A model generated the notes under the pieces. The model was not told the DNA's origin and did not search any database. It worked only from the letters and a program-made list of their open reading frames with translations. A stretch of DNA of 64,000 nt from a bacterium (GTDB lineage Bacteria > Krumholzibacteriota > Krumholzibacteriia > G020349025). Every line of letters starts with the position of its first letter. Positions within the stretch are counted from its first letter, which is position 1. The stretch covers positions 11,412 to 75,411 of the forward strand of contig JANLSU010000111.1 in assembly GCA_031362565.1 (NCBI GenBank), in the 5' to 3' direction. Positions 1-64,000 of the stretch are shown here, piece by piece. The translations under genes were made by a program, and so were the position numbers.

Positions 1-79
1 CGGTGGCCAGCAGCAGCACGAGCACGGCCACTATAAGAAGAGGTGAACCTGTACGACGGACAGGGCTCGCGGTCGACAT
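1..79 (-). CDS. N-terminus of a probable secreted/membrane protein, runs off the left edge
   Basis: ATG at 79 (minus) reads MSTASPVRRTGSPLLIVAVLVLLLAT, a signal-peptide-like stretch; only 26 codons visible. Confidence 0.35.
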   Translation of the reverse strand, partial: MSTASPVRRTGSPLLIVAVLVLLLAT

Positions 80-97
80 GGAGTTGGGAGCCGATCG

Positions 98-700
98 TCA
101 AGCTCGACGGGATCTCCGAGCGTTTCCACTCACGGCATCAGGCCATCCCAACCGTCGCGATCGGGCCGGTTCCCGGAGGCTGCCGCTCGCTGCGTGGCCT
201 GTGCCTCGCAGGTATGGGCGAAGATGGTCCGCCAGAAACGGCTCGAGCCGCTGGCGCTCGGTCTCGGAGAGATGCTTGAAACCGCGGATGGGCCCGAGGC
301 AATGCACACTCCCGCACCGGCAGTCGAAGGGCTCCGCCATGTCGTATTCGGTCGTGTTGTAGTTGAACGTCACGCCTTCCCAAGGCGCGAAGTCACGGAG
401 CGCGATGACGTCCATCCCTTGGATGAAGGCGTTGGGATCGCAGCTGTGGTTCATGAACCGCCAGAAGTAGCGGTCGAGAATCTGCTCGGCGGTCAGTCCG
501 GGGCTCACTTCCAAGTGCTGGTCTTCGCCGATCTGGACGGTGTAGCGCGTCGGGTCAGGCGAGGGCTCGCCCTCCATCCGGAACAACCGCTCGCCCGCAT
601 CGAAGGCGCGAGCTGTGACCAGACGGTATTCGCCCTCCACTCGGACCACGCCGACACTGGGCTTCGTGACTGCCTCGATCAACTGAGTTTGACGTTTCAT
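98..700 (-). CDS. SET-domain protein-lysine methyltransferase with post-SET motif
   Basis: RFMNHSCDPN, TFNYNTTE and post-SET FDCRCGSVHC motifs; start taken at MKRQTQ (ATG 700). Confidence 0.85.
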   Translation of the reverse strand: MKRQTQLIEAVTKPSVGVVRVEGEYRLVTARAFDAGERLFRMEGEPSPDPTRYTVQIGEDQHLEVSPGLTAEQILDRYFWRFMNHSCDPNAFIQGMDVIALRDFAPWEGVTFNYNTTEYDMAEPFDCRCGSVHCLGPIRGFKHLSETERQRLEPFLADHLRPYLRGTGHAASGSLREPARSRRLGWPDAVSGNARRSRRA

Positions 701-833
701 GCTTCCATATATAACAAGTCGGCGCCGATTGCATAGGGGGAAAGTGTTCAAAAGATCATTTTGTGGACCGATCGAACCATCGCGATAGAGTTCTGATAGC
801 GATAGAGGACCCGACGATGCGGTTCGCGCTGAT

Positions 834-3137
834 CTAGTCGCCGGCCACGGCGTGCCCGGCGGTGGAGCGGGCCGTGCGGAAACGTTCGCCATGGAGGGCC
901 ATGAGCACTTTTTCCGGCGTGATCGGTGCTGAGAAGGCGAAACGTGCCGCTGGATTTGCCTGGAGGACGGCGTCGCGGACCGCGAAGTAGGCGCCGATGC
1001 CATAGAGAAGCGGTGGTTCGCCGACGGCCTTCGATCCGAAGAGGGCGGTAGGCGGTCCCTCGGTGTCGAGGGCATGGATCTCGAGCCGCGCGGGGGCGGC
1101 ATACACATCGGGCACCTTATAGGTTGAAAGAGCATTGGTGCGGAGCCGGCCTTCGGTGTCGAAGAGCAGCTCTTCCATGGTCATCCAGCCGATGCCTTGC
1201 ACGATGCCGCCCTCGGTTTGCCCGCGGTCGACGATTTCGTTCATGCTGCGGCCGAAATCATGCATGGCGATGACGGTTTCGATCTCGTACCGGCCGCGGA
1301 CGACGTCCAAGCGCGCGACGATCGCGGCCGTACCATAGACGTGGTACGAGAACGGGGCGCCCTTGCCGGTCGTCCAGTCGAAGTGCACACCCGGTGTCGC
1401 GTAGTGGGCGTGTTCGGAGAGCGCGATCCGGGCAAAATAGGCTTCCCGGACAAGCTCTACCCATTCGAGGGCCGTGGCAGTGGCGCCATCATGCACGCGC
1501 TCGGCCCGCAGAACCAAACCGGCGGCGGTGGGCCGTCCCAAACGCCGGGCGGCGAATTCCAAGAGCCGCGCGCCTATGGCCTCACAAGCCTCTTCGACCG
1601 CCTTGCCGTTCAAGTCGGCACTGGCGCTCGCCGCCGACGGGGACGTGTTGGCGGCCCGCGTCGTATTCGTCGTCTCGACCCGCACTCGCCCGGTGTCGAT
1701 GCCGAGGGTGATGGCCGCCGTCTGCGTGATCTTAGTGTTGACCCCCTGGCCCATCTCGACGGCACCCGTCGAAACCCCAACACTGCCATCCTGATAGACA
1801 TGCACGAGAGCGTTCGCCTGATTCATTAAAGTCTTGGTGAACGAGATGCCGAAGCAGATTGGCATCAGCGCCAGGCCCTTTTTCTCGACCGTGTGCGACG
1901 CGTTGAATGCCTGAACGTCGGTGCGGAGCTGCCCGAGGTCTCCGGCGCGCTCGAGCCCATCCCAGGTCGGCCGCGCATTGCAGCCGGTGGCCCGCTGGCC
2001 ATAAGGGAATTCGTCGCCCTCTTGCAGGAGGTTCCGCCGCTGGATGTCGGCGCGGTCGATGCCGAGCGCCTCGGCCGCATGCGCGATCGCCGCTTCGATG
2101 ACGAACATGCCCTGCGGGCCGCCGAAGCCGCGAAAAGCGGTATGCGGCACGACGTTGGTGCGGCAGCTATAGGCCGTGGCATGCGCATTCGGCACGAAGT
2201 AGGTGTTGGTATGATGGAAGAGGGTGCGTTCGAGGACCGCCGGTGACAGGTCGGCCGCCGCACCACCATCCTGATAGAACGTGACCTCGTAGGCCAGGAT
2301 CCGCAGGTCCGCCGCAAGTCCGATCTTATAGTCGGAGGTATACGGATGGCGCTTGCCGGTCATGCGCATGTCGTCCATGCGATGCAGCGCGATCTTGACC
2401 GGGCGCTTGGTATGGAGCGCCCCAAGCGCCGCCAAGACCGCCCACGTCGTCGCCTGGTCCTCCTTGCCGCCGAACCCGCCGCCCAAGCGCGTCACGTCGA
2501 CCTCGATGCGATGCATCGGAACGCCCAGGACGCGGGCCGCGGTCCTTTGCACCGCCGTCGGCCCCTGGGTCGAAGAGTGAATGCGAATGCCGCCGGCTTC
2601 CGTACACCAGGCGTAGGCGCCTTGGGTCTCGATATAGAGATGCTCCTGGCCGCCGGTATCGGCCCGGCCCTCGAAGACGTGCACGCAGTCGCGCCACGCC
2701 GCATCGACGTCACCCAAGCGAAAGCTCTTCGGCGGGACGAGCAGTTCTCCCTGTCGTGCCGCCTCGCGCGGATCGAGGATGGCCGGCAACGGATCGATCG
2801 CAGCCTGCATGGCGGCCGCGCCGGCGCGTGCGGCCGCGTCGGAGGATGCCAGCACGAGCGCAATGGGCTGGCCGCAGAAGTGGACTTGGCCGTCGGCCAG
2901 CAACGGCTCGTCAGGCACGATGCCGCCGATCTGATTGGCGCCCGGAATGTCGGCCGCGGTCAGTACCGCAATGACACCGGGGACCGCGATGGCGCCGCTC
3001 GGATCGATGCGGCGCAAAACGCCGTGGGCGACAGGTGAGGCAAAGACCGCACCGTGCAACGTGCCGGTGAGTTCCGGGACGTCGTCCAGGTAGATGGACT
3101 CGCCGCGCAAGTGGCCCCAGGAATCGATGTTCTTCAC
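834..3137 (-). CDS. xdhB: Xanthine dehydrogenase molybdopterin-binding subunit
   Basis: GQEHLYIET, RLGGGFGGKE, TAFRGFGGPQG, EMGQG and SKAVGEPP motifs; overlaps xdhA stop. Confidence 0.93.
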   Translation of the reverse strand: MKNIDSWGHLRGESIYLDDVPELTGTLHGAVFASPVAHGVLRRIDPSGAIAVPGVIAVLTAADIPGANQIGGIVPDEPLLADGQVHFCGQPIALVLASSDAAARAGAAAMQAAIDPLPAILDPREAARQGELLVPPKSFRLGDVDAAWRDCVHVFEGRADTGGQEHLYIETQGAYAWCTEAGGIRIHSSTQGPTAVQRTAARVLGVPMHRIEVDVTRLGGGFGGKEDQATTWAVLAALGALHTKRPVKIALHRMDDMRMTGKRHPYTSDYKIGLAADLRILAYEVTFYQDGGAAADLSPAVLERTLFHHTNTYFVPNAHATAYSCRTNVVPHTAFRGFGGPQGMFVIEAAIAHAAEALGIDRADIQRRNLLQEGDEFPYGQRATGCNARPTWDGLERAGDLGQLRTDVQAFNASHTVEKKGLALMPICFGISFTKTLMNQANALVHVYQDGSVGVSTGAVEMGQGVNTKITQTAAITLGIDTGRVRVETTNTTRAANTSPSAASASADLNGKAVEEACEAIGARLLEFAARRLGRPTAAGLVLRAERVHDGATATALEWVELVREAYFARIALSEHAHYATPGVHFDWTTGKGAPFSYHVYGTAAIVARLDVVRGRYEIETVIAMHDFGRSMNEIVDRGQTEGGIVQGIGWMTMEELLFDTEGRLRTNALSTYKVPDVYAAPARLEIHALDTEGPPTALFGSKAVGEPPLLYGIGAYFAVRDAVLQANPAARFAFSAPITPEKVLMALHGERFRTARSTAGHAVAGD

Positions 3138-4585
3138 GCCAGTTCCTCCCAGCGAACGCGTTCCGGGAAGAGCGTCAAGAAGTGGGCGTAGACGAGCTGC
3201 TGCAGGAGGAGCGCCTTGTATTCGGCGGAGCCTCGGGCGTCGGAGATGGGCGCGATCTCGCTGACCGCGAGCGCCGCAGCCTCACCGGCGGTTGCTGCAT
3301 CCACGCGCCGCCCCGCCAGGAAGGCGCTCGTCTTGGCGAGGAAGAATGGCACTGGCGCGACGCCGCCGGCGGACAAGGCCGCGCCGGTGATGACGCTCCC
3401 GTCCGTTTCGAATCGCGCCGCCGTATTGACGCTCGCGATGTCGAGATGGGTGCGCTTGCACACCTTTTCGAAGTTGAATGCGGTGCGGGCGTCCGGGCAG
3501 GCGAATGAAACGGCCGCGATGAACTCGTCGCCCTCACGGTCGAGCGTCTTGTAGCTCTTGTAGAAGCGCCGCAATGGCAGTGTCCGGGTCCCCGCGGGCC
3601 CGGCCAGATGGACTTCGGCCCCGAGTCCCAGGAGCAAGATGGTCATGTCGCCGATGGGCGAGGCGTTCGACAAGTTGCCGCCCACGGTCGCCATGTTGCG
3701 GATCGGCGACGAAGCGACCCATTCCAAGAAGAGGCCAACGCGTGGTACCAGGCGCTGTATGTCGGGCGATTCGACGAATTCGCTGAACGTCGTCGCGGCG
3801 CCGACTTCGCAGCGGCCGTCGCGCAGACGCACGCCGCGCCACGCGGCATGGTCGAACGTCGGGTGGAGTGCCGAGTGCTCCATGGCTTCAGGCCGTTGGA
3901 CATAGAGATCCGTGCCGCCGCCGACGGCGACCGGTGCATGATTGACGGTCGCCTTGCCGGTCGCGGCCGGTAGTGGTCCGGGGGCCGCGGCCGCCGCCGG
4001 GATGAACTGCGCCAGCCGGCGCGGGATGCTGCGGAACGATTGCGGCACGTACCCCTGCGTCACGAGCCATTCGAGGCGGTTTGCACCCGGGCGATCGGCG
4101 AGCGCGCGCGTCAAGCGCGCCGCCGCCCGTTCAATACTCTTGTAACCCGTGCAGCGGCAGATGTTGCCATCGATCGCGGCCCGGGCGGCGCCGTCCGACG
4201 GTTGCCGTGCATCGAGGCAGTAGCCCGCGAGCGAGACCACGAACCCCACCGTACAGAACCCGCACTGCGTCGCGCCTTCGTCGGCCATGGCCTGCTGCAC
4301 CGGCGACAACGCATCGGGGAGGTTCAGGCCTTCGATCGTCACGACGTGCTTGGCCTGGACGTTGGCGAGCGGCAACAGGCACGAGGTCATCGCGCGGTAG
4401 ACGACATCCGCGCCATCCAGAGTTCCGACGAGCACCGTGCAGGCGCCGCAGTCGCCTTCGCGGCAGCCGATCTTGGTGCCGCACATCCGCCGAGCGCCGC
4501 GCACGAAATCGAGCACCGTCATCCCCGGGCTCGCGTCCGTCGCCACATCCGCGTCGTTCAAGACGAACCGTAGAGGCGTAGTCAT
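3134..4585 (-). CDS. xdhA: Xanthine dehydrogenase small subunit (2x[2Fe-2S] + FAD)
   Basis: GCREGDCGAC, QCGFC, GNICRCTGY, GGTDL and IRNMATVGGN motifs. Confidence 0.93.
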   Translation of the reverse strand: MTTPLRFVLNDADVATDASPGMTVLDFVRGARRMCGTKIGCREGDCGACTVLVGTLDGADVVYRAMTSCLLPLANVQAKHVVTIEGLNLPDALSPVQQAMADEGATQCGFCTVGFVVSLAGYCLDARQPSDGAARAAIDGNICRCTGYKSIERAAARLTRALADRPGANRLEWLVTQGYVPQSFRSIPRRLAQFIPAAAAAPGPLPAATGKATVNHAPVAVGGGTDLYVQRPEAMEHSALHPTFDHAAWRGVRLRDGRCEVGAATTFSEFVESPDIQRLVPRVGLFLEWVASSPIRNMATVGGNLSNASPIGDMTILLLGLGAEVHLAGPAGTRTLPLRRFYKSYKTLDREGDEFIAAVSFACPDARTAFNFEKVCKRTHLDIASVNTAARFETDGSVITGAALSAGGVAPVPFFLAKTSAFLAGRRVDAATAGEAAALAVSEIAPISDARGSAEYKALLLQQLVYAHFLTLFPERVRWEELA

Positions 4586-4720
4586 GTGGAAAAGATATCA
4601 CACGCCCGAGCGGCCCTGCGCCCGCCCTGCGCCCGCCTTGCGCCCGCCGCGGCGCCAAGGTTAGCGTGGGCGCGGATCGCCATCGAGCCCTCGCACCATC
4701 GCCCCAAGGAGGTTCGCCGC

Positions 4721-5143
4721 ATGAAAGCGTGGATTTGGGTCACTGCAGCAGGGCTCGCCGTGAGTGGCTGCTCGGGAGAGGTCCGGACGACGAGCCAGGG
4801 CGACGACTTGTCGTCGCAGCGCACGACGACTGCGGCGACGCTGCACACGAACAAGGACGACGTGTTGCTCGAGCAAGGCCGCAAGGCGGCCTCGGTCGGC
4901 GAATACGCGACCGCCGCGGGGCGCTTCGAAGCCGTCTATCAGCATTTGGATGCGGGACCGGAGCGGCGCGCCAACGCGCTCTATCACCTGGGGCTCGTGC
5001 AGTCGAATCTGCTCAACACCAAGCGCGACTCGCAGCAGGCCATGGCAACATTCCGGAAGCTCCTGGACGAGTTCCCGAAGTCCGATAAGCGCGATGCAAC
5101 CGAGCAAGCCATCGCCGGCCTGCAGAAGAGCGGCACGAAGTAG
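4721..5143 (+). CDS. TPR-like lipoprotein (BamD/YbgF-like)
   Basis: AGGAGG RBS; lipobox LAVSG-C; helical repeats ALYHLG...FRKLLDEFPKS. Confidence 0.7.
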   Translation: MKAWIWVTAAGLAVSGCSGEVRTTSQGDDLSSQRTTTAATLHTNKDDVLLEQGRKAASVGEYATAAGRFEAVYQHLDAGPERRANALYHLGLVQSNLLNTKRDSQQAMATFRKLLDEFPKSDKRDATEQAIAGLQKSGTK

Positions 5144-5155
5144 GCGGAACGAAGT

Positions 5156-7657
5156 TCAGTGGACGTGGATGACGCGACGGGTGACGTTGCCGGCGTCGGA
5201 GTCGAGGCGCACGAGGTAGGCGCCGGCGGCGACACTGCGGCCGGCCGAGTCGCGTCCATCCCAGGCGATCTCCTGCGTGCCTTGGCCGATGCCCGTCGCG
5301 AGAACGCGCACGAGCCGGCCATCGACGCCGTACACCGCCGCCCGGAACACCGTCGGGACCCGGAACGAAGCGCGGAATGACGTCGTGCCGACGAACGGAT
5401 TCGCCCCCGATGCCGCGAATTCGACCGCCGGTTGGTGGCCGGCAAGCGGCCCCGCATCGGTCGTGTCGTTGGGATACACGAGCACCTTGATATCGTCGAC
5501 ATGCCAGCCGTCGGCCACCGTACCCGTGTCGCTCGTCGAGCGGAAACGCAGGCGCAGGTTCGATAGGCCGGCGTACGCCGAGAGATCGATGACTTCCGGC
5601 GTCATGAAGAGTTGCGTCATGTCGTAGCCCGGTACGCCGAGCGTTTGGGTGCCGCCGGTGTAGTTGCCGGTCGTGCCGTGGCCGGGACGCGTATTGCGGC
5701 CTGCGACTGCCGTCCAGGTGCTGCCGTTCGTCGATACCTCGACGCGTCCAAAGTCGTAGCCACCCTCGTACGACCACTGCGTATTGAAGGTCAGAAACGC
5801 CTTCGCGCCACCGCTCAAATTGAGCAGCGGGGTCAACGTCAAGCGCGTGTCGACGTTATCGGCGTAGTTGCCGAACGGCGAGTCCGAGAACTGCGGGTTG
5901 GCGGCGACCGTTTGAATCCCCCAGCTCGTGGCACCCGCGGTCACGGTCCAGTTCGCGAGGCCGCCCGACGCGTTGTCCTGGAACACCACGACCGGCTGTC
6001 CAACGGTGATTGTTGTCGTATCTCGCAGCGTGTAGGTGCCTTGGTCGGTGATCTGCAGATAGATGGGCACAACGGTGCCCGCCGGTACGCTTGCCGCGGC
6101 ACTGATGCCCAGGCGGTCGCCGGCGGACGCCCCGGCCGCGCCTGGAGCGAGTGCAGCGTACGTCGCCGTCGCGTCGGTGATGGTGATGCCGGCCGCCGCC
6201 GTCGATGCGGTCACGGTCACGGCGCCATTCGTCGCATCCAACCCCAGGTTCTTGAGCGTCACATCGACTTCCGCCGACCCGTTCGGGTGCAACCAGCCAT
6301 CGGTCGAAACGAGTGTGGTCCCGTCGCTCCGCACGTAGGGTCCCGCCGCGTACGACAGGACAACGTTGGACCGGAACTGCGAGTGGGCGAGCGGCACGAT
6401 GCGCGATGCCGCCGGCCAAAAACCATCGTCCTGATTGCCGCACTCGGTCGTGACTGCGATCACCTTCGGCTTCGATACCTGGTCCCCGTACAGCCAATCG
6501 TTCGAATCGCCATTCACCGGGTACAGCAGGTCGACCGGAATTCCGTAGGCGTAGAACGCGTCACGCGCCATGTCGTCGGCGAGCGCGATGAAGACGCCCG
6601 AATCCGGCGAGTTGGCGCCGTTGTAGGCCCACGGATACAACGTGCCCTCGAAGTACGTGTGGTAGTTGTTCGAAGTTCGGAACCCGTGCAAGATGGCGAA
6701 GTCGCGCAGTCCCTGCGTTTCCGGTTCGCTGAAAGCGGACGGACCCCGATACGTGGTACTCGCCGGCGACGGCGACGACCCGGAGCTGTCGAAGCCCCAC
6801 TGGAACCCGTAGTTGCGGTTCAAATCGACGCCGTCTTGGGTGTTGATAATGCCGTTGGCGTCGTTGTCGCGGGCGTTCTTGCGCCACAGCCCGGGGGTGC
6901 CGGTGTTGGTCCAAGTCGTTTGGTTGATCAAATAGCCGTCGGGATTCATGAGCGGCACGAACCAGATCTCGCGATTGTTGACCAGGTAGGTCAGATTCGG
7001 ATCGACCCCGTAGCCTTGCAGCAGCTTGTTTATGAAGTAGATCAGGACCTGCATGCCTTCCGGCTCGCGGGCATGCGTGAGACCCGTGAAGAGGACGCGG
7101 GGCCGCGAATGATCCGGTTGGGACTCGTTGGCGATACGCACGGCGCGAACGGCGCGCCCTTGCCGCGACGTCCCGATGGTCACGACACTCGACACGATGC
7201 CGTTGGGATCATTCCCGGCGATGCTGTCGAGATAGGCGTTCACTTCATTGTAATTGTAGAAACCGGCGAACGAGCCGCTGCCGAAAGGCGGTACGGCGGC
7301 GGTCGGTGCGCCAGGCGTTGCTTTGGGCGCCAGGCCGCTGCGGCGAGCGTAGGTCGCGCCTACGTCTTGATCCAAAACGCGCGCCGCGAATCCGGCCGCG
7401 CGCAACGTCTCCAGGTCACCCGGCCAAGCCAGGATTTGCGCCCAGGCGCCTTGCTTCTGACCGATGAGATCGAGCCCCAACGCCAAGAACCGGTCGCGCG
7501 CCGCGCCGTCAGCGAGATCGACCTGAACGAGGGAGACAGCCAGTGCGACCGCCACGTCGGGGCGAGCAACGGCAGGCGCGGGCCGCGCCGGCAGAGCCGC
7601 GAGCGACACCGCGAGGATGGTGCATGCGGCGAGGACGCCGCGGGGCGTTGGCTTCAC
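5156..7657 (-). CDS. Secreted M14 zinc carboxypeptidase (carboxypeptidase T-like) with immune-inhibitor-A-like beta domain and C-terminal FlgD-Ig/T9SS-like domain
   Basis: Signal peptide; HAREPEG, RKN, DLNRNY and YHTY motifs; YDFGRVEVS...GWHVDDI; C-terminal NPF...WDGRD...GAYLVRL. Confidence 0.88.
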   Translation of the reverse strand: MKPTPRGVLAACTILAVSLAALPARPAPAVARPDVAVALAVSLVQVDLADGAARDRFLALGLDLIGQKQGAWAQILAWPGDLETLRAAGFAARVLDQDVGATYARRSGLAPKATPGAPTAAVPPFGSGSFAGFYNYNEVNAYLDSIAGNDPNGIVSSVVTIGTSRQGRAVRAVRIANESQPDHSRPRVLFTGLTHAREPEGMQVLIYFINKLLQGYGVDPNLTYLVNNREIWFVPLMNPDGYLINQTTWTNTGTPGLWRKNARDNDANGIINTQDGVDLNRNYGFQWGFDSSGSSPSPASTTYRGPSAFSEPETQGLRDFAILHGFRTSNNYHTYFEGTLYPWAYNGANSPDSGVFIALADDMARDAFYAYGIPVDLLYPVNGDSNDWLYGDQVSKPKVIAVTTECGNQDDGFWPAASRIVPLAHSQFRSNVVLSYAAGPYVRSDGTTLVSTDGWLHPNGSAEVDVTLKNLGLDATNGAVTVTASTAAAGITITDATATYAALAPGAAGASAGDRLGISAAASVPAGTVVPIYLQITDQGTYTLRDTTTITVGQPVVVFQDNASGGLANWTVTAGATSWGIQTVAANPQFSDSPFGNYADNVDTRLTLTPLLNLSGGAKAFLTFNTQWSYEGGYDFGRVEVSTNGSTWTAVAGRNTRPGHGTTGNYTGGTQTLGVPGYDMTQLFMTPEVIDLSAYAGLSNLRLRFRSTSDTGTVADGWHVDDIKVLVYPNDTTDAGPLAGHQPAVEFAASGANPFVGTTSFRASFRVPTVFRAAVYGVDGRLVRVLATGIGQGTQEIAWDGRDSAGRSVAAGAYLVRLDSDAGNVTRRVIHVH

Positions 7658-7661
7658 GGCA

Positions 7662-8717
7662 TCAGTATATCTCGGGAGACGAGGCGCGGTCTACGGGGCT
7701 TGTGGGCGCCGGTGGTGCCAATCGCTCCGCAATCCCGCTTCGGGCCGGATGCGACGCGCGAAGGCCTTCCGGCCCGGCCGCGGCGACCTCCGGAAGCGAT
7801 GCGGCCGGGCGCGCCGGCCGGCGCGACGCCGTGACGAGCAGCACGACGCCGGTCACGATGAGCGCCGCTGCCAGGACGCCACTCGGCGGAATTCGTTCGC
7901 CGGCCACGAGCCAGCCGAGCGCGACGGCAACCAGCGGATTGACGAACGCATAGGTCGTAGCCCGTGTCGGTGTGGTGGCGCTCAACAAGTACACGTATGC
8001 ACTGAAGGCGACGATCGCTCCGAACACCACCAGGTAGCCGGTTGCAACGAGCGAGCGCGTCGAAACCGCGTTTGGATCGAAGGCCGCGATCTCACCGCGG
8101 AGCGCCCCGGCAAGCACCAGCCACGCGCCACCCGTCAGCATCTCCATGGCGGTCGACAGGAATCGCGACCGGGGCAGATCGGCGCGGCGCGCCAGCAACG
8201 AGCCCCAGGCCCAAGAGGCCGAACCCAGCACCAGAACGATGGCGCCGAGCGGATCGACGGCGTGGCCGCCGGTCGCATCGCGAGCGCGCATGAGCCAGGC
8301 GACGCCGGCGAGCCCCAAGCACAGCCCAATCGCCACGCGACCCGAGGGGCGCGCCGATTCGCCGCGCCACCATTCGAGGAGCGCCATCCAGAGAGGCACG
8401 GTTGCGATGACGAGCGCGGTCAATCCGGAGGGGACGCGTTGTTCGGCCCACACGACGCAGCCATTGCCGCCCAGCAGCAAGAAGGCGCCGATCGTGGCCG
8501 CATTCCGCCACTGGGCGCGCGTCGGGCGTTCGCGCTCCCGCCAGTACCCGATCGCGAAAAGGATCGAGCCGGCGATCAGGAACCGTATCCCGGCCATGAG
8601 AAGGGGCGGGATCGTCTCGATCGCGATGCGGATCGCGAGGTACGTCGATCCCCAGATGAAATACACCGCGAGAAAGGCCATGAGCAGCAGCGACCGCCGC
8701 GGGGCGTGCTCAGTCAT
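7662..8717 (-). CDS. EamA/DMT family transporter (YedA-like)
   Basis: AVYFIWGSTYLAIR and YAFVNPLVAVALG; about 10 TM helices. Confidence 0.9.
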   Translation of the reverse strand: MTEHAPRRSLLLMAFLAVYFIWGSTYLAIRIAIETIPPLLMAGIRFLIAGSILFAIGYWRERERPTRAQWRNAATIGAFLLLGGNGCVVWAEQRVPSGLTALVIATVPLWMALLEWWRGESARPSGRVAIGLCLGLAGVAWLMRARDATGGHAVDPLGAIVLVLGSASWAWGSLLARRADLPRSRFLSTAMEMLTGGAWLVLAGALRGEIAAFDPNAVSTRSLVATGYLVVFGAIVAFSAYVYLLSATTPTRATTYAFVNPLVAVALGWLVAGERIPPSGVLAAALIVTGVVLLVTASRRPARPAASLPEVAAAGPEGLRASHPARSGIAERLAPPAPTSPVDRASSPEIY

Positions 8718-9228
8718 CGAGGGCCTCCACGGTGTCGCCGTTCAGGCGCTCGGCAGGTGCGCCGAGCGGCAAGCAGCCGGTCTCTTTAATAGTAGTGAGG
8801 ACGATCGTGGTGCGGGTCGAACGGACCTCCGGAATGGCCCCGAAGCCGTCCCGCAAGAGCCGCCCCAGGGCCTCGGTGTTTTCGACGCGCACTTTGACGA
8901 GATAGCAGTCCTCGCCGGCGATGTGATGGACTTCCTGAACCTGCGGCACCCCGGCCAGCCGCTCGCCGACGGCGCCAGAGCCGACGCGCTCATCGGCACG
9001 CACGAGCACGAACGCGGCAAGTCCTACCCCGAGCGCCACGGGATCCAGGCGCGGTTCGTAGCCGCGGATGACGCCGCGGCTCTCGAGCTTGCGGAGGCGT
9101 TCGAACACGGCGGACGGCGCCATCTCGACCTGGCGCGCGATCTCAGCATTCGAAATCCGCGCGTCCGTCTGGAGAAGGCGGAGGATCTCGAGGTCGGTTG
9201 CGTCGATCGTTCCCTTTTCGATGCTCAT
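8710..9228 (-). CDS. Lrp/AsnC family transcriptional regulator
   Basis: IDATDLEILRLLQTDARISNAEIA...RLRKLESRGVIRGY; overlaps the EamA start. Confidence 0.92.
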   Translation of the reverse strand: MSIEKGTIDATDLEILRLLQTDARISNAEIARQVEMAPSAVFERLRKLESRGVIRGYEPRLDPVALGVGLAAFVLVRADERVGSGAVGERLAGVPQVQEVHHIAGEDCYLVKVRVENTEALGRLLRDGFGAIPEVRSTRTTIVLTTIKETGCLPLGAPAERLNGDTVEALDD

Positions 9229-9318
9229 GGGAGAAGTTTAGTCTGCAGATTTATCTATTTCAAGAAGGCCAATCGGGAGGTTGGACGGCGGTCGATTGGT
9301 CTGGTGCGCGACCGGGCA

Positions 9319-10095
9319 TCATCCGTACCGGCCTTCGACATACTCGGCGGTCTTGTGGTTTTTCGGGCTCAGGAACAGATCCGCGGTGTTGTCGTGTTCG
9401 ATCAGCTTGCCCAGCAGCATGAAGATGCACTCGTCGCTCGCCCGGCGCGCCTGCGCCATGTTGTGCGTCACGATGACGATCGTGTAGTGCTCCTTCAGGG
9501 TGAACATGAGTTCCTCGATCGCCCGAGTGCCCTCGACGTCGAGTGCGGAACACGGTTCGTCCATGAGGATCACTTCGGGCTTCAAGGGGATGAGCCGCGC
9601 AATGCACAGCTTCTGTTGCTGCTCGAGCTGCAACTCGGTGGCTCGGTGGCGGAGCCGGTCCTTGAGGTCCTTCCACAACCCCACCTCGGTGAGCGCTTTC
9701 TCGACCGCGTCGTCGAGCACCGAGCGCCGCAGCTCGGAGCGCCCCGAGTGGATCCGCAGGCCGAACACGACGTTCTCGTACACCGACAGCGGCAGCGGAT
9801 TGGGGCGTTGAAACACCATGCCGACGGCCTTGCGGAGCTCGATGAGCGAGATCTCCGGCGCATAGATGTTCTGTCCCAGGATGTCGATCTCGCCCGCGGT
9901 CCGGACGTAGCCGTAGCGCTCGTTGACCCGGTTGAAGCACCGTAAGAGCGTCGTCTTGCCGCATCCTGAAGGCCCAATGAGCGACGTGATGATCCGTGGA
10001 CGGATCAGCAGCGACACGTCGAAGAGCGCCTGGAACGTGCCGTACCAGAGGTTGAGACCGCGAGTGGCGATCGAATATGCGCCCGGCTCGCTCAT
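9319..10095 (-). CDS. pstB: Phosphate ABC transporter ATPase, copy with degenerate signature motif
   Basis: GPSGCGKT, MVFQRPNP, ILMDEPCSALD and VTHN motifs intact; signature reads LQLEQQQ instead of LSGGQQQ. Confidence 0.9.
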   Translation of the reverse strand: MSEPGAYSIATRGLNLWYGTFQALFDVSLLIRPRIITSLIGPSGCGKTTLLRCFNRVNERYGYVRTAGEIDILGQNIYAPEISLIELRKAVGMVFQRPNPLPLSVYENVVFGLRIHSGRSELRRSVLDDAVEKALTEVGLWKDLKDRLRHRATELQLEQQQKLCIARLIPLKPEVILMDEPCSALDVEGTRAIEELMFTLKEHYTIVIVTHNMAQARRASDECIFMLLGKLIEHDNTADLFLSPKNHKTAEYVEGRYG

Positions 10096-10856
10096 CCGAA
10101 GATCCCCCTCACGTACTCGAACGTGCGGCGCTCGGCAGGCTCGTCCGAGAAGATCACCTCGGTGCGATCGATCTCGACGATCTCACCCTTCCACAGGAAC
10201 ATGGTGCGATCGGCCAGCCGTCGCGCTTGCTGCACGAGGTTGGTGACGAGAATGATGGTGATTTCCAGGCGGAGCTCCTTCAGAACGTCCTCGATCCGCA
10301 TCGTTGTCACGGGGTCGATGGCGATCGAAAACTCGTCGAGGCAGAGGATGTCCGGTTGGTGCGACAAGGCCCGCGCGATGGTCAGGCGCTGCTGCTGGCC
10401 ACCCGAGAGCGCGGTGCCGAGGCTCGCCAGCCGGTCCTTGACCTCGTCCCACAGCGCCGACTGCCGCAGGCACCGCTCAACGATGTTGTCGAGGTCATCC
10501 TTGCGCTTCAGCCCCGCCGCACGCGGCGCGAAGGCGACGTTGTCGTAGATCGAAAGCGGCAGGCCGACCGGCAGTGGCGCTACCATGCCGATCTTGCGGC
10601 GCAGGCCAAAGACGTCCTTGACGCGCCGGATATCTTCGCCGTCCAGCCGGATCGTACCCGAAACCTTGGCTTCGGCAACAAAATCGATGGTGCGGTTGAT
10701 ACAGCGCAGGAGCGAGGTCTTCCCCGACTGCGCCGGGCCGATGATGCCGAGGACTTCGTTGCGCCGGACGTCGAAGCTGATTCCGTGCAGCACTTCCTTG
10801 CCGGAATACGTCAGGCGCAGGTCCTCGACTTCGATGGTCTTCGATCGGTCGTTCAC
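10092..10856 (-). CDS. pstB: Phosphate ABC transporter ATPase, copy with degenerate Q-loop and H-loop
   Basis: GPAQSGKT and LSGGQQQRL present; Q-loop MVAPLP, D-loop SIAID, H-loop VTNL. Confidence 0.88.
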   Translation of the reverse strand: MNDRSKTIEVEDLRLTYSGKEVLHGISFDVRRNEVLGIIGPAQSGKTSLLRCINRTIDFVAEAKVSGTIRLDGEDIRRVKDVFGLRRKIGMVAPLPVGLPLSIYDNVAFAPRAAGLKRKDDLDNIVERCLRQSALWDEVKDRLASLGTALSGGQQQRLTIARALSHQPDILCLDEFSIAIDPVTTMRIEDVLKELRLEITIILVTNLVQQARRLADRTMFLWKGEIVEIDRTEVIFSDEPAERRTFEYVRGIFG

Positions 10857-10860
10857 GGGC

Positions 10861-11772
10861 CTACCATTTCTTGCGGTTGCGCAGCCAAACCCGCAGGGTG
10901 ATGGCGGTGGCGTTGACCATCAGCACCGAGCCCAGGAGCACGATCGCAGTGGCGTACGGGATCGACGCTTTGACGTTCGGCACTTGGGTGGCGACGGTGT
11001 AGAGGTGCATCGACAACGCCATGCATTGACCGTCGAGTTTGTACGGGAACAGGTCGCCCCGCTCCACTGCTTTGAAGAAAACTGCCCCCGTGAACATGAT
11101 CGGCGCCGTTTCGCCGGCGGCCCGGCTCACCTGCAGGATGACGCCGGTCAGAATGCCGCTGATCGAGTTGGGAAGCACGACCGCCCGGATCGTCTGCCAG
11201 CGCGTGGCGCCGACGTTCCAGCACGCGGTGCGGAATGCCATCGGCACCGATGACAGGGCCTCGCGCGTGCTGGCGATGATGACGGGCAGCGTCATGATGG
11301 CCAACGTCAGCGCCGCGGAGATGACCGAGTAACCGAAACGCGCCGCGTAAACGAACGCGCCAAGTCCGAAGAGCGCGTGCACGATGCTCGGCACGCCGGC
11401 CAGGTTGATGACCGCCAGGTTGATGATCCGGTTGAACCAGTTGTCCTTGGCGTACTCGTGCAGGTAGATGGCCGCGAGAACGCCGATTGGCGCGGCGACG
11501 GCAAGGGACAGGCCGACGAGGTAGAGCGTGCCTACGAAGGCGGGCCAGATGCCGCCTTCGCGCATGCCTTTTTTCGGTACCTCGACGAGAAACTCCCAGG
11601 AAAGCGACGGCGCGGCTTGGACGAGCAAATAGGCGATGATCGCCACGAGCGGCACGATCATCGACACGGACATCGTGAAGAAGATCCATTTGGCGACCGA
11701 CTCGCTGCGTTCCTTGCGGAAGACGTGTGGGGTCTTGGTGAACAGCGCAGTAACGACTGGAACTTCCGACAT
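10861..11772 (-). CDS. pstA: Phosphate ABC transporter permease PstA
   Basis: AAIYLHEY, NLAGVPSIV and SRAAGETAPI motifs. Confidence 0.93.
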   Translation of the reverse strand: MSEVPVVTALFTKTPHVFRKERSESVAKWIFFTMSVSMIVPLVAIIAYLLVQAAPSLSWEFLVEVPKKGMREGGIWPAFVGTLYLVGLSLAVAAPIGVLAAIYLHEYAKDNWFNRIINLAVINLAGVPSIVHALFGLGAFVYAARFGYSVISAALTLAIMTLPVIIASTREALSSVPMAFRTACWNVGATRWQTIRAVVLPNSISGILTGVILQVSRAAGETAPIMFTGAVFFKAVERGDLFPYKLDGQCMALSMHLYTVATQVPNVKASIPYATAIVLLGSVLMVNATAITLRVWLRNRKKW

Positions 11773-11778
11773 GGCCCC

Positions 11779-12765
11779 TCACTTCCTGCGCACGCCGCGG
11801 ATCACCAGGTCGGCGGTGAGATTGACGGCGAAGGTGATAATGAACAGCAGCGTGCCGGTCAAGAAGAGCACCCGGTAGTGGTCCGATCCAGCCGGCGCCT
11901 CGCCGAGCTCCGCGGCGATATTCGCGGTCAGCGTCCGGACGGAATCGAGCAGGCTGTGCGGTATCTGCACGGCGTGCCCCGTTGCCATCAGCACGGCCAT
12001 GGTCTCGCCGACTGCACGCCCAACGCCCAGCAAGACGGCAGCCAAAAGCCCGTTGCGGGCCGCCGGCACGAGCACGCGATACACCGTCTGCCACTTGGTG
12101 GATCCGAGCGCCAGGGAAGCCTCCCGATAGGAGTCGGGCACGGCTTTGAGGGCGTCCTCGCCGATCGAGACGATGATCGGCACGCTCATCAAGGCGAGGA
12201 TCACGCCGGCGTTCAAGAGGTTCACGCCGACCGGGGCGCCGGTAATCGCGGTGGTCAGCCGGCTCATCACGGTCAGGCCAATGAATCCCCAGACGACGCT
12301 GGGGATCGCGGCCAGCAACTCGATGACGATCTTGAGTGTCTCCTTCAGCCTCGGACCGCAGAATTCCGAGATGAAGATGGCTGCCCCGAGACCGAACGGA
12401 ACCGCCAGCGCAATCGCGATCGCCGTCACGCTCAGCGAGCCCACCGTCAGCGCCAAAGTTCCGTAGCGGACGTTCGACACCGAGGTCGGGTACCACTCGG
12501 TGCTGAACAGGAACTCCAGAATGTGGAAATTTTTCGAGAAGAGGACCGGCGCCGCTTCGCGAAAAATGAAGAAGAAGATCGCCAGCACGAACAGGATGGC
12601 GCTGATCCCGGCGAGGCGGATGACCCCTTCGAGCGCCTGTTCGCCGAACACGGCGAGCGCCGAGCGCTGCGGGCGGGCGGCCGCAATCGCGTCGCTCATC
12701 CCGGCGGCGGCCGTTCGCGGCGTCGATCCCTGGGGATGGGCCATCGTCGACTCATCAGTTGCCAT
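11779..12765 (-). CDS. pstC: Phosphate ABC transporter permease PstC
   Basis: ELLAAIPSVVWG and GRAVGETMAV motifs; start uncertain (12765 or 12744). Confidence 0.92.
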   Translation of the reverse strand: MATDESTMAHPQGSTPRTAAAGMSDAIAAARPQRSALAVFGEQALEGVIRLAGISAILFVLAIFFFIFREAAPVLFSKNFHILEFLFSTEWYPTSVSNVRYGTLALTVGSLSVTAIAIALAVPFGLGAAIFISEFCGPRLKETLKIVIELLAAIPSVVWGFIGLTVMSRLTTAITGAPVGVNLLNAGVILALMSVPIIVSIGEDALKAVPDSYREASLALGSTKWQTVYRVLVPAARNGLLAAVLLGVGRAVGETMAVLMATGHAVQIPHSLLDSVRTLTANIAAELGEAPAGSDHYRVLFLTGTLLFIITFAVNLTADLVIRGVRRK

Positions 12766-13663
12766 GCGGACCGGCGGGCACCGGCACGTAGCCGCTGTCC
12801 TCGAGGATCTTCTGGCCGGCAGGGGACAGCATCCAGTCGATGTAGGTCTTGACCTCGCCCTGCGGCTCGCCAAGCGTGTACACCTGGAGCGAGCGTGCCA
12901 GTGGATAGGTCTTGTTCAAGGTGTTGGCGACCGACGGTTCGAACGCCGTCTCGCCGGCCTTGGAAGCCAGCCTGAGCATCTTGACCGACGGCGTCGCGTA
13001 GCCCATGCCGCTGTATCCGATCGCGGTTGTCGTGTTGGCGACGAGCTCGACCACTTCCTTGGAGCCGTTCATGTCGCGCGAGCCAAGCTTGAAGTCCTTC
13101 TTGCGGAGCACATGCTCGCGGAAGAACTCGTAGGTACCGGAGCTCGACTGGCGGCTGACACGGACGATCTCATCGTTGGACGTACCGGGCAACGTCACAC
13201 CGAGCTGCGACCACTTGGTGAACGTGCCGTCTTCGGCGAAAATCTGGGCGAGCTGCTCCATCGTGATCTCGTTCAACGGGTTGTCCTTGTGGACGTAGAC
13301 GGCAAGCGCGTCGTAGCCGACGATGAACTCTTTCGGGTCCTTGCCCGAGTTGCGCCGCGCCTGCTCCATCTCCTCGGGCTTCATGTCGCGGCTCGAATTG
13401 GCGATGTCGATCGTGCCCTTCTCGAGCGCTGCGATCCCCACGCCGGAGCCTCCACCCGAGATCTCGACGTCGACTTTCGGGGCGACCTTCTTGTACTCCT
13501 CGGCCCAAGCCTGGGCGACGTTCACCATGGTGTCCGAGCCCTTCACCTGGATGGACGTCGTGGCGGAACCGGAGTCCTGTTTGTTGCCGCACGCCCCGAG
13601 GACGCAGGCCCCACCGATTGCCAGGCTGGCGCCGAGCAACTTCGCGAACCGTAACGTTCTCAT
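12755..13663 (-). CDS. pstS: Phosphate-binding lipoprotein PstS
   Basis: Lipobox LGAC; KGSDT, GGGSGVG, SSGTYEFF and YPLAR motifs. Confidence 0.93.
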   Translation of the reverse strand: MRTLRFAKLLGASLAIGGACVLGACGNKQDSGSATTSIQVKGSDTMVNVAQAWAEEYKKVAPKVDVEISGGGSGVGIAALEKGTIDIANSSRDMKPEEMEQARRNSGKDPKEFIVGYDALAVYVHKDNPLNEITMEQLAQIFAEDGTFTKWSQLGVTLPGTSNDEIVRVSRQSSSGTYEFFREHVLRKKDFKLGSRDMNGSKEVVELVANTTTAIGYSGMGYATPSVKMLRLASKAGETAFEPSVANTLNKTYPLARSLQVYTLGEPQGEVKTYIDWMLSPAGQKILEDSGYVPVPAGPHGN

Positions 13664-13752
13664 CCGCTCCTACCTCCCTCTCCCACACAGCTGGTTCACG
13701 AACGCGGAACATATTTCTGTTTTCTATCGATGGCGAGAGCCTCTGCGGTTGG

Positions 13753-14853
13753 TCAACGTTTGGCGCGGTCGCGGATCGCCGCGACGAGGTCGCGAAGCTG
13801 GCTCTCGATGAACGTGTAGGTCTTCTCGTACGCCTCACGCACCTCGGCTTCGCTGCCGGTGGCGCGGCTCGGGTCTTCGACCGGCCACTCGAGGAGGACC
13901 GCCTTGCGCGGTCGGCGCGGGAAGGCCCGCTTGGCCTCGGGGGCCAGGAGGACGATGACGTCCTGGTGTTCGAGGTTCTCGACGTCGGTGACCGCCTTGG
14001 GCACGGCCCGCGACACGTCGAGGCCCTTGGACTGCATAAAGGCCGTCGTCGCCGGTTCGACCGGTATCGGGTCGAGCCCAGCGCTCGCAAACACGAAACC
14101 CGGCTCATTGAGCGACGCACCAATGGCCTCGGCCATCACGCTCCGGCAGGAGCTTCGCTCGTCGATGAAGAGCACGTCCATGACGGCCGCGTGCGGGTGC
14201 TTCGCGATCTCGCCGGTACAGAGGTACAGCGTCTCCATGCTGATGTTGCGCGCCTGATCGGAGACCCGCTCGAGGCGCCGGATCACCATGATCAACGGGT
14301 ACACCGCTTCGAAGGGCAGACTCCCGTGACGGAAAGCCTCCATGACATCCGTGGTCAGCTTGTCGCGCAACAAATCCACCGCCTCGTCGGATTCGATGGT
14401 CTTGCTGGCGAGAGCCGAATCCTGATCGACGAACGACTGGATCGCGTCGTCGAGCATGTGTTCTGCGAGGCCGCCGATCTGTTGTAAGCGGTCGAGCGGC
14501 AGCTGGGCGTCGATCTGGCTCAGGCGGAGCGCTTCCCGGGCGATCGCCTCCGCGTAGTCGCCGACCCGCTCCAGTTCCAGGTTGATCTTGATGCTCGAGT
14601 ACGCGAAGCGCAGGAGCCGAGCCGCCGGCTGGTGGCGGACGAGAAAGCGCAGACAGAGCTGATCGAGCTGCTTCTCCGCCGCGTCGATATAGCTGTCGCG
14701 GAGGATGACGGCGAACGCGAGCTGACGGTCCTTCTCAAGTACGGCGCGAATACTGCCGCGGACCGCGGTCTTCGCCATCTCGCCCATTTCGACGACCTGG
14801 CGGCGGATTTCCTCCAGATCCTCCTGGACCGCTGCCTCGAGGTGGCCTGTCAT
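13753..14853 (-). CDS. phoU: PhoU fused to a C-terminal ArsC/LMW-PTP-like domain
   Basis: Two PhoU repeats (LERVGDYA, LERVSDQARNI), then VLFIDERSSCRSVMAEA...SAG...W-x-VEDPS (LMWPc fold). Confidence 0.88.
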   Translation of the reverse strand: MTGHLEAAVQEDLEEIRRQVVEMGEMAKTAVRGSIRAVLEKDRQLAFAVILRDSYIDAAEKQLDQLCLRFLVRHQPAARLLRFAYSSIKINLELERVGDYAEAIAREALRLSQIDAQLPLDRLQQIGGLAEHMLDDAIQSFVDQDSALASKTIESDEAVDLLRDKLTTDVMEAFRHGSLPFEAVYPLIMVIRRLERVSDQARNISMETLYLCTGEIAKHPHAAVMDVLFIDERSSCRSVMAEAIGASLNEPGFVFASAGLDPIPVEPATTAFMQSKGLDVSRAVPKAVTDVENLEHQDVIVLLAPEAKRAFPRRPRKAVLLEWPVEDPSRATGSEAEVREAYEKTYTFIESQLRDLVAAIRDRAKR

Positions 14854-15227
14854 CCTGTCTCCGTCTCGTTTACTCAGTCCGAACGACATCTTCGCACAAC
14901 CCATAAGAACCGTCTGTGAGGCGACACGTCAAGTGCAGAAGGAGGCGGGCGTGGCCCCACCCCCTTGGCCGCCGGGGAGTTACGCGTTGACGAAGCCAAA
15001 CTCAGGATTCCAGTCGGTACCGACGCCCGATCACCGACGCGACCGTCGGTGCGGGGTCGGTCCAGGCCAACGGTCGGTCCGTTGGGGGGGCGTGACCCAC
15101 GTCGTTCGGGCTCGGGGGGCTCGATTCCGCTGTCGGCGCCGGCGGCCGCTCTGGCGTACTATCCGGTTCGAATCGCGCCCTGGCGTTGCGCTCGAGGCGG
15201 CGTCTCATCCCTTCCTCGTGAGGACCC

Positions 15228-16118
15228 ATGCAATTTCTTCGTGCCTTGATGCTCGCGGCGGTGTCCGCGGCGGCGCTCACTGCCGTGCCCCGCGCCGCCG
15301 ACGCGGCACCCGCGCGTTCGAAGGCGCGATTGGAGTACTCCTGGGGCGTCGATGGCTCCGTGGTCGGCACCGGCGTCGCCGCGCTCTTGATCGCCGCGCA
15401 ACTGAATACCGATACCCGGGCAGTCCCGCCGGGCGGCTTCAATCGAGATGACGTGCATTGGGGCGTCGACCGGCGTGTCGTACACGAGGTGGATTCAGTT
15501 GCCGACCGGCACAGCAACACGACGCGTGATTTCGCGCTCGCCCTGCCGCTCGTCTTGGGTGCCTTCACGGCCGCGCCCGGCAATCGGCTGCGCGCCAGCG
15601 TCGACCGCATCGCACTGCACGTCGAGGCGGCCGCGATTTCACAGGGCGTCGTCGACATCCTGAAGAAGAGCGTGTCGCGGCCGCGGCCCTACACATACCT
15701 GGCCGCCGCGGACCGCCCGGCGGCTTCGATCTTTGACGTGACCAAGGACCGCGCGTTTCAGTCGATGCCTTCAGGCCACGCGTCGACGGCCTGGTGTGCG
15801 GTCGGCGTGACGCTCGCGGATCCATGGCTCGACGCGCCGGACGCGACGTGGAAACGCCGCGCCGCAGTTGCATTTATCGGGTCGACGATTGCGACCGCAA
15901 CGGGTGTGCTGCGGACCGAAGGAGGGCAGCACTTTCCGACCGACGTGACGGCGGGTAGCGCGATCGGTCTCGCGTCGGGCATCGCCGTGCCGCTCTTGCA
16001 TCGCTTCACGGTGGACGGCGCGCCCATTGCGGCGCGCTCGCGGCGCGGCTGGTTCGAAAAGACGGCCGGTCTCGTGGCTGGGATCGGCGCCGGAGTCCTG
16101 TTGGGCGAAAAGCTCTGA
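15228..16118 (+). CDS. PAP2-family phosphatase (secreted/membrane)
   Basis: K-x6-RP (KKSVSRPRP), PSGH and R-x5-H-x3-D (RTEGGQHFPTDV) motifs; signal peptide. Confidence 0.85.
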   Translation: MQFLRALMLAAVSAAALTAVPRAADAAPARSKARLEYSWGVDGSVVGTGVAALLIAAQLNTDTRAVPPGGFNRDDVHWGVDRRVVHEVDSVADRHSNTTRDFALALPLVLGAFTAAPGNRLRASVDRIALHVEAAAISQGVVDILKKSVSRPRPYTYLAAADRPAASIFDVTKDRAFQSMPSGHASTAWCAVGVTLADPWLDAPDATWKRRAAVAFIGSTIATATGVLRTEGGQHFPTDVTAGSAIGLASGIAVPLLHRFTVDGAPIAARSRRGWFEKTAGLVAGIGAGVLLGEKL

Positions 16119-16120
16119 AC

Positions 16121-17521
16121 TCAGCGCCCAGCGCCAGGGCCGCCGATGGCCGCTGCTAGATCCTTGATCACCTGTGCATCGACATGCCCAGGCTGGGCGT
16201 ATTCGCCCTGCCCGGGGGCTGCCGTGCTTGCCACGAATAGGTGATTGAGGGCCGGATACCACGTGCACCGCGCGTTCGTCCGCCCGGCGAGTGCCTTCTG
16301 CCACAGGTCGAAATCGGTTCGTCCCACCTGGTAGTCATGCCCGCCCTGCAGAACGCGGATCGGGATCGCCAGCCCGCGCGCCGTCTTGGCCGGGTCATAA
16401 CTGCGCAAGTCGAGCCAGTACGAACCCGGTAGCGGCGCTCCGAGCACGGTCACGACCGAGGTGTCGGTGAGTGCCGCACTGCGCACCTGGACGCGCAAGC
16501 GTTCGGCGGCTTCGAGTTGGGTTTTTTCGTAGTTGGAGACCGAGCTGTCGACATTGGCGAGGAATGTCAGCTGCTCGACCAAGAGATCCTCGAGCGGCCG
16601 CACGTTGCCGGCGAGCAATGCCAGGCCGGCGATGTTCGACTGTCCGGCCGCAATGCGCGGTCCGAGATTGGCGCCCAAACTGTGCCCCAGCACCCAGATG
16701 CGTTTTGCATCCACGCCGGGCGTATGGCCGAGCAATGCGACTGCGGTGCGTGCGTCGTCGATGGTTTCGCCCCAGACCGTCAGTCCGGCAATGGATGGAT
16801 TCTGCTGTTGCGACAAGAGCAGCGTGCGCTTGTCGTAGCGCAGTACAGCGATGCCGCGGCTCGCGAGCCCCCAAGCCAGATCCCGAAACGGCTTCACCGC
16901 TTCGATCGTTTCGTCACGGTCGTGCGGCCCCGACCCGTGCACGAGCACGACCGCCGGGAAAGGTCCGGTGCCCTTGGGCATGGTCAGCGTGCCCGGCAAC
17001 TTCCATGTACCACTCTCGACGGTGATTGCGGTTTCGGCGAAACGTTCGGGCTGGGCGTATGCCGGCGGTGTCCAAGGCGGCCGGTTGTCCGGCGTGCCGC
17101 CCGGTGGTGCCGCGCTCGCAGCCGGCGAGAAGAAAAAGCCCGCGACCAGGTCGCCGGCGTTGAACACGATCTTGATGTCGAGCGGCAGATTCTCGAAGGC
17201 GCAGGTCAGAATGACGATGCGGTACTCGCCCCTCGCTTCGGTGCGTGCGCCGGTGATACTGCGAAACGCCCCCGCCTGCGCCCCGATCTGCTGCCACACC
17301 GAACTCAAGCGCTCCGCCGGCAGCGCTTCCCGCATCTTGTCGTCGAACCGTGCCACCGGGCCGGCGAAATCCTGCGCCACGAGTTGGGCGACGATTTGTT
17401 TCGCTGCTTCCTCGATCGGCGTCGCCGTAGCCGCGCCGCTGGTACCCATCAAGAGGAGCGCAATCAACGCCACCGGCGCGCCCAGTTTCGATCGCAATCG
17501 CATTCGCAGTCTCTCCCGCAT
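16121..17521 (-). CDS. Secreted alpha/beta hydrolase with N-terminal DUF3887-like domain
   Basis: VLVHGSGPHDRDE, nucleophile GHSLG, QGGHDYQV and NHLF motifs. Confidence 0.85.
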   Translation of the reverse strand: MRERLRMRLRSKLGAPVALIALLLMGTSGAATATPIEEAAKQIVAQLVAQDFAGPVARFDDKMREALPAERLSSVWQQIGAQAGAFRSITGARTEARGEYRIVILTCAFENLPLDIKIVFNAGDLVAGFFFSPAASAAPPGGTPDNRPPWTPPAYAQPERFAETAITVESGTWKLPGTLTMPKGTGPFPAVVLVHGSGPHDRDETIEAVKPFRDLAWGLASRGIAVLRYDKRTLLLSQQQNPSIAGLTVWGETIDDARTAVALLGHTPGVDAKRIWVLGHSLGANLGPRIAAGQSNIAGLALLAGNVRPLEDLLVEQLTFLANVDSSVSNYEKTQLEAAERLRVQVRSAALTDTSVVTVLGAPLPGSYWLDLRSYDPAKTARGLAIPIRVLQGGHDYQVGRTDFDLWQKALAGRTNARCTWYPALNHLFVASTAAPGQGEYAQPGHVDAQVIKDLAAAIGGPGAGR

Positions 17522-17615
17522 TGTCGCACTAGAGCCGCGCCGCAGCTCGAGCTACAGCGGCGCCGGGCCCGGGCGGGGAGAGTAACACGGCGGCGAACGC
17601 CGCATCGTAGCAGGC

Positions 17616-20600
17616 TCAAAATTCGATGCCGATCCCAACACGAAACAAGCGCCGCGGGCCGTATACATTGGGATCATGCACCGGAATGAACTCGTCGAAC
17701 CCGTCACCGTCGCTGTCATGCAGGAACGCGCCGCCGAATTGACCGGTCTCGGTGGCGTACTCCCGGTAAGCGGCGCGCGCATCGGGTGGGGCCGGGCCGG
17801 CGCCCGGCGCGACGCTCACGACCTGCGCTTCGTCGAGAAGGTTCTTGCCGTCGAAAATGAGCCGCAAGTCGTGTCCGTGCAGCTGAAAGTACTTCTGGCC
17901 GCGAAAATCGACGGTGTGGGTCGAGGGGCGGCGCCGCGAGTTCTCGAGGGTGGGATCGGCGCGGCGCTCGAATCGGAACGCCGGGGTCCAGGGGAAACCG
18001 CTGCCGTACTGGAATACCGTCGTTGCCGCCCAATCTCCGGCCCGCGCCAGGGTGACCGCGGCGTTGAAGGTGTGCCGCTGGTCCCAGTCGAGCGGCAGCT
18101 CGCCGGTCGGCAGATGCGACAGGCCTTGCGCCTGGCGGCCGAAATCCGCGTCGGAACTCACTCCATCCGCGAACCCCCAGGTGTAGGCGAGGTCGAACGC
18201 GAAGCCCCGGCTCAAGGCCTTGTTGAACGCCAACTCGACGCCGCGCGAGCTCGCATAGGTCTTGTTGACGTACCGCAAGTTCTGGATGCCGGTCGAATCG
18301 TCCGTGATCTCGGTCGATGACACGAGCCCATACACATCCTTGTTGAAGAGCGCGAACTGCGTCGACAAATCGCGTGACCACTGGTGCTTGATGCCGGCCT
18401 GAAAGGCAATCGAGGTCTCCGGCTGCAGGTTCGGGTTGCCGAGCGTGCCGCCCCAGGTCGGATCCTGGGAATCGAACAGGTACGCCTTGGGCGGAAACTG
18501 AATGAAACGTCCATAGTGGAAGTGGAAAACGTCGCGATCGGTGATCGGGAAGGCGAGGCCCAAACGCGGGCTCCACTGCGTTTGCCAACGATCGAGCTCG
18601 CGGGCGATCTCTTTGTTCCGGACGTCGATGCTGACGCCGGAACCCGGCGAGAAGAAGTCGTAGCGCACCCCGCCATTCACCACCATGCCTTCGTGTTCCC
18701 AGCGGTCTTGCAAGTAGATCGAACCTTCCGGTGCAAAGGAGTGGAAGTTGTCGCGGAACAACCCGAATGGCCCATGGAACACCCGTTGCCGCCCGGGCGA
18801 ATCGATGGATACCTGGTCGAGATCGGCGTACTGCAGTTGGAAGCCGCTCTTCACCTTGTGGTTCGCAAACCGCAGCGTCGAGAGGTCGCTGCGGAGCAGA
18901 TACGTCGCGGTTTGGCGCTGTGACCAGAACGGAAAATCGTAGGCGGTCGCGAACAGCGGGTACTCCGAATCGGTGTAGAAGTCGGGGTTGCCGATTGCAA
19001 CGGGGCCGCGCCCTGGAATCCACAGGAATTTGCCGGCCGTCTCGTACTGTTCGGGGGTTTGATTCGCGACCGCCGTCGTGACATCGAAGGCGAGGCGCGA
19101 CAACTTCACCTCGTAGTAGGTCTTCGTCGACAGCGCCTGTGTGAACGACCATTTGAGCTGCTGGCTGCGGCTGTCGGTGCGCGCCAGATGATCGGCGGCA
19201 TTGTAGGCGCGCTTGCTCGAATCGCCGGGCGCGCTCGTGGCTTCCGGGCCCCACGTCGACAACGGGCGCTGGTACCCCTCGAACAACGGGTAATCCGCCA
19301 AAACGTACGCCGGGCGGCCACTGCGTCCCAAGGCGTCATCGACTCGCACCGCGCGCAAGGTCGAGTTGTCGGAGAGGGGCAGAAGGCAGTACACGCAGTC
19401 GCGCGCGTCCCGAATGTCGTAATAGGTTGCTTGGGCCGCACGCGCCCGCCAGGGTCCGTCGTACGTCGTGATGCGATTGCCGGTCACGAACCAGAATGCG
19501 GGGTTGCGCGGGTTCACCTGGAGTTCTGGAAATCCGACGATGCGTGTCGTCGCACCCGGCACATTCCAAGTTTGCACATACGGATCCGAGTGGCCGCGAT
19601 CGAGCGTCCACTCGCCGGTCATCTTGATGGTGCTGCCGAGCTTCCAGTCGAGACGGACCTGGCCGCGGTATTGCGCCGCGGCGCGATCGCGCGTCGTCAC
19701 GAACCCACCCAGGTACTGGTGCTGGCGGTAGGTTCGCCCCGGCGGATGCTCGCCGTCCTGGAACGTTGCTTCGCCGGAGGCGTAAAACGCCAGGTTCTCG
19801 AATTGCGTCGGCCCGCCGAGCCCGAGCGCAACTTGGTCGAAGTTGGTGAACGTCTTGTCGGCGCGCCCGTAGTCGTCGGTCCGGTAGTTCAGAATACCCT
19901 CGAAGCGTCTGCCGCCGGCCCGCGTGTTGTAGGTGAGAACCGACGACGCGTTGCCGTACTCGGCATCCAGCCCGCCATTGATCAGTTGATAGTCGGCCAC
20001 TGAAAGCGTCGAGAGATCCAGTCCCGCGCCCGTCAACGGGTCGGTCGAGGCCACGCCGTTCGTCATGGTCGATGTCTGGTGGCCGTAGGATCCCTCCACA
20101 TGCAACACGCCATCCGTGACCACAACCCCGGCTTCCATACCCACCGCGTCGACCACGTTTTCGACCGGCAGGCGGCTGATCTGCTCGTGGGTCTTGGAGT
20201 GTTTGATCTCCGAGTCGTGCACGTCGTAGTCGGATCTCGGGCCGTGCACGACGACGGGGTTGACGCGCTGGTCGAGCGATTGGGCCAGCACGATACGCAG
20301 GCGCGCCGTTTCTCCCGCTTCGACACGCACGCCCAGCGTCGACCGCGGGGCGTGTCCAACGATGGAGGCGCGGACCTCGTACGTTCCCGGCCGCAGTCCG
20401 GCGATACGGAATTCGCCGTTCGCGTCGGTCATGCTGCCCGACGTCGTGCCCGCCAGGAACACCCCGGCATAACGCAGCGGCCGGCCGGTCGTTTGGTCCA
20501 GAACCTGGCCCGTGATGGTGCCCGTGGGGAGCGGGGCACCGCGGGCCAGGCCCGATGTCAGGACGAAGAGTAACGCGGCGAGGGCCGCAAGGGACCGGCG

Positions 20601-20618
20601 CGAGGAAGCGAGGCGCAT
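17616..20618 (-). CDS. TonB-dependent receptor with N-terminal carboxypeptidase-regulatory-like domain
   Basis: GTITGQVLD...TDANGEFRI; plug GGLDAEYG; SPRLG, GNPNLQPET and WDQRHT; C-terminal RVGIGIEF. Confidence 0.88.
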   Translation of the reverse strand: MRLASSRRSLAALAALLFVLTSGLARGAPLPTGTITGQVLDQTTGRPLRYAGVFLAGTTSGSMTDANGEFRIAGLRPGTYEVRASIVGHAPRSTLGVRVEAGETARLRIVLAQSLDQRVNPVVVHGPRSDYDVHDSEIKHSKTHEQISRLPVENVVDAVGMEAGVVVTDGVLHVEGSYGHQTSTMTNGVASTDPLTGAGLDLSTLSVADYQLINGGLDAEYGNASSVLTYNTRAGGRRFEGILNYRTDDYGRADKTFTNFDQVALGLGGPTQFENLAFYASGEATFQDGEHPPGRTYRQHQYLGGFVTTRDRAAAQYRGQVRLDWKLGSTIKMTGEWTLDRGHSDPYVQTWNVPGATTRIVGFPELQVNPRNPAFWFVTGNRITTYDGPWRARAAQATYYDIRDARDCVYCLLPLSDNSTLRAVRVDDALGRSGRPAYVLADYPLFEGYQRPLSTWGPEATSAPGDSSKRAYNAADHLARTDSRSQQLKWSFTQALSTKTYYEVKLSRLAFDVTTAVANQTPEQYETAGKFLWIPGRGPVAIGNPDFYTDSEYPLFATAYDFPFWSQRQTATYLLRSDLSTLRFANHKVKSGFQLQYADLDQVSIDSPGRQRVFHGPFGLFRDNFHSFAPEGSIYLQDRWEHEGMVVNGGVRYDFFSPGSGVSIDVRNKEIARELDRWQTQWSPRLGLAFPITDRDVFHFHYGRFIQFPPKAYLFDSQDPTWGGTLGNPNLQPETSIAFQAGIKHQWSRDLSTQFALFNKDVYGLVSSTEITDDSTGIQNLRYVNKTYASSRGVELAFNKALSRGFAFDLAYTWGFADGVSSDADFGRQAQGLSHLPTGELPLDWDQRHTFNAAVTLARAGDWAATTVFQYGSGFPWTPAFRFERRADPTLENSRRRPSTHTVDFRGQKYFQLHGHDLRLIFDGKNLLDEAQVVSVAPGAGPAPPDARAAYREYATETGQFGGAFLHDSDGDGFDEFIPVHDPNVYGPRRLFRVGIGIEF

Positions 20619-20751
20619 CGTTCCACCCCTTTGCGATCGTTGCGGTTCCGGCGTTCGAGACGACGCCAAAACCCGCGGTCAGGGTGGGATGGGACCCCGG
20701 GTGATGTGGCCCCAAAGATACGGGCTGCGGCGCCCGGCGCCAGGGGCGGGC

Positions 20752-20777
20752 GTAACATCGGCAGACCCCGGCGCGTT
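20752..20777 (+). promoter_or_regulatory. Putative autoregulatory ECF sigma promoter
   Basis: GTAAC (20752-20756), 17-nt spacer, CGTT (20774-20777): generic ECF AAC-N17-CGT pattern just upstream of the sigma ATG at 20791. Confidence 0.5.
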
Positions 20778-20790
20778 CTTGGAGTAGCCG

Positions 20791-21315
20791 ATGCAGCAAG
20801 TCTTCGAGCAGATGGCAGCCCGGCACCGCGACCGGATCTTCACCTACGCGTGGTACTGCCTCGGCGATCGCGACGATGCCGAAGACGTGACCCAAGAGGT
20901 GCTGGTCCGCCTGTGGCGCCACTGGGCTCTGCTGGAAGAACCCAAGGTCGTGCCGTGGCTCATCCACGTCACACGCAACCTGTGCATCGACACGATGCGG
21001 CGGCGAAAGACGCATCGCGGCGTGATAAAGGACGATCCAGAGGGTCTCGTGATGAACCAAGTGGCGAGCGACGCCCCCAGTCCTGGGGCGCGGGTGGAAG
21101 CGGCAGAGATGGGAGCGCGTGTCGAACGGGCGCTCCGCCAGGTGCCGGAACCGTATCGCAGCATCGTCATCCTGCGCGAGATCCAGGACTTCAAGTACGA
21201 AGAGATTGCGGCCGCGCTCGAGGTGCCGCTCAACACCGTCAAGGTGTACTTGCACCGCGGAAGGCGCAAGTTGCGCGACCGGCTTCGGGAGATGGTGAGT
21301 GATGCGACGAGCTGA
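20791..21315 (+). CDS. ECF RNA polymerase sigma factor
   Basis: DAEDVTQEV, WLIHVTRNLCID and YEEIA...NTVKVYLHRGR motifs. Confidence 0.92.
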   Translation: MQQVFEQMAARHRDRIFTYAWYCLGDRDDAEDVTQEVLVRLWRHWALLEEPKVVPWLIHVTRNLCIDTMRRRKTHRGVIKDDPEGLVMNQVASDAPSPGARVEAAEMGARVERALRQVPEPYRSIVILREIQDFKYEEIAAALEVPLNTVKVYLHRGRRKLRDRLREMVSDATS

Positions 21316-21910
21316 TACACCCTTGAGTTGTGGGCGCGTCAAGGTGCTGGTCGAGGCGTACCTCGACGAGTCACTGGCCGGTCCGCGCCGGGCGCGCGTC
21401 GATGCACATCTGGTGGGCTGCGAGGCGTGCCGCGCCGAGGTCGCGCAAGCATTGCAGGTGCGGACGGCGTTGCGGGCGCTGCCCTGGCGGGCCTGCTCGG
21501 ATGTGGTGTTGGAAACAGTACGCACGCGCCTTGCGGCGGCGGATGCGCCGGCGAGCGGCGGCAACCGCAAGCCGGCGGCGGTACGTGCGGCGGCGGCGCA
21601 AGAGTGGACGCGGCGGCTCCAAGAATGGTTGGTGCCGCGGTCCAGCGTGTGGAAGCCGGCCGTGGGCCTTGCGGCGGCGGCGGTTCTGGTCGTGGGTGTG
21701 TATGCGTTCGTGCACCGGCCGACCGAGATCCAAGTGACGCCGCAGGATATGCAACGCGCCGAAGGTCAGGTGCGCTGGGTCATGGCGCGCATTGGACAGA
21801 TCAGCCAGCACGCCGGCAACAAAGTGCGCACCGACGTGCTCGAGAAACGGGTGGCGGATCCAGCCGCGCGCGCCGTGAGCGGTGTGCTCGAGGACAACAT
21901 TCGACAGTGA
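21299..21910 (+). CDS. Membrane anti-sigma factor with ZAS/zf-HC2 motif
   Basis: HLVGCEAC; single TM helix; overlaps sigma gene. Confidence 0.85.
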   Translation: MMRRADTPLSCGRVKVLVEAYLDESLAGPRRARVDAHLVGCEACRAEVAQALQVRTALRALPWRACSDVVLETVRTRLAAADAPASGGNRKPAAVRAAAAQEWTRRLQEWLVPRSSVWKPAVGLAAAAVLVVGVYAFVHRPTEIQVTPQDMQRAEGQVRWVMARIGQISQHAGNKVRTDVLEKRVADPAARAVSGVLEDNIRQ

Positions 21911-21976
21911 CACGCGTGTCGCCGACACGATCAACCAAGCGCCATTCGGGCGCCACGTGGGAACGGAGAGAAAACG

Positions 21977-22612
21977 ATGCAGATCAAGCAGGCATGGATG
22001 ACGGTGGCTTTGGTGGCGACGCTGGCCGGCGCAGGACGCGCCTTTGCCACCGATGACCTCACCAAGCACCCTGGTTACGTCGACTTCGACAACATTGTGA
22101 AACTCTTCGGGAAGCAGGAGACGAACGTCGAAGTCTTTCTGGAGCCGGCGATGCTGCAGTTCATCGGCAAAATGGCCAGCGGCGATCCGGAGATGGCAGC
22201 GCTATGCGCCAAGCTGCTGCAGATTCGCGTCCAATCATTCCAAATGGATTCGGACAAGGTCGATGCGGTCGAGAAGACGGTGGCGGACGCGGCGCAGAAG
22301 CTGGAGGGCCAGGGCTGGGGTCCGCTCATCAAGGTGCGCGATCGCAAGGGCGGCAGTCAAACGTACGTGTACATGAAGCTGGTGAATGGCAAGTCCCAGG
22401 GCATGACTGTAATGAATATCGATCCGCACGACGAGGCGACGTTCGTGAACATCGTCGGTGAGATCGATCCGGAACAAATCGGCCGCCTGAGCCGCACGAT
22501 CCACATCGATCAATTGGATAGCCTGAGGATGAACATGCACGGCAAGAACTACGACCGCTCGGACGACAAGTCCGACGACAAGGCGGATGACAAGAAACCC
22601 GTGAAAAAATAG
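21977..22612 (+). CDS. Secreted DUF4252-like protein
   Basis: Signal peptide; HPGYVDF, EVFL and FVNIVGEIDPEQI motifs; follows sigma/anti-sigma. Confidence 0.75.
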   Translation: MQIKQAWMTVALVATLAGAGRAFATDDLTKHPGYVDFDNIVKLFGKQETNVEVFLEPAMLQFIGKMASGDPEMAALCAKLLQIRVQSFQMDSDKVDAVEKTVADAAQKLEGQGWGPLIKVRDRKGGSQTYVYMKLVNGKSQGMTVMNIDPHDEATFVNIVGEIDPEQIGRLSRTIHIDQLDSLRMNMHGKNYDRSDDKSDDKADDKKPVKK

Positions 22613-22701
22613 CCCGCGCCCCTTCTCGAGGTGAGTTGCGCGCGATGCGGCGAGACCTTACACTTGTCTCTGCCACCTCGCCCCGCCTTGGGAGACTCCG
22701 T

Positions 22702-25299
22702 ATGGGTCGTTTCCGGTTTGCGGTTCTGATTTTCCTGCTGCTTGGCCTCCTGGTGTCGGTGGGCGCCGGTCTGCACCGGAGGGCGGTCGAGGGCGAGTCC
22801 GAGTCCGAAGAGCGCGAGGCAGGCACCTTCCCGAGCGATTGGTTCGTGCGCCAGCGCGAATTCCCCAACACGGCGATCCCGGCGGGCGCTCTCGACGCCG
22901 CCGTCGCGCAAGCGCAATTCGACCGCGCATTGGCGCTCTCCAAGCCCGGCGCCCAAACCGCAGCACTTGCCTGGCAGAACGCCGGCCCCTTCAATATCGG
23001 CGGGCGGGTCACGGCGTTGGCCGTGGCGCCCGGCGGCAGCACCATCTACCTGGGGGCGGCGAACGGCGGGGTCTTCAAGTCGGTGAATAGCGGCGTGAAC
23101 TGGACGCCTCTCTTCGACAATTTCGCGGTGTTCTCCATCGGCGCGCTGACGCTGCAGCCGGGCACTTCGAATGTGTTGTACGTGGGCACCGGCGAGGCGA
23201 ATGGCTCCGTCGACTCCTACGATGGCGCCGGACTCTTCCGCACCAGCGACGGCGGCACGTCGTGGCAATTCCTGGGGCTCGAAGCCACCCGGCGCATCGC
23301 GCGGGTCGCGGTGGATCCCACCAACGCCAATCGCATTTTCGTCGCGGCAATGGGCACGCAATTCTCGACCGGGCCCGACCGCGGTCTGTATTTGAGCGAG
23401 AACGGCGGTTCGTCGTGGAACCGCGTCCTATTCGTGAACGACAGCACGGGTGTTTGCGACGTCGCCATCAACGCGGCGCATCCGGATACCGTGTTCGCGG
23501 CCTCCTGGGAACGCCTGCGCAAACCGAGCTACCGGCGCGCCTACGGCGCCGGCTGCGGAATCTGGCGGAGCGTCAATGCGGGCCACACCTGGGCGCGGTT
23601 GCAAACGGGCCTGCCGGCGCCGTCGGACAGCATCGGGCGCATCGGACTCGCGATTGCACCATCGCGGCCGGCGTGGATCTATGCGCAAATCACCAGTGGC
23701 ACCAACATGGGCTATGTCGGGCGCGGCATGTACCGCTCGACGGACGGCGGCACCACCTGGGCGCGGCGCGATGCCGGCAACTCGTTCACTTCGATGTTCG
23801 GCGGCTTCAGCTGGTATTTCGGCGACTGTGCCGTCGATCCCACCAATCCGAACGTCGTCTACGCGCTGGGACTCACGATCCGCCGTTCGACGAACGGCGG
23901 CCAGAGCTTCTCGAGCATCACCTCCAACGCGCATGTCGACAATCACGCGGTGTGGATCGACCCCGCCAACCCGGCGCACGTGTATCTCGGCAACGACGGC
24001 GGATTCTTCTCGACGACGACGACCGGATCCGCGTGGTTCAAGTCCGTCGACCTGCCGATCACTCAATTCTATGCAGGCGCGATCGACCCGTCGAATCCGG
24101 CCCGGCTCTTGGGTGGGACGCAGGACAACAATACGCTTCTGACCGCCGGGTCGCCCAGCAGCTGGACTCCGATTCTGGGCGGTGACGGATTCCAATGTCT
24201 CGTGGACCCGCTCGACCCTTTGGTGGTGTTCGCCGAGTATCAGAATGCCTGCAGCGGCCAGGGTCCGTTCCGTTCGACCGACGGCGGGTCGACGTTCTTC
24301 GCGGCATCGGGGTTCAGTTCGGGCGACCGGTACAACTGGAACGCGCCGATCGTCATGAGTTCGCTCGATCACAACGTTCTCTTGGCGGCAAGCCAGCGGG
24401 TCTACAAGAGCACCGACAATGGCCAGAACTACGATCCGGTCAGTCCCGATCTCACGACCAATCCCATTTCGCCGCTCGTCTACGGCACCGTCACGACGCT
24501 CGACATTTCGCCCAAGAATGCCAACCTGTATTACGCCGGCACCGACGATGGGCGGGTGTGGCGGTCGATCGATGCGGGCAGTTCCTGGTCACGCATCGAT
24601 GCGGGGTTGCCGGTACGTTGGGTGACGCGAATCACCGCCGACCCCAGCGACGGCTTCGTCGTCTATTTGACGCTATCGGGATTCATGCTCGATGAGCACG
24701 CGTCGCATGTCTATCGCAGCACGAACCGTGGCGATACCTGGACGGCCATCGACAGCAATCTGCCGGATGTGCCGGCCAACGACATCGTGGTCGATCCCAC
24801 CGACACGTACACCCTGTACTTGGCCACCGACGTCGGCGTGTACGCGTCGCGGAACCGTGGTGGGAGCTGGTTCGCTCTCGGCACCGGGATGCCGGTGCAG
24901 ACGATTTTCGATCTGACACTGCATTCACCGTCCCGCACCTTGGTGGCGGCGACACATGGGCGCGGTCAGTGGAAACTCAATGTCACCGGCCTGCCGACCG
25001 ATGTCGCCGGGGATGCGATAGGCGGGTTCGAACTGTCGCGACCGGTGCCGAATCCGAGCCGTGGCGAAACGCAACTCGCCCTCGATCTGCCTGCCGCAGC
25101 CGATGTGCAAGTCGCCATTTATGATGTGCGGGGGCGCGCCGTGCGCGTGTTGCGGACCGGTGCACTTGGACGCGGCTCACACCCCATGCGATGGGACGGT
25201 CTCGACGCCGCGGGTGGCCGCGTTGCGGCCGGCACCTACTTCATCCGCGCCCAATCCGCCGGCACCGTGCGTACGCAGCGCATCGTGCGCGTCGAATGA
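22702..25299 (+). CDS. Secreted BNR/Asp-box (VPS10-like) beta-propeller protein with C-terminal FlgD-Ig/T9SS-like domain
   Basis: GPFNIGGRV; many S-x-[DN]-x-G-x-[TS]-W boxes; ATHGRGQW; C-terminal PNPS...YDVRGR...WDGLD. Confidence 0.85.
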   Translation: MGRFRFAVLIFLLLGLLVSVGAGLHRRAVEGESESEEREAGTFPSDWFVRQREFPNTAIPAGALDAAVAQAQFDRALALSKPGAQTAALAWQNAGPFNIGGRVTALAVAPGGSTIYLGAANGGVFKSVNSGVNWTPLFDNFAVFSIGALTLQPGTSNVLYVGTGEANGSVDSYDGAGLFRTSDGGTSWQFLGLEATRRIARVAVDPTNANRIFVAAMGTQFSTGPDRGLYLSENGGSSWNRVLFVNDSTGVCDVAINAAHPDTVFAASWERLRKPSYRRAYGAGCGIWRSVNAGHTWARLQTGLPAPSDSIGRIGLAIAPSRPAWIYAQITSGTNMGYVGRGMYRSTDGGTTWARRDAGNSFTSMFGGFSWYFGDCAVDPTNPNVVYALGLTIRRSTNGGQSFSSITSNAHVDNHAVWIDPANPAHVYLGNDGGFFSTTTTGSAWFKSVDLPITQFYAGAIDPSNPARLLGGTQDNNTLLTAGSPSSWTPILGGDGFQCLVDPLDPLVVFAEYQNACSGQGPFRSTDGGSTFFAASGFSSGDRYNWNAPIVMSSLDHNVLLAASQRVYKSTDNGQNYDPVSPDLTTNPISPLVYGTVTTLDISPKNANLYYAGTDDGRVWRSIDAGSSWSRIDAGLPVRWVTRITADPSDGFVVYLTLSGFMLDEHASHVYRSTNRGDTWTAIDSNLPDVPANDIVVDPTDTYTLYLATDVGVYASRNRGGSWFALGTGMPVQTIFDLTLHSPSRTLVAATHGRGQWKLNVTGLPTDVAGDAIGGFELSRPVPNPSRGETQLALDLPAAADVQVAIYDVRGRAVRVLRTGALGRGSHPMRWDGLDAAGGRVAAGTYFIRAQSAGTVRTQRIVRVE

Positions 25300-25925
25300 C
25301 CACCTGCCACCCGACCCTTCCCGATCGCGTTGGGCCCGGGCTCGACGTGTTGTTCGTGGGCATCAACCCGGGGGTGCGATCCGCCGAACTCGGGCATCAC
25401 TTCGCCGGCCATTCGAATCGATTCTGGGTCTTGCTGCGCGATGTCGGGCTGGTGCCGCCGGAGTTCGGATTCGCGGCCGACGAACAATTGCCGTCTTTGG
25501 GCCTCGGGATTACGAATCTCGTCGCGCGCACCACGCCGGGCGTCGCGGACCTCGAGCCGGCGGAGTTCGCGGCCGGGCGCCTCGTGTTGCTCCGCAAAGT
25601 GCGCCGCCTGCGGCCGCGCATCGTGGCGCTCGTGGGAGTCACGGTGGCGCGCGCCGTGCATCCGCTCTTGCGCACCGGGCGGGTCGAACTTGGCTTGCAG
25701 TCCGTCTCCATGCATGAGGCGCGGGTTTTCGTTTTGCCGAACCCGAGCGGCCGCAACGCGCACTACTCGTATGCGGCGATGCGCGCCGCGTTCGCAGCCT
25801 TGGCGGCGGCAGCGCATCCGGAGACTCGACGCCGGCAGCCAGGGGTGGCCGCGGGGCGTGTTTCCGCAGTAGCATCGCCCGAGTTGCATCCCCAGCCAAC
25901 CGGACGACGCCGAGGAGACCGATGA
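25296..25925 (+). CDS. mug: Mismatch-specific uracil/thymine DNA glycosylase (UDG family 2)
   Basis: VLFVGINPG, NRFW, GITNLV and LPNPSGRN motifs; ATGA overlap with upstream gene. Confidence 0.88.
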   Translation: MTTCHPTLPDRVGPGLDVLFVGINPGVRSAELGHHFAGHSNRFWVLLRDVGLVPPEFGFAADEQLPSLGLGITNLVARTTPGVADLEPAEFAAGRLVLLRKVRRLRPRIVALVGVTVARAVHPLLRTGRVELGLQSVSMHEARVFVLPNPSGRNAHYSYAAMRAAFAALAAAAHPETRRRQPGVAAGRVSAVASPELHPQPTGRRRGDR

Positions 25926-27631
25926 GCGCCCATCTGGAACGACGCCCGGGCGACCGGCTCGTGATCCTGCTCGTGGTGCCGACGTTTCCGCCCGACCAAT
26001 GCGGCGTCGGGGACTACACCTACCAACTGGCGCTGCACCTGCATCAGGTCGGGCATCGCGTCGTGCTGCTGAGTACCCAGCGGCAGGCGCCGCCGTCCGT
26101 GCCGGTGCCGTTCGATTTCCGGCCGCTCATCGCCAATTGGCACTTCCCGGACATGAAAACGGTGCTGGATGTGGCGCTCGAAGTGCGGCCCGATGTGGTT
26201 CACATTCAGTATCACAACGAGGACTACGACTCGGTCGAAATGATCTCGGCTGTGCCGCTCTGCCTGCGCGAGACGCTGCCTGAAACGCTCGTCGTATCGA
26301 CGCTGCACAACATTCGGTCGTTCACGTTTGCGCCGCGCCTCACCATGAGCGTATTCATGCGGTTTTCGGACTGGCTCGTGATTACCAACGAGGCGGATCG
26401 CGAGGTCCTGCTGGCCGAGCATCCGGAGCATGCACACAAGTATTCGGTGGTGCCGGCGGCCGGCGGGTTGCCGTGTCCGGCGGGAATCCGCGCCCAGCGC
26501 GGCGAATTGCGGCGGGCATTGCGCGACCGGCTGGAGATCGGCGACGACACCTACCTCCTCGGCTATTTCGGCTTCATCAACGAGGAGAAGGGGCTGGAGT
26601 CGGTGCTGTTCGCGCTGCGTGACTTGCGGGCGAGCGGTTTCCCGGCCCATTTGCTGCTCGTCGGCGGCTTGCACTCGGACCGCGAGGCGCAGGTTTCGCC
26701 GTACCACGAAACGCTGTTGCGGGCGATCGACGACCTGGGCCTGCGCGATGCCGTGACCGCGACCGGTTACTTGGAAGCCGATGCCGCGTCGCAGCACTTG
26801 GTAGCGCTCGACCTGGCGGTGCTGCCGTTTCGCGACGGGCTCACCACCAAGCGGTCGTCGTTTCTCTCGGTCCTGAGCCACGACGTGCCGGTTCTGTCGA
26901 CACGCGGACCGCACCTGCCGGCGGCGCTGCGTCATGGCGGCAATGCGTACTTGGTGCCGGTCGGCGAACCGGAACCCACCGGCAAGGCCCTGGCGCGCGC
27001 CGTGCGCGAGTTGCATGGCGATCCGGAACTGCGCGAACGGGTGCGGTCCGGCGGCCGCAAGCTCTTCGACGAGATCTTTTCGTGGGAGCCCATCGTGCGG
27101 GCGCACGAAGCCATCTACCACCACGCCCGCAGCTCGGGACGCGCGCCGGAAACCGGCCAAGTGGCGACGAAGTACAAGTCGCGCGGCGAAATGGGCATGG
27201 TGGCAACACGTTTGCGGGAACAAGGCAAGACGATCGTTCTGGCGGGCGGTTGCTTCGATCTCTTGCACGTCGGCCACATTCGTTACTTGCGCGCCGCACG
27301 CGCCCACGGCGATGTGCTGATCGTCGCCCTCAACTCCGACCGCTCGGTCCAGGCCCTCAAGGGCCAGGGGCGGCCGATCATCGGCGAGCGGGAACGCGCC
27401 GAAATTCTCTCCGAGTTCGCGTTCGTGGACTACGTCGTCGTGTTTCCGGAGGAAACCGCCGAGAATTTACTCGCCGAAATTCAACCGCACTACTACGCCA
27501 AGGGCACCGACTACGCCAATCAAACCGTGCCCGGGACGGCGCGCTTCCTCGAGCGCGGCGGCAGAATGCTCTTCGTCGGCGACGAGAAGACCCGTTCGTC
27601 GTCGGCCTACGTGGCGCGGCTCGAGGGGTAG
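25922..27631 (+). CDS. GT4 glycosyltransferase fused to RfaE/HldE-type cytidylyltransferase-family domain
   Basis: GVGDYT, FGFINEEKG and VLPFRDG (GT4); GCFDLLHVGH...ALNSDRSV...KGQGRPI...KGTDY (HxGH nucleotidyltransferase). Confidence 0.85.
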   Translation: MSAHLERRPGDRLVILLVVPTFPPDQCGVGDYTYQLALHLHQVGHRVVLLSTQRQAPPSVPVPFDFRPLIANWHFPDMKTVLDVALEVRPDVVHIQYHNEDYDSVEMISAVPLCLRETLPETLVVSTLHNIRSFTFAPRLTMSVFMRFSDWLVITNEADREVLLAEHPEHAHKYSVVPAAGGLPCPAGIRAQRGELRRALRDRLEIGDDTYLLGYFGFINEEKGLESVLFALRDLRASGFPAHLLLVGGLHSDREAQVSPYHETLLRAIDDLGLRDAVTATGYLEADAASQHLVALDLAVLPFRDGLTTKRSSFLSVLSHDVPVLSTRGPHLPAALRHGGNAYLVPVGEPEPTGKALARAVRELHGDPELRERVRSGGRKLFDEIFSWEPIVRAHEAIYHHARSSGRAPETGQVATKYKSRGEMGMVATRLREQGKTIVLAGGCFDLLHVGHIRYLRAARAHGDVLIVALNSDRSVQALKGQGRPIIGERERAEILSEFAFVDYVVVFPEETAENLLAEIQPHYYAKGTDYANQTVPGTARFLERGGRMLFVGDEKTRSSSAYVARLEG

Positions 27632-27664
27632 AACGCCGGCCGCGGAAATCTACGAACCGGATCA

Positions 27665-27994
27665 CTACGCTGCGAACATTTCACCAAGGATGGTCAAGAC
27701 CTGCTCGGCCGTCTTTTGGTCGAGACGGCCGACCTTCTTGACCAAACGCGACATGTCGACGTTGCGAATTTGGTCGAGAACGATTTGTCCAACTCGGCCC
27801 TTGAATTTGCAATGGATTCGCGTTGGATACGGGCGCCCCTTGGTCGTCATTGGAGCGACTATGATCGTGTGGATATGGTGATTCATCTCGTCGGGAGATA
27901 TGACGAGACACGGTCGAGCTTTCTTGATCTGTGAACCGACCGTTGGATCGAGATTGACGAGATAGACCTCGAATCGATTGACTACCACTCCCAC
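27665..27994 (-). CDS. mazF: MazF/PemK family toxin
   Basis: RFEVYLVNLDPTVGSQIKKARPCLVISP, APMTT and LDQIR motifs; start taken at GTG 27994. Confidence 0.92.
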   Translation of the reverse strand: MGVVVNRFEVYLVNLDPTVGSQIKKARPCLVISPDEMNHHIHTIIVAPMTTKGRPYPTRIHCKFKGRVGQIVLDQIRNVDMSRLVKKVGRLDQKTAEQVLTILGEMFAA

Positions 27995-28236
27995 TCGTCC
28001 TTTTCCCATTGAGTCAGCGATGGTCGATTCCCATCGACTAGCGCGTCATCCCCGCAGGCCCCCATGCGCTCGAAGGCGTCGGCCCAGTCCGATCGTGGGC
28101 GCTCCGTCGGGCGAATGATCAGGCAATTGCCCTCGACGTCGAGCTCGACCTCACCGCTCAAGCCGGTTTGCTCGATCAGTGGCTTCGGGATGCGAATTCC
28201 CTGGGAGTTACCGATTCGGACGATCCTGCTCTTCAA
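27982..28236 (-). CDS. mazE: AbrB/MazE family antitoxin
   Basis: IVRIGNSQGIRIPK; acidic C-terminus; GGAGG RBS before TTG start. Confidence 0.9.
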   Translation of the reverse strand: MKSRIVRIGNSQGIRIPKPLIEQTGLSGEVELDVEGNCLIIRPTERPRSDWADAFERMGACGDDALVDGNRPSLTQWEKDEWEW

Positions 28237-28257
28237 TCTGCACCTCCAGAAGTGTGC

Positions 28258-28290
28258 CTACATTGTAGCTACTTTGGCTTGGCCGGCCAA
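28258..28290 (-). promoter_or_regulatory. Sigma70-type promoter of mazEF with overlapping palindromic operator
   Basis: Minus strand TTGGCC-N17-TACAAT; palindromes CTACA-T-TGTAG (28258-28268) and GTAGCTAC (28265-28272) overlap the -10. Confidence 0.6.
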
Positions 28291-28405
28291 GACCCTACTA
28301 TCCATCCAGGGCCCCAGCTCGGATTCGCACCAAGAGCGAGCGGAGGCGGCGATCGGGCCGGGAACCTTCACACCCCGGTTCGCATTGCGGGGACGGAGGT
28401 GTGGC

Positions 28406-29779
28406 ATGAGTGATCGAGTCCCGACGCGCATCGTGATCTTGGGTGGAGGCTTCGGCGGCATCTATGCGGCGCTCGAGCTGGAGAAGCTGCTTCGCGAGGA
28501 ACGCAATCGCGACCTCGAGGTGACGCTCGTCAACCGCGAGAATTTCTTTCTGTTCACGCCCATGCTGCACGAGGTGGCGGCGAGTGATCTTGATGTCACG
28601 CACATCGTGAACCCGGTGCGGAAGCTGTTGCGGCGGGTCAAGTTCTTCGAAGGTGACATCCGGAGCGTCGACCTCGCGGCGCACGAGGTCGTCGTGTCGC
28701 ATGGCTCGGACATCCACCAACATGCGTTGCCGTACGACAACTTGGTGCTCGGACTGGGGTCGGTGACGAATTTCTTCGGCATCCCGGGACTCGAGTCCAC
28801 AGCGCTCACCATGAAGTCGCTTGGCGACGCCATTCACATGCGCAACCGGCTCATCGCTTGCTTGGAGGAAGCCGACCTCGAATGCTGCTCGACGCGCCGG
28901 CAGGAACTCTTGACGGTGGTCGTTGCGGGCGGTGGTTTTGCGGGCGTCGAGACGCTGGCTGGCATCAATGATTTCGTGCGCGAAGCGCTGCCTCACTATC
29001 CCAACCTACATGCAGACCAACTCCGCATGGTGCTCGTCCATCCCGGCGAAGTGATTCTGCCGGAACTCGGGCCCAAGCTCGGCGCCTATGCACAAGGCAA
29101 GCTCGCGGCGCGTGGCGTCGAAATCCGTTTGAAGACCAAGGTGGCGGGAGTCGAGGACGGTTTGGTGACTCTGACGGATGGCACGCAGATGGCAGCACAC
29201 ACGGTCGTGTGGACGGCCGGCACGTCGGCGCATCCGCTCCTGCAGGAAATCCCCTGTGCCAAGGAGCGTGGCCGGTTGCGTGTCGATTCGTTCTTGCAGG
29301 TCGAAGGGACGCCGGGCGTCTGGGCGCTCGGCGATTGCGCCCTCGTGCCCGATGCGAAGAACGGCGGCTACTATCCGCCGACGGCGCAGCACGCCGTGCG
29401 CCAAGGCAAGGTGCTGGCGCGCAATCTCCTGGCAACCGTGCGCCACGAGCCGCTCGAGCCGTTTCGATTTCGCACCATCGGCCAGCTCGCGGCGATTGGC
29501 CGGCGCACGGGCGTCGCACAGGTCTTCGGAGTGCAGTTCTCCGGCTTCCTCGCCTGGTGGATGTGGCGCACGATCTATCTCTCGAAGTTGCCGCGTTTCG
29601 AAAAGAAACTGCGCGTGGCGCTCGACTGGACCCTCGATCTCTTCTTTGCGAAGGACTTCGTGCAATTCTCGACCAGCCGGAGCCGGGCCGAGGGCGCTCC
29701 GGCTCTTGGCGCCATGCCGGTCGTCCCGGTGGTGCCCGTGCCGGTCGTGCGTTCTCCGGAGCAAGAGGCTGCAGCGTAG
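28406..29779 (+). CDS. ndh: Type II NADH:quinone oxidoreductase (NDH-2)
   Basis: ILGGGFGG, FTPMLHEVA, VAGGGFAGVE, WTAG, ALGD and PPTAQHA motifs; GGAGG RBS. Confidence 0.88.
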   Translation: MSDRVPTRIVILGGGFGGIYAALELEKLLREERNRDLEVTLVNRENFFLFTPMLHEVAASDLDVTHIVNPVRKLLRRVKFFEGDIRSVDLAAHEVVVSHGSDIHQHALPYDNLVLGLGSVTNFFGIPGLESTALTMKSLGDAIHMRNRLIACLEEADLECCSTRRQELLTVVVAGGGFAGVETLAGINDFVREALPHYPNLHADQLRMVLVHPGEVILPELGPKLGAYAQGKLAARGVEIRLKTKVAGVEDGLVTLTDGTQMAAHTVVWTAGTSAHPLLQEIPCAKERGRLRVDSFLQVEGTPGVWALGDCALVPDAKNGGYYPPTAQHAVRQGKVLARNLLATVRHEPLEPFRFRTIGQLAAIGRRTGVAQVFGVQFSGFLAWWMWRTIYLSKLPRFEKKLRVALDWTLDLFFAKDFVQFSTSRSRAEGAPALGAMPVVPVVPVPVVRSPEQEAAA

Positions 29780-30109
29780 CCCCGGACCGCCGCGAGGTCG
29801 GCGCAGCCGGCGCCCGGTGTCAACTCCCGCGACAGACGTCCGTCATTCCCGTCGACGAATGCCCCCGGCACGCCGCCCGAAAAACACCGGAGTAGAGCGG
29901 TTATTCACCAAACTCCGCGGTGGCCCATGGTTTGCGAAAGCAGTCTCGACCGTCGAACCCCCGGCGCCGTCGAGCGCCGCGGTGTTGTTTGAAAAAACAA
30001 AACGCCCGGGGGCACAGACGTTTTGCAACGGGGCCTCTGAGGGTTGCGACACGAGTCGGGCCCTCGGAGGATCCCTGTTTCAACCTGTGCGCCTCGCCGA
30101 TCGTGCGGA

Positions 30110-30339
30110 GCGCAGACGTTTTCCATCCGACGGCCTTGGACGGGGTGGCGGTGCACGCCAAGCGGAGCCAGGAGCACTGTCTCGACGTTATCCGTCCCCT
30201 GTCGCCGAATGCCGCAGCGCAGACGTTTTCAATCCGACGACCTTGGACGGGGTGGCGGTGCACGCCAACCGGAGCCAGGAGCACTGTCCCGACGTTATCC
30301 GTCCCGTGTCGACGGAGTGCCGCAGCGCAGACGTTTTCC
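30110..30339. repeat. Intergenic tandem direct repeat, about 107-108 bp x 2 plus partial third copy
   Basis: Units start GCGCAGACGTTTT at 30110, 30217 and 30325; the two full copies are nearly identical; variant GCACAGACGTTTT at 30012. Confidence 0.9.
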
Positions 30340-30393
30340 GTTGCGAGGCTCGCTGCCGCGGCGCCGGGCCGCCGCACTCCACGGTGCACAGAT

Positions 30394-31287
30394 TTACCGG
30401 GCGGTTTCTGCGAGTCGGGCGATGCGGTCGCCGAGGCTTCGGAAGCCGAACTCTTGGATGGCGTGCTGTGCCGTTTCGGGGGTGAAGGCCGGGAAGCGGG
30501 CGGCTTCGAGGTCGAGCGTGACGGGTGCGTCGGTGCGCAACGTGACCAACCGGCGTGACAAGTCGGCCGATTCGCGGCCGTCGGCGAGCGCATTGCGGGC
30601 TCGAGTGTTGGTGATCTGATCGAGGTGCGTGTAGATCGCGTCCAACGATTCGTAGCGCTGCAGCAACTCGGTCGCAGTTTTCTTGCCGATGCCCGCGACG
30701 CCGGGAATTTCGTCCGAGGCGTCGCCGACGAGTGCTTTCCAATCGCGGATCTTGGTGGGCGGCACGCCGTAGCGCGCTACGACAGCGGCTTCGTCGTAGA
30801 CGACGGGCTCCGCAAATGTCTTGCCAGGGGTGACGATACGGACGCCTGGGGCGACGAGTTGCAGGACGTCGAAGTCGCCGCTCAGGACATCGACGTTGCA
30901 GCCGTGCGCTTGGCCTTGGCGCGTCAACGTCGCGAGTAAATCGTCGGCCTCGAAGCCGTCGCGTTCGAAGACCGGCACGCCGAGGCGTGCGAGAAGCGTG
31001 CGCAAACGCGCCACTTGCGGTTCCAAGTCCTCGGGTCCCGCGGTGCGCGAGGCTTTGTAGGCGGGGAAGAGCGCGGTGCGAAACGGCTCGCCCAGGTCGA
31101 ACGTCACCGCGACGTGGGTCGGCTGGCGGTCCTGGACCACTCGCACGAGAATATTCATGAAGCCGTAGAACGAATGCGCCGGCTCGCCGGTGGCGAAGCG
31201 CACCGTGTCGGGAATGGCGTAGTAGGCGCGGAATGCCACCGAGTGCCCATCGACGAGCATCAGGAGCGGGGCCGTAACGTTCGACAT
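30394..31287 (-). CDS. Stand-alone 5'-3' exonuclease/flap endonuclease (PolA N-terminal domain family)
   Basis: LVDGHSVAFRAYYA, YKASR, FEADDLL, SGDFD and LVGDASDEIPGVAGIGKKTA motifs; no polymerase domain. Confidence 0.9.
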   Translation of the reverse strand: MSNVTAPLLMLVDGHSVAFRAYYAIPDTVRFATGEPAHSFYGFMNILVRVVQDRQPTHVAVTFDLGEPFRTALFPAYKASRTAGPEDLEPQVARLRTLLARLGVPVFERDGFEADDLLATLTRQGQAHGCNVDVLSGDFDVLQLVAPGVRIVTPGKTFAEPVVYDEAAVVARYGVPPTKIRDWKALVGDASDEIPGVAGIGKKTATELLQRYESLDAIYTHLDQITNTRARNALADGRESADLSRRLVTLRTDAPVTLDLEAARFPAFTPETAQHAIQEFGFRSLGDRIARLAETAR

Positions 31288-31482
31288 GCCCGCACCATAC
31301 CCGATTGGAGCGGGGGCGCGGGGTGGCGTCGCGTCGCGGCGAGCTGCGCGTCGGGGCGGCGGCTCTTGCGTCCTGCCCTGGGCATTCCTATAGTCGAGGA
31401 CGAGATTCGAGACCGGGTCGCAATCCGCGGCTCACTGCCCGCGTCCGTCGTTCGTTCGAGCCGCCCACGGAGGTCCGTCCCA

Positions 31483-31917
31483 ATGCCTTACGATCCCAAA
31501 ATGGTGCAGCCCATGCGCGAGGAACTGACTCGCATCGGCGTTCAGGAACTACTGACCCCGGCCGATGTCGACGCCTTCATGGGCCAAAAGACCGGCACCA
31601 CCCTCATCGTCGTCAATTCCGTTTGCGGTTGCGCCGCGGGCACGGCGCGCCCGGGTGTGCGCCTGGCGCTCGAAAGTGACGTCAAGCCGGATCGCGTTGC
31701 GACGGTGTTCGCCGGGCAGGATCTCGACGCCGTGGCGAAGGTGCGTGGCTACTTCGGCCAGTTCCCGCCGAGCAGCCCCTCGATGGCGCTCTTCAAGGAC
31801 GGCCAGGTCGTGCACTTCGTGCCGCGGCATGTCATCGAAGGCCGCGATGCGGTCGGCGTCGCGAACCATTTGGTCGAAGCCTTCCAGAAGCATTGCGTAC
31901 CGGCTGGGGCCAAGTGA
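31483..31917 (+). CDS. BrxA/BrxB (YphP) family bacilliredoxin
   Basis: VQPMREELT, NSVCGCAAGTARP, TVFAGQD and PPSSPSMALFK motifs. Confidence 0.92.
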   Translation: MPYDPKMVQPMREELTRIGVQELLTPADVDAFMGQKTGTTLIVVNSVCGCAAGTARPGVRLALESDVKPDRVATVFAGQDLDAVAKVRGYFGQFPPSSPSMALFKDGQVVHFVPRHVIEGRDAVGVANHLVEAFQKHCVPAGAK

Positions 31918-32201
31918 GCCATCGCACTTTCCATCACGACCGTCACGAGCTGCACGGCATCACCGTCGTCGTCGACACGAGCGGCCCCGAAGTGTGGGTC
32001 GGCCGCTGCGACGACATCGACGCGGAATCGGTCATCCTGCTCGATGCCGCTATGCACCAGGATGGCGAAGGCGGCCACTCGAAGACGGACTGGGTCAAGC
32101 AAGCCGCTTTGTACGGCGTGTGGAAGAAGCACGACCGGGTGCAGCTGCCGCGCGCGCAGGTTGCATCCGTGGTGCGCCTCTGCGACGTGCCGACCACCTG
32201 A
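31914..32201 (+). CDS. Small hypothetical protein coupled to the bacilliredoxin gene
   Basis: GTGA overlap; 95 aa with typical codon usage; His-rich N-terminus. Confidence 0.7.
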   Translation: MSHRTFHHDRHELHGITVVVDTSGPEVWVGRCDDIDAESVILLDAAMHQDGEGGHSKTDWVKQAALYGVWKKHDRVQLPRAQVASVVRLCDVPTT

Positions 32202-32305
32202 CAGCACCGCAATAGAGCCTCGAAACGACGACGCGCCGGCTCGCACCCGGCGCGTCGCGCTTTCCATCCGTTCGCTGGTCGCTTGCGGCTCGCAACTGCT
32301 CCAGG

Positions 32306-32899
32306 CTACTTCACCTGCTTCGCCTTCCACGACCGGTACACCATGTTGACGCCGATGAGGACGATGAACGCCGGCCACCAGTCCTCCAGCCAATCGAGAC
32401 GGAAGTCGACGTCGAAGCGCGTGTTGAGCAGGATCATGATGCCGAGCACCGTGATGACGATACCGCCGACGAGCGAACTGCGGCCCGACGGCAGCTTGAA
32501 GTCTTCCGGCATCGGCGCCGGGCTCAAGCCCGCGAGTGCCTGGTTGTAGAGCGAGGCGCGCCGCGCCGCGTCGATCAATTGGTAGAAGAAGAAGAAACCG
32601 AGACCGACGCCCAGCAACGGTTCGAGCCCGCGGCCATGCCGGCCATTCGCGAGGGCGGCAATGGTGCACGCGAAAATTCCCGCATGCACGAAACCACGCT
32701 GGTAGTAACCGATGTAAATCTGCCCGAGCCCGGGCATGAACGACAACAGCGCGGCCAAGAGCGGACTCTTGCGGCGCGAGTTCACCCAGCGTGGATCCCA
32801 GGCCGGCGGCACGGCGCCCGGCGCGCCGAATCCTGCGGTGCCTGGTGCACCTTGGGGAGCGTCCGTCCCCATGGAGTGCGCTTCCTCTTGAGACGTCAT
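32306..32899 (-). CDS. Membrane protein (TM2-like N-part, LiaF/DUF5668-like C-part)
   Basis: RKSPLLAALLSFMPGLGQIY...RG; WWPAFIVLIG. Confidence 0.75.
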   Translation of the reverse strand: MTSQEEAHSMGTDAPQGAPGTAGFGAPGAVPPAWDPRWVNSRRKSPLLAALLSFMPGLGQIYIGYYQRGFVHAGIFACTIAALANGRHGRGLEPLLGVGLGFFFFYQLIDAARRASLYNQALAGLSPAPMPEDFKLPSGRSSLVGGIVITVLGIMILLNTRFDVDFRLDWLEDWWPAFIVLIGVNMVYRSWKAKQVK

Positions 32900-33006
32900 G
32901 AGCTTCTCTCCCAGTGATCTTCAGCGGACTCGCGTCGCGCGAGCGTCCTTCGCTCGCAGTGGACACGCACCGAGTGCGTGCCGGGTTCCGTTGCCCGGTG
33001 CCCCGC

Positions 33007-33966
33007 TTACGGCGGCGGAGCAGGGTTCGATGTCTCGACGCCCGTCCAACTGCTCCACAGGGCGCGCACATCGCTGCCGATGCCATGCAAGGCCAAGGTG
33101 GTGCCGGCGAAGTTGTGATCGCCGAGGGATTGCTGCAGAACTCCCCAATGGATCTGGAAGCTGCCATACGCTTCGTGCATCCCCGGGTGATGGTCGGCGA
33201 ATGAACTCGCTTGGTCGCGGCCGCCGCCGGCGACGCGTCCCGCGGTTTCGTCCCAGGCGCGTTGCCCGAGCGCCCCGACGCCGCTGTGCAAGGCCCGAAG
33301 CTGGGCGCCGGCGTCACGCGCCGCGGCGCGCGGATCGACTTGCACGAGGGCGAGGGCGCGCGCCGGCACATTGCGAAACGGCGACGCCGACGTGCCGCAC
33401 AGAGCAACGATCAAGAGCAGGGCGACGTAGGCTGCTTCCCAGGCGAAACGCGGCCGCACGACCATGCGGCGCCACCACGTTTCGACCGTATCGCGCCAAC
33501 CGGGTTCTGCCGTCTGGCGCGCCCCCGACGTGGCTTCGACGACGGCGCGGGTGAATTCCGCGCCTGGGTCGAGGGCCGCCATTTGCGGCAATTCCAGTGT
33601 CAGAACGACGAGAGCGCCGTGCAGCGCCGTGCAACGCTCGCAGTGCTCGACATGCGACTGCACGAGCTCGGCCAAGAGCGGCTCCAAGGCGTGATCCACG
33701 AACTCGGGCAAGAGTCCCACGGCACGTTCGCATCCCGAGCCGCTCGTGCGCTCGAGGATGGCACCCGCCAGCTCACGCGGCGCGGCCTGTGTTCGTGCCT
33801 CTGCGTCCGCTGCCGGCAGAACACCGAGCGCTTCGTGCAGCGCGCCGACGAGCGCGGCGCACTGCGCGCAGCCCGCCAGGTGCGACTCGGCAGCACGCTG
33901 CTCGACATCCGAGAGCTGGTGCTCCAGGTAGTCGGTGAGCCGGTCTTCGAAGCGTTCACAGTTCAC
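33007..33966 (-). CDS. Anti-sigma factor with two ZAS/zf-HC2 motifs and a TM helix
   Basis: HLAGCAQC and HVEHCERC; GTGA overlap with sigma. Confidence 0.82.
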   Translation of the reverse strand: MNCERFEDRLTDYLEHQLSDVEQRAAESHLAGCAQCAALVGALHEALGVLPAADAEARTQAAPRELAGAILERTSGSGCERAVGLLPEFVDHALEPLLAELVQSHVEHCERCTALHGALVVLTLELPQMAALDPGAEFTRAVVEATSGARQTAEPGWRDTVETWWRRMVVRPRFAWEAAYVALLLIVALCGTSASPFRNVPARALALVQVDPRAAARDAGAQLRALHSGVGALGQRAWDETAGRVAGGGRDQASSFADHHPGMHEAYGSFQIHWGVLQQSLGDHNFAGTTLALHGIGSDVRALWSSWTGVETSNPAPPP

Positions 33967-34556
33967 GACTGCGTCTCCGATTGCGGTGCCGCGGCTTCGG
34001 GCAATGTGCCGCCCGACAGTGCCAGTACCTTGCGCGCCAATTCGATGCGGGCGCGGTTCGATCGTGACTTGACCGTGCCGATCGGGACATCGAGCATGGT
34101 GGCGATTTCTTCCAGGCTCAGCTCTTGAATGTCTTTCAGCAGAATGATTTCCCGCGACAGTTCCGAGAGCTGCTGCAGCGCCAGGTGCACGAGCCGGCGC
34201 CGCGCGTTCGAGTGCAACGCTTCGTCCGGGCGCGGCGTTTTCGACGCCAAGCTCACCATGTCTTCGGCCGGCACGTCGCGGGCGGGTGGGCGTGCCTTGC
34301 GCCGTCGCAAGTGGTCGATGCAGGCGTTGCGCGCGATCCGAATCGTCCACGGGACGAAATGTTTTTCTTCGGTGCAGGCGTCCAGATTGCGGTAGATGCG
34401 CACGAAGACGTCCTGCGTCACATCCTGCGCGTCCTCGACATCACCGACGTAATGCAGCACGAGCCCGTGCAGCCGCGATTGGTGCTGGCGCACGATGCGC
34501 TCCCAGGCGAGTTCATCGCCCTGCCGGCAGCGCTCAAGGAGAGAGGCGAGGTCCAT
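33963..34556 (-). CDS. ECF RNA polymerase sigma factor
   Basis: GDELAW, DAQDVTQDVF, IARNACIDHLR and GTVKSRSNRAR motifs. Confidence 0.92.
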   Translation of the reverse strand: MDLASLLERCRQGDELAWERIVRQHQSRLHGLVLHYVGDVEDAQDVTQDVFVRIYRNLDACTEEKHFVPWTIRIARNACIDHLRRRKARPPARDVPAEDMVSLASKTPRPDEALHSNARRRLVHLALQQLSELSREIILLKDIQELSLEEIATMLDVPIGTVKSRSNRARIELARKVLALSGGTLPEAAAPQSETQS

Positions 34557-34885
34557 CGCGTGCATCCCAGGGAACGGTCTCGAAGGTTTCGTCTGGATCC
34601 GACGCCTCCGAGGTTTGCACTCCCTCAAGCGCCCTGTCGACCTCCAAACGCATCCCAGGCTCCCGGGGTTCGGTCAGTCGCCGGAGGCCCGTCCCGGGCC
34701 TCCGGCTTTCGTCGGCGTTGGGGGGGCGTGAGTAGCCGCGGTGGCGAGGACGGCGATCGGGAGCGAAGGGTGCCTGGACGGTCGACGGGGGGCGCCCCCC
34801 CGGCCCCCGGGCTTGGCTCCCTCCCACCCGCCGCCCCATACTCCGCCCCTCGGTTCCGCCCAAGCTCCACAGGAGGCATCCGCCC

Positions 34886-35293
34886 TTGGCCCACTGGCTC
34901 GTGAAATCGGATCCCGAAACCTACGGCCTCACCGAACTCGAGCGCGATCGCAAGACGCGCTGGGATGGCGTCGCCAATGCGGTGGCGGTGCGCCACATCC
35001 GCGCCATTCGCAAAGGGGATGACGTGTTCGTGTATCACAGCGGCGGCGACAAGGCGATCGTCGGCGTCGCCCGCGCCACGACCGACGGGCGCGACGATCC
35101 CAAGAATGCCAAGCTTGCGGTCTTCGATCTGCAGTTCGTGCGCCGCCTCGCGTTCCCCGTGCCGCTCGCAGCCGTCAAGGCCGATGCACAGTTCGCCGGC
35201 TTCGATCTGGTGCGTTTGCCGCGCTTGTCGGTGTTGCCGGTGCCGGCGCCGCTTTGGAAACGCTTGTTGGCAATGGCCGGCGAGAAGGCCTGA
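34886..35293 (+). CDS. EVE domain protein
   Basis: WLVKSDP, WDGV-x-N, GD-x-VFVYHS and RLSV-x-PV motifs; GGAGG RBS with TTG start. Confidence 0.9.
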   Translation: MAHWLVKSDPETYGLTELERDRKTRWDGVANAVAVRHIRAIRKGDDVFVYHSGGDKAIVGVARATTDGRDDPKNAKLAVFDLQFVRRLAFPVPLAAVKADAQFAGFDLVRLPRLSVLPVPAPLWKRLLAMAGEKA

Positions 35294-35304
35294 AAATAGA
35301 AACA

Positions 35305-35334
35305 ACACGGGCGCCCCGCCAAGGGCGCCCGTGT
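35305..35334. terminator. Probable intrinsic terminator between convergent genes
   Basis: ACACGGGCGCCC-loop-GGGCGCCCGTGT, 12-bp stem; U-rich tail on minus strand. Confidence 0.7.
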
Positions 35335-35363
35335 CATTTGGGGCGTGCATGCCACCCAGGATT

Positions 35364-37517
35364 TCAGCCGGCGGACTTCTTGAACTTGTCGGCTGGAATC
35401 GCGTCCGTCGTCAGGCTCGTCGTTTCCGCCGACAAGAACGGCTGGCCGTCCTGCACGATGGACACCTTGTGCGGCAGGAGCAATGCGCCAACCTTCTTGA
35501 AGCCTTCGTAGAACGTCTCGGAGCGCACCGGCGCGCCTTGCATGTTCTTGCTGCGGCCTTCCTGTTTGACCACCAGGCGAGAGGCCTTGTCCACGAAGAC
35601 CTTGAACTTCTTGCCGCCCACCGGTGACATGAGCACGACGTCGGTCGCGGCGCCATTGACCGGCTCGGCACCGATCCATTGCGGCGAGTACGAGTCCGGA
35701 TCGCGCAGGTAGGCGAGGAAGTCCTGCGCCACTTGGTCCTTGGCGTCGGCGATGTCGCTCGGATCGAAGTCCTTGGCGCGCGGGCCGGCCATTTGGAAGC
35801 CGGTGTTCGCGGGCCCGCTGAATACCTCGACCATCTTCTGGCCCATGACTTCGATTTCTTGGCGCGTGTTGCCGGGATACTGGCGATAGCGCGTCAGTTT
35901 GCCCGGAATGGTCTGGCCCATCACCGACAGCGTCAGGGACTGTTGTTCGGTGATGTTGGTGAGCTTGCGGAGGGCGTCGCCGCCGCCGAGCGCTTTCGTG
36001 GCCTCGGCGAGCACCGTCTTGCCCTTGGCAAGCGTCTCCGGCGTCGCCACCGGATATTCCTCGACGACCGCCGGTTCGGGAATCGTCACGTCGATCGTGT
36101 CCACCTTGCCGAGCGATGTGAGCGGCGCACCGAAGTCGGCCGCCTTGCCCACGACCAGGACCGCGAACTGATCCGGTTGCAGGTACTTGCCGGCGGCCGC
36201 TTTCACCTGGTCGATGCTGACCGCTTCGATCCGCTTGGCGAATTGCTCCAAGAAATCCGCCGGGTAGCCGTTCCGTACGTAGTTGATCTGACGGTTGACG
36301 ATCGCACCTTTGTTGGTGAAGTTGAACACGTAGGAGTTGAGAATGCTCTCCTTGGCGCGTTGCAGTTCTTCCGGTGTGATCGACTGCGTCTTCATCTTGC
36401 GCACTTCATCGATGCACGCCTGCACGGCTTTGACCGTCGTTTCCGACTTGGTGCCGCACGACACCATGAACATGCCCGGATACTGCAAGCCGGCGCCGAG
36501 CGACGAACCGACGTTATACGACAATCCCTGCCGGGACCGCACTTCGCTGAAGAGCCGCGATCCAAACCCGCCGCCCAGCACTTCGTTCATGACGCTCAAG
36601 GCGTAATAGTCCGGGTCCTTTTGCGTCGTGCCGCGGTGGCCCATGGCGATGTTGGATTGGTTGACGCTCTCCTTGACCACGAGATCGAGCGACGGCGTCG
36701 TGGCCGGCACCGGCGGGATCTCGGGGTACGCGACCGCTACCTTGGGCCATTCACCCAGCACGTTGCGCACCCGTTCGATGGCCTGCTTGGCATCGAAGTC
36801 GCCCCACACGGCGAGGTACGCATCCTGCGGGTGGTAGTACTTCTGGTGAAACGCCACGAGATCGTCGCGCGTCATATGCGCCAAGTCTTCGTACTCCATC
36901 TGGCGCGCGAACGGATGCTCGGCTCCGAAGAGCAATTTGTCCATTTCGCGGCTGGCGATACCGCTCGGATCGTCGTTGCGGCGCGCGATGCCCGAGCGCG
37001 CTTGCTTGAGTTCCAGATCGATCTTGTCGGCGGGATAGGCCGGCAAGAGCAGCAGGTCGCGCAGCATCGCCAGCGACTTGTCCATGTCTTCGACCAGGAC
37101 ATTGACGCTCACCGTGGTCGTCAGCTCGGAAGCACTGGTTTCGATCGCGCCGCCCATGTTTTCCAGCACTTCGTCCATGTGGTCGCCGGGCACGACTTCA
37201 GACCCGCCGGAACGCAGCACGTCGGCGGTGACTTCGGCCAAGCCGATCTTGCCGGCCGGGTCGAACGCCGTCCCGGCCTTCATCGTCAGCGTCAAACGGA
37301 AGAGCGGCAGCTCGTGATCCTCGATCATGAAGACCTGCAGGCCATTGTCCAGCGTCACGCGCTGCACTTGTGGCGCGACGATGTCGCGCAGCTTGGGCGT
37401 CTTGATCTTCTGGTAAGGCTTGGCCCCGGCAAGCGCGAGCCCCGGCGCGGCGATGGCCGCTGCGACGATGGCCCCGGTGACGGCACCGGCGATGATGCGG
37501 AATCGGTTCGTGTTCAT
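35364..37517 (-). CDS. M16B peptidase non-catalytic subunit with extra C-terminal domain
   Basis: Signal peptide; LDNGL...EDHELP; LGGGFGSRLFSEVRSRQGLSY; no HXXEH; ~230-aa extension. Confidence 0.85.
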   Translation of the reverse strand: MNTNRFRIIAGAVTGAIVAAAIAAPGLALAGAKPYQKIKTPKLRDIVAPQVQRVTLDNGLQVFMIEDHELPLFRLTLTMKAGTAFDPAGKIGLAEVTADVLRSGGSEVVPGDHMDEVLENMGGAIETSASELTTTVSVNVLVEDMDKSLAMLRDLLLLPAYPADKIDLELKQARSGIARRNDDPSGIASREMDKLLFGAEHPFARQMEYEDLAHMTRDDLVAFHQKYYHPQDAYLAVWGDFDAKQAIERVRNVLGEWPKVAVAYPEIPPVPATTPSLDLVVKESVNQSNIAMGHRGTTQKDPDYYALSVMNEVLGGGFGSRLFSEVRSRQGLSYNVGSSLGAGLQYPGMFMVSCGTKSETTVKAVQACIDEVRKMKTQSITPEELQRAKESILNSYVFNFTNKGAIVNRQINYVRNGYPADFLEQFAKRIEAVSIDQVKAAAGKYLQPDQFAVLVVGKAADFGAPLTSLGKVDTIDVTIPEPAVVEEYPVATPETLAKGKTVLAEATKALGGGDALRKLTNITEQQSLTLSVMGQTIPGKLTRYRQYPGNTRQEIEVMGQKMVEVFSGPANTGFQMAGPRAKDFDPSDIADAKDQVAQDFLAYLRDPDSYSPQWIGAEPVNGAATDVVLMSPVGGKKFKVFVDKASRLVVKQEGRSKNMQGAPVRSETFYEGFKKVGALLLPHKVSIVQDGQPFLSAETTSLTTDAIPADKFKKSAG

Positions 37518-39088
37518 TCTCCCTGCGCTCCCTTGCCGTTCGCGCCCTCGGTCACCATCGAACCGACGGTCGAGTTCTCGAGTTCGAGGTACTTGCGGGC
37601 CGCGTCGCGCACTTGCTCGCGCGTCACCGTTTGAATCCGCGCCACCTCGTCGAACACCTTCTGCCAGCCGCCGTGCAGTGTCTCGAACTCGGCGAGCTGG
37701 TTGGCGAGGCCGGAATTACTGCCCAGCCCGCGGATGAAGTTGGCGCGTACTTGGGTCTTGATCCGCGCCAGTTCGTCGTCTGCAATGAGATCGGTCTTCA
37801 GGCGATCGATCTCTTCGAACGTCACTTTTTCCATCTCTTGCGGGTCGTGCCCGGCGTTCGGCACCGCATAGACCAGGAACAGATTGGGATACTTGGTGCC
37901 CGGGAAGCCGCCGAACGAGCCCGCCGCGAGCGCGCTCTTGTCCTGCTTCACGAGCCGTTTGTAGAGGCGCGAGGTGCGGCCGTCGCCGAGCACCGAACCC
38001 AACACCGTGAGCGCGGCATCGTCCGGATCCGAATCGGCCGGCCGATGGAATGCGACCCCGAAAATGGGTTGCGTGTCGCCCTTCAGCTCGAAGCGCCGCT
38101 GGCCGTTCTGCTTCGGCTCCACGGTGTGCACGAGCGGCGAATCCGTCCGGTGCGGGATGCGCGCGAAGTATTTCTCCGCCAGCTTCTTGACCTCGGCGGG
38201 GTAGACGTCACCGACGACGGCGATCACCAGATTTTGCGGCGTGTAGTAGGTATCGAAGAACTTGTGGGCGTCGGAAAGACGCAAGTTCTCGAGATCCGAG
38301 CGGTGGCCGATGCCTTCGCTCTTGTACGGATGGGCCCGGAACGAAACGCCGAGCATTTCCTCGATGAACTGTCCGAACGGCTGGGAATCGACGCGCATGT
38401 TGCGCTCTTCCATGACCACGTCGCGTTCCTTGTAGAACTGCCGGAACACCGGTTCCAGGAAGCGCTCCGATTCCAAGTAGGCCCACAGTTCGAGGCGGTT
38501 CGACGGCAGGCTGTAGTAGTAGTACGTGCCGTCCGACGCGGTGCTGGCATTCAGCCCCACGCCGCCGACGGTATCGATGATCTGGCCGAACTCGTTGGTC
38601 TCGACAAGGTTGTCGGCCTCCTTGTCGGCGGCGGCGATTTCGGCCCGCAACGTCTTGAGGCGCGTCGAATCGGCGCCGCTGCCCTTGGCGCGCTCGGCGT
38701 ACAACTGCATGAAGAGCGCGTCGACCTTGTCGATCGCCTTCTTCTCCTTGCCGTAGTCCTTGGTGCCGATTTCAGTCGTGCCTTTGAAAGCCATGTGCTC
38801 GAACATGTGCGCCAGGCCGGTCTGGCCGGCCGCTTCGTTGACCGAGCCGGCGTTCACCTGGGTCATGAAACTGAACACTGGACTGTCGTGCCGTTCCATG
38901 ACGACGAAGCGCAGGCCGTTGGGAAGGGCGAATTCAGTGACGCGGCTCTTGAGCTGGCTCGGGTCCCACTCAGCCGACGACCGGGCGAGAACGCGGCCCG
39001 GGCCCGCGGCCACGACGATTGCGGCAAGCCCCGCCGCGAGCCAGGGCGACGGCCCAGGCCAGCTCGCGCTCCGACGGAAACAGAACAT
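37514..39088 (-). CDS. M16B zinc peptidase catalytic subunit
   Basis: GLAHMFEHMAFKG, LNAST, ERDVVMEE and GRTSRL motifs; AAGGAG RBS. Confidence 0.92.
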   Translation of the reverse strand: MFCFRRSASWPGPSPWLAAGLAAIVVAAGPGRVLARSSAEWDPSQLKSRVTEFALPNGLRFVVMERHDSPVFSFMTQVNAGSVNEAAGQTGLAHMFEHMAFKGTTEIGTKDYGKEKKAIDKVDALFMQLYAERAKGSGADSTRLKTLRAEIAAADKEADNLVETNEFGQIIDTVGGVGLNASTASDGTYYYYSLPSNRLELWAYLESERFLEPVFRQFYKERDVVMEERNMRVDSQPFGQFIEEMLGVSFRAHPYKSEGIGHRSDLENLRLSDAHKFFDTYYTPQNLVIAVVGDVYPAEVKKLAEKYFARIPHRTDSPLVHTVEPKQNGQRRFELKGDTQPIFGVAFHRPADSDPDDAALTVLGSVLGDGRTSRLYKRLVKQDKSALAAGSFGGFPGTKYPNLFLVYAVPNAGHDPQEMEKVTFEEIDRLKTDLIADDELARIKTQVRANFIRGLGSNSGLANQLAEFETLHGGWQKVFDEVARIQTVTREQVRDAARKYLELENSTVGSMVTEGANGKGAQGE

Positions 39089-39454
39089 CGTTTCTCCTTG
39101 AAAAGCCGTTGGGGTGAAGGCGAAATTCCGTGCGTTTCGCTGCTTGGCGTTGGCGGTGCCGGCAAGCGGCCGCTCCAGGCGCTGGAAACGCCGCCATCGT
39201 AGTCCACGGGCGCGGCGGGCACAATGCGCCCTGCCGCTTGGTCCAGGGCTCCGCCGGAGCCGGATCGGGCCCGGCGCAACCAGGGCCCCGGACGGCACCT
39301 CGGCCGCGATACAAAGAAATTACCCATCAAACGGGCGCACCCGGGTTAGCTCTTGCGTACAATAGGCTTGTGAGCTCCGTCGCGGCTTGAAGTTCGTCGA
39401 GGGCCGAGGCGGTGTCGGCGGTTTTTTTGATTTCCCCTTCGCGGAGGTTCGGTC

Positions 39455-39883
39455 GTGCGGGTTCTCCAGATTACAACGGCGTCGGCTCTCGCCTTGGCGC
39501 TCGCTGCGAGCGCGGCGTTCGCAGGCGGCAGCTGTTGCGCCAAGAACGTTTCGACAAGCATGTGCACGGCATCGCAGACGGCGTCCTGCCAGGCGAGCGC
39601 CATGAACGGCACCCGCGTCGAGGCGACGCGCCTGTCGTCGGGCGACCTGGTCGTCCACTACATCGGTACGAGCCCCGAGGCGGTCGCCATGCTGCATGCC
39701 AAGGCGGCCGGTTCTGCCGAAAAGTTCTGCTGCGGGATGACGCAGAAGATGGCGTCGAACACCAATTGCAAGGTCGACATGTCGAAGGTTTCGAACGGCG
39801 TCATCGTTTTCGTGACGTCGCCCAAGAAGGAAGTCGTCGACCAGTACGAGAAGGAATTCGCGGCGCTGACCGCGACCAAGTAA
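39455..39883 (+). CDS. Secreted Cys-rich hypothetical protein with internal duplication
   Basis: GGAGG RBS; signal peptide ending AFA; 7 Cys; followed by a hairpin. Confidence 0.75.
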   Translation: MRVLQITTASALALALAASAAFAGGSCCAKNVSTSMCTASQTASCQASAMNGTRVEATRLSSGDLVVHYIGTSPEAVAMLHAKAAGSAEKFCCGMTQKMASNTNCKVDMSKVSNGVIVFVTSPKKEVVDQYEKEFAALTATK

Positions 39884-39905
39884 TCCGACACGACGGCCGA
39901 AACCA

Positions 39906-39937
39906 GCGGGCCCTTTGGTGCGAGCCAAGGGGCCCGC
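39906..39937 (+). terminator. Probable terminator hairpin
   Basis: GCGGGCCCTTTGG-loop-CCAAGGGGCCCGC followed by ACCTTTGT. Confidence 0.55.
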
Positions 39938-40060
39938 ACCTTTGTCCCCCGCATTGCAGCGTGACCGGCAGACCGCGTACCATCTGCCATGTTGCGGTTC
40001 GGCTTGGCCGAGGGCCCGCATCTTGGGTGATTTCCAGCGATAAACGGAGGTCGGCGCGAC

Positions 40061-40861
40061 ATGGGCCGGATGCACGAAGTGGATTACAAGATTTTCGGTG
40101 ACGACATGCAGTTCGTCGAGATCGAATTGGATCCGCAAGAGGCGGTCGTGGCCGAAGCCGGCGGCATGATGTACATGGACGACGGCATCGCCATGGAGAC
40201 TATCTTCGGCGACGGTTCGCAGGGGCAGAAGTCGGGCATCATGGGCGCGCTCATGGGGGCCGGCAAGCGGCTCCTGACCGGCGAATCGATGTTCATGACC
40301 GTGTTCCAGAATCAGAGCACCACCAAGCGCAAGGTCGCCTTCGGAGCACCGATTCCCGGCAAGATCGTCGCCATGCATCTGTCGCAACTGGGTGGCGAAC
40401 TCATCTGTCAGAAGGAGTCGTTCCTGGCGGCCGCCAAGGGAGTGTCGCTCGGGATCGCATTCCAGCGCAAGCTCGGGGTCGGACTCTTCGGCGGCGAAGG
40501 CTTCATCATGCAACGCCTCCAGGGCGATGGCTGGGCATTCATCAATGCCTCCGGCGCACTCGTCGAGCGCGACCTGGGCCCCGGTGAAATCCTGCGCGTC
40601 GACACCGGCTGTCTCGTGGCACTGCAGCCGGCCGTTTCCTACGACATCGAGATGGTGCGCGGCATCAAGACGGCGCTCTTCGGTGGCGAGGGCCTGTTCT
40701 TCGCGACGCTGCGTGGCCCGGGGCGCATCTGGTTGCAGTCGCTGCCGTTCAGCCGCCTCGCCGGGCGCATTTTCGCTGCCGCACCACAGACCGGCGGCCG
40801 CGGCCACGGCGAAGGTTCGATCCTGGGATCGCTCGGCGGGCTCATCGATGGTGGCCGGTAA
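40061..40861 (+). CDS. TIGR00266/AIM24 family protein
   Basis: [30 protein letters not shown] and LQSLPF motifs. Confidence 0.92.
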
Positions 40862-40871
40862 CCGCGGTTCG

Positions 40872-41990
40872 ATGGCGCCTATCGCGGCATCGCTCTTCAC
40901 TTCCGGCGGTGCGGCGCAGGGACAGCGCGTGCACGTCGAACTGCGCTCGCGCTCGCTGGTGCTGCACGAGGATTCGGGGCACGACACCGAGGTCGCCTAC
41001 GCCGCACTCACGCCGCGCTCCGGCGGTTGGAACGGCGCGGCAGTGCTGTTCGACTGGCGCGACGAAACCGGCAACCGGACCCTCGCCGTACACGATGCCG
41101 CACTCGATGCATTGCGCGCCGCGGCGCCGGACGCGTTGCGCGAACGGCTCGGAAGCCACGCGCGCCGCCAGCGCCGCGGCCCGTCGCGGGCTGTCTTGCT
41201 GGTTGCGGCCGCCGTATTCGTCGCCGCCACCGTACCGGTTTTCGTCTTCATCAACGATTCGGACCGGCTGGTGAACATCGCCGTCGAGCGCATTCCGCCG
41301 GAAATCGAGGCACGATTGGGCCGGCTCACGGTCGAGAGCCTGACGCAGCACCGCACGCCCGCCGGCCTCGCGACGCGGACGCTCGAGGATCTCGGCGGGC
41401 GTCTGGCCGCGCAAACGGTGTCGCCGTACACGTTTCGTTGGATCCTCGTCGACGATCCGCAAGTCAACGCCATGGCGGCGCCCGGTGGCACGGTCGTTGT
41501 ATTCTCCGGCCTTCTGCGCGCCGCGGAATCGCCGGAGGAATTGGCCGGCGTGCTGGCGCACGAGGTCCAGCACGTGGTCCTGCGGCACAGTTTGCGCGGT
41601 ATGGTGCGCGATCTAGGCTGGCGCGCGATGCTCGGAATCGTGTTCAGTGGGGCTGGAGACTGGGGTGGTTCGGCGGCGGGATGGGCGGCGCAGTTGGGAA
41701 GCCTGCGATTCTCGCGCCAGCAAGAAGCCGAGGCTGACGCCGGCGGGGTGCGATTGCTGGAGAAAGCCGGCATCGATCCGCAAGGCATGGCGACGTTCTT
41801 TGCGCGCCTGTCGCGTGACGAACAGCAAATTCCGGCCCTCTTGTCGACGCATCCGGCGAGCGAGGAACGGGCGCAAAAGGTGCGAGCGATGGTCGCCGGC
41901 GCACCGGCTGCGGCACCGTTGCCGTATGACTGGCGCGCCGTGCGCGAGGAATTGAGCCCTCGGGCCGGCGGCGCGCCGACCGGCAACTGA
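40872..41990 (+). CDS. M48 family zinc metallopeptidase
   Basis: VNAMAAPGG, ELAGVLAHEVQH, EAEAD and LSTHP motifs; start uncertain (40848 or 40872). Confidence 0.88.
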   Translation: MAPIAASLFTSGGAAQGQRVHVELRSRSLVLHEDSGHDTEVAYAALTPRSGGWNGAAVLFDWRDETGNRTLAVHDAALDALRAAAPDALRERLGSHARRQRRGPSRAVLLVAAAVFVAATVPVFVFINDSDRLVNIAVERIPPEIEARLGRLTVESLTQHRTPAGLATRTLEDLGGRLAAQTVSPYTFRWILVDDPQVNAMAAPGGTVVVFSGLLRAAESPEELAGVLAHEVQHVVLRHSLRGMVRDLGWRAMLGIVFSGAGDWGGSAAGWAAQLGSLRFSRQQEAEADAGGVRLLEKAGIDPQGMATFFARLSRDEQQIPALLSTHPASEERAQKVRAMVAGAPAAAPLPYDWRAVREELSPRAGGAPTGN

Positions 41991-42045
41991 ATCGCGCCTT
42001 CTTAGGGTCCGCGAAGGGCCGCAGGGTCAAAATACGGGAGTCGCA

Positions 42046-42516
42046 ATGCCGACGTATGACTACGAGTGTGACAACGGTCACCACTTCGAACTATTTCAGT
42101 CGATGAAGGACGAAGCGCTCACGACGTGCACCCAGTGTGACGCCAAGGCGCGGCGCATCATCGGTCCCGGGGCCGGTTTCATTTTCAAGGGCGGCGGCTT
42201 CTACATTACCGACTACCGTTCCAAGGACTACAAAGAGAAGGCCAAGTCCGAGTCGTCCGGCGACGCCGGTTCGAGCAGCAGCAAAAGCTCGCCGGCGGAA
42301 AGCAGTGGATCGGCGGGGACGGCCGACAGCGCGGGCTCGAGCGGCAAGTCCGATGGGAGCAGCAAGCCGGGTTCGAGCGGCGACGCGGGCAGTAGCGGCA
42401 GTTCATCCGGCAAGAGTGGTTCGGCGGACAAGGGCGGAGCTTCGGGGAGCGGCAAATCGTCGGGTGACAAGGGCGGCAGTTCGGGGTCGGGGTCGGGTTC
42501 GAGCGGCGGCTCGTGA
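42046..42516 (+). CDS. FmdB-family zinc-ribbon protein with Ser/Gly-rich tail
   Basis: MPTYDYEC...CTQC...FKGGGFYITDY. Confidence 0.9.
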   Translation: MPTYDYECDNGHHFELFQSMKDEALTTCTQCDAKARRIIGPGAGFIFKGGGFYITDYRSKDYKEKAKSESSGDAGSSSSKSSPAESSGSAGTADSAGSSGKSDGSSKPGSSGDAGSSGSSSGKSGSADKGGASGSGKSSGDKGGSSGSGSGSSGGS

Positions 42517-42551
42517 ACGATGTGGGTGGTGGCGCCGGCGCCGCCTCCGCC

Positions 42552-43397
42552 TTACGGTTCGAGTTGCGACAAGATCGCCAGCGGCCTGAGAACATTCAAC
42601 GCGAATCCCGCCAACGTCATCGCAAAAAGCGCCAAGGCGACAAGCTGCGTCGTACGGCCTTCACGCCGCTCGCGTTGCGACGGCAACCAGTGGCCGAGCA
42701 GATAGCCGCTGGCGATTCCCCCCACGTGCGCCAAGTTGTTGACGCCGGACATCATCAAACCAAAGAGCAGGTTGATGACGATCGTCTGCATCAGTGGGCC
42801 TGATGCGATCTCACTCCAACTCGTGCGCTGGCGCCGCGTGAAGGCCAGCACCGCGCCCATGATGCCGAAAATGGCTCCCGACGCGCCAATCGACGGGTGC
42901 GCTCCCATGGCATTCGAGAGCACGAAACCGGCGGCACCCGTCAACGTGAAGAGAATGAAGAACCGCGCCCGCCCGAAGAGTTCCTGTGCTTCGGGCCCGA
43001 GCCGGCGGATCCACCAGAGGTTGAAAAAAATGTGCAGCAAGCCGCCGTGCAGGTAGATGGCGGTCAGAATCGTCCACCAACGCCCCTCGCCGATCGCGAT
43101 TCCGCCCGTCATCCCAAGTTTGTAGAGCGCCAACCCACTCGGTGAGAGCAAGTTCAACAGCCCGCGCGACTGCATCGCGCCCGGCAAATCGATCAAGAGG
43201 CCGATCACATACAGCACGGCGCAGGCACCGATGATGCCCGGCACGAGATCCATGCGGGCGCCGAACAAACGCTGCAGCGCCGGGGTCGCACCCCACAGAC
43301 CGGGGCGCACCGTGCCGCAATAGGGGCAACGCGGCTCATCGGCGCTGATGAGCTTGCGGCAGTTTGGACAGAGCATCGCGTTGCCGCGGCCGGCCAT
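42552..43397 (-). CDS. Rhomboid intramembrane serine protease with N-terminal zinc ribbon
   Basis: CPNC/CPYC; HGGLLHIFFN, GASG and AHVGG motifs. Confidence 0.9.
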   Translation of the reverse strand: MAGRGNAMLCPNCRKLISADEPRCPYCGTVRPGLWGATPALQRLFGARMDLVPGIIGACAVLYVIGLLIDLPGAMQSRGLLNLLSPSGLALYKLGMTGGIAIGEGRWWTILTAIYLHGGLLHIFFNLWWIRRLGPEAQELFGRARFFILFTLTGAAGFVLSNAMGAHPSIGASGAIFGIMGAVLAFTRRQRTSWSEIASGPLMQTIVINLLFGLMMSGVNNLAHVGGIASGYLLGHWLPSQRERREGRTTQLVALALFAMTLAGFALNVLRPLAILSQLEP

Positions 43398-43658
43398 CGA
43401 ACCTCCCTCCCGGGGCGCATTGTAGCCGTGCACGGTGTTTCTGTGCGCGTCGAATGCCGAGCCTCGAAGTGGGGGAATTCGCGCCGCCTCCGCCGGGCGC
43501 GGGCTGAATGACGCGAAACGGGATCCGGACAAGGAACAACGCGGCACCAACGGCTCTTTGGCAACACGACCGCGTGGCGCGCGCCTTGCGCTGTTGCGAC
43601 GTCGAGACACGGCGGGCGCCGTGCTCGCTGTCGATGTCCGAGTCCCGGAGGCCCCGAG

Positions 43659-44249
43659 TTGCGAAAACACCGCCTCGCTCTCTTCTGCGTACTGTCCGTG
43701 TCACTCGCGAGCGCCGGCGCCGCGTCGGCGGAGCCGGTGTCGCCAGTGGTCACAGGGACCGCTCCTTCGGTCCTGGATGACGTGTTGCGGATCTGGAATC
43801 AGGCTCCCGCAACCGACGCCGGCGACGACACCCCGGAAGCAATGGACGCGTCGCAACAGTGGTACAACTCGAACAACTCGAACAACGCGAACGACGAGGA
43901 TGACGCCACGGATGACGTCACGCCGTCGTACACGGCACCCGACGGCTCGGCGCTGACGCCGAATCTCGACCGCTTGCTGCAAGGCGCCGGACGCCCGCTC
44001 ATGCCGAGCGATGGCGTGCGATCTGGCGCCAGCCAGCCGGCGACCGACGCCTACGGATTCACGGCGTCGCCGTACTTCCAAAAGGGCAACCAGAATACGC
44101 ACCAGCCGTCGCATTACACCCCGCCTCCGCCGCCGCGCTGCCCGCCGCCGACGCCGACGCCGGAACCCGGCAGTCTGATGCTCTTCGGTGCCGCGGCAGT
44201 CAGTGCCGCCGCCGCGCGCCGCCGCCGCCGGTCGGGTTCGGGAAACTGA
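43659..44249 (+). CDS. PEP-CTERM sorting domain protein
   Basis: Signal peptide; acidic low-complexity body; TPEPGSLMLFG + hydrophobic stretch + RRRRR. Confidence 0.8.
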   Translation: MRKHRLALFCVLSVSLASAGAASAEPVSPVVTGTAPSVLDDVLRIWNQAPATDAGDDTPEAMDASQQWYNSNNSNNANDEDDATDDVTPSYTAPDGSALTPNLDRLLQGAGRPLMPSDGVRSGASQPATDAYGFTASPYFQKGNQNTHQPSHYTPPPPPRCPPPTPTPEPGSLMLFGAAAVSAAAARRRRRSGSGN

Positions 44250-44291
44250 ATCGCCTGACTACGGTGCCGCCGTCACGAGCGCTCAAATGAG

Positions 44292-44335
44292 AATGCCGCC
44301 CGGTCACCAACGTGTCCGGGCGGCATTTCGTTTGT
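44292..44335. terminator. Probable intrinsic terminator
   Basis: AATGCCGCCCGG-loop-CCGGGCGGCATT followed by TCGTTTGT; lies between convergent genes. Confidence 0.65.
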
Positions 44336-44358
44336 GGTCCGCTTGCTTCGGCCGCGCT

Positions 44359-44973
44359 TCAGGACAGCAATTCGTCCTCGAGCGATGACGTGATCAACAA
44401 CAAGCAGCCGTCGACCGTGAACTGCGGCACATGCACGCTGCCGGCGGCAGCGCGCTGAAAATCGCCGGCGTGCATGACCAGGTCGGCACCGACATGCAAA
44501 TCACCTTCGAGCACGAGGCATTCCTCGGCGTCGGCGTGGCGGTGGCTGGGGTACTGGGTGCCCGGCAGCATTCGCACCAGCATGGTTGCGGTGCGGCGCG
44601 CCGCGTCGAGATACAGCTTCTTGACCGACACGCCGGCCAACACCGATTCCCAATGGCCCTCGGTCGCCCGAACGAGAAATAGATCCTGCGCCGCCACGTC
44701 GCCGGGCGACCAGTTCTTCCACGACTGCACGGTTTCAGTACGCCCTTCGGGAGCGAGGGCGGCGTCCAACACGCGCTGGCGCAAGGCCGCTGGCGGTGCA
44801 ACCGGCGTCACGACGGAGGCGAGACTCGCGACCGTCGCATCGTGGGCGCGCAACTCACGCTCGCACTCTTCACAGCCGGTTTGGAGATGGGTTTGGACCG
44901 CCGCGAGTTCCGCCGGGTCGAGCACGCCGAGTGCATAGAGCGGCAGGAGTTCCTGCAGTGACACGTGGTTCAC
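44359..44973 (-). CDS. ChrR-like anti-sigma factor (ZAS-like N-terminus + cupin)
   Basis: LYALGVL...HLQTGCEEC; cupin PSHRH...EECLVLEG...H; GTGA overlap with upstream gene. Confidence 0.85.
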   Translation of the reverse strand: MNHVSLQELLPLYALGVLDPAELAAVQTHLQTGCEECERELRAHDATVASLASVVTPVAPPAALRQRVLDAALAPEGRTETVQSWKNWSPGDVAAQDLFLVRATEGHWESVLAGVSVKKLYLDAARRTATMLVRMLPGTQYPSHRHADAEECLVLEGDLHVGADLVMHAGDFQRAAAGSVHVPQFTVDGCLLLITSSLEDELLS

Positions 44974-45500
44974 TTGGATGCCTCCAATTGCCGCGACCGT
45001 GTGCCGGCTACCCGCGCCATCGCGTTTCGCAAGCGGCGTCGGACTTCCGTCTCCGGAAGGCCCGTGTGCGCCGCCATGGCCGACACGGAACGTCCTTCCC
45101 AGTATGCCAACCCGAGCAGGTCTTGGTCCACCGGCTCCAGTTGTGCCACCGCGCTGAGGACCGCAGTGGCGGATTTGGGGGGCCGGTGCATTGCCACGAC
45201 CCCGTCGCTCGGCACGGCCGCGGCCACCGTGGCGCCACGGACGCTCGGATCGCGCCGCGCCAACGCCCACTGTCGAACCCGGATGAGCAGCATCCTGCGC
45301 CGCTCGGATTCCGGCCCGGGCCACGACCCGACTTCCCGATACACGGCGACGAGGGCGGCCTGCGCCACGTCCGGACGCCCCACGATCCGTAGGGCCAGTC
45401 CATACGCTGTGGCGGCGGTGCGATCGTAGAAACCCACCAAATCGTCCGATCCGCCCATCGGCTGGGACCCGGCCCCGAAGGGTGACTGTGCTGGGACCAT
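44970..45500 (-). CDS. Degenerate ECF sigma-like protein
   Basis: FYDRTAATAYGLALRIVG (sigma2 start) and LAYWEGRS...GLPETEVRRRLR (sigma4); conserved cores eroded; frame intact. Confidence 0.65.
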   Translation of the reverse strand: MVPAQSPFGAGSQPMGGSDDLVGFYDRTAATAYGLALRIVGRPDVAQAALVAVYREVGSWPGPESERRRMLLIRVRQWALARRDPSVRGATVAAAVPSDGVVAMHRPPKSATAVLSAVAQLEPVDQDLLGLAYWEGRSVSAMAAHTGLPETEVRRRLRNAMARVAGTRSRQLEASK

Positions 45501-45563
45501 GCTCTTCCCCCGCGGCTCCGGACTCGGCTGGGCGGTGCCCGCTGTTCCACTGTCCGATCCCTC

Positions 45564-45590
45564 TACGCAAGGTGCTACCCGGGCGGATTG
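45564..45590 (-). promoter_or_regulatory. Putative RpoE/ChrR-type ECF promoter for the degenerate sigma/anti-sigma pair
   Basis: Minus strand CAATCC-N16-GCGTA. Confidence 0.5.
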
Positions 45591-45622
45591 CCGGGGTGCC
45601 CCGGACCGGCTAGGCTCGCCCT

Positions 45623-45648
45623 TGATGCCCCCCCGTTCCCCCCGCGAA
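45623..45648 (+). promoter_or_regulatory. Putative RpoE/ChrR-type ECF promoter for the intact sigma and CDF transporter
   Basis: TGATGC-N15-GCGAA. Confidence 0.45.
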
Positions 45649-45685
45649 CGGGGACCCACCCCGATGCAGCGACTGGGAAGGGTCC

Positions 45686-46294
45686 ATGACCGCTGGTTTC
45701 GACACGTCCGCCGCGGGCGAAAGCCGGTTGCTTGCCGCGCTCAAGGTGCAGGACCCGGCTGCACTGGATGAACTCTATCGCGCCCATGCGGCCTTCGTGC
45801 ACGGCATTGCGGTGCGCGTTCTACGCGACGCGGCCGAGGCCGAGGAAACGACCCAGGACGTCTTCGTGTACGTGTGGCAGAACGCGGCGCGCTTCGACCG
45901 CCAACGCGGCACCCTCGCTTCATGGCTCGTGACGCTGGCGCGGAGCCGGTCCATCGATCGCTTGCGAGCCCGCGCCAGTCAGACGCGGCGGGTCGAAGGC
46001 CTGGGGCGCGAAATGAGTGCGGCGCCAAGCGTCGATGGCAACGATCCGCTCGCCGGCCTGCTGCAGTCCGAAACCGGCCAACGGGTCCGCGCGGCTTTGC
46101 AGCAGTTGCCCGCGGAGCAACGCCAGGCGCTCGAGATCGCCTACTTCGAAGGCTTGTCGCACCGCGAAGTTGCGGCCCGCCTCGGTACCCCACTCGGCAC
46201 CATCAAGACGCGAATTCGGCAGGGCATGCTGCGCTTGCGCGCGGCTCTCGACACCGATTCGCAGACCTTTCCCGGCCCGCCGGCCGGCACATGA
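45686..46294 (+). CDS. ECF sigma factor (SigK/RpoE-like)
   Basis: AEETTQDVF...W...FDRQRG...WLVTLARSRSIDRLR; AYFEGLSHREVA...LGTIKTRIR. Confidence 0.92.
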   Translation: MTAGFDTSAAGESRLLAALKVQDPAALDELYRAHAAFVHGIAVRVLRDAAEAEETTQDVFVYVWQNAARFDRQRGTLASWLVTLARSRSIDRLRARASQTRRVEGLGREMSAAPSVDGNDPLAGLLQSETGQRVRAALQQLPAEQRQALEIAYFEGLSHREVAARLGTPLGTIKTRIRQGMLRLRAALDTDSQTFPGPPAGT

Positions 46295-47205
46295 AGCGGC
46301 CCGATGCAGTGCCGCCGGGGCGTCCGACCGGTGGCGGCTACGGTCACGCGGTGCAACGGGTCCTGTGGATCACGCTCGGACTGAACCTCGCCGTCGCCGC
46401 GGCGAAATTCATCGTCGGCATGCTGAGCCACAATTTGACCCTGCTCGGCGATTCGGCGCATTCGTTGGTGGACGCCGTGAACAATGTCGTCGGCCTGGTC
46501 GCGGTCGGAGTCGCAGCCAAAGACGCCGATGCCGGTCATCCGTACGGCCACTCCAAATTCGAAACCCTCGCCGCCTTCGTGCTCTCGGGATTGCTCTTCC
46601 TGACCTGTGCGCAACTGGCGATCGTCAGCGTGAAGCGGATCCTGCACGCGCCGGAACACCCGCCGGAAGCGAGCGTCACGGCCTTCGCGGTGGCGATGGC
46701 AACGCTGCTCGTGAATCTCGGCGTTTCGATCTACGAAGAACGCCGCGGCCGGGCGCTCGGCAGCGATTTCCTCGTTGCCGACGCGGCGCACACGCGCAGC
46801 GATGTGCTGGTGACGGCCGTCGTCGTCACGAGTCTCGTGTGCGTGCGCCTTGGTTACCCGCGCGTCGACGCGTACTTGTCACTCGTGGTCGCGGGTTTTA
46901 TCGGCCGCATTGGTTACCAGGTGTTCCGTGCGACGTTGCCGGTGTTGGTGGATGCCTCGGCGGTGGCCGACGCGACGGTTCAAGAGATCGTCCGTTCCGT
47001 ACCGGGGGTGCATTCGCCGCATGCGGTGCGCTCGCGCCGCGCCGGCAACATGGTGTTCGTGGAGATGCATGTGTTGGTGGAACCGAATCAAGAGACCGAA
47101 GCGACCCACGCCCTCACCGAATCCGTCGAAGCCGCGCTGACCCGCGCGTTGGGGCCAACGACCGCCACCATTCACGTCGAAACGTTACGCGATTGCGGCT
47201 GGTAG
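46291..47205 (+). CDS. Cation diffusion facilitator (FieF-like) transporter
   Basis: DSAHSLVD, HPYGHSKFE and ADAAHTRSD motifs; ATGA overlap with sigma. Confidence 0.92.
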   Translation: MKRPDAVPPGRPTGGGYGHAVQRVLWITLGLNLAVAAAKFIVGMLSHNLTLLGDSAHSLVDAVNNVVGLVAVGVAAKDADAGHPYGHSKFETLAAFVLSGLLFLTCAQLAIVSVKRILHAPEHPPEASVTAFAVAMATLLVNLGVSIYEERRGRALGSDFLVADAAHTRSDVLVTAVVVTSLVCVRLGYPRVDAYLSLVVAGFIGRIGYQVFRATLPVLVDASAVADATVQEIVRSVPGVHSPHAVRSRRAGNMVFVEMHVLVEPNQETEATHALTESVEAALTRALGPTTATIHVETLRDCGW

Positions 47206-47206
47206 T

Positions 47207-48931
47207 TCAGTCCTGGCGTTCGATGCCGGCGAGGCGCCAGCCGGCGGCGGCGTGCGGATCGCGGTCCAGGTACACGTGCACCAAGGGGCTCCAGGCGCCA
47301 CCATCGCGCCGCGCCGTGGCAATGCGCAACTCGAGCTGATCCGGCGTTTGGGTCGCGCCAACTGGGAAGCGTGCGAAGCGCGGCTCGGTCGCGACCTGTG
47401 ACGGTTGCAACGCCTTGCCGCCGGCGAAGAGCGCGCACCGGTAGCGGGTCGCTCGAGCCGCCTCGAATCCATGCTCGACCGCGAGATCCGTCCATTGCAG
47501 CTCGAGGCCGTCGCCGGACCCCGCGAGCGCGAAGCGGTCGAGTGGATTGACGCGTGCCAACCACGTGCGGCCCGTCTTGTCACGCCGCTCGATGAGGATC
47601 TTCACCAGAGCGCGCGCCGCTTCCGGATCGGAATACTGTCCAGTGCCAACGGCGGCGGCGATTTGCTCGTCGGTGAACGACAGAACGAGCTTGGCGCCCC
47701 AGAACCCATCGCGGCCGGTGCAGTTCGCGAACGCCGGGTTGGGGATGTAGAACTCGTAGCCGGCCGGGTCGAAGGTGGCGGATTCGAAGTACCCGAGCGC
47801 CGGCCACGGCGCCGGCCGCAGCTTCTCCCATGGTTCCACGTGCAGTCCCAGCGTCACCAGCCGCGCAAACGAGTCATTCGGGTCGACCGCATTCTGGTGG
47901 CCGATGTACGGCTCGATGGAATGATTCGACCCGCTGCCGAGCGTCGAACTGAAATCGAGCAGGTAATGCCGGATGTAGCGCCGGCCGTGGTCGTCGATCC
48001 AGGTGTCGAGCGAATTGCCGTCCTTGGTGTCGAAATGGTGCAGCCATGCCGCCATGACGCGCAGGCCGCGCAACTCGCGCCGGTGTTCGTGCGGCACGAG
48101 ATCGTTCGGATCGTCGCGGCGCGTGCCATCGTACGAGAATGGGCCCAACACCTTGCCGGGCAACGACCGGCTCGCCAGGGCGCGAATGCGCCCGTCCGCC
48201 CGGCGCTCCACTCCGGCCAAGATCGCGTCGAGGTCGGCTTGAACGAGGGGCCGGGTGCGGCCGTGTTTGTCGGTGAATTTGACCTTGGAGCCGAGGCGAA
48301 GGCGTTGCGGATCGAACACCGTCACGTAGTCTTCGGCGACGTGGAATCCCGCTGCCCAGAACAGCTTCGTGCAGACGACGTCCGCCCCACTCGACATCTC
48401 GGGGCGGCCCGGCGGATCGAACTTGATGAAGTACCGGTCACCGCGCGAATCCTGAATCGCGAAACCGGGCGTGACGCCTTCCGTCTTGGCGCGGACCACC
48501 GTCCAAACCGTCGACGTGTCGGGTCCATCGACGGTGTTTGGACCACGCTCGATTTCGGCGCCGCTGAGTTTGTGGCGGGCGTTGCGATTCGTGAACCAGG
48601 CGGAATCGGCGACTTCATCGAATGCATCGGTATTGAACGCTTGCTTGGGCCGGCCCGCCAAGGCTCGCAGTTGCCGCGACAGGTCCAGCCGGCGCTCCAA
48701 CGGCATCATGGCCTGTTTGTCGAAGCTGTCTTCGGCGACGTCGTAGGCACGTGGCTTGGGTTCGGGAATAGACACGCGGTCGTCGGGCCGCGTTCGCGGG
48801 GCAGCCCAGCGGGTGCTACTGGCGCAGCCCACGACGAGTGTCATGCAAGCGGCTGCAACTGCCAGTCCAGGTGCGCCATGCCACGCCGCATTCCGCCCGT
48901 GGCGGCCCCGGGCTTCAATTGAGCGCGACAT
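47207..48931 (-). CDS. Hypothetical lipoprotein with atypical protein-kinase-like motifs
   Basis: Lipobox LVVG-C; RYFIKFD, HFDTKDGN and HYLLDFSSTLG motifs. Confidence 0.7.
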   Translation of the reverse strand: MSRSIEARGRHGRNAAWHGAPGLAVAAACMTLVVGCASSTRWAAPRTRPDDRVSIPEPKPRAYDVAEDSFDKQAMMPLERRLDLSRQLRALAGRPKQAFNTDAFDEVADSAWFTNRNARHKLSGAEIERGPNTVDGPDTSTVWTVVRAKTEGVTPGFAIQDSRGDRYFIKFDPPGRPEMSSGADVVCTKLFWAAGFHVAEDYVTVFDPQRLRLGSKVKFTDKHGRTRPLVQADLDAILAGVERRADGRIRALASRSLPGKVLGPFSYDGTRRDDPNDLVPHEHRRELRGLRVMAAWLHHFDTKDGNSLDTWIDDHGRRYIRHYLLDFSSTLGSGSNHSIEPYIGHQNAVDPNDSFARLVTLGLHVEPWEKLRPAPWPALGYFESATFDPAGYEFYIPNPAFANCTGRDGFWGAKLVLSFTDEQIAAAVGTGQYSDPEAARALVKILIERRDKTGRTWLARVNPLDRFALAGSGDGLELQWTDLAVEHGFEAARATRYRCALFAGGKALQPSQVATEPRFARFPVGATQTPDQLELRIATARRDGGAWSPLVHVYLDRDPHAAAGWRLAGIERQD

Positions 48932-50207
48932 AGAAATTCCACCCTTCGCGCGACCATGCGGCGTCGACGCTGGCGCCGCCACCGCGCGTATTCCAAAGCC
49001 GCAGCCCGACGCCATAGCCGACGTGAAATTGCTGCCCGCTGAAGCCCGCGCCGTCACCCGAGAAGGTATTGCCGACATCGACGAAGAGTGCGGCGTCGAG
49101 CTTGTCGGGCTGCACGGGAAAACGGTATTCGGCCGTGCTGCGCATGGTCTCGTCGTCGCGGAAGCGGCCGCGTTGGTAACCGCGCAGCGTTTCGCGCCCG
49201 CCGAGTTCGAGCAAATCGTAGAACGGCACGGTACGATTCGCGGCCTCCCACTGCGCGCGGCCTGCCGTCCCGAGCGTCAGCGTCCGGCCGTAACCCAAGT
49301 GGATGTAGCGTGTGTACGCCGCCGCCGCTTCCACCCATCCGAAATCGTCGCCGTTCGTTTGCCGTGCGTAGGCGCCGCCGATCATCGCTTCGTCGCCGCG
49401 CGTCGGCCGGCCGCGTTGATCGCGTGTATCCCGGTGCAACCCCGCATCGATGCGCACGATCTGCGCGAGGTCGCGCAATCCCGGCAGCGACGCAAACTGT
49501 GCCGTCGTCGACGGAGTCGACTTGCGGCGCCCGCCACGAATGTTGTTCGCCGCCCAACCGAAACCGGCGCTGGCGTTCAGGCCGCGTGTCACATCGAGGG
49601 CGACGCCGGCATTGGCACTGGTGCGTTCATTTGCGAAGTTCGTCTTGTCGCTCTCACGGCTGGTGAAACCGGCACCGAAGTACGGCTCGTCGGGCAGGAA
49701 TTGGTAACGAACCCCGGCTCCCGCCGTGACGCGTCCGCTGGCCATCCGCACTCGTTCGATCTGGGCCTCGAAGAGTTGGCGCCGCAAGCGGCCACCCGTG
49801 GCGCTCAGGGTGAATTTGCTGCCGCGGGTCAGAAGATTGCGCTGCTGATAGAGCGCACCGGCGCCGCCGCGTGCCGAATAGGTCGGCAGGAGCGCGCGGC
49901 TACCGTCGGCGGCGACCAGGACATCCAGCACGCGGTCGGACACGTGCCCCCGGTTGAGTACGCCGATGACCGCCTTCGTGCCGCCCAGCACGACCTCGAA
50001 GGGCAGCAGGATCACCGTGCCCGGCAGCGAAACGACGGTTTCCCACGGCGAGTGAGCCCGTAGCCGGTGGCGGGGCGCCGTCGCGGAGTCGCCGGGCGCC
50101 GCGGCCGGAAAATCGGCCCGTGCCGTCGCCGCCGCCGTGGTTCCAAGCGCGCAAACCAGTCCGATTCGCGCCACGCCCCGTTGAAACCAAAGCCCCGTGA
50201 GTCGCAT
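48915..50207 (-). CDS. Omp85 (BamA/TamA) family outer-membrane beta-barrel protein
   Basis: LGGRETLRGYQRGRFRD (Omp85 RGY loop), EYRF, LFVDVGN and GYGVGLR; no obvious POTRA domains. Confidence 0.85.
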   Translation of the reverse strand: MRLTGLWFQRGVARIGLVCALGTTAAATARADFPAAAPGDSATAPRHRLRAHSPWETVVSLPGTVILLPFEVVLGGTKAVIGVLNRGHVSDRVLDVLVAADGSRALLPTYSARGGAGALYQQRNLLTRGSKFTLSATGGRLRRQLFEAQIERVRMASGRVTAGAGVRYQFLPDEPYFGAGFTSRESDKTNFANERTSANAGVALDVTRGLNASAGFGWAANNIRGGRRKSTPSTTAQFASLPGLRDLAQIVRIDAGLHRDTRDQRGRPTRGDEAMIGGAYARQTNGDDFGWVEAAAAYTRYIHLGYGRTLTLGTAGRAQWEAANRTVPFYDLLELGGRETLRGYQRGRFRDDETMRSTAEYRFPVQPDKLDAALFVDVGNTFSGDGAGFSGQQFHVGYGVGLRLWNTRGGGASVDAAWSREGWNFYVALN

Positions 50208-50445
50208 GCGAACGTCCCGTTCCCAAAGTGTGCCCACGCGGGCGCCCGATCTGTTCCCGAACGTCACAATGGCGAGGTGCCAGGCATTCAACCACACCCG
50301 GTGAGTGCGGATCTAGGGCTCCCAGGCGCCGGATGCCCGGGCGCCCGTTGCCCGCGCCGCGTCGCAGCCACCAACAAAAGAAGGCAACCTCGCGGCGGTT
50401 CGATCCGTCTAGAGTGCAGGCTCACGCCGAAAGGGGTCCGAGATC

Positions 50446-51648
50446 ATGATTCGACGTCTGCACCCATTCCGTGCCTCCGAGATCCTGAGGCTGGCCGGGG
50501 CACTTGCCGCCCTGGCGGTCCAGCCCGCCGTCGCGGCCGAGTTCGAGAAGACCTTTTCTTATGATGCCCGCGAACTGACCGTGACCGACCTGATCGGAGC
50601 GGTGCACGTCGAGAGCGCCCCCGGCTCCAAGTTCGAAGTCCTCGTCCAGGTTCGAGGCGCGGACGCCGACCCCAAGTACATCAAACTGGAGAGCACGGAG
50701 GGCAACCGCGCCCGGCTCATCGTGCGCTTCCCGGTGGACGAGTATCGCAAATACACTTACCCGGCACTCGGGCACAACAGCCGCAGTTCGTTCAGCGCCC
50801 GTGACGATGACCGGCACCACGGCGGCGACTGGTTGCGCGACCTGATGGATTTTGCGTACGGCGACCGGATCGATGTTTCGGGCCGGTCCTCGGGGCGGGC
50901 GCTCGAACTGTGGGCCGATGTGACGGTCAAGGTGCCGGCATCACAGCACGCCACCATCCAACTGGGGTGCGGCGAGATCACCGCCAATCAAGTCTCGGCG
51001 TCACTCGATCTCAAGTCCAAGTCCGGCGCCGTGCATGCGAACGACATCAAGGGCGATCTCCTGGCCGATACCGGCAGCGGCAGCGTCGAGGTCCGTGGGG
51101 TGCGCGGTGAACTGACCGTCGACACGGGGAGCGGTTCGGTGATCGTCGCCGACGTGCAGGACGCCAAGGCGGTGTCGATCGACACCGGCAGCGGTGAAGT
51201 GCGCGTTTCGGGCATCAAGGCCGGCGACCTCAAAGTGGACACCGGCAGCGGCTCGGTGGATCTTGCCGATATCACCACCGACAATCTCGATGTCGATACC
51301 GGCAGCGGCGGCGTCGACGGGGCCCGAATCGATACGCAGGACATGAAAGTCGATACCGGCAGCGGTGGATTGGAAGTCGAGCTCGTGCGCATGGGCCACG
51401 GCCATTACCAATTCGAAACCGGCAGCGGCGGGATTCGCCTCGACATGCCGCGCGACCTCTCCGCCGACTTCGACGCCTCGACCGGCAGCGGATCGATCGA
51501 TGCCGACATCGATGGCGTGCAGTTGTCGCGCCGTGAACGTCGCGAAGCGCACTTCAAGGTCGGCAGCGGCGACGCGCGGGTGCTGGCTTCGACGGGGAGC
51601 GGCGGGATTCATCTGACGCAGGATGCCGGCAGAGCGTCGCGCCGGTAA
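50446..51648 (+). CDS. Secreted DUF4097/adhesin-like beta-solenoid protein
   Basis: Signal peptide; nine [DES]TGSG repeats, mostly about 19-20 aa apart. Confidence 0.85.
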   Translation: MIRRLHPFRASEILRLAGALAALAVQPAVAAEFEKTFSYDARELTVTDLIGAVHVESAPGSKFEVLVQVRGADADPKYIKLESTEGNRARLIVRFPVDEYRKYTYPALGHNSRSSFSARDDDRHHGGDWLRDLMDFAYGDRIDVSGRSSGRALELWADVTVKVPASQHATIQLGCGEITANQVSASLDLKSKSGAVHANDIKGDLLADTGSGSVEVRGVRGELTVDTGSGSVIVADVQDAKAVSIDTGSGEVRVSGIKAGDLKVDTGSGSVDLADITTDNLDVDTGSGGVDGARIDTQDMKVDTGSGGLEVELVRMGHGHYQFETGSGGIRLDMPRDLSADFDASTGSGSIDADIDGVQLSRRERREAHFKVGSGDARVLASTGSGGIHLTQDAGRASRR

Positions 51649-51684
51649 GGCCAACACGCCACGATTTGATGCAGTGCCGTGGCT

Positions 51685-52149
51685 TTAGTCGGTTTCGAAT
51701 GGAATCGCCGGATGCCACCGCTTGATCATCTTGAGGATGGTGAGCGACTCCATGTGGTTGATGCCGCCCAGCGCGATGATCTTTTCGTTGATGAAACGTT
51801 CGAGCGCCGCCACGTCCTTCACGGCCACGTGGGCGATGAAATCGAACCGTCCGAGCAATTGCGCGCAGATCAGCACTTCGTCCAATGTCGCCATCGCCCG
51901 AATGAACCGCTGCACCTCTTCGGTGCTCTGATTCGCCAGCGTGAACGTCATCAGCACTTCGAGGCCACGATCCACCCGCGCCGGTTCGACGAGCGCCGCA
52001 TAGCCCTTGATGACGCCGCTCTGCTCGAGCCGGCGGACGCGCTCCAAGGTCGCGGATTCGGAGAGTCCGACGGTCTTGGCCAGGCGGGCGTTGGTGGTTT
52101 GCCCGTCTTCCATCAAAATGCGCAGGATATTCCGGTCGATTCGGTCCAT
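51685..52149 (-). CDS. Lrp/AsnC family transcriptional regulator
   Basis: MDRIDRNIL...VGLSES...ERVRRLEQSGVIKGY. Confidence 0.92.
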   Translation of the reverse strand: MDRIDRNILRILMEDGQTTNARLAKTVGLSESATLERVRRLEQSGVIKGYAALVEPARVDRGLEVLMTFTLANQSTEEVQRFIRAMATLDEVLICAQLLGRFDFIAHVAVKDVAALERFINEKIIALGGINHMESLTILKMIKRWHPAIPFETD

Positions 52150-52204
52150 GCCCTATGATATGCGGGCCGCGGCCCCTGTTCAACCCTGGTCTCCGGAGGA
52201 TCGC

Positions 52205-53587
52205 ATGTCGGTGGAGGCAGCTCTCAAGCAGTACCGGACGTCGCGTGAGGCCCATCTCGAAGACCTGAAGCGCCTTGTCCGCATCCCGAGCGTCAGCGCC
52301 AGCGGGTTCGACCCGGCCCAGGTCAAACGCTCCGCCGAGGCAGTGGCGGCGCTCCTGCGCGAACGCGGCCTCGAAAATGTCGAAATGTTCAGCGTCGGCG
52401 GCTCCCACCCCTATGTCTACGGCGACTGGCTGCACGCCCCGGGCAAGCCGACGGTGCTCTTGTACGCCCACCATGACGTGCAACCGCCCGGCCGCGCCGA
52501 GGTGTGGAAGACCGACCCCTTCGAGCCGACATTCGGAGCCGATGGGCGCCTCTACGGTCGCGGCGCCGCCGACGACAAGGCCGGAGTTGTGGCGCACACG
52601 GCCACCGTTGCGTCGTGGCTGGCGGCCGACGGCAAATTGCCGTGCAACGTCAAGGTCATCATCGAGGGCGAAGAGGAAATCGGCTCGTCGCACTTGTATG
52701 ACTTCATCAAGACGTATCAGAAAAAACTGCAGTCGGATGTCATGGTGCTGACCGATGCCGGCAACTGGGATACCGGGGTGCCGGCGCTCACGACTTTGCT
52801 GCGCGGCATCGTCGTCGTCGAAGTGGAATTGAAGGCCCTCGCATCACCTTTGCACAGCGGCATGTGGGGTGGCCCGATTCCGGATCCGACCATGGCATTG
52901 GCACGCATGCTCGCGACCCTGGTCGACGCGCAAGGCCGCATCGCGGTGCCGGGCATGCTCGACGATGTGCGGCCGTTGTCCGACACCGACCGGCGTGAAT
53001 TCGAACGCCTGCCGACGACGCCGGAGGAATTCCGCCGCCAATCACGTATGTTGCCGGGCGTCGAACTGCTCGGTTCGTGGATCACCCCATGGCAACCGGT
53101 GTGGCGCGAACCGTCGCTCACCGTCAACGCTTTCCAAGCCGCGAGCCGCGCCCAGGCCGCCAATATCATCTGTGACTCGGCGTGGGCCCGCATCGGCGTA
53201 CGCATCGTGCCGGATCAGAAGCCCGAAAAGGTGCAAGCGCTGCTCGTCGAGCATTTGAAGAAGCAAGTGCCGTGGGGGCTCCAGGCCGAGGTGAAATCCG
53301 AGCACACGGGTACTTGGTGGATGACGGACGCGACCGGCCCGGTGTTCGACAAGGCACGGCGGGCGTTGGCGCTCGGCTACGGCAAAGAGCCGTTGCTGAT
53401 CGGCTGCGGCGGTTCGATTCCGTTCGTCGATCCGTTCGCGCGCGCCCTCGGTGGCGTGCCGGCGTTGCTGGTCGGGGTCGAGGATCCGTACACCAACGCG
53501 CACTCGGAAAACGAATCGCTGCACATGGCCGATTTTGATGGCGCGATCGCCAGTCAAATCCATCTGCTGGCACTGCTGGCGGAATGA
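52205..53587 (+). CDS. M20 family dipeptidase/acetylornithine deacetylase-like metallohydrolase
   Basis: YAHHDVQP, GRGAADDK, EGEEE, HSG, GGSIP and AHSENE motifs. Confidence 0.92.
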   Translation: MSVEAALKQYRTSREAHLEDLKRLVRIPSVSASGFDPAQVKRSAEAVAALLRERGLENVEMFSVGGSHPYVYGDWLHAPGKPTVLLYAHHDVQPPGRAEVWKTDPFEPTFGADGRLYGRGAADDKAGVVAHTATVASWLAADGKLPCNVKVIIEGEEEIGSSHLYDFIKTYQKKLQSDVMVLTDAGNWDTGVPALTTLLRGIVVVEVELKALASPLHSGMWGGPIPDPTMALARMLATLVDAQGRIAVPGMLDDVRPLSDTDRREFERLPTTPEEFRRQSRMLPGVELLGSWITPWQPVWREPSLTVNAFQAASRAQAANIICDSAWARIGVRIVPDQKPEKVQALLVEHLKKQVPWGLQAEVKSEHTGTWWMTDATGPVFDKARRALALGYGKEPLLIGCGGSIPFVDPFARALGGVPALLVGVEDPYTNAHSENESLHMADFDGAIASQIHLLALLAE

Positions 53588-53594
53588 GGCTGCC

Positions 53595-54233
53595 GTGACT
53601 GCGTGGGTTTTGGTCGGGGGGCGGTTCGTGCCGTCCGCCGACGTCGAGCGCGTGCGCCGCGAGTGGCCGCCGTCGTTCATTGCCGCCGCCGACGGCGGCA
53701 TCGATCACGCCTTGCCGCTCGGCGTCCGGCCCCACCTCTGGGTGGGTGACTTCGATTCGAGCGATCCTGCGGACCCGCGCTGGCAGGACATCGAGCGGGT
53801 CGCCTACCCGTGCGACAAGGACGAACTCGACGCCGAGCTGGCGTTGCGGGCCGCCCACGACCGCGGCGCCCGGCGGTTCGTTCTCTGGGGAGCGTTCGGG
53901 GGCCGGTTCGACCACACGTTGGCGCTCGCCACCATCGCCATCAACTGGGCCGAGCGCGGCAACGACATGTTGCTGCATTCCGGTGACGAATCGGCGGTGC
54001 CGTTCTTAGGCGGCAAGCCGCTCGAGCTCGACGTCGAACCGGGCCAAACGATCAGCGTCCTCGCACTGGCGACGTTGGAGTCGGCGTATTTCGAGGGCGT
54101 GCGCTGGCCGTTGTGCGGCGACACGGTGACTCCGGGTACGGTGCGCACGATGTCGAATGAAGCGACGAGCCGGCGCGTGCGGCTGACAGCGACGCGCGGG
54201 CGCGGCCTGGTGGTTTTGCAGCACGCGACGTGA
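53595..54233 (+). CDS. thiN: Thiamine pyrophosphokinase
   Basis: AADGG, VGDFDS, KDELDAELAL, GGRFDH and MSNE motifs. Confidence 0.88.
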   Translation: MTAWVLVGGRFVPSADVERVRREWPPSFIAAADGGIDHALPLGVRPHLWVGDFDSSDPADPRWQDIERVAYPCDKDELDAELALRAAHDRGARRFVLWGAFGGRFDHTLALATIAINWAERGNDMLLHSGDESAVPFLGGKPLELDVEPGQTISVLALATLESAYFEGVRWPLCGDTVTPGTVRTMSNEATSRRVRLTATRGRGLVVLQHAT

Positions 54234-54506
54234 TGCGCCGGCGGCCGGCCGTGGCCCGTCCGCGAGGCGGCCAAGGAGCGGGCGCGTTGGGCGCCGCATC
54301 ATCTTCGGCAACAACGCGCCGGTGACGGTGGGTCGTACCACCCGTTCATCGCTCCATTGCGCCGTTTGCCCTTGCTATTCGGGCATTCGCGCGCCTACCC
54401 TCACCTATTCGCCGTAGTACGTCCGCAGTGGATCCGCGGGCAGCCGTCCGCGAGACACGACGGATTTGCATGCACCCAGAGCATCTCTCCTTGGAGGAGC
54501 TTGGCT

Positions 54507-55265
54507 ATGAAGCTGGCTAAAGGTTTTTCGTTGTTCGCGGCTGCCGTGTCACTCGTGGCCGGGATCGCGACTGCAGCAATGGCAGACAACGCGCCGGAGC
54601 GCGTTCTCGGCTACGCAGGACATCTCTACGTCAACGCCGTGACCGGTAAGTCGCAGTGGGTTCCCGGCGGTCCGGGGACGGCCGTCGCCGGCGACGTGTA
54701 CGACAACACGACCGCAACGGCCAACTTTGGATTCAGCTCGACCGACCTGACATCGATCTTCGGCGACCGGGTGACCACGACGGGCATTGGAATCCTGCAA
54801 CAGACCGATTTCTCCGTCTTCAACTCCGGGTCGAGCGCCGGTCCCGTGCTCACGGCGTCGTTCAACATCTCGTACCTGAATGGCGCGACCAACGTTCCCT
54901 TGGGTGGTTTCACGACCGGAGTCGTGGCGTTCGGCACCGGCCTCAACCCCGGCTTCTTCACTTTCGTCACCGTGACCGGCTTGGGTGGTCTGAACATCGG
55001 CCTCAACACGACCGATGTCGCGATTCGCCAGCAGATTGCCACGAAAACCGGAACTGCGAGCCGGATGGGAATCGTGTCGTTGGATCCGCCGACCGTCGGG
55101 TCGAGCGCGAATACGATGTTCATCTCGAACATCAGCAGCCCTGCCGGCTACTACACCATCGGCACGCCGCCCAGCAACGCCAACCCCGGCTATCGAATCA
55201 ACGTCGACGCGACGGTTGGCGTCGAGGCCAAGTCGTGGAGCGAAATTAAGGCTCTGTTCAACTAA
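54507..55265 (+). CDS. Secreted beta-rich hypothetical protein with C-terminal SWSEIKALFN motif
   Basis: GGAGGAG RBS; signal peptide; Thr/Gly/Asn-rich body; strong terminator downstream. Confidence 0.85.
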   Translation: MKLAKGFSLFAAAVSLVAGIATAAMADNAPERVLGYAGHLYVNAVTGKSQWVPGGPGTAVAGDVYDNTTATANFGFSSTDLTSIFGDRVTTTGIGILQQTDFSVFNSGSSAGPVLTASFNISYLNGATNVPLGGFTTGVVAFGTGLNPGFFTFVTVTGLGGLNIGLNTTDVAIRQQIATKTGTASRMGIVSLDPPTVGSSANTMFISNISSPAGYYTIGTPPSNANPGYRINVDATVGVEAKSWSEIKALFN

Positions 55266-55285
55266 ACAAGGCCTGACCGTTCGAC

Positions 55286-55324
55286 AAGCCTCCTTCCGCC
55301 CTCGGGCGGGGGGAGGCTTTTTTT
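55286..55324 (+). terminator. Rho-independent terminator
   Basis: AAGCCTCCTTCCGCCC-TC-GGGCGGGGGGAGGCTT followed by a T run. Confidence 0.85.
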
Positions 55325-55342
55325 GTTGCAGAGGGCCCGACC

Positions 55343-57931
55343 CTAACGCACCAGCACCAGACGCCGGGACGTGGATCGGCCGTCGGCGGTCAAGCGGCAC
55401 ACGTACACGCCGGAAGCCGCGGCGGCACCGGCAGTGGTGCGGCCGTTCCATTCCCGGTGGTACGTCCCCGCAGCGAGCTTGCCGTTCACCAGGCAACGCA
55501 CCAAGCGGCCGCGCACATCCAGAATCTCGAGCCGGGCCAGGGCCGCGCGATCGAGCGAGAACTCGATGCGCGTCGAGGGGTTGAACGGATTCGGCACGTT
55601 CGCCTGCAATGCGAAACCCGGCGCTTGGAATGCAGCGGTTGCGGTGGTGATCCGGTACCGGATCCGCAACCGCGCCGGCATATCCTGGGCCGAGAAGTCG
55701 GTCCAGCCATATCGCGCCTCGGGTTCGATCGTCCCACGCTCGAGCACCAGGCCCAAATGCTGTCCCGTTGCGTAATCCGGCCGGTCGATGAACTGCTGCA
55801 CGAGTGCCGCGATATCCGGTGACGTGGCGTCGTTGCCCGCGGTCCAAGTATCGAAGGCTGGCCAAGGGATCACTGTTGCGGTCAGGGGATGGAGCGTTGC
55901 CAGATCCCCCGGTGCATCCACGAAGGGCGGGCAATCGGCGTGATCGTAGGACCGCAGATCGAGGCCGCCGGTCAGGCTCGGTTGCTGTACCGGCGCCGGG
56001 CGCAGGATGAGGTTCGCTTCCGAGATCACGGCTCCCGGAGGCACGTCCACCGCGAATTGCACCGCGCTCGTCATGGCTGCAGAGTCGCTCGAGACGTAGT
56101 CGAAGGGTTGGCTGGCGCTCACACCCTCGGTGCGCACCTGGCCCGCAACCGTCACGGCGTCGCGATCGGTGGATGGGACGCTGAGCAGGCGCAGCGTGCC
56201 GCCGGAGCCCGGCACGGGATCGATGCGCACCGACTTCTCGGTGCGCAGTCCCGCCGCATCGACGGCCCACGCGGTGATGGTGTAGTAGAGGGTCGCCGGC
56301 TCCTCGCCGTGGAAACTCGCGACAAATGAACCGCCGGCGCCTGTTTGGTCGATGATCGTCGGGCGGAAGTGCTGCGGCGAATAAAAGAAAACGCGCCAAT
56401 GCAGGGCTTCGGGCGGCAAGCTCCCGAGTTCGGGATCCGATGCCGCGGCGTTGAAATGGACCGTTTCGCCGTCCGCAAACCGTTGTCCGATCGCCGGCGT
56501 TGCAATCTGGACGTCGGGTCCCAGGTTGCCAATCGTAATCATCGCGGGTGCCGACGTTGCGTCGGCGCCGCGACCATCGTTCACAGTGACCTGGGCTGCG
56601 AACACGCCGTTCACGAGGTAGGTGTGGATGGGGTTCGGGGCGTCCGAGTGCGCTGACCCATCGCCGAAGTCCCAATCGTACGCCAGCGAATCGCCGTCGG
56701 TATCGAAGCTGCCTTGGCTCGAGAACTCGACCGTCGCCGGCGCATAGCCGTTCGATGGACTTGCGCTCGCGATCGCCGCCGGGCGGCGATTGTCACTGCC
56801 GCTGTACGCAATGCGCCGGATCTGGCCCGGCACGAAGGTGTTGTAGTAGAGCGCGCCATCGGGCCCGGGCTCGAGATCGACGGGTCCGAACCCCGGTCCC
56901 GAAAACGGTGTCGCGAGCCACCGCGGATCGGCACTCACCACGCTGTTCCCGGGCCCCAGCACCATGCGGCCCAAAAGCCCGCGCGAATGATCGAGGAAGA
57001 AGTAGTTGCCGTCGAACTCGGCCGGGAACAAATGGCCGGTGTAGAAGGTGTTACCGACAATCGCCGCCGAACCGAGCGTGTGATCGTAGGCGAACAGCGG
57101 ATCCACTGTGGCGCTATCCGGCGGATCCGCCGGCCCTTCGTGGAGCGGCCAGCCGAAATTGGCGCCCGGCGGTCCAGTGTCGATTTCCTCCCACGCCGCG
57201 GCGCCGACGTCGGCGATGAAGGGCAGGCCCGTTCCGGGCTGCACCGAGAAGCGGAACGGGTTGCGCAGGCCGTACTGATAGATCTCGGGAAGCGCTCCAT
57301 CGACGCCGGCGAACGGATTGTCCGCCGGCACCGTGCCATCGGTGTGCAGGCGCAAGAGTTTGCCTTCGAGCCGCGACAAATCCTGGGGCCAGGGCGGCGC
57401 CCAGTTGGTGTCCCCGGTCGAAACGAGCAGATTGCCGTCGAGCCCGAAGCGAATGCACCCGCCGATGTGGAAGCCAATGCCGGTCGGGATGCGGTCGAAC
57501 AACACGGCCTCGCTCGCCGGATCGAATTCGTTGCCATCCACCGTGAAGCGCGAAACGCGGTTGAAGTTGTCGGTCGGCGCGCCGGTATAGCGCGTGTAAA
57601 CGATGTAAACGAAAGGTTGCAGCGGGAACTGCGGGTCGAGCGCGATCCCCAGAATACCCTGTTCCCGGTAAGTCTCGACCGGCAGCACGAGTGCCGGGGC
57701 GGGCAGCAGGTGGCCGTTGTCGACGACCCGGATGACCCCCGCCTTCTCGGCCACGAAGATGCGGCCATCCGGTGCGAAGGTGAACGCCGTCGGCACGTTG
57801 AAGCCGCCGATCAGCAGTTCATCGCTGAAGCCCGGCGGGGCGGTTTGCGCCCGCACCGGTGGGGCGCTCGCCAAGACGAACGTTGCAAAGAGCAGGGCGC
57901 CTCGCCTGTGGATCCCGCCCAACACGTTCAC
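55343..57931 (-). CDS. Secreted PQQ-dependent glucose/sorbosone dehydrogenase-family propeller + PKD + C-terminal FlgD-Ig/T9SS-like domain
   Basis: APDGRIFVAE, HIGG, GKLLR, DNPF, YGLRNPFR; PKD WDFGDG; PNPFNPST...GVY; start taken at GTG 57931. Confidence 0.87.
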   Translation of the reverse strand: MNVLGGIHRRGALLFATFVLASAPPVRAQTAPPGFSDELLIGGFNVPTAFTFAPDGRIFVAEKAGVIRVVDNGHLLPAPALVLPVETYREQGILGIALDPQFPLQPFVYIVYTRYTGAPTDNFNRVSRFTVDGNEFDPASEAVLFDRIPTGIGFHIGGCIRFGLDGNLLVSTGDTNWAPPWPQDLSRLEGKLLRLHTDGTVPADNPFAGVDGALPEIYQYGLRNPFRFSVQPGTGLPFIADVGAAAWEEIDTGPPGANFGWPLHEGPADPPDSATVDPLFAYDHTLGSAAIVGNTFYTGHLFPAEFDGNYFFLDHSRGLLGRMVLGPGNSVVSADPRWLATPFSGPGFGPVDLEPGPDGALYYNTFVPGQIRRIAYSGSDNRRPAAIASASPSNGYAPATVEFSSQGSFDTDGDSLAYDWDFGDGSAHSDAPNPIHTYLVNGVFAAQVTVNDGRGADATSAPAMITIGNLGPDVQIATPAIGQRFADGETVHFNAAASDPELGSLPPEALHWRVFFYSPQHFRPTIIDQTGAGGSFVASFHGEEPATLYYTITAWAVDAAGLRTEKSVRIDPVPGSGGTLRLLSVPSTDRDAVTVAGQVRTEGVSASQPFDYVSSDSAAMTSAVQFAVDVPPGAVISEANLILRPAPVQQPSLTGGLDLRSYDHADCPPFVDAPGDLATLHPLTATVIPWPAFDTWTAGNDATSPDIAALVQQFIDRPDYATGQHLGLVLERGTIEPEARYGWTDFSAQDMPARLRIRYRITTATAAFQAPGFALQANVPNPFNPSTRIEFSLDRAALARLEILDVRGRLVRCLVNGKLAAGTYHREWNGRTTAGAAAASGVYVCRLTADGRSTSRRLVLVR

Positions 57932-58114
57932 GAGTCCCTTCCCCGGCCGGTTGTCGTGGGATCGCAGCGTACCATGCCGGGCGAGTGGCACGATCGCCAG
58001 GCCCGGGCGCCGCGGTCCGCGGGCCTGCGAAGCCCCTCTTCCCGCGCCGCGGATCTTGCTACAGTACCGCCATCGCCGTTACGGACACATCAAGCCTCGT
58101 TGGGAGACAACGTC

Positions 58115-60160
58115 ATGAAGCGAATGGTTCCTCTGATCCTCGCGGCCGGTTTGCTGACCGCGGCGATGCCTTCGGCACCCGGCGCGCCAAGCACCGATGC
58201 GGCGCACTATCTCGACCGTTTCGTGGATCCCACCGTCGCGCCGCGCGATGACTTCTTCCACTACGCCGTCGGCAAATGGCTGCGCGAGAATCCCATCCCG
58301 GCCGCCGAGCGCTCCTGGGGAATTTCGCATATCGTCCAGCTCGAGACGTACCAGCGCCTCTTGTCGATCAGCCAGACTGCCGCCGCGGACGCCCACGCAC
58401 GGGCGGGGAGCAATGCGCAGAAGATCGGTGACTTTTGGTACGCCGGCATGGACACGGTGATGCTCGCGAAGCAAGGCATCACGCCACTGGCCGGCGAGTT
58501 CGAGCGCATCGCATCCGTCCGCGACCAGAAGGGGCTCCTCGACGCGATCGCGCACCTGCAATACGTCGGCGTCGGTGCGATGTTCTCCCCGGCCATTTTC
58601 CAGGACGAGAAAAACAGTGATCGCAATGTGCTGCACCTCTACCAGGGTGGTCTCGGCCTGCCCAACCGTGACTACTACTTCGACAAAGACGACCGTTCCA
58701 CGATGCTGCGCCGCGAGTACCTGAAACACGTCAACAAGATGTTCGAACTCCTGGGTGACACCGCCAAGCAGGCGAGCGCCAACGCCGCCACCGTGATGGC
58801 CTTGGAGACCGAACTTGCCGGTGCGTCACGTAAACTGGAGGACTTGCGCGATCCGCACGCCAACTACAATCCCATGTCGATGGATGGCGTCACGAAACTC
58901 ACCCCGTCGGTGCGCTGGCGGGAGTTTCTCGCTGAAGGCAACATCACCGGCATCGACAGCGTCATCGTCGGCCAGCCGGAATTCTTCAAGCAGGTCGAGA
59001 AATCACTCCAGGCACACAAACTGGCGGAGTGGAAGACCTACCTGCGCTGGCAGCTCGCCACGACGTTCGCGGCCGATGCCGGCGGGCAGTTCGACGCGGA
59101 GAACTTCCACTTCTTCGGCACGGTCCTCAACGGCACCCTCGAGCAGCGCCCGCGCTGGAAGCGCATGCTCGACAAGGAAGAAAACTATCTCGGCGACGCG
59201 TTGGGGCAGCTCTATGTGCAGCAGTATTTTTCGCCGCGCACCAAGGAGCGCTACGAGCGCCTCACGGACGAGATCTTCGCCGCTTTTCGTGACCGGATCC
59301 AGACTCTCGACTGGATGAGCGAACCGACCAAGCAGCGGGCGCTGCGCAAGCTGAATGCCGTGACCAAGAAAGTGGGCTACCCCGATCACTGGCGAGACTA
59401 CAGCAGCTATAACGTCGACCGCAATTCATACCTCGGGAATTGCCTGCGCGGCAACATTTGGCAGAGCGACTACGTGATCCAGAAGCTGCACAAGCCGGTC
59501 GACCGCACCGAGTGGAACATGACGCCGCAGACCTACAACGCCTACTACAACCCGTCCAACAACGAAATCGTGCTGCCGGCGGCGATTTTCATTCTGCCCG
59601 GGATCGCGGATTCGCTGGTGGATGATGCCGTCGTCTATTCGTATGCGGGTGGCACGACGATCGGCCACGAAATCACCCACGGATTCGATGACGAAGGCCG
59701 GCAGTTCGACGAGCGCGGCAATCTCGAAGACTGGTGGTCGCCGGACGACACGCAGGAGTTCAACCGCCGGGCCGCGAAAATTGTCCGGCAGTTCGACGGC
59801 TATGTGGCGGTGGGGGAGACGCATGTCAACGGCAAGGCGACCCAGGGTGAGAACATCGCCGATCTGGGTGGCGCGTTGCTGGGCTGGGACGCTTTCAAGA
59901 AGACCCAGCAGTACAAGCGTGGTGAGTCGCTGGGCGGCCTGACACCGTCGCAGCGCTACTTCATCGGCTGGGCCCTCGGTTGGATGAACCAAATCCGGCC
60001 CGAGAATCTTGCCATGCGCGTCAAGACCGACGTGCACGCGCCGAGTTTCTTACGAGTCACCGGTCCGGTGTCCAACCTGCAGCAGTTCTACGACGCGTAC
60101 GGCGTACACGCCGGCGACGGCATGTTCCGCGCCGACTCGGTGCGCGTGCAGATCTGGTGA
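58115..60160 (+). CDS. M13 family metallopeptidase (PepO/neprilysin-like)
   Basis: DDFFHYA, NAYYNP, GHEITHGFDD and GENIAD motifs; signal peptide. Confidence 0.93.
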   Translation: MKRMVPLILAAGLLTAAMPSAPGAPSTDAAHYLDRFVDPTVAPRDDFFHYAVGKWLRENPIPAAERSWGISHIVQLETYQRLLSISQTAAADAHARAGSNAQKIGDFWYAGMDTVMLAKQGITPLAGEFERIASVRDQKGLLDAIAHLQYVGVGAMFSPAIFQDEKNSDRNVLHLYQGGLGLPNRDYYFDKDDRSTMLRREYLKHVNKMFELLGDTAKQASANAATVMALETELAGASRKLEDLRDPHANYNPMSMDGVTKLTPSVRWREFLAEGNITGIDSVIVGQPEFFKQVEKSLQAHKLAEWKTYLRWQLATTFAADAGGQFDAENFHFFGTVLNGTLEQRPRWKRMLDKEENYLGDALGQLYVQQYFSPRTKERYERLTDEIFAAFRDRIQTLDWMSEPTKQRALRKLNAVTKKVGYPDHWRDYSSYNVDRNSYLGNCLRGNIWQSDYVIQKLHKPVDRTEWNMTPQTYNAYYNPSNNEIVLPAAIFILPGIADSLVDDAVVYSYAGGTTIGHEITHGFDDEGRQFDERGNLEDWWSPDDTQEFNRRAAKIVRQFDGYVAVGETHVNGKATQGENIADLGGALLGWDAFKKTQQYKRGESLGGLTPSQRYFIGWALGWMNQIRPENLAMRVKTDVHAPSFLRVTGPVSNLQQFYDAYGVHAGDGMFRADSVRVQIW

Positions 60161-60182
60161 CGCGAGCACCGGCGCGCGACGC

Positions 60183-60722
60183 TTACTTGTAGAGGACCTT
60201 CGCCTGGCTCCAGCTGGCCGGTGCGACGGCGACGTTGTTGCACGAGCAATCGTCGCGACCGTCGTCGTCGTCGCGAATCGTGGTCCCGGGGCCATACCCG
60301 TGATGCCGGTGGCAGCAATCTCCACCACGGCGGCGGTGGAGCATGAATCCGGAGCGCGACTGGCCGCGTTCGATCATGTCCTCGGGAGTCTGAGCGGAGA
60401 ACACGACCGTACCGTCGGTCAGCACCTGCGCCATCCAACCGATGGGGCCGGTCGCCGAATCGTCGCAATCGTCGTGGCCGTCGCGATGGCGGCCCAGCAA
60501 TTCGATGCGGCTCAACGGGACGTCGGACTGATTGTTGACGACGTGGTACTCGACGTCATCGGTCTCGCTGCTGTCCGCCGCCTTGTGGTGGCCGCACGTC
60601 GTGTTCTCCATGTCCCAGTTGTCGACGAGCGTTTCGATTTCGGCCGGTGCGCTGGCGGTGGTCGCGGCAAGCGGCGTCGTGGCTTGGATTCCCGCGAGCA
60701 TTGCAACAAGTAGAAGTGACAT
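60183..60722 (-). CDS. Secreted Asp/His/Cys-rich hypothetical protein with C-terminal SWSQAKVLYK motif
   Basis: Hydrophobic N-terminus; C-terminal motif shared with two other proteins in the window. Confidence 0.7.
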   Translation of the reverse strand: MSLLLVAMLAGIQATTPLAATTASAPAEIETLVDNWDMENTTCGHHKAADSSETDDVEYHVVNNQSDVPLSRIELLGRHRDGHDDCDDSATGPIGWMAQVLTDGTVVFSAQTPEDMIERGQSRSGFMLHRRRGGDCCHRHHGYGPGTTIRDDDDGRDDCSCNNVAVAPASWSQAKVLYK

Positions 60723-61093
60723 TGGGCCTTCCCGTTGTGATGTCGACCACGCCTGCTCCGTGAGGCAATCCAACCCGAAATGCGCCCTCGCAGAGGTGAG
60801 CGCGACAGATCGCGTTGTTGGTCGGACGTGTCAGGGGTACGATACCACCCGATGGAGCCGTTGGCCACGGGGGGACTGGCGTTGCCGCCTTTGCCGGGGG
60901 GGGGCGCCCAAGGTCCTGGGACGTCCGCCCGCTTGGCCGCCTTGATCGGAGGCTTTGCCCGCCCGCCAAATGCGGCGATGCAGGGCGGGGGAGTCATGGC
61001 GTAAGGTGCATGGGGTGGCGGGGATCCGAAGGTGCGCCACGGGGCCGTCGCGACCTTCGGGGATTCGCGATTCACACCAGTCAAAGGAGAACC

Positions 61094-61333
61094 TTGGGTA
61101 GCCCACGACCGTCTCAAAGCAAGCGACAAAAAGAACGCGACCGCCAGGCGAGCAACCTGCAGAAGAACGAGCGCCGCGCCCAGCGCAAGCTCGAGAAGGC
61201 CCAACGGCCGGTCTCCGAAACCGGTGAAGATCCCGACATCGCCGGCATCGTGCCCGGACCTCAACCGCGGCGCGATGACGACTTCGACGACCCGGATCGG
61301 GGTCCGACCGCCAACTCACCCGACAAGGGCTAA
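61094..61333 (+). CDS. Small basic hypothetical protein with EDPDIAGIVPGPQP motif
   Basis: AAGGAGA RBS before TTG; K/R-rich helix followed by a Pro/Asp motif. Confidence 0.7.
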   Translation: MGSPRPSQSKRQKERDRQASNLQKNERRAQRKLEKAQRPVSETGEDPDIAGIVPGPQPRRDDDFDDPDRGPTANSPDKG

Positions 61334-61337
61334 GACG

Positions 61338-62381
61338 ATGTGGCGGCGCCTTTTCGGCACTGGGGACGCAAAGAAATCGCCGCGTGATGCAGAGCCGCGC
61401 GGCGACGGCGAGACGGGCCCCGCTGCGGCGGCCTCGCGGCCGGCACCCCTCGACGACGACCTCGATGAAACCCCGCTCGAGGACGATGAAGACCCGGACT
61501 TTGGCGCTGAAATTGACGCTGCCGACGCGGCTGCCCCGAGCGATCCGGACGAAGACGAAGCCGAAGGAGCGCCGGCAGTTCAATTCCGCCTGGTCGACGC
61601 CGGGGCGTTCACGCCGCAGTCAGACGACGCACTGCCGTCGTTCGAGGAGCGGCCGTCACTGGGCCGCGAAGAGTACGAAATGCTGGTGGGGGAGCTGCCG
61701 ATGCCGCGTAAGCGGCAGATGCGCGACTTCGCGGCGTATGTTGCAAGTGCCAAGAATTGGCACGAGCATTTGCCTCTCGTGCCGGACGGCGCCGCGTTCC
61801 GTTTCTATTTGGATCCCTTCGCCGGTATGGATCGCGTCCTGCTACACGATGACATGGCCCTCTTTGTGCCGCGCGAAGCCGGCGCGGACGGCTTCCTTCC
61901 CGCCTGGATCCCGACGGCGGAATACCGCGAGCGCTTTGGGTTTCTGTCGTTCGCGTGCGCCGCGGGGCCGCGCTTCGTGAAGCCCGTGAAGGTGGAAGAC
62001 GACGAGGTGTCCCTCGAGGGGACGCTCGACAACAACTTCAACCACGCGGTCGTGTGGGTGCCGCGCAAGCCGTTCGGGCTGCCGGATCCCATTCTGCGGG
62101 TCGGTACGTGCTTCGTCACCGGTGTCATACACGCGCGCGCCGCGCATCCCGCCGCCTGGCGCACGACGCTCGAAGCGCTGAAATCCAATCACGCGTGGCC
62201 GGCCGAAACCGGCGGCGCTCAGACTCTGGCGAAGATTCGGGCCCGCTGTGAAGCCCGGGGCATGGCCGATGAGTTCGACGCCGAACTGGATGCGTTGCTG
62301 GCGCCGGAGCGCCAGCGCCTCTTGGACGAGATGGTGGCGGCGATGGGGCGCGTTCTGGCCCAAATCCACGGTGCGATCTAG
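61338..62381 (+). CDS. Hypothetical protein with acidic disordered N-terminus
   Basis: 347-aa ORF with host-like codon usage; fills the gap between neighbours. Confidence 0.65.
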   Translation: MWRRLFGTGDAKKSPRDAEPRGDGETGPAAAASRPAPLDDDLDETPLEDDEDPDFGAEIDAADAAAPSDPDEDEAEGAPAVQFRLVDAGAFTPQSDDALPSFEERPSLGREEYEMLVGELPMPRKRQMRDFAAYVASAKNWHEHLPLVPDGAAFRFYLDPFAGMDRVLLHDDMALFVPREAGADGFLPAWIPTAEYRERFGFLSFACAAGPRFVKPVKVEDDEVSLEGTLDNNFNHAVVWVPRKPFGLPDPILRVGTCFVTGVIHARAAHPAAWRTTLEALKSNHAWPAETGGAQTLAKIRARCEARGMADEFDAELDALLAPERQRLLDEMVAAMGRVLAQIHGAI

Positions 62382-62424
62382 GATTCTCTTCGCCTGCGCG
62401 TCGCCGGTGCGCCGCTTGGTGCCT

Positions 62425-63366
62425 TCAACGCCAGAGCTGTTTGGCGGCGCTCCACGTCCGTTGCTCGGTTGCGGTCGCGGCCCCGCCGAACACTTGAACG
62501 CGCGAGTTTTCCTTGTCGAGCACGAACAGATGCCCCGCGCCGTCCACGTCCAAGGCGCCCGGATGGTTGAATTGTCCCGGGCCGGCGCCGGCCGTGCCGA
62601 AGGCGAGCGTGAACGTACCGCTCGAATCGAAGACCTGTACGCGTTGGTTGTTGCCGTCGGTGACGAACACGTGGCCCTGCAAATCCAGCGCAATGCCGGT
62701 CGGGGAGTTGAACTGTCCATTCCCGGAACCGCTCCCACCCCACGCTAGAGTAAAGACTCCGGCGGCGGTGAACTTCTGCACCCGGTGCTGGACCATGTCG
62801 GTGACATACACGAAGCCGCTCGCGTCCACTGCCAGTGCGGCCGGTTGCTGGAATTGCCCGTTCCCGGCGCCGAGCGATCCCCATTTCGTGACAAATCCGC
62901 CGGTGTTGGTGAATTTCTGAATGCGATAGTTCCGCCAATCGGCGACGTAGATAAAGCCGAGCGCATCGACCGCGACGTCGAGTGGAAATTGGAACCGGCC
63001 GTCGGCAGTGCCCGTGCCACCCCATTGCCCGATCAAGGTGCCTGTGGAGGTGAATTTCTGAATCACGTCGTTGCTGCACACGAAGACATTGTTGGCGGCA
63101 TCGACTGCGACACCGCTGGGAAAACTCACCGGCCACTGGGTCAAAAATGCACCGGTGCTCGAGAATTTCTGCACCCGGTGATTGATGGTATCGCCGATGT
63201 AGACGGCGCTGTCCAGACCGATCGCCAGTCCGTGCGGGAACTGAAACTGGCCCGGTGCGGAGCCGTTCGCGCCCCACGCGAAGAGAAAGGTGTTGGCCTG
63301 GGCGATGGCGCCCGCCGGAACGAGCATCGAGAGAGCGAGAAGCGCTGTGGCGGGGAAGCGTCGCAT
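62425..63366 (-). CDS. Secreted NHL-repeat beta-propeller protein with C-terminal TWSAAKQLWR motif
   Basis: GGAGG RBS; signal peptide; six GQF-x-x-P...VAVD...N-x-RVQKF-type repeats. Confidence 0.9.
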   Translation of the reverse strand: MRRFPATALLALSMLVPAGAIAQANTFLFAWGANGSAPGQFQFPHGLAIGLDSAVYIGDTINHRVQKFSSTGAFLTQWPVSFPSGVAVDAANNVFVCSNDVIQKFTSTGTLIGQWGGTGTADGRFQFPLDVAVDALGFIYVADWRNYRIQKFTNTGGFVTKWGSLGAGNGQFQQPAALAVDASGFVYVTDMVQHRVQKFTAAGVFTLAWGGSGSGNGQFNSPTGIALDLQGHVFVTDGNNQRVQVFDSSGTFTLAFGTAGAGPGQFNHPGALDVDGAGHLFVLDKENSRVQVFGGAATATEQRTWSAAKQLWR

Positions 63367-63516
63367 CCGTGAACCTCCAGGGTGTGCCGGTCGTCGTTCG
63401 ATCTGCGTCAATGATTGCGGCCAAGCGGCGGTCCGCCAACCTGCGAGGGACGAGCGGCTCGGTGGGGAAATTGCCGCGCCGCTTCGCAGTGCCCGTAAGG
63501 TGCTACGCTGGACGGT

Positions 63517-64000
63517 ATGAAAACGCCTCGCTTGCGCATCCCACTCGTCATGCTCGCGATCGCGGTTGCGGTGGCGCTCGTCGAAGCGGCCGGCCTCGTC
63601 ATCCGGACGGCGCTTGACGGGCGGTCGTTTTCTTGGCCGGTGGCACTGGGGGCCGGCTTCGCCCTGTGGCTCAGCATGGTTGCGGCGACGCCGATCCCCA
63701 TCTGGATGGCGGCCCGATTCCCATTCGAACGCGGTGTGGTGGCGCGGCGCCTCGTCTTGCACATCGCCGCTGCGGTGCTGTTCGTGACCGTGCACTTGGT
63801 GCTCGACATCGCAGCACAGACCTCCCTCGGGAACATGCGCCGCGAGCCATTTTGGCCGCACCTCGTCAATATGCTCTCCCAATACTTGGCGATCGAGGCG
63901 CTGGTGTATGCGGCGGTTGCCGGCGCCTTCATGTTCGTGCGTGCCCACCGCGAAGCGGAGGCCCGCGCCTTGGCGGCAGAGGCGCTTCGCGCCCAGTTGG
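63517..64000 (+). CDS. Membrane sensor N-terminus of a probable LytS-type histidine kinase, runs off the right edge
   Basis: Open frame from ATG 63517: four TM segments, ...RFPFE...LHIAAA..., then coiled EARALAAEALRAQL; kinase domain not visible. Confidence 0.6.
   Translation, partial: MKTPRLRIPLVMLAIAVAVALVEAAGLVIRTALDGRSFSWPVALGAGFALWLSMVAATPIPIWMAARFPFERGVVARRLVLHIAAAVLFVTVHLVLDIAAQTSLGNMRREPFWPHLVNMLSQYLAIEALVYAAVAGAFMFVRAHREAEARALAAEALRAQL

What the first reader, a model, noticed from the sequence alone, without database searches (positions are those of the whole stretch)
47207..50207. Omp85 barrel paired with an exported atypical kinase-like lipoprotein
Seen: a 430-aa Omp85-type barrel without evident POTRA domains overlaps by 17 bp a 574-aa lipoprotein. 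The lipoprotein has, in kinase order, KTEGVTPGF (Gly loop), RYFIKFD (beta3 Lys), PE...ADVVCTKLFWAAGF (alphaC region), WLHHFDTKDGN (D-x4-N catalytic loop) and HYLLDFSSTLG (DFG-like). Known: this motif order typifies atypical kinases (HipA, PI3/4K, CotH, Fam20), and Omp85 proteins translocate or assemble partners. Inference: a dedicated two-gene system that displays or anchors an extracytoplasmic kinase at the outer membrane. I know of no characterised example.
Basis: partly seen in the sequence, partly recalled or inferred. Interest (0 to 1): 0.75.

Follow-up and report, generated by a model that had tools for sequence, protein, structure and literature searches.

The report
Exported kinase-fold lipoprotein with Omp85 barrel
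A sediment bacterium carries a widely conserved two-gene unit, a stripped-down outer-membrane barrel followed by an exported enzyme folded like a protein kinase, which hints that some bacteria phosphorylate molecules outside the cytoplasm, where ATP is usually thought to be missing.

The parts
48915..50207 (-). Gene for a 430-aa POTRA-less (noNterm-type) Omp85 barrel
   Evidence: Translation. Pfam Omp85 E 6.7e-23 with no POTRA hit. AF2 model pLDDT 86.4. Foldseek best matches are BamA and TamA barrels, E about 1e-13.
50115..50207 (-). Barrel signal peptide, residues 1-31, ending ARA
   Evidence: Sequence. Helix 7-26 in the model.
49917..50048 (-). Conserved N-terminal segment of the mature barrel, residues 54-97 (PWETVVSLPGTVILLPF...). 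It is predicted helical and stands where POTRA domains would be.
   Evidence: Model helices 54-86 and 89-97 with pLDDT 55-75. The motif recurs in barrel ORFs of related loci. P69 is nearly invariant in A2.
48921..49898 (-). 16-stranded beta-barrel, residues 104-429, including the loop-6 motif LRGYQRGRF (49161-49187)
   Evidence: 16 strands in the DSSP of the model. R342 and G343 are nearly invariant, R348 invariant. Coordinates checked.
48915..48931 (-). 17-bp overlap of the barrel stop and the lipoprotein start, with an RBS-like GGGTGG just upstream
47207..48931 (-). Gene for a 574-aa exported kinase-fold lipoprotein (a new family with no Pfam or NCBIfam model)
48824..48931 (-). Signal peptide and lipobox, residues 1-36 (…LVVGC)
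   Evidence: Sequence. Cys36 is kept in at least 90% of the 31 sequences of A1, but the column holds Cys in only 71 of 134 wider relatives.
48533..48823 (-). Conserved N-terminal extension, residues 37-133 (PDDR...IP...P motif, two helices, WFTNRN motif)
   Evidence: D51, P58, W112, N115, R116 and N117 are invariant in A1. pLDDT is 84-92.
47537..48532 (-). Atypical protein-kinase-like domain, residues 134-465
48422..48424 (-). K170, the predicted beta3 lysine (YFIKFD)
   Evidence: It lies in strand 166-171. Invariant in A1. Kept in 128 of 134.
48014..48037 (-). Catalytic-loop motif HFDTKDGN (H299, D301, K303, N306), directly after helix 285-296
   Evidence: D301 is kept in 131 of 134 and N306 in 124 of 134.
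47948..47956 (-). DFS (DFG in most relatives), D326 being the predicted metal-binding Asp
   Evidence: D326 is kept in 130 of 134. Position 328 is G in 100 and S in 15 of 134.
47210..47554 (-). C-terminal FnIII-like beta-sandwich, residues 460-574
50208..50445 (.). Intergenic region between the operon and the divergent DUF4097 gene. It presumably holds the promoter.
   Evidence: ORF layout. No sigma-70-like site was found, so the promoter is not identified.

Best explanation
The two genes form a dedicated envelope phosphotransfer module. The lipoprotein is a catalytically competent member of a new family in the protein-kinase-like superfamily. It is exported by Sec and lipidated at Cys36. It works in physical partnership with its own POTRA-less Omp85 barrel, which docks it at the outer membrane or handles its passage there. 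I place the enzyme at the periplasmic face of the outer membrane. There it would transfer phosphate from ATP to an endogenous envelope substrate, either a protein or a glycolipid. ATP/ADP exchange across the inner membrane would be done by the TLC/NTT-family carriers that co-occur with the pair. In many relatives an exported purple-acid-phosphatase-like metallophosphoesterase lipoprotein (sometimes also a PAP2 phosphatase) would reverse the mark. What is shown here: the gene pair, the export signals, the fold, the motif conservation, the synteny and the co-occurrence. What is inferred: kinase activity, binding to the barrel, the side of the membrane, the substrate and the ATP supply.
For: Catalytic residues. 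K170 lies in a strand. E/D184 lies in the following helix. HxD301xKxxN306 comes right after helix 285-296. D326-F-G follows a hairpin. These are kept in 128, 122, 131, 124 and 130 of 134 relatives of at least 500 aa, taken from 151 collected. A binding-only protein would not need the catalytic Asp.
Conservation. Members are 47-53% identical across candidate phyla, and mean column identity is 61%. This argues for a conserved endogenous role rather than an arms-race effector.
Export. The protein has a signal peptide and lipobox.
Partnership with the barrel. The barrel lies directly upstream on the same strand in 65 of 67 loci. The window's genome holds a second, old pair (kinase 41-45% identical, barrel 23%). 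Barrel and kinase distances correlate at r 0.81 over 70 pairs, with a shuffle maximum of 0.085; this is partly shared ancestry. Complex prediction gave weak support. The ipSAE score was 0.52 (runs 0.55, 0.52, 0.48) and the best control was 0.00. That mark was reached by 116 of 157 solved complexes and 2 of 215 mismatched pairs. At 0.60 or under, however, it was reached by only 18 of the 157 solved complexes and by both of the mismatches that passed. The runs share at least 79% of contacts, and the partner's pLDDT is at least 85.
Nucleotide carriers. A TLC ORF lies within the fetched flanks in 31 of 79 loci. In 151 genomes of the window's phylum, kinase and TLC occur together in 52, kinase alone in 2 (80% and 88% complete), TLC alone in 17 and neither in 80. 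Within genera g8, g14 and g30 exactly the same genomes carry both. In the window's own family all 5 genomes carry both, but unlinked. In a second phylum 24 of 32 kinase-positive genomes carry TLC, against 33 of 119 kinase-negative ones.
Phosphatase. A metallophosphoesterase lipoprotein with all catalytic motifs occurs in 16 of 79 loci. Its 14 strong matches in the phylum sample all fall in kinase-positive genomes, and in five of these it lies next to the long TLC gene on a different contig from the kinase. Its best PDB sequence match is purple acid phosphatase/TRAP, E 5.7e-5. A PAP2 gene lies directly before the barrel in 3 loci.
Against: Nothing was assayed. A shared fold shows no function.
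The periplasm is generally held to lack ATP. This is established view; I saw the phrase only in search listings.
The TLC-like proteins pass Pfam's cut-off but score far below NCBIfam's NTP/NDP-exchanger model (67.9 against 387.2 bits). Their substrate and direction are therefore unknown, and characterised NTTs import nucleotides.
The window's own locus has no TLC or phosphatase neighbour. Its genome has no match to the phosphatase subfamily.
Five of 29 strong kinase-positive genomes of the second phylum (at least 90% complete) show no TLC. In addition, 17 and 33 genomes carry TLC without the kinase. The link is therefore not obligatory.
Related genomes are not independent, so the co-occurrence counts overstate the association.
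The lipobox Cys column holds Cys in only 71 of 134 relatives.
The window's copy has DFS instead of DFG and D instead of E at position 184.
The complex score is only a weak pass, and no interface was returned.
Omp85 proteins usually move or insert polypeptides. That fits surface export better than periplasmic docking.
Confidence: 0.45

Rival explanations
1. Two-partner-like export. The barrel carries the lipoprotein across the outer membrane. The kinase is then displayed on the cell surface or released, and acts outside the cell on matrix components, on neighbouring cells or on its own surface polymers, using extracellular ATP.
For: Omp85/TpsB barrels encoded next to their cargo are the known pattern. 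This is discussed in PMC11358297 (passages read), which also reports lipoprotein genes immediately downstream of noNterm Omp85 genes in Leptospira and proposes them as cargo. The closest structural matches, CtkA and Fam20C, are secreted kinases (PDB titles; that CtkA is secreted is recalled). The barrel has an N-terminal helix where FhaC has its plug helix (the FhaC detail is recalled). Synteny holds in 65 of 67 loci.
Against: No POTRA domain was found in the barrel, and the cargo has no TPS domain. Cross-phylum conservation of about 50% identity is unusual for surface effectors. ATP exported by an inner-membrane carrier would be diluted outside the cell. The linked phosphatase lipoprotein and the PAP2 enzyme are envelope proteins.
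Confidence: 0.22
2. Nucleotide and phosphate scavenging. The kinase-fold lipoprotein captures extracellular or periplasmic nucleotides (or phosphorylates a nutrient) at a barrel that serves as a pore. Metallophosphoesterase and PAP2 enzymes release phosphate. TLC carriers and Na/Pi cotransporters then import nucleotides and phosphate.
For: The neighbours have a phosphate theme: Metallophos, TLC, Na/Pi cotransporter (L010, L016), PhoU (L016), PPK2 (L070), SurE (L073) and PAP2. All characterised NTTs are importers; I read passages of PMC5381601, and the transport modes are recalled.
Against: Capture alone would not keep the catalytic Asp and Asn in 131 and 124 of 134 relatives. Omp85 barrels are not known as nutrient pores (recalled). 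The Na/Pi, PhoU, PPK2 and SurE neighbours are seen in only one or two loci each. The window's locus has none of these genes.
Confidence: 0.18
3. A non-enzymatic accessory. The barrel is a specialised outer-membrane protein assembly factor. The kinase-fold lipoprotein is its structural partner, as BamD is for BamA or LptE for LptD, and the kinase fold is used only as a scaffold.
For: The barrel is most like BamA and TamA barrels. Barrel-plus-lipoprotein machines are well known (recalled). Rare long relatives have lost the catalytic Asp (P0272, P0273).
Against: The catalytic residues are kept nearly everywhere. The link with nucleotide carriers and a phosphatase has no place in this reading.
Confidence: 0.08

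Closest known systems
noNterm subfamily of Omp85 (Heinz & Lithgow 2014, PMC4104836; Leptospira paralogues, PMC11358297)
   Same: An Omp85 barrel without POTRA domains. In Leptospira, lipoprotein genes lie immediately downstream and were proposed as cargo (passages read).
   Different: Those papers assign no function. The Leptospira neighbours are Big/integrin-like and DUF1566 lipoproteins, not kinase-fold proteins. The word 'kinase' does not occur in PMC11358297.
Two-partner secretion (type Vb; FhaC/FHA)
   Same: A two-gene unit of an Omp85-superfamily barrel and an exported partner.
   Different: TpsB proteins have two POTRA domains and TpsA proteins a TPS domain (recalled). Neither was found here.
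H. pylori CtkA (PDB 3akj/3akk/3akl)
   Different: Only 13% identity, and no sequence-level match. CtkA has no lipobox, no FnIII-like tail and no barrel partner as far as I recall.
Fam20C/Fam20 secretory-pathway kinases and Bacillus CotH
   Different: 8-9% identity. No Pfam Fam20C or CotH match at E<=1. Fam20C is eukaryotic and CotH belongs to the spore coat. Neither has a barrel partner.
HipA/HipT toxin kinases and PI4KII-alpha / MavQ lipid kinases
   Different: These are cytoplasmic proteins. The catalytic loop here reads HxDxKxxN as in eukaryote-type protein kinases (comparison recalled). No antitoxin-like neighbour was seen.
NTT/TLC nucleotide carriers, including NTT-HEAT(-cNBD) fusions (Major et al. 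2017, PMC5381601)
   Same: Both the short (about 440 aa) and the long HEAT or cNMP-binding forms lie beside the pair in relatives. The paper reports the fused forms in free-living bacteria as uncharacterised (abstract and passages read).
   Different: The paper does not link them to a kinase or an Omp85 barrel; the words 'periplasm' and 'export' do not occur in it.

Membership tests
Omp85 superfamily | 16-stranded C-terminal beta-barrel matching the Omp85 profile | tested here: met
   PF01103 at 82.1 bits against a cut-off of 24. The model has 16 strands over residues 104-429. Foldseek matches BamA and TamA at E about 1e-13.
Omp85 superfamily | Conserved loop-6 (V)RG(Y/F) motif | tested here: met
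   LRGYQRGRF at residues 341-349. R342 and G343 are nearly invariant and R348 invariant in 39 barrels.
BamA / TamA / TpsB classes of Omp85 | One or more periplasmic POTRA domains before the barrel | tested here: not met
   No POTRA hit at E<=1. Between signal peptide and barrel the model has only a disordered stretch and a helical segment, residues 54-97. It scores far below the BamA and TamL NCBIfam cut-offs.
noNterm Omp85 subfamily (Heinz & Lithgow 2014) | An Omp85 barrel with no N-terminal functional domain | tested here: met
   A conserved helical segment of about 45 residues remains. Whether the authors' clusters contain this clade was not tested.
Two-partner secretion cargo (TpsA) | N-terminal TPS domain on a beta-helical passenger | tested here: not met
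   No Pfam match of any kind. The model is a bilobal kinase fold plus a beta-sandwich.
Protein-kinase-like superfamily | Bilobal kinase fold | tested here: met
Protein-kinase-like superfamily | beta3 Lys, alphaC acidic residue, catalytic-loop Asp and Asn, metal-binding Asp of DFG, in that order and conserved | tested here: met
   K170, E/D184, D301, N306 and D326 sit in the expected secondary-structure elements. They are kept in 128, 122, 131, 124 and 130 of 134 relatives. Residue-by-residue superposition on a solved kinase was not available.
Protein-kinase-like superfamily | ATP binding and phosphotransfer | not testable with these tools
   Needs biochemistry.
Fam20, CotH, HipA, PI3/PI4-kinase families (by sequence) | Match to the family's profile | tested here: not met
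   No Pfam or NCBIfam family at E<=1. No kinase among PDB sequence matches, using either the single sequence or the profile. The likeness is in fold only.
Bacterial lipoproteins | Signal peptide ending in a lipobox with an invariant Cys | tested here: met
   …AAACMTLVVGC36. Cys is kept in at least 90% of A1 but in only 71 of 134 wider relatives. Lipidation itself is not testable here.
TLC/NTT nucleotide carriers (neighbour genes in relatives, unlinked genes in the window's genome) | Match to PF03219 above its cut-off; adenine-nucleotide exchange | tested here: inconclusive
   Above Pfam's cut-off but far below NCBIfam TIGR00769. Transport was not tested.

The most novel reading that the evidence does not exclude
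Many free-living diderm bacteria (Latescibacterota, Zixibacteria, Calditrichota, KSB1, Acidobacteriota, Gemmatimonadota and others) run ATP-dependent, reversible phosphorylation in the periplasm or at the outer membrane. The writer is this barrel-bound kinase. The eraser is a purple-acid-phosphatase-like lipoprotein, sometimes with a PAP2 enzyme. The supply line is made of NTT and NTT-HEAT(-cNMP-binding) carriers that exchange cytoplasmic ATP for periplasmic ADP. This would be a bacterial counterpart of the Fam20C system of the eukaryotic secretory pathway. It would give a first function both to noNterm Omp85 barrels and to the uncharacterised NTT-HEAT proteins.
Probability: 0.3. Interest if true: 0.92.

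Novelty: new variant of a known kind. Interest (0 to 1): 0.78.

Why it matters
Bacterial envelope biology assumes there is no ATP, and so no kinase chemistry, beyond the inner membrane. This locus belongs to a large, strongly conserved and wholly unannotated family of exported proteins with an intact kinase active site. Each is tied to a private Omp85 barrel, and across genomes the family tracks nucleotide-carrier genes and an exported phosphatase. If the enzyme is active, three open questions become testable together. What do POTRA-less Omp85 barrels do? What do NTT and NTT-HEAT carriers do in free-living bacteria? Does regulated phosphorylation exist in the bacterial envelope? Even under the more modest readings (surface-displayed kinase, or a scavenging device) it defines a new kinase-like family and a new cargo type for Omp85 barrels.

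Tried and rejected
Sequence-level annotation of the lipoprotein. Pfam and NCBIfam gave nothing at E<=1. PDB sequence searches with the protein and with a 31-sequence profile gave only chance-level rows: DET1, an IgA Fc receptor and DotD. The ESM Atlas's nearest clusters are all 'hypothetical'; the nearest named ones (Fam20C in 11% of members, score 0.80; HipA_2, 0.78) are leads only.
Fusion of barrel and kinase. The 993-aa ORF in L059 has no Pfam hit and overlaps a separate barrel ORF in another frame, so it is just an open frame in GC-rich DNA. A search for longer relatives found only 4 (1015-1163 aa), none with a Pfam domain. The two I aligned have a degenerate catalytic loop and an unknown C-terminal extension. 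The tool warns that finding few long forms is weak evidence.
Exceptions to synteny. L077 has a 7TMR-DISM histidine kinase instead of a barrel upstream, and L030 has only small unassigned ORFs.
Expression. No RNA holder is listed for the stretch.
Promoter scan. There were 0 sigma-70-like sites, and the 2 terminator-like sites are no more than shuffles give.
Neighbours of the window's own TLC-like genes and of the second pair on contig C97 showed nothing related.
Literature. Searches for Omp85 + kinase + lipoprotein, kinase-like + Omp85 + Fam20 + CotH, noNterm + Omp85, nucleotide transporters in free-living bacteria and periplasmic kinase / periplasm without ATP found no description of this pair. 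Subscription journals are not covered.
I considered a polymorphic toxin or effector reading. I dropped it because of the roughly 50% cross-phylum identity and the low copy number of 1-3 matches per genome.
Full report
1. The observation. ORF listing and translation confirm two genes on the minus strand. The first is a 430-aa protein at 48915-50207. The second is a 574-aa protein at 47207-48931. Its ATG lies 17 bp inside the first gene and follows a GGGTGG. The upstream protein has a signal peptide ending ARA. It matches Pfam Omp85 (E 6.7e-23, residues 124-404), and no POTRA match was returned at E<=1. The downstream protein has a signal peptide ending in the lipobox LVVGC. The unit stands alone in the window. 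A DUF4097 gene diverges from it at 50446. A cation-efflux gene converges on it, ending at 47205.

2. The lipoprotein is a new kinase-fold family. Pfam, NCBIfam and PDB sequence searches give nothing. The family is nevertheless large. There are 3281 hits at E<=0.001 among the 8000 candidates scored. None of the 120 listed has a Pfam domain, and those with a name are called hypothetical. A search of the library clustered at 50% identity finds 2986 clusters at E<=0.001 and 858 at E<=1e-30. Named sources include Latescibacteria, Zixibacteria, Calditrichota, KSB1, Marinimicrobia, Krumholzibacteria, Poribacteria, Gemmatimonadota and Acidobacteriota.

The conserved residues sit where a kinase needs them:
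- K170 lies in strand 166-171.
- An acidic residue at position 184 lies in helix 179-194.
- H299-x-D301-x-K303-x-x-N306 comes directly after helix 285-296.
- D326-F-G/S follows the next hairpin.
In 134 relatives of at least 500 aa (of 151 collected) these positions are kept in 128 (K170), 122 (E or D at 184), 131 (D301), 124 (N306) and 130 (D326). Further invariant residues, H281, R285, R288, H322, D408 and W411, are unexplained. They may form the acceptor site.

3. The barrel. With 39 sequences the model (pLDDT 86.4) has four parts. They are a signal peptide, a disordered stretch, a helical segment (residues 54-97, pLDDT 55-75) that carries the conserved WE..VSLPG..I..PF motif, and 16 strands (residues 104-429). 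The loop-6 RGY motif is present. The nearest solved structures are BamA and TamA barrels. This places it with the noNterm Omp85 proteins. Heinz and Lithgow only speculated about their role (passage read). A Leptospira study found lipoprotein genes immediately downstream of noNterm Omp85 genes and suggested a two-partner-like relation (passages read).

4. The pairing. A scan of one genome per species found 509 confirmed relatives among 602 pattern matches. The best 79 loci were kept. ORF clustering finds the barrel in 68 of these loci, with 69 of 71 ORFs on the kinase's strand. Of the 67 loci with at least 1400 bp upstream, 65 have the barrel directly upstream. The exceptions are L030 and L077. 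The window's genome has a second pair on another contig, with the kinase 41-45% and the barrel 23% identical to the first pair. The pairing has therefore survived an old duplication. Barrel and kinase distances correlate at r 0.81 over 70 pairs, with a shuffle maximum of 0.085. Shared ancestry contributes to this value.

Complex prediction gave weak support. The ipSAE score was 0.52 and the best control 0.00. That mark was reached by 116 of 157 solved complexes and 2 of 215 mismatched pairs. At 0.60 or under, however, it was reached by only 18 of the 157 solved complexes and by both of the mismatches that passed. The three runs share at least 79% of their contacts, and the partner's pLDDT is at least 85. 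No interface was reported. No barrel-kinase fusion was found.

5. The wider neighbourhood. In relatives, the genes that recur on the same strand are as follows.
- A metallophosphoesterase lipoprotein lies directly downstream in 16 of 79 loci. All its catalytic motifs are invariant, and its best PDB sequence match is purple acid phosphatase/TRAP at E 5.7e-5.
- TLC/NTT-family carriers occur in 31 of 79 loci. There is a short form of about 440 aa and a long form fused to HEAT repeats, sometimes also to a cyclic-nucleotide-binding domain.
- Upstream there are PAS/GAF or 7TMR-DISM histidine kinases, and in three loci a PAP2 phosphatase.
- Seen once or twice each: a Na/Pi cotransporter, PhoU, PPK2 and SurE.
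Major et al. described NTT-HEAT(-cNBD) proteins of free-living bacteria as uncharacterised (abstract and passages read).

The window's own locus has none of these neighbours. Its genome does carry one short and one long TLC-like gene elsewhere.

6. Co-occurrence across genomes. I sampled 151 genomes (at least 80% complete) of the window's phylum. This is probably Latescibacterota, because the genome of locus L007, which bears that title, appears in the sample. The counts are:
- kinase and TLC together: 52 genomes
- kinase only: 2 genomes (80% and 88% complete)
- TLC only: 17 genomes (12 of them in one genus)
- neither: 80 genomes
In genera g8, g14 and g30 exactly the same genomes carry both genes. 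By my reading of the two tables, a TLC match lies within 10 kb of the kinase in at least 33 of the 54 kinase-positive genomes. In the window's own family all five genomes carry both genes, but unlinked.

The 14 strong matches to the phosphatase subfamily all fall in kinase-positive genomes. In five of these genomes the phosphatase sits next to the long TLC gene on a different contig from the kinase. The window's genome has no match.

A second phylum, that of L045 (title Terriglobia), was sampled with 151 genomes at least 90% complete. It repeats the link more weakly. TLC is present in 24 of 32 kinase-positive genomes (23 above Pfam's cut-off), against 33 of 119 kinase-negative ones. Five of the 29 strong kinase-positive genomes show no TLC. 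Related genomes are not independent, and I ran no control family, so these counts overstate the evidence.

7. Reading. The parts shown here are:
- an exported protein, usually lipid-anchored, with a kinase fold and an intact active site
- a private POTRA-less Omp85 barrel
- a genomic association with nucleotide carriers and an exported phosphatase
I therefore favour an envelope phosphotransfer module supplied with ATP by the carriers (confidence 0.45). Activity, the side of the membrane, the substrate and the ATP route are inferred. The rivals are:
- two-partner-like surface display (0.22)
- nucleotide and phosphate scavenging (0.18)
- a non-catalytic accessory to an assembly barrel (0.08)
The main points against my reading are these. 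The periplasm is generally held to lack ATP. The TLC-like proteins are distant from characterised exchangers. Some genomes carry the kinase but show no TLC gene. The window's genome lacks the phosphatase.

8. Novelty. My searches found no description of the pair. Earlier notes of this scan describe the same pairing in three other genomes. They agree with this report but are not independent evidence. The unit is not a member of any characterised secretion or kinase family by sequence. It is best filed as a new variant of the 'Omp85 barrel plus adjacent cargo' theme with a new kinase-like family as cargo. The bolder reading, regulated ATP-dependent phosphorylation in the bacterial envelope, is not excluded.

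Noticed in passing
G000 contig C97, locus L093:6268-9374: The window's genome holds a second barrel-plus-kinase pair (kinase 41-45% identical, barrel 23%). It is followed by a 1148-aa spermine-synthase/TPR protein and has no TLC or phosphatase gene nearby.
   Followed up: partly
L055:3679-9933 and L035:623-6773: Two barrel-kinase cassettes lie in tandem on one contig in a KSB1 MAG and in a Latescibacterota MAG.
   Followed up: no
P0272, P0273 (relatives of 1015 and 1163 aa): Rare long relatives keep HYL-DF but have lost the catalytic-loop Asp and Asn. They carry a C-terminal extension of about 500-600 aa with no Pfam domain, so they are possible pseudokinase offshoots.
   Followed up: partly
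G060, G035, G011, G129, G111 (coordinates): The metallophosphoesterase lipoprotein and the long TLC-HEAT gene form their own adjacent pair, even when the kinase lies on another contig.
   Followed up: partly
window 43659-44249 (+): A small exported protein with a PEP-CTERM sorting signal (PF07589, E 2.1e-5).
   Followed up: partly
window 44359-46294: An ECF sigma factor (45686-46294, +) lies beside a divergent pair on the minus strand: a sigma-70 region-4 protein and a ChrR-type cupin anti-sigma-like ORF.
   Followed up: partly
window 42046-43670: A Zn-ribbon (FmdB-like) protein with a long Ser/Gly-rich tail (42046-42516, +) overlaps the 3' end of a convergent zinc-ribbon rhomboid protease gene (42552-43670, -).
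   Followed up: partly
window 50446-51648 (+): A DUF4097 'toastrack' protein with a signal peptide and GSGS repeats is transcribed divergently from the barrel gene.
   Followed up: partly
window 47207-48931, residues H281, R285, R288, H322, D408, W411: Six residues outside the classical kinase motifs are invariant or nearly so in 134 relatives. They are candidates for the acceptor-binding site and remain unexplained.
   Followed up: no
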